31,247 nucleotides of DNA from Neodothiora populina (taxonomy: Eukaryota). The stretch is taken from NCBI RefSeq assembly GCF_041146345.1, contig NW_027191414.1, positions 1,426,001 through 1,457,247 on the forward strand, written 5' to 3'. The notes under the pieces were generated by a model, which saw only the letters and a program-made list of their open reading frames with translations, was not told where the DNA came from and searched no databases. This document shows, in pieces, positions 1-31,247 of this stretch. How positions within the stretch are numbered: position 1 is the stretch's first letter; each line of letters starts with the position of its first letter. Position numbers and translations under genes: made by a program.

Positions 1-321
1 AGTTTGCAGCGCGGGTCAGGCATTCCACGTTGTCATTGTGGAGTCCGATATATCGGTAAGGCATAGACACCTTAAGTCTTCGTGGCTGGTCCACTATATG
101 GTCTATGCGGCTGACATTGCTCAACAGGCCAAGAGTCCTACCATATGCACTGTTCAGACCCCCGCTATTAACGTCACACCGTATGTATCCCTTCATGACA
201 TGTATAAAGGAGTGTGAGAGTACGAGGATGGTCTCTTTCTCTGCCATTGACTGTAATTCTTCAGATCATAGACTCCGACCTTAACGTATCCCAATCTGAA
301 ACAACCGCAAAGAAAGCCAAC

Positions 322-754
322 ATGTCTTTCCACCTTTCTGCCCAGGAGATCCACATCGCCGACAACCACATCCTCAGAGCACGTCTCCAGACCGAGAGCG
401 GCGAATGGCGGGAATCCGAGATCGATCTTGACAACCACATTGGAAACATCAACGGCATGTTCCAATGGGACAGCGCTGGTGAGTGGAGTCTCTCCTGCAA
501 CGAAGAAGCAAGTAAGAGTTGACCATGTCCAAGGTTTCTCCCAGACTGCTCAGAACGCACACTTCGCCATCGAGGGTGGCGGTCAAGTCCCCGTCCTCCG
601 TGCTGAGCTGTTCAACGAGGCCGGCGAGCCCATCTCCCGCGACGTGAACTTGGCCGAGAGAATCGAGAACCACGACGGTCAATTCGTCTACAGTATGAGA
701 TCCATCTGATCAAGTCACAAAGATATGCCAGCTGACAATTGCCCGATAGCCTAA
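322..754 (+). CDS. Cyanovirin-N homolog (CVNH) domain protein, ~106 aa, 3 exons
   Basis: Exons 322-478, 534-692, 750-754. Introns 479-533 (GTGAGT..AAG) and 693-749 (GTATGA..GCTGAC..TAG). Spliced product MSFHLSAQEIHIADNHILRARL...SEIDLDNHIGNINGMFQW...GFSQTAQN...VPVLRAEL...DVNLAERIENHDGQFVYT has the two CVNH half-repeats (F..SA..I...L.A.L...IDL...IGN.NG.F). No signal peptide. Confidence 0.92.
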
Positions 755-2242
755 GCCCGCTAGAGGATTGCTCGTTCTAGAGGGTATATGATCGAATCGA
801 CATACCACTAAGACTGGATTGTCAACATCGCGGAAGCGATAGTTTGTATATTAGCATGTTCAGTATGACACACCAATGCAGTGCTGCTTCTACTAGAAAC
901 GCCTTTGCCCCTGGTTGAAACCATCCCACGTGATGCTGCTACGTAGCCATGACTCGTTATCGGACGAGGAGAACGATAGTAAAAGCATACCCAGTAATGT
1001 GTTCTTGCTTCCGCGTTGAATGGGTCTTGTATTCTTATATTACCTTTGGTATGTTAATGGAACAGGGAGAGGTCCCCAACAGTGATTCGCACCTCGCCAA
1101 CTCCATGCTTCGAGCTATGTCTCCTCAAGCTATCGTACACGCCATATCTGATACAGACGTGAATTGCGGAGTGCTGTCGTATGAGCGTATACTCAACACG
1201 TCATGAGCCGCTGAAGTGCGCGGATGGAGATTTGTCGCAGCATTGTTTTCAGGCCGACACTAGAGCTTTGACCACAGCAGCGCCACATGAGGCTACGCGA
1301 GTAAGCAGCATAGCGACACCTTCGCTGAGTCACAAATGCTCTGAGAAAGTCGTTACGATCTTCTTTATGCTACGTGCTACGTCTGCCCAGCCAGATAAGC
1401 AGAATCCGGGGTAGGGCAAACTCTCATATCTTACCATCAGTCTGGAGACTTCAGGTAAGGGTAGGTAAGTGCCACGTGTATCTCACCTTACCTTACTGTA
1501 CCTAATTGTACCTTACCTTTGAACAGTCCTTTAGATACTTTACCTGCTCTCGGCCTAGACCAGCCAGCAAGAAAGCGATTCTCCCACATCCCCATTGCCT
1601 GACAAAAATATTGTATCCTGATCTCGCGTAAAGGAAGACGCCGATTGGGCAATGGAGTACCTCAAGGCACGTACCTTACTCACGGAAAGGGCCGTTACGT
1701 CACAAGCATCACCATGTGACAGGCACTGGGAAGTTGCCGAGGACACTTGCGACCAGCAGGACGGCGAAGTCCAGGTCATACCGGACATCGAGGTGATCAA
1801 AATGCGAAAGAATCGATATGTACGTGGATTGGAGTGGCAAGTGTCTACCTCAAGGGACTGGTACAGATTCGACAGATCCGTTGAGCACATAGGCGATAGC
1901 GAGTTGCGGGGTCAAGTTCTCCAGCTGCTCTGCCTATTGAATCAAATGGAAGTTCTAGGCCATGCCCTTGACAGCACTGTCGAAGGAAGTTGAAAACACT
2001 GGATGAATCTAGAGAATGCTTAGAGGCGAAACAACAATCCTACGTACCAATCGTACAGCAGCTAAACCTCACAAATGAGGGGTGGTTCGAGTGAGGATTT
2101 GAGGGGTAGTATGGGTGTAGATGGGTATATCGTTTTCGCATACGGAGTCGGAACCAGTCTTGAGTCAAGATGAATACAGCATCAAAACCAGGCTGCACGT
2201 TTCGAAGTAACCGATTTCCTCAAGAAGCCGAATCAACGTTGA

Positions 2243-2361
2243 CCCCAGACGCCCTTGCGCAGATCGGGGACCTAAGAGTCACAAAATAGGTTGCTATCCG
2301 ATCCAGATTGTGGGGCCCCCGGGTTTATGTACCAAGAAACGCAGAGAAGAACGACATATAA
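2243..2361 (+). promoter_or_regulatory. Putative CreA/Mig1-type SYGGRG sites and TATA-like element upstream of the sugar transporter
   Basis: CCCCAG (2243-2248), GTGGGG (2310-2315) and CCCCGG (2317-2322) fit SYGGRG on one strand or the other. CATATAAG lies near 2355-2362, about 100 nt before the ATG. Short motifs, so chance matches are possible. Confidence 0.3.
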
Positions 2362-2460
2362 GACTCCTGTTGAACTCCCCTTATCACACCTCAAGAATCT
2401 CACCTTCGAACGCACGATTTCTGGGTAGACCGATCACAGTCGGATTTCACATCTTTCGCA

Positions 2461-4124
2461 ATGTTTGACAAGAGTTCTTTCAACAGAGGCTATGCCACCA
2501 ACATGCGAGGCAAGTGGCTGCAGACAGCTATCACAGTATGCGCGGCCATGGCCTTCACACTTTTCGGTGAGTATCTCTTGCCCAATTCATCAGTTTCCAC
2601 CAGGAGCAGGTCTGACGGCAGAACCATGTAGGTTATGATCAAGGAGTCATTGGCGGTCTTATTTCTCTGCCTACATTTCTCAGTGTCAATGGTATCGATC
2701 AGCACGACTCGAATCTCCAAGGCACAATCGTTGCAATCTACGATATCGGTTGTCTTACAGGCTGCATCATCATGGGTGTCTTTGGTCAGAAGCTCGGTCG
2801 GCGTGTGTTCATCGTCTTAGGTGGTGCCCTTCTCGTTGTCGGAGCTGCTCTACAAGCAGCCGCACAAGGGACCGCGTACCTGATTGCGGGTCGTGTGGTT
2901 GGAGGTATTGGCATGGGTCTCACTACGACCATGATTCCCATCTGGGTCGCTGAGACTGCCAGAGCCTCTACGCGCGGTGCAATGGTCGCCATCCAACTCT
3001 CAATCGTTATCTTTGGAGTGACACTTGCATACTGGTTCGATTTCGGCATGATCAGGGCCTTCCCTCTGGACACCAAGGCCTGGCGTATTCCCATTGCATT
3101 CCAGTGTGTCTTCATCCTCCTCACCTGGATGTCGATTTTCTTCCTCCCAGAGTCTCCTCGTTATCTATACTCTATGGGATACACCGAGGATGCCGACAAC
3201 GTCATCAGTCGTCTCTATGGCCTCCCGCTCGATGGCGAGGAAGTCGCACAACACCGCAAGGAAGTCGTCGCAGCTCTTGAGGCCGAGAGAGAGTTCGCCT
3301 TCAGCCTGAAACATCTTTTCCGTGACGAGTCGTCCGTCAGTGTAACGTGGCGTCTATGGTTATGTGTTCTCGTACAATTCTTCCAGCAGATGGACGGCAA
3401 CAACATCGTCTCCTACGCAAGTAATTCTTGCCTATCCCGAGCCAGGCCTCTTTAGCTAACAATATGCCCGTAGTACGCGACCTACCTCTTCATCAACTCG
3501 CTCGGCATGACTCAAGATACCGCCGCTGTTACATCTGGCGGTGTAACGCTTCTCTTCTTCGGTGGCACACTCACTCTGATCTATACCGTTGAGAGGTTTG
3601 GACGTCGCACGATGATGTTGTGGGGAGCAATAACCTGCTCGCTTTTCATGATCCTCTTCGTGGTTGGACTTGCTGTCGATACCGACAGTTCGCTCCAACT
3701 CGCTGTCGTGAGCATCTTCTTATTCGAGTTCTGTTTCGGAGCTACATGGTGCGGTCTCCCATGGGTTTACGTCCCCGAGATTGCTCCGCTCAGTGTGCGT
3801 CACGTTGGTACCGCAATGGGAGTGTTCACACAGTGGATCGTCACCTTCATTGTGGTCAAGTTTGGACCCATGGGCATCTCCGCGGCTGGCTGGAAATTCT
3901 ACCTTCTTTTCGTCGTCTTCAACTGCCTCACCATCCCTTTCGTCTATTTCTGCGTCAAAGAGACCAAGGGTCTCAGTCTCGAGGAGATTGACCTGCTCTT
4001 CGCCAAGAAGGGCCACAGGGATGAGATGGAAGCCCGAGTCCACGGCACTACTGAGTATTCTGCCGAGAAGGGAGGAGTGATATCATTGGAGGATATGTCA
4101 ATGGACAAGTCGTCGCACAACTGA
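2461..4124 (+). CDS. MFS sugar porter family transporter (Stl1-like), ~513 aa, 3 exons
   Basis: Exons 2461-2566, 2632-3416, 3474-4124. Motifs: LFGYDQG (across intron 1), GRR, GRVVGGIGMG, PIWVAE, RGAMV, WRIP, PESPRYL, QFFQQMDGNNIVSYY, VERFGRR, PWVYVPEIAP, KETKGLSLEEID. Intron 2 is GC-AG (3417-3473). Confidence 0.95.
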
Positions 4125-6017
4125 GCGGCGAACGATATGGTTCAAGGAAGGATTATAATGAAAGACTTGAAGAAATGACAAGCCTATGGTCGCAACGAAT
4201 TTCAGATGTCTGATTAGTCGATTTTGTAGTATACCACGTAGCTGCTCTGGAAATCATTCAAATTGTTCTCGCACTCACTGCTGAAGGAGGTCAATATGCG
4301 TGCAAAGGTGAATGGGTTCTCCATGGCCTCCACAGTCGCGGCACGCGCTCCACTATTCCCCTACCTGATTCATGCGACCTTACTGGAAAGGCCGAACAGA
4401 GTCAAGTTCATGCAATCGCGGCTGTACAGTATCCTGACCGCATTGATGAAGTCGAAGTAATGATCGTCGCGGGTCTCCACGCTGATGACTGTAAATTGTC
4501 TGTACCCGCGCCAGCCGGATTCGATGATTCTTTGCGGGACCAGAAAATCCTCCGCGCATATAGATCTGCACCTGCACTTACAGTCACATCCCCACCTTCG
4601 GTTAGGTCTTTGCAGGAAGATCACCAACTCAATGCCTCAGCGCTTAGCATTGACAGGAGGATATCATGTGCTATCGAGTCCAAAGCCTGGATGTTCCCCA
4701 GGGCAAAGGCGGAGTACCGTACATGCGGCAATGCTTGCCGTGTGACAGACTGTGAACGTGGAGCCGTTGACAGTCGAGCCCCTGCTGACGTCTGGGGTAG
4801 GTCTGGCATGCGGAGAACCTAATTATGGTATATAGCCGGATCGAGTCGCACGACTTAATGTAGCCGATGCCTTGATTTAATTTTACATCAAGGAAATGTA
4901 GGGTACGACAAGGCTGTGGAGTTGTATAAGTAGCAGTCTATACCTGTACTCTGCGATGTCGATTGATGGAATGTACGCATCGACCGACGACCATTTTGAT
5001 CGTCGACTGAGAGGGCGTAGCCCTGGAAAATATCTGTGTGTCAGACATCCGGAACGGTGCTTCTTCCAAGGATCGCAGGGCCACTTAGTCGACATGATTC
5101 AGTGGGGACCAGCTCCATGAATGGTCAACCGAAAATACGTAGTCGCGTTGTACATGACGAGCTGGAAGAAGGACGGATCGGACTCCTTCTCTGATCTCGA
5201 ATTGCATATGCTGTGAGCGGTTCCTTCGCATAGAATGCTCAGATACTATTAAGTACGGAGAAGAAATCCGGCACATTCGGAGACTTGGGATATGATCAAT
5301 TCCACGCGCTGACCTCGAAGGACGCCTTCATCACTCGACACAGTAGGGCCGAAATACCTGAGATCAATGAATACATGATGGAACAATCCAAAGCCACGGA
5401 TACGTATATACAGCAATCGTGTAGAGACATAGACTGAGGCATCAGAGTCTGGCCTCATCCTGACTCGAGAGTGGTCGAAAACGATGCGATGCCTCTACTG
5501 TATTTTGTACCTTAGATTTCTGAGTGTAGTCCGAGGAAGCGCCAACGTGCTCGAGACGAGGCTTGGTCCTCTGGGCAGGGTCTAAGGGAAGATAGAGTTA
5601 CGGGACTACTTGCCCAGCACATTAACCTAATTCTATCATAGAAAAGGCATAATATAATGTACCATACGACCCAAACACGCAGTGCGGCTACCGTTGGATA
5701 TAATGACATCGAGTCCTGTTGTATGTCATGCATCTTGTGCTGGTCAGGATTCTCTCCAGCGTGCAGCTGATTGACTTGCCTTAATTTAATGTACAGGATA
5801 CTTTACCTCTTGTACAGTACACAAAGCTGCAACCAGGCCCGTTCCTTGCAGATCAGGGTCCCGCTGCGCACAGGTTAGTTCGTTTTTAGTGCAAGCGGTA
5901 AGGAGAACTTCACTTTAATCACAGCATGGAAAAATCATGTACAAGGAAAAAAGATACTGTTATGCTCGCTGTCTAGGGTATGTCATGTGCTATGTAATGT
6001 TGATAAAAGCAATTTGA

Positions 6018-7779
6018 TTACGATGAGGCCGTGTCTCTCTTCCTTGCATTCACATACAGATTGCTTGGCTTCACTGTCTGGAACATTGAATCGTACTCGA
6101 TGGGATCGTTACCTTCTCTGACGAAGTCGTATCGGAACACCAGCTTGGCCATGAAGAGTTTTACTTCTCTTGCGACGAAGTTGGTGGCGACACACATTCT
6201 GGGACCCATGGCGAACGGCATGTAAGTAGCCCGATGCCTGGTCTTGACGCGCTCGGTGTCCCACCTATCTGGGTCGAATTGAGTTGGATTATCCCAAAGC
6301 GCTGGGTTGTTGTGGATGTGGTGCAAGGCGGGAATAACGACACCACCCTTTGGTATCTTGTAGCCTCCAGGGAGGATGATGTCGGTACGAGCTGTTCTGG
6401 CCGGCTGGAAGGAAGTCGTATGTCGGCGCTGGGTTTCTTTCACATATTTGTCCAGATACGTGAGACGCCCAATGAACTCTGGAGTCATCACAGTGTTTTC
6501 GTCCATGCCGTTGTCGATGAGTTCTTGGTATATCCTCTGCTGCGTGCCTTCGTAAGCTACTAGCCCGTAAATGAGCCAGGACAGGAGAGAGCTAGTGGTG
6601 ACGAAGCCGGCGGTGAGCGCTACAACGAGAGCTGGCTGTCGACCCTCGGGTTCCATCTTCTCTCCCTTCATATCGGTGGCGCGCAGCAGGTAGTCTATCA
6701 CAAAGGTCAGCATTACGACATCAATAGGTGCAAAGAGATCTTGGTGTATACCTGTCAGGTTGCGAGTCTTCATTGCTGCCTCTTGTAAGGGTACATCTCC
6801 CTCACCGCGCGGCGCCCTCTTCATGACTCCACCAACCAGAGTACCAACAAGGTGGAAGGTATCACGTAGACGCTTCGGATCACCGAAGGGCAACCACTGA
6901 TACCAGTCTCCCCAGGTCGTTACTTTCTTATTCAGTCCCAGCAATTTGACGATATTGAGAGGGATTGGATGGATCGGTGAATCGATGTTCTCGAAATGCT
7001 TGAAGTCTTCCTCTAGCCAGAGCTGGCCCACCAGCTGTGAAGACAGCTTCAGCATGTAATTGTACGCGTTCCATGCGCTTCCTTGTCTGTCTAGCTCATC
7101 AAAGATGGTAAATGACTGTTCGACTGTGGCCTGCATCCTTGGAGTATAGTGGTTGATGGCTTTGGGGCTGAAAGCGGGCACGAAGAACTTGTGCGCCTTC
7201 CTCCATGTGTCGGTGTCTGTGTTTGTCAAGAACACACCGGCGTGAGGGCTTTTCACACCATATAGCGGGTGAGCTTTGTTAATGTCTTTGGTGAAGAAAT
7301 CTGTCTCGGCGAAGACATGGCTGGATATGACCGGGTCGTTGGTGTGATAGACGGTACGGCCCATCACTGTAGTCTTGATGACAGGTCCATACTGGTCGAA
7401 GAGTCGCTGGTGGTTACCGATGTGGTCTGGATAGACCCCGCAGTGGCTGCCCAGGAGTGGAAGACCTTGTGGTCCAGGAGGATCTCGTACATCCTGGCCA
7501 TTGATGGTCACAGTCACGGGACCAGTTGCCTCAAGGATATCTGCGACTCCATCAAGTTGCTTGCCATTTGCTTCGCATAAGATACCTTCAAGGTATAACG
7601 TTAGCTAATATCACCCGCATGATGTAGGATATCTGGAACATACTTTGAGGCTCAACAATACCAAAGTGTTTACCAAGCAACTTCTGGAGTTTGATGAGGT
7701 TTGTGCCGGCATCGACTTGGATGGACTTGACAGTACCACCGTTCTCGCCAGAGACACAAAAGTTAATGGGCATCATCAT
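6018..7779 (-). CDS. Cytochrome P450 monooxygenase, ~548 aa, resembling non-fused CYP505-clan (CYP540/541-type) enzymes
   Basis: Exons 7779-7644, 7585-6752, 6694-6018. Introns 7586-7643 (GTATGT..GCTAAC..AAG) and 6695-6751 (GTATAC..GCTGAC..TAG). Motifs: PPGP, I-helix AGFVTTS, ExxR (KETQR), PDRW, heme motif PFAMGPRMCVA. The family assignment is from recalled resemblance only. Confidence 0.93.
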
Positions 7780-8590
7780 AAGAGTAGGATGTGCAGGAGA
7801 GGGAGAGAAGAATTCCAGGTCAGGTAGTTGTTGACACGTATTCTTGGTGGGGACAATGGATGTCGTTATATAACACAGGTTCGCTTCAACGCCAGCACCT
7901 CTTCATTGCCGTGAAGAAGACCCGACCATGTTCACTTATCATCTGACAGTCTCGTCCTTGATAGGCATCATAGACCTCACACGACATTGTTTTAGTGAAT
8001 TACTGTATATCAAGCTTAGTATGCATGGCCAAGGATTGGGCTGACCTTCGAGCGTGACCGGTGTTCTAACGGGACTATTGCTAGGAGCCTCGCATACACG
8101 AGCGGGCACTCGTCCGAGTCTCAACACATCAATGTCGTATTGTATGCTGCGTGAGAAGGTTCACTCCATCGTCCCAACACATGCAGGTTCGCCTTTCTCG
8201 TCCACGGATGATCCATATCGGTAGGCCCTCTAGATGAGATGAGCAAGTGCCGACTGCTCTATCCGCTGCAGATGGAGAGGTCACTTCGCTGTCCAGGACG
8301 CGTATCATGTCAGACGAGAGTTCGTCTTGAGGCTTATGCGAGGTCTAGGCATCAAGGACTGATATTGTCTCCACAGACGGCCGGATCCTTCCGGCTAAAC
8401 ATGCTATTAATGATAGATGAACATTGCATGCGTGGAGACAGTAAGATCCTGATAAATTGCTTGATCAGTCGTGTTCAAGGGCGATCGGGATATAAACAGC
8501 GTCGTCGCTGGATCAAATGAACACTCAATCTTTTTTTCATTGTTTGCAAACTCGACCGACGCCCAAGACACTGAACAGGACACAGATAAG

Positions 8591-9335
8591 ATGGAGCAAT
8601 ACACATTGGCAGAAGTCGCATCCCGCAACACCGAGATCTCAGTATTGATCGCGATTGAGAGCAAAGGTACGTACCGGAGCAGTAACAGGCATTGGTAACG
8701 AGTGATTATAATGATATTCGTTCGCAGTCTACAATATCACCGACTTTCTGGAAGATCATCCGGGAGGCAAAGACATCCTGCTTGAAGTTGGTGGCAAGGA
8801 TGCTACAGAGGAGTTTGAGGAAGCTGCACACTCCGATGAAGCACGCACGATCCTGAAGCAGTATCTGGTCGCGAAGTTGAAAGACGATCGAGTTTCGCCG
8901 AAGGCAAGCAAATCGACCGAAGCTAAGAACCAGAGGGCTGAGCTGGAACACGAGAAGGAGACCTCAACGGTAAAGGCGAAGAAGGAGATACCACCCGCAG
9001 CAGTCCTCATTGGCGTCACATCGGCCGCGGCTGCAGTCATCCTCCGTAAGACGGAATATCTATCTCTGTTTGCGACGAAGGTGACTGTGTTCCTCGCTCA
9101 ACTACCCGAGTGGATTGGAGGATTGCGCATCAATCCTGAAACAGCGACGATCTATTTGGACAGTGCTAGAACATCTAGCGCTGGCTTACTGGCCATCTGC
9201 TTAGCCGGGCTCACTATCTCGATGCTCTACTGGGCTTTGAGTCTTACGTACATTGAATTTGGCTATGGGAAATATCCATCTGTCATCAGGTCAAAGGGAC
9301 GGAGGGGACAGACGCACCTCTTCAGACACCCTTGA
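8591..9335 (+). CDS. Cytochrome b5 domain protein with C-terminal hydrophobic segments, ~227 aa
   Basis: Exons 8591-8666 and 8728-9335; intron GTACGT..CAG. Spliced MEQYTLAEVASRN...KVYNITDFLEDHPGGKDILLEVGGKDATEEFEEAAHSDEARTILKQYLV has both heme-ligating His (HPGG, AHS). It is followed by a charged linker and two hydrophobic stretches. The ORF track misses the b5 domain. Confidence 0.92.
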
Positions 9336-10396
9336 ATCGTCGCGTTGGCTGCCCCGGGTCGCGCTGGGATAAGATTGTGTTTGGACGGATAGGGTAGAGA
9401 TCTCCATAGAGAACAATCACACATACTTCTTCTTGCAATAGTGAAGCGAGCCGTGAGCTCTGCAATCGAGAGACATGTGGGCCAGGAATGTTCTACGCGA
9501 ACAACGGGACACGATGTGCGGTACGGTAGGTAGTCGTGAGCTGTCACTGAATCTTCCATGTCACATCGTAAAAATGATCAACGCAGCACGTGCGGTGGAT
9601 TATCAAATATATTAAAAGTTGTTGCTGATTGGTCACATCGTGATCCTGTCTTACCTCACCTTATCTGCATTGCAATTGGGCTACTGCAGTCGTTTCCAAC
9701 CTTGATCGCGTATTAGTGTACGAGTCCTTCCCCAGGAGTGCAGATTCAAACTAAGGTAAGGTAAGTAATTAAGGTAAGGTAATTGAAGGGTACCTTAGTA
9801 AACCAGGGTCCAATTGGCGGCCCGGTACGCACACAAGCCTCCGCCTCCTCATCCGGACAAGCCACATGTGGGTCGGATAGATAGCGCGGCATCTCTAATA
9901 AGAATTTAGGAAGCACCAAGGGTGGGCTCGAGCCCCCCCCCGATCCTCCCAGCCATTCCATCTCGCTGCTCCCATCCGTAACCCACATCAGCATTCTCCG
10001 CAATATCCTCCTCCGCAAGCACTATCTCGCAAAAGCTGAGAGGAGATGCGGGTCTGCACATGCAACATGATCTACGCAGCGTCTATATACGGTAGAGATA
10101 GGAAATTGTTTCGCGAGATGCAGGGGAGTCCCGCTACTCCGCCTTGTGTTAGCAGCGTTGAGAGATAGTCGAGTTGTTCATGTACAGCACCACTCAGCTT
10201 ACAAACCCGGACCGCTATTGCTCGCACCGAGATCCGTGGTCTCGAAGTCTAAGTTTGTTATATACAACTTCACACGAACGGCTCTCTCAGAACTTGGTTA
10301 CAATCACGACTGATTGTGTTTCACGAGTTTTTGTTTTATTGTCTGCTCATCCAGGGACACAGATCTCGATAACCTTCGTCTCACCAACCGCCCGTC

Positions 10397-11853
10397 ATGT
10401 TGAACGACCATGAGAAAGGGCTGGAGGGTACGATCCCTACGGCCGAGATGGTCGGCGACGTTTCTCCAGTCGAAGAAGAGCACAAGCTCATTCACAACGC
10501 TTACCCTGACGGCGGGCGTGAGGCGTGGTTGACTGTCGGGGGAGCCTGGTGCTGCAATTTCGCTTCATTTGGTTGGACCAGCTCCGTCGGTGTTTTCCAG
10601 ACTTACTACTCGCAGAACCAACTTTCAGAGTATTCATCCTCGACAGTGTCATGGATTCCATCTGCAAATTTATTCATGTTGCTCGTTCTGGCACCAGTCT
10701 TTGGCAAACTCTTCGACAGCTACGGTCCTCGTTGGATCATAGTCTTCGGCACCATTGTCGATGTTCTCGGCCTGATGTTTCTTAGCCTCAGTGACAAGTA
10801 CTACCAGATCTTTCTTTCACAGAGTATTTTTTCGGGGATCGGGTCCTGTGCTTTGTTCTATGCTGGAATGAATGCAGTGAGCACGTATTTCCAGAAGAAG
10901 AGAGCCTTGGCCATTGGCATTGTTGCAAGTGCCTCTTCGCTGGGAGGTGTCATTGTGCCGTAAGTGTGGTCCTCGTCCCTCGAAGACTCTTTGCCATCAA
11001 ACATCAATCTCTCTACCTGACAAATAGCTGACTCTGACTGACTCTGGCAGGATCATGTTCAACAACATCATCGATGCTGGCGTGAGTTTCGGATGGACAA
11101 TTCGCATCATTGCCTTTACTTTCCTCGCCTTATTATCTTTCGCCTGCGTCTTCACAAAATCGCGGTTGGATCACAAGCCCAAACCATTGATCATCATGGA
11201 CTTCATTCGCCCTCTGAAAGAAGTGCCGTTCTTGTTTCTCACCGCTGCTGGGTTCTTCGCTTTCTGGGGAATTTTCATACCAAATAACTTCATTGTGCTG
11301 TATGCACAGTCGATTGGGATGTCGGTGAATCTTTCCAACTACCAACTTGTAGTTTTGAACGCTGCAAGGTAAGTTTCTCTCAAAAGAACACCCCACGAAT
11401 ACTATTGAACTGATTTCGTTTGATCACAGTATTTTTGGTCGAGTCGGTTGCGGACTCGTCGCCGACAGATTTGGACGGATCAACACCATCATCATCAATC
11501 TTGTCCTGGTCACCGTTTTCGTCCTCGCTCTATGGTTGATACAAACGGAGGGCACGACTATCGCCTTCAGCACCTTATACGGCTTCGGATCGGGATCCTT
11601 TATATCTCTATTGCCAGCCATCATCGCCCAGGTATCAGACATCCGAGAGATTGGAGTCAGAACCGGTATTGTCTACTTTGTGTCCGCTTTTGCCTGCTTG
11701 ACAGGTAACCCGATCGGTAGCGCACTCATCGAGAACAACTCGCACCCGTATAGATGGATGCAAGTTTTCTCGGCAATCATCATCTTTATCGGAGCGGGGT
11801 TCTTCACCCTGTTGCGCCTTTCGCAGTCGAGGAAACTCACGGCCAGAGTATAG
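10397..11853 (+). CDS. MFS monocarboxylate transporter (MCT/Mch-like), ~434 aa, 3 exons
   Basis: Exons 10397-10959, 11051-11368, 11430-11853. Motifs: YPDGGREAWLTVGGAW, GVFQTYY, SWIPS, GKLFDSYGPR, YYQIFLSQ, YFQKKRALAIGI, GWTIR, SIFGR..G..ADRFGRIN, GNPIGSALI. Confidence 0.94.
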
Positions 11854-13520
11854 TGTTGCCTGGAGTAGTTGGATAGATTGCTAGTCCGTGAGCAAGCATA
11901 TCGACTCAACGCTAGCCGTGCAACGGTATACCTTCATCTCGCATAATACATAGAAACCTCGGTAGAGCTCGAATGCTATATGGACCTCAGAGTGACCAGA
12001 CCGGGCCGCTGTTTACCAATATCTTGTTTGTAAAGCAAACGCGTTTGCGGCCTAATCAATCAATATCCAATCCACGAACAGAGCACAGGCTTTCTCCCCC
12101 GTACGATCCCCGTGCGTGAAGCTATGGGAAGGACACTATAGTAGGGTAAGAAAGGTAAAGTAGCCAGCGTCAGTGCTCGGAGTAGTTTCCCATTCAATCT
12201 TCCAGACTCATCTACAAGCTCCGGACCGTAGCATCTTCTTCCCGAGCCGTCCGTCCGCGTGTTCTTTTAGTCTGGTGGAGTCGAACAGGCTGCTTGTTGC
12301 GAGCAGTGAAACGTGGATAAGAGACTAAATAACTCTGTTTCTCTTGGGAGGCGAATAGAAGGATCGTCCTGTTGGGTGAAGCCCTGTTGGGGGCGAGGAC
12401 TGAATGTACATTCATATCGTCAAAAGTGGAAGGAGGTTAAGGTCGCCTAACCTCTCGGTAGATAGATGCAGAGCGTCGGTAATGTAAATGAATCAAGAGA
12501 CGTAGAGCAGAGTTCGTTGGACGTGCGACTAAGACATGAGTTGTCGATGTGGGTCATATCAGGAGTGTGAAGTCTGTAGATTGTGTGTAAAAGACGGAGG
12601 TAGTCATGACAAATGTCTTGTTCTCTCTCTCTCTTCGTACAGCACTCGGAAGGAAAGATTACTTCCGCAGCACGACACCTGATGCCCCAATGCTCTCTAA
12701 TGAATTCTGCTCCTGTGTAGGAGATTCTTGCATTATGAAGCAACATGGTGCGTTCACTACATTCTAGCATTGTTTCTGGACTAGTGTTGATGCGAAATGT
12801 GTCCTTCCAAGGTTCTTGTAGAAGTTCTGATCGTCAGTCAACGAAGGTACCTACAGTACTAATCTTGCCCTTCATAGTAAAGGCGACGTACTGTATCATC
12901 CAGGTAGAGATCAAACAGACAGCGAGACAAGATTATATGTAAGGTACGCCAAAGCAGCCAACTCACTGCATCATCTTACCTGAAGCACCTGCAGACTTCG
13001 CTTGAATGCCAAGCCTTAGCCAAGTCAGGTAGTCGAAGCGCATTTGAAAGAACGACTCGGTTGTTCAAGCGAATACACCCGCTTACCCTGACTTTGCCCT
13101 GAGTGATCATCTCGTCTCCTGTCGTCTCGGGAATCCTTCAAGGATCCTTCTGTTACCTTGTGTACCCTGCCCTCTTGCTCTTGCGCGACTACAGTCAGAT
13201 ATATTCATCGATTCCGAATCAAATCTGACATCATGTTGATCGTACATCCTGTAAGGTACCTCAGGAAGTAGAAAGAAATTCAAGGTCTACGATGATGGGT
13301 CACAGTGCATAACATGAGCTCGCCCAACGAGACGAGATCTGCAGGGCCGAACAAGCTTCGCCAGTCAGGAGATGTCGAAGGATTCGAACGTATGATATTT
13401 TGTAGTTTCTTAGCCCTTGGTCTCCATCAGCGATCACAACCGTTTTGTCTTCACGCCATGTCGGGAGTGGATTGATCATGTCCTTCGTCAGGAGATACTT
13501 CTGCGATTCTCCCGTAGGCC

Positions 13521-13530
13521 TATATATATA
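13521..13530 (+). promoter_or_regulatory. TATA box, (TA)5, of the NmrA-like gene
   Basis: TATATATATA about 90 nt upstream of ATG 13618, which has a good start context (TCAACATG). Confidence 0.5.
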
Positions 13531-13617
13531 GCCGACTCCCCGTGTCCGCAGGCCCTGTTCGTCGATTTCACAGACACACTGTCTTAAAAAATTATACCAA
13601 AAGCGTTCAATATCAAC

Positions 13618-14580
13618 ATGCCTAAATACGTCCTCACTGGCGCAGATGGCAATCTTGGTCGTGTCGCAGCGACATGGGCGTTGCAGACGGCAGTGCCAGA
13701 CCAGAAGGTCGTCATTACAACATACAAGAGATCAGCTGTCCCAGCGGGACTGCTCAAGTCCTGGGAGAGCCAAGGTGCAGAAATTCACGTGGCTGACTAC
13801 GACTCCCCCGACACGCTCGAGCGGGCTTTCCAAGGAGCTGAAGCTGTTTCATTCATCTCGACCTGGCTTTTCGGCGAGGGTCGCCGTCGACAAGCGGCCA
13901 ACGTCATCAAGGCCGCCAAAGCAGTCGGTGTAAAGAGAATATGTTACACCAGCTTCGTTGGTGCTGGACTCGGCGAGACCACAGACAAGGAAGAAGAGGT
14001 GCCTTTCCTACCGCGGGACCACGCCTTCATCGAAAAGTTGGTCAAATCATCCGGTCTACAATGGAACCTCCAACGCAATTACTTGTATGTCGACAATATC
14101 GCTGCTCTCTTTGCGCCTTCTTGGAAGTTTTGTGGCAACAGGTGGTTGAGCAACAGCCATATGGTGCCTGGCGCATACGTTTCGCGTGAAGATTGTGGCC
14201 GAGTTCTGGGTTCGCTGTTGCTAGGCAAAGGAGAGCCAAACACGGTATACGAAGTTACGGGCCCCGAGGCGGTGACAGACAAGGAAGTTTTCGAGTGGAT
14301 GTGCAACCAGACAGGTTACAAGGCCGAGTTCGTCGACGTCCCCGATGTTGAGCTGGAAAAGTGGTGGGCCGAGCACAGTCTACCGTACGATGGTCTGGCC
14401 GACTTTTCGAAGCTGCCGATGAAGTTGTGCATGAACGACCTACTATGCTGTGGCGAGATGCTGGCGAGGGGTTTCATGTTGCAGACAACTAATGCTGTTG
14501 AAAAGCTTACTGGTAAGAGGCCACAGGGCTACAAGGAAGTGCTCGCGCGGTACTCGGACTTGTTCCCGAAGCCCGAGTGA
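13618..14580 (+). CDS. NmrA-like / YtfG(QOR2)-like NAD(P)-binding atypical SDR, 320 aa, intronless
   Basis: N-terminal Rossmann motif YVLTGADGNLGR, then ADYDSPDTLERAFQG, NVIKAAKAVGVKRICYTSFVG, YVSREDCGR, YEVTGPEA and VEKLTGKRP, all typical of this family. Confidence 0.9.
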   Translation: MPKYVLTGADGNLGRVAATWALQTAVPDQKVVITTYKRSAVPAGLLKSWESQGAEIHVADYDSPDTLERAFQGAEAVSFISTWLFGEGRRRQAANVIKAAKAVGVKRICYTSFVGAGLGETTDKEEEVPFLPRDHAFIEKLVKSSGLQWNLQRNYLYVDNIAALFAPSWKFCGNRWLSNSHMVPGAYVSREDCGRVLGSLLLGKGEPNTVYEVTGPEAVTDKEVFEWMCNQTGYKAEFVDVPDVELEKWWAEHSLPYDGLADFSKLPMKLCMNDLLCCGEMLARGFMLQTTNAVEKLTGKRPQGYKEVLARYSDLFPKPE

Positions 14581-14623
14581 AGCGTCTGTAAAGAAAGAGC
14601 AGACGGTCACTTTCTGATCACCA

Positions 14624-16546
14624 TCATACATATTTCGATGCAGGGTCCTCTTGCTGAAGTTGCTTGTAGCCAGGCAGCGTCCATCTCCGGCCGGATTTGA
14701 CTTGGCGAAGGCGCTTGTAAAGGATGACCAGAATGAGCAGACACGACGAGATCAGGATGATTTTCAGGGGGCTTCTTGCGATACTTCCGAGGCGGGTCAT
14801 GGCCTGCTTGAAAGCCTTACTTGGGATTAGTCATATTTATACACGAAACACAGATGTTTAGTATCAACTTACCATTTTCCAACCGAGATAGATGTTCGCA
14901 CTTGTGCCAAGGATATTGCCACTTTTATCAAGTGCCACTACACGAAGAAAAGAAGCATCACCGGCTTCGTATCGAATCTCTGTCTCGAAGGATTCTTTGA
15001 TCGAAGTGGCAATGTCGGTCCAATCCTCTTCGGCCATGTCGCCGACCTGTGTAGACTTTTGTACCTTCCAAGATTTGACTTCGGTGGCGCCATTCCAGCT
15101 GACAAACAGAGATGGATTGGCCCCAGAGTCGAGCGTTACTTTTGGAGACCAGGTAGGGTTCCCCAGCCAAGGAGCCTTGAGAGCCTGGTAAGATTGGACA
15201 TGGCCATGCCCCCAGGAAGCCTGTGTGGAGAAGCGGTTATCGCACAGTACCTCACCGTCGGCCGAGAACTCTGTCCATACACCGACATAGCCAAAGCCAA
15301 GCAGAACCTTTGGGTCGGAATTGTTCGTGGTTGGAATGAGCTGCATGCTGCCTTGGCTCAGAGCAAAGATACGATCTGGGTGGATGTACGACTTGACCAG
15401 CCTTGCTGTGAAGGGGAGAGAGGAGGAATCCGGCGATCCAGGATTGGTGGGATATGTCAATTCAATAAGCGCACCTCGAGAGGGTCTGTCTGTCTTGTCA
15501 GGATCATCGCCGCCGTTATCAAAGAAAGTAACAAGCTGCTTGGTTATGCCGTCTTTGTGGTTGTCCTCGCCGTGGACTTTTATCTGATCTGCCAGAAGAG
15601 TGGGGAAGTCTGTGAGGGGGTGAGACCTAGCAAGATGCTGGTAGGCAGAATTGGTCGCCTGTCCATTGCTCAGGTCCTTGAAAGTGTTTTGTTTACCTCC
15701 CAAGACCCAGATGATGTGTCCAGTGGTGCCATTGACGTATGTGATTGTTGAAGTAAATCGTGCCGAGATAAGGAAGTTGCCGAGCTCGTCCTTTTCAATG
15801 CTGTTGACGTGATACCAATCCCAAGGGTGTTCAGGCGAGAAACCGGTGGCGCCGACTGGATGAAATGACTCGTTGAGAGAATGATGTTCAGAAGCGCGCC
15901 ACTGAAACAAGGGTTCTCTCGTGGTCAGGTTGACTTCTAGAACAAGACAGTCCCAGATGTAGACCGTGTCTTTGAGTCTGAAGATGCCCGGTTCACGCAC
16001 TGCAAAGACCTGGTAGATTGTCATCAGAGCCGTGCCGTCTGGCGTGATTGTGAACTCGTGGAGATCGGGTCTCAAGCCGCCCACGGTGGATATCTTTGCA
16101 ATCTCCTCGTATCTGTTATTCAACACATAAAAGTCGCCCTCTCCGTGCCCTTCGACCAGGTCGTTGCCGACCCAGAAGGTCAATACAGCCTCTCCCTGGT
16201 ATTCCTGTGCTCTGAAATTGTATGCCTGCCCAGCGACATAGCGCTCCCACACGAGCTCGCCCTTGTTGTCTAATATCGTTACCGAAGGGTGCGACACTTG
16301 GAACCCTCGAGGAGCCAGGAAGACGTGGTGTTCATCGTGGCATTGTGGAGAATCCATGGCCTTTCTTAGTGCTGGCGCTACCAAATTAGACGAGTGGAAA
16401 GACCTGTAGGGGTAAGACCCATGGTTGAGCTCCCATGCGCCTTCATCGTCGCTGTTATCTTTCTGTTTTCCTACGTCGTTAGCATTGGCGAACGTCCACA
16501 AAAGAAGAAGGAGGGACTGGAGTAGGAAAGAGCGATGGAGATTCAT
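14624..16546 (-). CDS. Arylsulfotransferase (ASST / Arylsulfotran_2-like) with signal peptide and probable C-terminal TM anchor, ~617 aa
   Basis: Signal peptide MNLHRSFLLQSLLLLLWTFANA. Motifs ILDNKGELVW, Q.YQGEAVLTFW, DLHEF, DWYHVNSI, ISARFT, IIWVLGGK, YQHLAR, FFDN, SQGSMQ, VSWNGATEV. Donor GTAAGT at 14872, branch GACTAAT and acceptor at 14804/14807 add exon 14803-14624 (AMTRLGSIARSPLKIILISSCLLILVILYKRLRQVK...DPASKYV*). Confidence 0.88.
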
Positions 16547-16999
16547 GCGCGCTGAGGCTCAACACCAGCAGAAACGGGGTTCGAAACAACGAGTATCGGC
16601 GAGTACAGCGGGCTTTGGTGTGTGCGATTCAAAGATGAGGCATCCTTTCTGTTTTTTTTATTGTTGTCGTTGTTTCAATGACACGAGTTGAAGAAGAGAA
16701 AGTCTGGAGGAGCAGAGAGAAAGTTTCGATGTGCAACAAGACAAGGAAGGCACTATTTCTCAACATTGTTTTTTCCCTGATCCAGGAAGGTGCCCTGAGC
16801 TGCCCTATGGCGTCCAAAGCTGAGGTAAAGACCTGGGAGGAAGGTGCGGGGGTGGAGCAGCCGCCGGAGGCTGAAAGTACGTCCGACGCAACGTGTTATG
16901 CTAGGCGAATCCTGGGCGAATCCTGGGCAAAGGCTAAGCGAGCCATGGCAGGTATCATGTACCTGTGTCTTATCTTAAGGCAAGGTACCTTATAGGATT

Positions 17000-19443
17000 C
17001 TAGACGATCTTCACCCGCTGAACCGAGCCATGTTCAAAGAAGCGGTCGATCTCTGCACTGGTATCGAAGTCGCTGTCTTCAACGTCGCTTCTTCCTCTGT
17101 AGTCAATGTCAAAGGCATTGAACACCCCAATCCGTCGGTAAGTCGACTTTTCCCCGGTAGACGCGAGCATCAAGCCGCCGCAGCTGGCAAGACGTAAAAA
17201 CGAGACATCGATTGATCGACCTTCAGACTCCGTGACTCGTACATCACACCGGCAATTCAATGGTCCGAGGTCCTCTTGTGAAGAAAAGGCGTGGAAACGA
17301 GGCTCGGGGCTGCTCCAACTATGGTATTTCATGTCGCTGAAATCTGCCTTGTTGGAAAATCGAACACCGCTCATAGTCCTGAGAGCTCCGTCGATGACCA
17401 CATGTGCCTTCCTTACTCGTCCATATGGATTGTTGGGCGCTAATGGCTCTGCGATACACTCGACCACCTCAGCGCATCCTTCTAACGCTGTGTGATTGCC
17501 CCAATTATGCCGCAGGGGTGAATCGTTCTGCCGCTTCTGTGGAACTGTGGGTGGGACACCTATAACCCCTCTGATAGATGCCCACGACCAGCTTGGAGCA
17601 TAGGGGTCCACATTGGACGGTCTCGTCCACTCGTCTGACAGAGCCTGATCCCACATCAATAGCCAGAGTCCAAAGCTACCTCTTGCGCTGTGCACCTTGT
17701 CGAACCAGATTCCAGCCACATGTGTAGTCTGTAAATGCGCGCTGCAGACGCGAAGCTACACCACCGACCGCCCGGAGACGATCGCGGTCATCGGTGAATT
17801 CTCGCTGGGAATAAGCCGAGACAAACTTTTCCCAGCTTTCCTGCAGTTCTAATATATCATGACTGGATGCATCCTTTACCCTGTGAAATATTGCATTTTG
17901 TAATCGTCGATCATGGACTCCATCCAAGTCGGATTCATCATCGGCGAAGTGGTCATTGGAGCTTGGCTGCTCCCTTTGTTTCCTGAACTGGTAGTTGCTC
18001 TGTTCGCACTGCCACACTATAGTATCAGAGCCGAATGCCAGAATGCGAGAAGAGAGGAGACGCTCCTCAAACAGCCACGCACGTCTGTACCCAGGCTCAA
18101 CAAAGAGCTTAAATCGACATATCGGCTGGATTATCAAGTGTCCTTGGGAGCCGTTTGGGCATCGAAAAGGTAGCTGAAAATCCTTGAAATGAGGCTCCAC
18201 GTGAAACGAACTCCACCTAGAAATACGTGAATTGTTCAAGAAGCTTTCCGCGCATGTCGGCGCCTTCGTAGCGCATATCGTCACATACGAGTTTGTGAAT
18301 ATGTCGGCAATACGTGGGATCTGTTGATTCTTATCTTCCTCGTCGTCCTGTACAATACAGAATGAGTCAACCCATAAGTACCTGAGACCGATTTGTCTCG
18401 CGACGTATATGGCGTCTGCAATGCCGGCCTGTAACCGGTGCATCGGTATACTTTGTTTCAATTCATTGATCGTCTCTCTTGTCGCCATAACATTCATACC
18501 CCAGCAGTAGCTCACCGTGGCATAAGTTCCTATGTGTCCGGGAGTGGTTTCGATTATTCGAGAAGTTGTTTCTCCGATCTCAATGACTCTTGGAGGCAAT
18601 CTGACTTTCCCTTTCTTTATGCAGCTAACATGGTCACGATCACATATCTCCAATCGATCTCTAGCAATCTGAAAGACGGTCTCGGATCTAAAGTCGTTAA
18701 CGAAAGGTCTGGTGGTGATGAAGTGCTCAGCGGCATCGCCTATGAGCATTTGATTAACGTAATGTTCTATACTGAGGAACAAGCAACACACCATTCGCAA
18801 CATTTGCTTCAACCCAGAAAGTATGTTCCCATGTCGTCTGATCCATTGGAGGGAGCTCGGACTCGCCGGTCAAAGTCTGATAGTTGAAGTTCACGCCATA
18901 TATTGCTGTCGCGGGCTCACCCAATGAATTTTGTTCGTCGCAGGCGTATGCACGCGCTCTGATGGCAAAATTCATACCCTTCTCCTTGGGCGGGTCATCG
19001 CTTGAGCACGATGAGCGACGGTGTCGGACACTGCCCTGCTCTGACAGACTTGATCCATCATTGGGCATCCCGCTCTCAGGACGACATCCAGCTTTGGCAT
19101 TATCTCGTGGCCCTTGGCTACCATCTGAATCGTCGTCGCTACAAACATACTTGATATCGCTGTTATCGTTATCGGCATCGTCATTACCATCGTCGTCGTC
19201 GTCGTCGTCGTCGTCATCGTTAACGTCGCCGTCGTTGCCGTACTCATCCATCAGAAACCTCCTATGGAAGAGGTCACAAAGCCCACAGCCAGCATCAACA
19301 CCACTTTCGATCTCCTCTAATGACCTATAGAACACTATTCCCTTGGACTGCAAAGGCATGTCGTAACGGAGCCGTGCCAAGCCATCTGGACTAGCAAAGA
19401 TGTCGGAACAAAACTCGCAGATATCACTGTTTCCTTCCGACAT
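17000..19443 (-). pseudogene. HET-domain (heterokaryon incompatibility-like) gene with one frameshift near 17720
   Basis: ATG 19443 (MSEGNSDICEFC...GCGLCDLF). Intron 18740-18791 (GTGTGT..TAG). HET motifs LPPRVI, YATVSYCWG, LRYLWVDSFCIVQDD..DK, IADIFTNSYVTICA, RAWLFEERLLSSR, WQC, DRLRAVGGVA. The frame then breaks between DY and VAGIW, and the new frame continues to YAPSWSWAS and YRRIG. Confidence 0.85.
19190..19219 (+). repeat. (TCG)8 microsatellite encoding poly-Asp in the HET gene
   Basis: Eight perfect TCG units (19190-19213) plus TCA TCG; these read as GAC/GAT codons on the minus strand. Confidence 0.9.
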
Positions 19444-20930
19444 ACTGCAAGATGTTGCAAAGATGGAGACTTTAGTTTTCAGGTAGAAGAGTCGTGACCG
19501 CGGGTCAAATTGCGGGCCCACACTAGTCGATCAAACCTCGCTATCCAAGCTTCGCGATGTCGATAGGGCGTCGATGAATATGGCCGGGAGTAAAGCGAGG
19601 CTCATGTAATTTAGATCACGTGCATGTGATCTTATATACCTCCTGGTATACAAGATCTGATAGATGTGCGTGGAGGGCAGTTAGAACATCGCTGTCATTG
19701 GACGGCGTGTGAAGACGCATGACGATAATCCATCATTCGTCCCGGGACTGAGCGGGTCCACTCCCTGTCATTGCTGAAGTATCCTCTTCCGATGAGACCT
19801 TGTATTCTCGCACCTATGCATACCAAGATGAGGTCTTCGTTATTGAACACATACCTCTTCGCTTGATCTAAGGTCGCTGTTATAAGAACAGTAAAATTAC
19901 CTACAGTAGTCGAGGTACAGTACTATAAAAGACACCATTTCCAAGCTGCTGTGCCTTATCTGCTTATCTCCAGACTACTCTGATGATACTGTAGGTCTCT
20001 GAAGTGCAGGGGTTGAAGTCAAGGTGCTATCACCAACCAGCTCATCGACCTTGTTGTTGTATGGTCATGAATGATTTTAAAAAACATGCAATATCGAAAT
20101 ACTTGTCTTGAGAGTTATGTGGCACGCCTACTGAATGTTCACCGATAAACTATGTCCTCTGTTGAAAGATTTGGCCAAATGCAGAACATGTAACTCCAAC
20201 GGCAACCCTGTCCACACTCCCATGGTTATTGACGCGCTGCATGCTGTTGAGAAATATGTCAAGGTTAGAGCATATATCCCACCCCATATCGCGTAAACCG
20301 ACGTGTATCTAATACAAAGACTGGTTGGGCATGTCCATGTAAATCGTTGCATAGGTACGTGACACGAAGGTTGACAAACGCGTGACCTGCCCCGCCAACG
20401 ATACTCCTTATGCCTGCGGAAGCAACCAAAGCTGTCCTCTGTTCCTTTACGATAACTATCGCCATTTACATTACGTTCTAGAACGCGACGATGACATTTG
20501 CTTGACAATTATTGAGCCTATCAAATCCAATGCTGATTTCGATGTGATAGACTGCTCTTAGTACCTTAGGCGTACCACTCGCCTGTACGATTCGCTGATC
20601 CCAGGTGCACAAGAAAAACTAATCACCGAGTCTGTCAAGCCTCCGAATTCCTTCGGTGCATCATAAAGATGGTACAAGCACGAATCCTTCGAGGGAAAAA
20701 AGCAGCTGGAAATCTGGTTCGGCCCCTGTCTGACGCAATTAGCAATGTCGGCATGGATATATTCTATCTCCGAGAAAAGAATTAGGCGACAGTCCTCCTC
20801 AAGTTTTTAGCTACTGGCCGAGGTTCTTGCGGTATTATAGCTATCGTAGTGTGTCAAGATGGCAGAGACACTTTTCCCAATACTTAGACTGATACCACCT
20901 CTACACTCCGACACATCCACTGCTGCAACA

Positions 20931-21737
20931 ATGTCTTCTCTTGCTGTTTCGGAGCGATATGTTAGTCTCCGCGACCACAATACAGTAGTCCGCGAAAATG
21001 TTGGAACTGAGTCCCAATGATTATTCTCCATGCTCTGTATATGGATAGTAACCTCTTAATGGAAGGTGTTTTCGAGATCTTGGCATCTTCGCAGCACAGG
21101 GATGGGCTGCGAGAAGAGTCATTGCTTATGACCCGCGAGGTCATGGCGAAGCCATGGATGCGCCACCCACGATGTCTGTAGAGCAACTTGCCGATGATCT
21201 CCGCGAGTTGTGCGCAATTGAGAAATTGCCTAGAGTCGATTTGGTGGGAATCTCGTATGGTGGTGCCGTTGCACAATACTTCGTTCTCAGGAATTCAAAC
21301 CTTGTCCGCTCAGCGGTCTTGATGGGGACCATGTCCAAAGGCATCCCAGCTTTTGCCGGCCGTGCAACGATTGCTGAGAAGGTGGGACTTTATTCGAGCC
21401 AACTCTCGCGCGATGGTTTCTTCATAAAAGTCGAAGCCAATCCCAGATGCGTACAGTATGCAAGGTGGCGCCTAGCGTCGACTCGCACGGAGAATTGGGC
21501 TGCTGCATGGAGGGCACTTAGCAAAATGGATAGATTTGAGAAGTTATAGGATATCCGAGTTCCTGTCTTGTGTCTTACTGCGCGACAAGATACTTCCACA
21601 CCGCCAGCGTTTCTGAAGAGCCTTGCCGGCCAGTGTAAGAAGGGTATTCATCGGGAGATTGCTCGTGGAGTGCATTTTCCCCCCCCGAGAGCCCAGATGC
21701 ATGTGCGGGGGTGGTTCTATTAAGTGGATGGGTCTAA
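20931..21737 (+). pseudogene. Alpha/beta-hydrolase pseudogene, 3-oxoadipate enol-lactonase (PcaD)-like
   Basis: Fragments in three frames: MSSLAVSERYVSLRDH (20931), VPMIILHALYMD (21011), RVIAYDPRGHG...LADDL...VDLVGISYGGAVAQ. In-frame TAG at 21547-21549, then DIRVPVLCLTARQDTSTPP...GVHF. The Ser-Asp-His triad is still legible. Confidence 0.8.
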
Positions 21738-22236
21738 GCCGAATGCATCATATAGGGCCAAACGCGCCACGTCGAAATGCGAATCTGCCGAATCAGTGAA
21801 TACCGGGCGAGTATGAAGGTCAGGGGCGAGCGATATTGGGCTTCGCTTGGTGGGCTGAAGATGCAAGGCATACGAGCGTAAGAGTCCTTAGGCTACATAC
21901 TTTTTTCACAGATTATCCCACATCATTAAGTCAATTGCCATAGTCCGAGCTTCCTAAACGCACTAGACAACTCCAAGTTTAGTCCACAAGGCCGAGCTGG
22001 GGCCTGATCGTGGGAGAGACATTATATGGATTGGGCTATAATACAAAGGCTCGTGAGATAACTCCACTACCTTAGGGAAAGGAAAGCTCTCATAATCGCT
22101 ACAGATGTGCTGTGACTATATGCTGTCCCCTCGAAGAGCTACTCAGTAAAGCTCTTAGGCATTGCAAACAAATGAAGATACCAAATTTTTGGGAGTAACC
22201 CGTAATTGACCACTGACAGTGTTCTTGCTCTCCGAA

Positions 22237-23150
22237 TCAAGCAATTGGGTTGTCCTTAGCGAAATAGTACCTCGCGGCAGTAATGAGAATTGCGCCGACC
22301 ATGATAACAGCCGACTGAAGGCAATGCCACCAGTGTAGCCATTGTAGTTGTTGATTAAAGCGCCGGTAATAGGAGTGCCTGCGAGACCGGCGAAACCCAC
22401 CACGAACGTCGACTGACTAATATAGGTACCGATGTACAACAACATCAGAGGACTTTTGGAGGCTAGGAATGAATAATGTACCTTGCTAGGATGGTCTGCG
22501 GTATATGCGACGGTCGACATTATTAACGTGATGATAATACCGCTTGTGGCTCCGAACAGTATAGACAGTACGATAAGTCCAGCTGACGACTCGATAGCGA
22601 GCCAGCAAAACATTAGAATCGAGGAGGCGTAGCAGGCGAAGGTGATGATGTTGAATTGTCCGAGATAATTAGAGAGGCTGCCACCTGACATGCGTCCGAC
22701 AAAGGAGCCAGCATTAATCATGGCGAACAGATATGCAGCTAAACCAGCATCTATGCCGTGAGCTAAGCCATGATTGGCAAGGTAGAAGTAAGGAGTCCAC
22801 AGCCCAAGAACTACCATGAAGAGGGCGGCAACCTGGGATGAGTATTGGGGTTTCTTAAAGGCCTCAAGGAGGATGAATCGACCTTGTCTCCTCATGCTGG
22901 TCGGGCGAATAGCTACGGCTGCTATGGCGAGCAAGAAGAGACTTAGAAAACCACAGGTCCGCTGGGCCCAGCCAAACCTGACGCTCGGGATGAGATTGTT
23001 CAAGATCACCGGGTAGATGATACCACCAATTGGAGAGCCAGTCGAGGCGAATGACATTGCCATGGCTCTCTTTGAGAAGAAGTAATGACTAACGACAGAT
23101 AAGGCAGGCGCAAAGATAAGACCAGACGAGATGCCTAGAATAATCCCTTA
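22237..23150 (-). pseudogene. 5'-truncated MFS monocarboxylate transporter pseudogene
   Basis: Starts mid-protein at *GIILGISSGLIFAPALSVVSHYF.SKRAMAM...GGIIYP, which aligns to the SQSIFSGIG...GGVIVP segment of the intact MCT at 10397. The intron at 22434-22481 has acceptor TAC instead of TAG. A frameshift near 22315 precedes the true end SAVIMVGAILITAARYYFAKDNPIA*. Confidence 0.88.
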
Positions 23151-23162
23151 CCCTAACCCTAG
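23145..23162 (+). repeat. Interstitial degenerate telomere repeat (telomere relic) CCCTTA CCCTAA CCCTAG
   Basis: Three tandem hexamers, each at most one mismatch from CCCTAA. They are opposite in orientation to the terminal TTAGGG tract and sit exactly where MCT homology ends. Confidence 0.7.
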
Positions 23163-26100
23163 TGGGATTTCAGAGCCTGCTGCAACTCCGTGAAGATCTT
23201 TTATTGGCCTCTCTTCACCTTACTCGCATCACCATGATGCAGCCTCCACCTAAGATTCCAGTCATCACTGTATAGTCTCGCCTGTGCTGCGGGTGCTGCT
23301 CTAGTGATATTGACGTCGCATTTGACAGGTTCAACGAGCATAATCGCAGACAATGCTGATTCTACCATCAACCTCTTAGAACGTTGTGTTCCGATGATGG
23401 AAGCTAGATTTTTGCAATGTTCGAACAGCGAACCTTGGTGCCTCACCACAATGTGCGCTACGCACATGCTACTGATGATGCACCTGAAGAAAGAACAGCG
23501 GCAGACCGCCAATTGCTCATGTGCGCAGAGGTATCTACAATTGCATTATACGCGCTACGGGAGACAGTAGCTCACCCGATCAGGTGAAGATGACCCACGG
23601 CCAACACCTAGAGACTCTACGTCTGGTACCAGCGAAGTAAACTTGCAATCTCAGCAGCGAGACGTGTCTCAATACTAGGGATCTTGAAACCATACTCAAG
23701 CTGATGTTCCGCTATCTAGACGCACGTTGCTTACCGACAAGCACAACTGCAAAGTACAGCGATTCCCTCAATGTCACAGTGGCCAGATAGAAACATTCTC
23801 GGTGTGAATATACGTACTGGTTCGGTCCGGTCTCTTGATCTGGGATACTAAATCGTGCCGTAGTCCGAATTTGATTCCTTTGATTTTGATATGGATTCTG
23901 ATAGTATGTGGGGAAGCATGTTGGGATCACAGTAGCAAGGCTTTCTCTCAGCCTAGTTTGTGGATGAGAGTATCGATGCAGGCAACAATAACCAGCTATT
24001 TGTATTGGTGTTGCACGTTCGAATGAGAGAACCCGAATAATGCATCTTGCTCTCTGTTCTAGCAGTCAAGGCTGCGTTGTGCCAAATAGACAAGCGTGAA
24101 AATATACTTTACACAGATGATTTGTCGCGATTCCCACAGCCTTGACGAGTGGTCGTGGTAAAAGCTGTGTGATCACTGGTAGCAATCCTGTTTGTCAGAT
24201 ACATTTTTCACATGCGGTACGTCTAGATATCCACCACTTACAAGAGTAGTCGATAATGTTCAGCTTTCCAAACGTGCAATATCACCTGCGACTACTAAAA
24301 CTTCGCAAGTGTCTATTAGATGTCCGCGGTCCGTCCTAACGCTGCCGTTTCCTGGTGCCATACGACTGTGGGCGGAGTGGGCTACCGTGTTTCTCATAGT
24401 AGCTCTCAGCGAAATTGTTTGCGATTTCAATCCTCCAGGACCAGAATATGAGACTCCACGGAGGTTCATGTGGAGAGACTAGTTGCAGGTCAATCACACA
24501 TGACAGATATATGGATGCAGCCCAGCGTACGATCAAAGGATGTGAAGTTTCTCCGGATATGGTGGTGTGAAGTGATCTTTCAAGCTTGTCAAGTATGCTG
24601 CAAAGGCCCTGGCGGATTGATAATCCCCTTGCTTGGCATCTCCATACTCGCAGCATTATATGATAGCGCATTCTTAGTCCTCGTACTGGACTTCGGGGCT
24701 TGACGTTGAACATGTTCCAATCCCCTCAAGCTCAACGGTAGTATAGAGCATCTTCTGTGCCAGAAAGGTTACATGTTGATCTCTCCTGTCACGCCAAAAC
24801 GCTCACTGCAGCTAATGTGGGGCTCTCATGTACACCAATCGGAGTCACGCTTTCTACTTTACCGTCGGACAGCTTGTAACTATGTCGAGGTTCTGCGACT
24901 GAGACCAACGCAAAAGCATTCCTACTAAGTCTAAATGCACAGCTGGTAGAGCAAGATGCGTTTACAATTGATGATATGTATATCAACGTCGGCATTCCCA
25001 TGACGGTCTCAGCCGGGATCCAACGTAGATGTTGTGATTTATAATCAATCGATCAAGCTGACCATGTCACAAGATGTCCTCAATATCACATGAATACTGC
25101 TTCGCAGTCTGTTTCCACGGACGCGCAGCTCTGTCTACCATCAGTATCGACTGCTATAAGGCGATGTCATGTAACACATGACAAACACGATGACCCCTCG
25201 AATATGCTTCGCAAGCGACTTGATCTTATTTCTCCGGGTCTTGCTTCCCTTCGCAGTGGTTGTCATGAGAGCGGTAATCGTGAGGATGATATGGGATGAT
25301 ATGGTCTTCTGCAAGCGATCACGGTCCACCAGGATTAATCTATCCGTAGAGTATGAGCAACACATTACATACGGCTCCAAGTACTTCGAAAATCTGTTGG
25401 AGGCCTCGACTGTGGTGGTCACCAGTCCGCCGTCATCGCCACTCTGCTTTTTCAGCTGAACAATATCAGTTCGGTAACAGTCTCCGACGCTGTCATCCCT
25501 CTGATGACGCCAGCATACCCGGGTCCGCATCTGTCTTCAATCTCATTTATCGCGTGGAAATATTTGACCAGGCAGGATCGACAATTAGGATCGTTAAAGT
25601 AGTATCGACCCTATAGACCCATCCCGGCTTCCCCTTCCACAGAACTTTAGAGTGGTAATCCGACGCTTTTTCTGTTCTCGAACAGCCTAAGCGGGGGTCA
25701 ACGGAGCCGACTAACATCGAACGTGATTGTATGGTATCTTGAATTGATAACAACGAAAGACAGAGGTGAGTCGGTCGAGTGGATCATGTTCGCCGTCTCC
25801 ATATAGCGGCTAACCACGGCCCCAGGGGTATCGAGATGAAACCAATGGAAAGATCGCAGCTTCAATCTTGACCGGCTGATGCATCCTTGTGCTATGGTCT
25901 TTACCGATCGTGGTGGCTTTTCTATAACTTTTTCCAAACGGATATAGCCTCGAATAACGGATAGAAGGTGTTGATGGCCGATTGTATCGACCCTGGACTC
26001 ACTGTACTGGTTATGTGGCTTGCGATGTTAGTAATATTTGGTTTTGTTCTGATTCGGGCATACTGTATTCCGCTGTTGGCTCGTCACGAACCAAAGTCTT

Positions 26101-26662
26101 CTGATTCAATATTGACTGATTATTCTTGATATGGTTCTAGATAGTGAGATTGCTCTTGAATTATGGGTTGAACTTAAGTAGTCCATCATCTGGAATGCTT
26201 CGCCTTCATTCCCACTGTTGTCTCGTCAGAAAGATAGATGATTTGAGACCATGTCAAGGATTCCGGAGATAGTGAACAGATGAGTGACAATGATCAATTA
26301 GCGTGCAACTGATGAAGACAATAATCGCCGCCTATTTCAACTGGATATTTAGCCATTGATCGTTTTGTGGGGCGTATCTGCAACTGTATGTCACCCTGCA
26401 GAATATGACGCTGACCTCTAAAATTGCTTACGAATCCTTTACTTAGGATCAAGACGAGAAGAGTCACGCCATAGTTAAGCGCATGCAATGATTAGAAATC
26501 AAGAATAAATGAAGTAGTGTTATGTTTGGTGATCTTGTACCTCGACCGATGGATATAAGGGTGTCTATGCGCTGTTACACACTATTGGACGTCCACAACA
26601 GAACCATCCAACAAAGTATCACACAAGAACTACTACGTAGCGAAAAATCATCATCACCAGCA

Positions 26663-27522
26663 ATGGCATCGACTGTCGTTCTAGTTACAGGAGCCAACCG
26701 TGGATTGGGCGAAGGACTAGTGGAAAGATTTCTTGCTCTGCCAAATCACGTATGTCTGCACGCCTAATCAATGCCGTTTGGAGCAAGTCTGAATATACTA
26801 GACTGTCATCGCTGTTTGCCGCGACCCAGCTCACACGACTGCCAAAGCTCTTCTTGACCTGGGTACAGGCGAAGGCAGCAGTCTGGTTATGGCCAAGTGC
26901 GATGCGTCGGTAGAAGAAGATCCGGCCACCCTAGTGAAAGACCTTCAGTCGAAGCATGATATCGACCATCTTGATATCGTCGTCGCTAATGCTGGTATCG
27001 TCAAAGCCTTTCCTCTAGTCAAAGACGTCAAGCGCTCTGAGATTCTTGAGCACATTGAGATAAACGTTTTTGGTGTGCTCTCGCTGTATCAAGCTACGCG
27101 TAGCCTTTTACAGAAGTCGCAAGCACCTCATGGGCCAGTCCTTGCGCTGATGGGATCGACTGCTGGTTCTCTAGAGTATGGTTAATTCCAGTCACTTTGT
27201 CTCATCTGGAAGCTTATCAAATCTCCCGAACAGACGTCAACCTTCAGTCCCAAATGCTGCCTATGGCGCGTCCAAGGCAATGCTACATTGGTATGGCATG
27301 CGCATCAACTCAGACGAGGAGTGGCTAGCCAGTTTTGTCCTGGAGCCTGGCTTTGTGCAAACCGACATGGGAAACTCTTCAGCGCGAGCTTTTGGAATGG
27401 AAAAAGCCATCACGACTGTAGATGACTCGTGTGATGGTATGTTCAAGGTATTGAACACAGCCACCAAAGAACACTATGGTGGAAAGCTCGTAGATTTCAA
27501 TGGCGAGATACAGACCTGGTGA
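26663..27522 (+). CDS. Short-chain dehydrogenase/reductase (Nor-1/AflD-like ketoreductase family), ~249 aa, 3 exons
   Basis: Exons 26663-26749, 26802-27175, 27234-27522. Motifs TGANRGLG, DIVVANAGI, INV, catalytic YGASK, PGFVQTDMGN. Confidence 0.92.
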
Positions 27523-28807
27523 TCGGATCAGGTCATACCTGAAAGGCATATGTTTTCTGCTAGTCATGGGCGTATATGAGTCTATAAACACATGTCGATC
27601 GTGGCAAGCTTACTGTGACAGTGCAGTAGATATTCAACCAAAAGCCAGATATTCAGATGTAAGATAAAAAATTGGTTGAGTCCTAATACAGACGGGGGTC
27701 ATCAATCTGTCGCTGACACAAGTACTTCTCCAGTCAAGACAGTGGTCCTCAAGAATAGATGAAACGGCCAACGGAACGTTGTCTAAAACGACTGTTACGA
27801 ACGTCGAGTGGCCTGCGTCTCACCCCTATCGTCATATTTTCTGATTCTCAATGCACGTTGTGACTTTAGATAGCACCAAGGAGATCCATATGTCGTGTTG
27901 CACGTTCATGCTTGATCCAACCACTGGCCTCAAGAGCCGCCACCAATGTATGTACCATCAGGTAGTGGAGAAAGACGACGTAAATGATATCCAGGAGGAT
28001 TCTATAGAAGCAGCTACCACGCTTCGGCGGACATTCGGTAACCCTCCGGAGTGTTTTCGGTGAATCTAAGAGTCGAGCCAGCGACAGCATTGTCTCATAC
28101 GCTTTTAAAAGGACAACAGCAGCGAAATGCCTGGGGTCGCATCCGTCTTGGCCTCAGGGAAGGCCAGAATTCTCGCCTTGTGAATCTCGCGCTTGAAACG
28201 TACTATAACAATCGCAGTACTGATCCTTGCTTATGCCGGGTTGCATCCTGACAATATTATAGAAGATACAGGACTGCTGTTTGAGCATTTGTATTAAGAT
28301 GTGTGTTCCATTTGACTAGCATAGAAAAATGATTTGTCTCAGTTCAAATTATCTTGGGGCTTTACACCGGTAAATCTTTACAGCTATCGTGATTTGTAAT
28401 GAAGAAGTAATTAGTAGCGTCCATGCATTTGAGGAAAGACATTAGGATCGAGTGTGTTGCACATCTGTATGTCGACTCATTCTTCAGCAGGACGCCTGCA
28501 GTATTCGCTCAGTGTGAGAACCTTTCCCTGAGACTGTCTGTCCGAGATTTGGTTGTCATTACATGACCTGGAAATCTCCGATCTGACATGCGCATAGAAA
28601 ACCTGGAGTATGTTGTCAATCTGATCTAGATGATAAACCTGGTAGAAAGCTCTCTCGCTAGTCCTCGGTCCATGTTGCCTCCCATTGTGTACTTTGATAA
28701 TCACCATTCGACCTAGTTGTCTTCGGCCATCTAGCAGTTCTGTCGACAAGGCCAAAAGGATATTGAACATAATAGATGTGGATCTCGTCCGTATCTTTGG
28801 CTAGCGC

Positions 28808-29920
28808 CTACTGGGCGTTACTCTTGGTGCTTGATACCGTGGTTGATAGATGGCCAATCCCACTGATAGTGTGCTTGCAAAATGTTTGCCCGCCTAGATA
28901 TTGAATCTCAATCGTCGCGTAAGGTGTACCCCTTTGCCCCCCGACATCACACGTATATTTGTAATGAAAGCCCATGTTCACGGTTCCGCCCGAAGGTACC
29001 ATCTGGCAAGCCATGTTGGCCACGCAGGGGTTGCCCTGATCGTAGTACAGGACGGAGATCTGCCGTTTGACACTGTAAAATACCTCCATCGTAGACTTGG
29101 AACGCCACGCCGGTATCGTCGGCACGAACACTGCCCCTGTAAGACGAGGGTACAATATGAGTCCAATCCAGAAGCCCCCGTGCGAGGTTCCAGTTGAATC
29201 CACCTCCATTATATGTGGACCTCCAGTTACATATGTGTCCGTGGCTCGCATCGCAAGCCTCGCCAATGAAATCTGGCGTGCGAGTCTTGGGGTCTTGACC
29301 ACCATAGATATCGGTTGCGAAGATTATAAACTGGTTGTAGCATGATATGCTACCTGTTGTACAGCAGGTCGTTGAATACCAGATCTCCGTGTTGTCTCCA
29401 GCCCAGTGGCATCTCGGATAGGCAAAGTAGGGAGTCACGTATGTCCTGTCGCTCTAGGTTCTGGTCGTGGACTGTTAGTCACCTGTTGGACAGGCGTCTG
29501 TATCACCTCTGGAGACGCAGGTGCCCGATCTCGAAACGACAATCTTTGTATCGTCATTACAGACACAAGACCATCTAGGTAGAGACTGTCATCAGGACAT
29601 TGACAAAACCCATTATTGCAGGAGCCAATCGCTTGAGAAGTACAATCAGATCGTGTCTGACATCTAGCACCACCACGAAGTCGATCAGAATTGCGACAAT
29701 TGTTCGTCACGCAGTCGTTGTTCCGTATGCAGCTTGATCCTTGACTTTGAAATTCGCATGATCCTTGAGAATTGCAAAAATAAGACTGGAAATCTGAAAT
29801 TTGGGTGCACTTAGAACCGTCGTTACCAATAACACATGTGTTGTGCCGGAAGTCGCAAAAACCTACTGCACAATCGGACGAGATAAAACCCGACGCGGCG
29901 GTCCCTATCAACCCGCCTGC
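28808..29920 (-). pseudogene. Degenerate Cys-rich, probably extracellular protein gene lacking its 5' end
   Basis: Repeated C-x3/4-DC-x3-C units (SSDCAVGFC, CIRNNDCVTNNC, CQTRSDCTSQAIGSCNNGFCQC). Frameshift near 29575, in-frame stops at 29475-29477 (TAA) and 29454-29456 (TAG), and another frame change near 29.25-29.3 kb. No start codon or signal peptide. Confidence 0.6.
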
Positions 29921-29922
29921 AG

Positions 29923-30160
29923 GAATCAATCAATATTCTGGCGATATCTCAGTTCCCGGACTAGATGGTGTGTTTCTGAGTATCTCAAAGGACTATGCGG
30001 GTCTTGGATTGCAGACTGGTACCATCAAGGTGAATGGTTTCGCTAATTGGCGATGCTTCGACGGTGGTGACCGACTTTTGTACACTGACACAAACGACAA
30101 CCGTTCAACAGCGATTCGCCCAATGTCTGGTCCGCCATCGATGCCAGCCTACCCAGTATT
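29923..30160 (+). pseudogene. Fragment resembling a small secreted fungal protein
   Basis: GINQYSGDISVPGLDGVFLSISKDYAGLGLQTGTIKVNGFANWRCFDGGDRLLYTDTNDNR is protein-like but has no start or signal peptide and runs into the LINE tail. Resemblance only. Confidence 0.3.
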
Positions 30161-30161
30161 A

Positions 30162-31144
30162 ATTGATTGATTGATTGATTAGTCTATCAAGCTATTCACG
30201 GTCTTATCGTCCGTATAAGCTGTCCAATGTCGTTCCCTCGTTTTCTTATCTGTTGCTTAGCCTTACAGATAATAAAAGAAGAACCTTAACGCTCCTTGTT
30301 CCTTAATCGCCACCCTCCTATTACTGTAGAAGGATAGCTGCCATCCTGGTTATCTATTAAAGAAACCGGACCGTCGCTTTTACTATTTTTAAATTCAGTC
30401 TCTATTACTTAAGCGGGCTATTTACTAGCTAATCTATGTGCATTTCTCTTTTCTTACTATACCCTCTTAGTAGAAAGGATAAATCACCTTATCTGTTTCT
30501 TACTATCTGCTTAAGTTCTACTTATATACTTATTTAGCGTTAGCACTAAAGAAGCACGTAAGCTACTATCTTGTCTTTCTGCCTGTATTCGCATTTACTA
30601 CTTTCCTCGACTTTAATCTTTGCTAAATAAGATTAAAGATAAGTATAGTTTGTTCTTACTTATACAAGAATACCCGCTTGCTCGGAGTTTAGCGCTCTAT
30701 AAAGCTTAAGCGTGTGCTTACTTAAGAAAGCTGCATTTAGCCTCTATGTATATTAACCTTATTTATTTGTTTTTAATGTTTAAGCTTTTAAACGCCTTTA
30801 TTCTGTAAGGTCCTTAATAAGAAGTATTTAAATTACCCCGCTCTTCTTAATTCGGACGTTAAAGTTTTTAAATAGTTTTGTGCCTGTCTCTATAGTAGTT
30901 TAAGTAGCTTAATAAGCACATTCGTTTCCTGCATTTCCTGTATGTGCTAGTACTTAAACAAAGGTTACGTTAAATTTACTCTGTTTAGCGTCTTAAAGCG
31001 TTTAAAGGATGCCTTAAAGTACTTCTCTGCCTCGCTTAGTACCGTTACTCTTTACTATAGCTTAAAGTGCCTCTTAGCTGTTTATAATAATTACATGCTT
31101 ACAATTTAAACTATATAAGGTAAGGATATAATTTAACATTATCT
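30162..31144 (-). mobile_element. RIP-degraded non-LTR (LINE, Tad1-like) retrotransposon 3' fragment: RNase H, CCHC zinc knuckle, 3' UTR and (CAAT)n tail
   Basis: Manual minus-strand translation gives VIIINS*EAL*AI...VTFV*VLAHTGNAGNECAY (compare RNase H consensus I.SDSQ.AL.AI...WVPAH.G..GNE.A, ~31100-30915). It continues GILV*VRTNYTYL*SYLAKI...KCEYRQKDKIVAYVLL*C*R* (compare Q.RTGH..L..YL...C.CG..ETV.H.L..C.RW, ~30690-30535) and R*GDLSFLLRG...VKATVRF. Most differences from consensus are C>T or G>A. (ATTG)4ATT lies at 30162-30180. Confidence 0.88.
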
Positions 31145-31247
31145 TTAGGGTTAGGGTTAGGGTTAGGGTTAGGGTTAGGGTTAGGGTTAGGGTTAGGGTT
31201 AGGGTTAGGGTTAGGGTTAGGGTTAGGGTTAGGGTTAGGGTTAGGGT
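31145..31247 (+). repeat. Telomere, (TTAGGG)17
   Basis: 17 perfect TTAGGG units plus T running to the end of the window. Confidence 0.99.

What the first reader, a model, noticed from the sequence alone, without database searches (positions are those of the whole stretch)
23101..23170. Inward-facing telomere relic exactly at the breakpoint of a decapitated transporter gene
Seen: the MCT pseudogene loses homology at the conserved LxQG motif, where the expected CAA GGG reads TAA GGG and continues on the minus strand as part of CTAGGG TTAGGG TAAGGG. On the + strand this is CCCTAA-type, opposite to the real telomere 8 kb away. Simple telomerase healing of this break would have left TTAGGG on +, so it does not explain the tract. 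Inference: a former chromosome end (the 23.15-31 kb block) was fused by its telomere onto the broken gene, using the gene's own (C/T)AAGGG as microhomology. That means end capture from another chromosome or a terminal inversion. Interstitial telomere relics at rearrangement junctions are known from Pyricularia oryzae subtelomeres. I could not find the missing 5' third of the gene in this window, which favours capture over simple inversion.
Basis: partly seen in the sequence, partly recalled or inferred. Interest (0 to 1): 0.75.

Follow-up and report, generated by a model that had tools for sequence, protein, structure and literature searches.

The report
Telomere-repeat filler at a two-gene deletion
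Near a fungal chromosome end, a roughly 2.7 kb deletion removed the front ends of two neighbouring genes (a transporter and a transcription factor), and the seam was filled with two perfect telomere repeats, which looks like a DNA-repair scar rather than a captured foreign chromosome end.

Summary
The tract is real: 12 perfect telomeric bases (23150-23161), C-strand on +, facing away from the true telomere, exactly where the MCT-type transporter loses homology. A contig of the probable source sample spans it unchanged. Immediately right of the tract lies the 3' quarter of a Zn2Cys6/Fungal_trans transcription-factor gene. That gene is the transporter's normal neighbour: divergent in contig L036, and with consecutive accessions in 4 of 4 other fungal genomes looked up. 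Order and orientation are kept, so the event is an internal deletion (about 2.7 kb by L036) that took both 5' ends and the shared promoter; no match to the lost parts was found in the assembly. The 12 bases fit neither gene's coding pattern well and are best read as telomeric filler added during break repair, like vertebrate short interstitial telomeric sequences. Telomerase healing of the distal end followed by re-joining is the likeliest route; copying from a telomeric G-tail is a close rival. One locus, no intact allele of this species seen: a neat but ordinary repair scar.

The parts
22237..23149 (-). 3' two-thirds of an MCT-type MFS transporter gene (pseudogene; residues ~128-414 of the closest homolog). 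Further lesions: intron acceptor reading AC instead of AG near 22434, frameshift at 22314
   Evidence: 82% identity to P0001; MFS_1 E=4e-14; intron and frameshift regions printed
23145..23149 (+). CCCTT: the transporter's own Gln-Gly codons (AAGGG on -), in register with the filler at 4 of 5 positions
   Evidence: DNA alignments to L035/L036 begin at 23149; codon table
23150..23161 (+). 12-nt perfect telomeric filler, C-strand on + (inward-facing)
   Evidence: not explained by either gene's coding pattern
23162..23935 (+). 3' quarter of a Zn2Cys6/Fungal_trans transcription-factor gene (pseudogene; from about residue 577 of 763 in P0149). Further lesions: intron donor reading CT instead of GT near 23251, stop at 23568, later frame changes. 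The 3' end coordinate is approximate
   Evidence: tblastx to L036; tblastn with 87 homologs, up to 81% identity over 23165-23245; DNA alignment to L036; family Pfam PF04082/PF00172
30141..31137 (.). ~1 kb AT-rich, RIP-like telomere-adjacent repeat; used as control for native ends, absent at the junction
31145..31247 (+). true telomere (TTAGGG)17, contig end

Best explanation
The locus is an internal deletion scar. A conserved, divergently transcribed transporter / transcription-factor pair lost about 2.7 kb (both 5' ends and the promoter between them) after a double-strand break and end loss. The two ends were re-joined in the original order with 12 nt of telomeric repeat between them. SHOWN: retained order and orientation, both truncation points, the 12-nt insert, no match to the lost parts in the assembly. 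INFERRED: that the insert is of telomeric origin (about 0.8). INFERRED, less sure: the route. The polarity requires the G-strand to have grown from the telomere-side (transcription-factor) end. I favour telomerase adding two to three repeats to that end, which was then joined back to the centromere-side end using the transporter's own CCCTT against the new TTAGGG (4 of 5 in register), giving the hybrid third hexamer. It is a neutral scar in two dead genes, with no present function expected.
For: L036 holds both intact genes, divergent; window 23149 matches L036:5031 and window 23162 matches L036:2330, so 2,700 bp of L036 correspond to 12 nt here. Consecutive protein accessions for the two genes in 4 of 4 genomes looked up (Parahypoxylon, Diaporthe, Xylariales sp., Lasiosphaeris); 14 further-or-same pairs share a longest-contig length, read by eye. 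Lost parts: best own-genome matches are 26-41% for the transporter's 5' exon (10 of 10 matches) and 23-35% for the factor's N-terminal part, against 82% for the kept transporter part and a family range of 42% and up. In the factor's frame the insert reads T-L-T-L, found in 1, 53, 1 and 0 of 60 non-redundant homologs; the fewest base changes from any homolog's residues is 3 (median 5), against minima of 0-2 (medians 0-4) for six downstream 4-codon blocks; in the transporter's frame at least 5 changes (81 homologs). Chance 3e-6 to 2e-5 per junction zone. Precedent: in rodents and primates about half of dated telomeric-repeat insertions came with a flanking deletion (PMC2246262, Table 1 passage).
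Against: No intact allele from this species or genus was seen; the yardstick L036 is a distant relative, and orientation was seen only in L036. The insert is only two units, below the four-unit threshold of the vertebrate catalogue. It places a Leu on the near-invariant Leu of BOTH genes (53 of 60 and 36 of 37), so part of it could be native sequence. No seed can be shown on the telomere-side end. The insert ends two bases short of the natural stop of the candidate template, and shows no telomerase-RNA flank. Telomeric 11-mers are not enriched in this genome or in 674 kb of its other subterminal DNA, so there is no sign that this is a frequent route here. The window was picked from a very large scan because it looked telomeric.
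Confidence: 0.55

Rival explanations
1. Same deletion, but no telomerase: the centromere-side 3' end (…CCCTT) paired with a single-stranded telomeric G-tail or a loose telomeric fragment, copied or captured 12 nt, and was then joined to the factor end. This gives the inward polarity directly.
For: The only demonstrable in-register homology is on the transporter side, the side that would prime C-strand copying; a real telomere is 8 kb away. Capture of telomeric fragments is the named alternative in PMC2246262 (section 14).
Against: Needs two template switches; the vertebrate data in PMC2246262 favour telomerase. Nothing in the sequence separates it from the best explanation.
Confidence: 0.22
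2. Same deletion, but the tract is not telomeric: native factor codons plus a 6-nt slippage or templated duplication at the seam resemble the telomere by chance.
For: Reads open in the factor's frame with Leu at the conserved position; the tract is a plain 6-nt tandem; CCCT occurs in the transporter flank; very large scans will turn up rare coincidences.
Against: 3 of the 4 residues occur in at most 1 of 60 homologs; chance 3e-6 to 2e-5 per junction; a 6-nt duplication still has to be a telomere rotation in register with the flank.
Confidence: 0.12
3. A true former end: the pair once lay the other way round, a break in the factor gene was healed on the centromere side as usual, the vestigial telomere then re-captured the transporter's 3' part from a sister copy, and a later larger inversion flipped the region.
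For: Telomere vestiges joined to subterminal sequence by microhomology are shown in Pyricularia TERT knockouts (PMC8381367 section 27); it avoids telomerase acting on an acentric end.
Against: Needs an extra inversion for which I found no evidence; no duplicate of 22000-30140 elsewhere in the assembly.
Confidence: 0.08
4. One reading: a native end of another chromosome (or this end, inverted) was fused by its telomere onto the broken transporter.
For: Polarity and AAGGG microhomology fit; the 5' third of the gene is missing from the window and the assembly.
Against: The right-hand DNA is the transporter's own conserved neighbour in normal orientation, itself cut mid-exon at the tract; no telomere-adjacent element beside the tract.
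Confidence: 0.03

Closest known systems
Short interstitial telomeric sequences inserted at double-strand breaks in mammals (Nergadze et al. 2007, PMC2246262; seen: passages, sections 6 and 14)
   Same: Perfect TTAGGG units at a site empty in orthologs, flanks syntenic on both sides, accompanied by deletion, bases in register at a break edge.
   Different: Fungal; two units rather than four or more; deletion of kilobases; the visible in-register bases are on the side that telomerase would not have extended; no telomerase-RNA flank.
Interstitial telomere relics of Pyricularia oryzae (Rahnama et al. 2021, PMC8381367; seen: abstract, passages, sections 25 and 27)
   Same: Filamentous fungus, subterminal position, two-unit motif counted as a candidate relic, associated with a rearrangement.
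   Different: Most relics there face the way a former telomere would and are explained by adding new sequence to a failed end; bi-repeats are enriched there (mean 119 per genome against ~36 expected). Here the tract faces inward, joins two originally neighbouring sequences, and no enrichment is seen.
TERC-ITS (telomerase-RNA fragments co-inserted with repeats; PMC2246262)
   Same: Would prove telomerase involvement at a repaired break.
   Different: No base of the junction matches the sequence flanking the candidate template; not a TERC-ITS.
De novo telomere addition at induced breaks in Cryptococcus (bioRxiv 10.1101/809848; seen: passages)
   Same: Shows telomerase acts on fresh fungal breaks (3 of 32 ends) without a fixed seed motif.
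   Different: Those ends stay as telomeres; no re-joining with a short insert was described in the passages seen.

Membership tests
Break-repair short ITS (vertebrate type) | Telomeric repeats at a site where orthologs lack them | tested here: met
   Absent from L035/L036 DNA and not encodable by 60 factor or 81 transporter homologs with fewer than 3 or 5 changes; only distant relatives available
Break-repair short ITS (vertebrate type) | Both flanks map to one ancestral locus in the same order | tested here: met
   L036; consecutive accessions in 4 of 4 genomes
Break-repair short ITS (vertebrate type) | Break-site modification (deletion, addition or duplication) | tested here: met
   2,700 bp of L036 replaced by 12 nt; lost parts not found in the assembly
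Break-repair short ITS (vertebrate type) | Four or more units (catalogue threshold) | tested here: not met
   Two perfect units plus a hybrid third; threshold. So it works like one but falls outside that catalogue's definition
Break-repair short ITS (vertebrate type) | Bases in register at the 3' end extended by telomerase | tested here: inconclusive
   Needs a close intact allele; in-register AGGG is seen only on the other side
TERC-ITS | Telomerase-RNA-derived bases beside the repeats | tested here: not met
   Candidate RNA locus L115 (below the family cut-off); longest shared word with the junction is 8 nt, the template itself or chance
Internalised native telomere (Pyricularia-type relic / end capture) | Sequence on the C-strand side is a former telomere-adjacent sequence, and new synteny or a duplication is created | tested here: not met
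   That side is mid-exon of the neighbour gene; no duplicate in the assembly; old synteny kept
Internalised native telomere (Pyricularia-type relic / end capture) | Strains exist with this sequence directly at a telomere | not testable with these tools
   Only low-depth contig pieces from other samples; none reaches the junction

The most novel reading that the evidence does not exclude
In this fungus telomerase can cap the acentric, telomere-side end of a subtelomeric break and the capped end can be ligated back, so that telomerase acts as a filler polymerase in gene-deleting repair. Short inward-facing bi-repeats at deletion seams would then be an overlooked, countable signature of subtelomeric gene loss in filamentous fungi, the fungal counterpart of vertebrate short ITS.
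Probability: 0.3. Interest if true: 0.55.

Novelty: new member of a known kind. Interest (0 to 1): 0.3.

Why it matters
If right, it is a clean fungal example of telomeric DNA used as filler in break repair, and it shows how inward-facing short telomere motifs can arise without any chromosome-end fusion: reading such motifs as former ends can be wrong, and a synteny check decides. It also records a one-step loss of a conserved regulator-transporter pair. As a single neutral scar it does not reveal a new system; its value is as a template for a survey of strain-to-strain deletion junctions.

Tried and rejected
Intron at the Gln-Gly motif: none in L035 or L036. Assembly artefact: X1 contig spans the seam. 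Translocated 5' parts: own-genome hits L037 and L038 are other genes at 26-32% identity; these searches score only the best candidates, so absence is not proven. Loose ends in run X4 at 23826 and 24044: the piece ends fall on CCGG and ATGCAT, and a second piece shared by X4 and X7 ends on CTGCAG and CCGG (enzyme names recalled), so I read them as ligation products of a restriction-based library, not rearrangements. X3 has pieces on both sides (22902-23107; 23577-24006) but none bridging; not used as evidence. No RNA holder listed. Hairpin from the 6-bp inverted flanks: z = -0.14 and -0.48, rejected. RIP as the cause of the stop at 23148-23150: the surrounding kilobases show no RIP signature; a single change cannot be excluded. 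A word search for closer factor homologs found none; the HMMER search found only 33-59% relatives, so no close intact allele. Atlas search of the 28811-29323 protein gave only sub-0.9 leads, ignored. Earlier-findings look-ups by place and one by words were empty. Papers: 10.64898/2026.10.05.756768 (passages, nothing relevant); PMC5388398 (abstract and outline only). Six literature searches listed no paper that, by title or start of abstract, describes a telomeric filler in a synteny-preserving deletion in a filamentous fungus; the library lacks most subscription papers and I read no supplements, including the relic position tables of PMC8381367, which may hold inward-facing cases.

Full report
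Setting. The window is the last 31 kb of contig C15 of a 24-Mb, 18-contig fungal assembly, ending in (TTAGGG)17 at 31145-31247. The closest named homolog of the gene in question is from Meristemomyces frigidus (82% identity), followed by Tolypocladium and Aureobasidium proteins at 69-74%.

Observation. On + the bases 23145-23162 read CCCTTA CCCTAA CCCTAG. The perfect telomeric run is 12 nt, 23150-23161, the only interstitial run of 10 nt or more in the window, and opposite in polarity to the terminal array. The minus-strand MFS transporter gene (MFS_1) matches full-length homologs only from residue about 128 on. DNA alignments with two intact relatives from metagenomes both begin at 23149, and neither relative has an intron there. 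A contig of run X1, which may be the source sample, crosses the place without a difference. By itself a 12-mer like this is not rare: 1.1e-7 per position by a Markov model, about 7e-7 from control hexamers, and the genome holds 4 interstitial copies of the pattern searched against 9 of its reversed control. What is unlikely (3e-6 to 2e-5 for a 30-nt zone) is finding it exactly at a junction.

What lies to the right. Contig L036 carries an intact relative of the transporter, and 2.2-2.5 kb upstream of it, DNA that matches window 23187-23458 in the same relative orientation. Translated comparison shows this is a transcription-factor gene (Fungal_trans; family members carry Zn2Cys6) on the window's + strand. 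Against 87 homologs the match is strong from 23162-23165 on (up to 81% over 27 residues) and runs to about 23920. About three quarters of the factor, with its DNA-binding and Fungal_trans domains, is missing. In L036 the two genes are divergent. Four of four further genome pairs that I looked up have the two proteins as consecutive accessions; I chose those four because tags or contig lengths already suggested adjacency, so this shows a conserved pair, not its frequency. Window 23149 corresponds to L036:5031 and 23162 to L036:2330, so 2,700 bp of the relative are replaced by 12 nt here. Searches of the assembly for the lost parts gave only paralogs: 26-41% for the transporter's 5' exon (10 matches), 23-35% for the factor's N-terminal part (L037 and L038 are other genes), E of 6e-4 or worse for the zinc-cluster exon. 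The DNA 22000-30140 has no second copy. These searches are not exhaustive.

Is the tract native sequence? In the factor's frame it reads Thr-Leu-Thr-Leu; 1, 53, 1 and 0 of 60 non-redundant homologs have those residues; at least 3 and typically 5 base changes separate any homolog from it, against typical values of 0-4 in six control blocks just downstream. In the transporter's frame it needs at least 5 changes (81 homologs). Against this: it puts a Leu on a near-invariant Leu in both genes, and all homologs are distant. I put telomeric origin at about 0.8.

Mechanism. The G-rich strand runs from the factor side toward the transporter side. Telomerase would therefore have extended the telomere-side, acentric end. 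The new G-tail can pair with the transporter end, whose Gln-Gly codons give CCCTT, 4 of 5 in register; keeping the transporter's base at the mismatch gives the hybrid third hexamer. This is inference. The same product arises if the transporter end primed C-strand copying on an existing telomeric tail or a loose fragment was captured. A candidate telomerase RNA was found on C2 (Rfam RF02462, E=1.2e-4, below the cut-off) with a 9-nt template-like stretch about 1.1 kb upstream of the match; its flanks do not appear at the junction, and the insert stops two bases before the template boundary, so this test gave no support to telomerase. Both remnants have further lesions (transporter: acceptor and frameshift; factor: donor, stop, frame changes), present also in X1, so the genes have been dead for some time; whether the deletion came first cannot be told.

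Controls from other ends. In 674 kb from the other contig ends (some stretches overlap; small contigs included; this end excluded) there are 3 interstitial runs of 10-11 nt, all outward-facing, none of 12 nt, against 28 for four control unit pairs. So this genome shows no excess of relics, unlike Pyricularia (PMC8381367 section 25). A ~1 kb RIP-like element sits at or near 16 of 36 contig ends by my count, and not beside the tract; as many ends lack it, this is only moderate evidence.

Comparison. The anatomy is that of vertebrate short interstitial telomeric sequences, about half of which came with a deletion (PMC2246262), but it has two units, not the four of that catalogue, and no RNA-derived flank. 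It works like one; strict membership is not met. It differs from Pyricularia relics, most of which face outward and arise when sequence is added to a failed end. Telomerase is known to act on fresh fungal breaks (10.1101/809848). Six searches listed no clear filamentous-fungus case of this exact anatomy, but the library is incomplete and supplements were not read. Earlier notes of this scan describe head-to-head telomere scars in rotifers; they are unchecked analogies and did not change my reading.

Verdict. Observation confirmed; capture or inversion not supported; deletion with retained order about 0.95; telomeric filler about 0.8; telomerase-then-rejoin 0.55 overall. New member of a known kind, interest 0.3.

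Noticed in passing
window 30141-31137; copies: ~1 kb RIP-like repeat next to the telomere with an (ATTG)n run at its inner edge; 13 near-full-length other copies at 84-89% identity. Its minus-strand translation recalls the 3' end of a non-LTR retrotransposon (recalled resemblance, not tested).
   Followed up: partly
G000:C4:1170819-1171812 and G000:C16:1399066-1399818: Internal copies of that element, 71 kb and 22 kb from the right ends; the C16 copy is inverted, the C4 copy follows another MCT gene. Neither carries a telomeric run of 10 nt or more. Better candidates for internalised ends than this finding.
   Followed up: partly
G000:C2:481583-482817 (minus; L115): Candidate telomerase RNA: weak Rfam RF02462 match (below cut-off) with a 9-nt template-like stretch about 1.1 kb upstream.
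   Followed up: partly
window 21052-21700 (+): Alpha/beta-hydrolase gene with an in-frame stop near 21547 and no clear 5' part; probably a third pseudogene. The C-run near 21679 is 3 nt shorter in the X1 contig.
   Followed up: partly
window 10373-11850 (+): A second, apparently intact MCT-type transporter gene, about 41% identical to the broken gene's homolog in the N-terminal part.
   Followed up: no
window 17003-19530 (-): HET-domain gene spread over three frames; introns or frameshifts not resolved; contains an Asp-rich (TCG)n tract at 19190-19235.
   Followed up: no
window 28811-29929 (-): Cys-rich, probably secreted protein with no Pfam match and no credible Atlas match, right beside the telomere-adjacent repeat.
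   Followed up: partly
G000:C16:688967 (L044): 14-nt perfect telomeric run inside a longer degenerate G-rich stretch, mid-chromosome; flanks not examined for a junction.
   Followed up: no
G000:C16:8149-9228: Another subterminal MCT-type gene with three TAG stops.
   Followed up: no
G000:C13 right end (L092): Terminal array interrupted three times by a variant unit with G for A.
   Followed up: no
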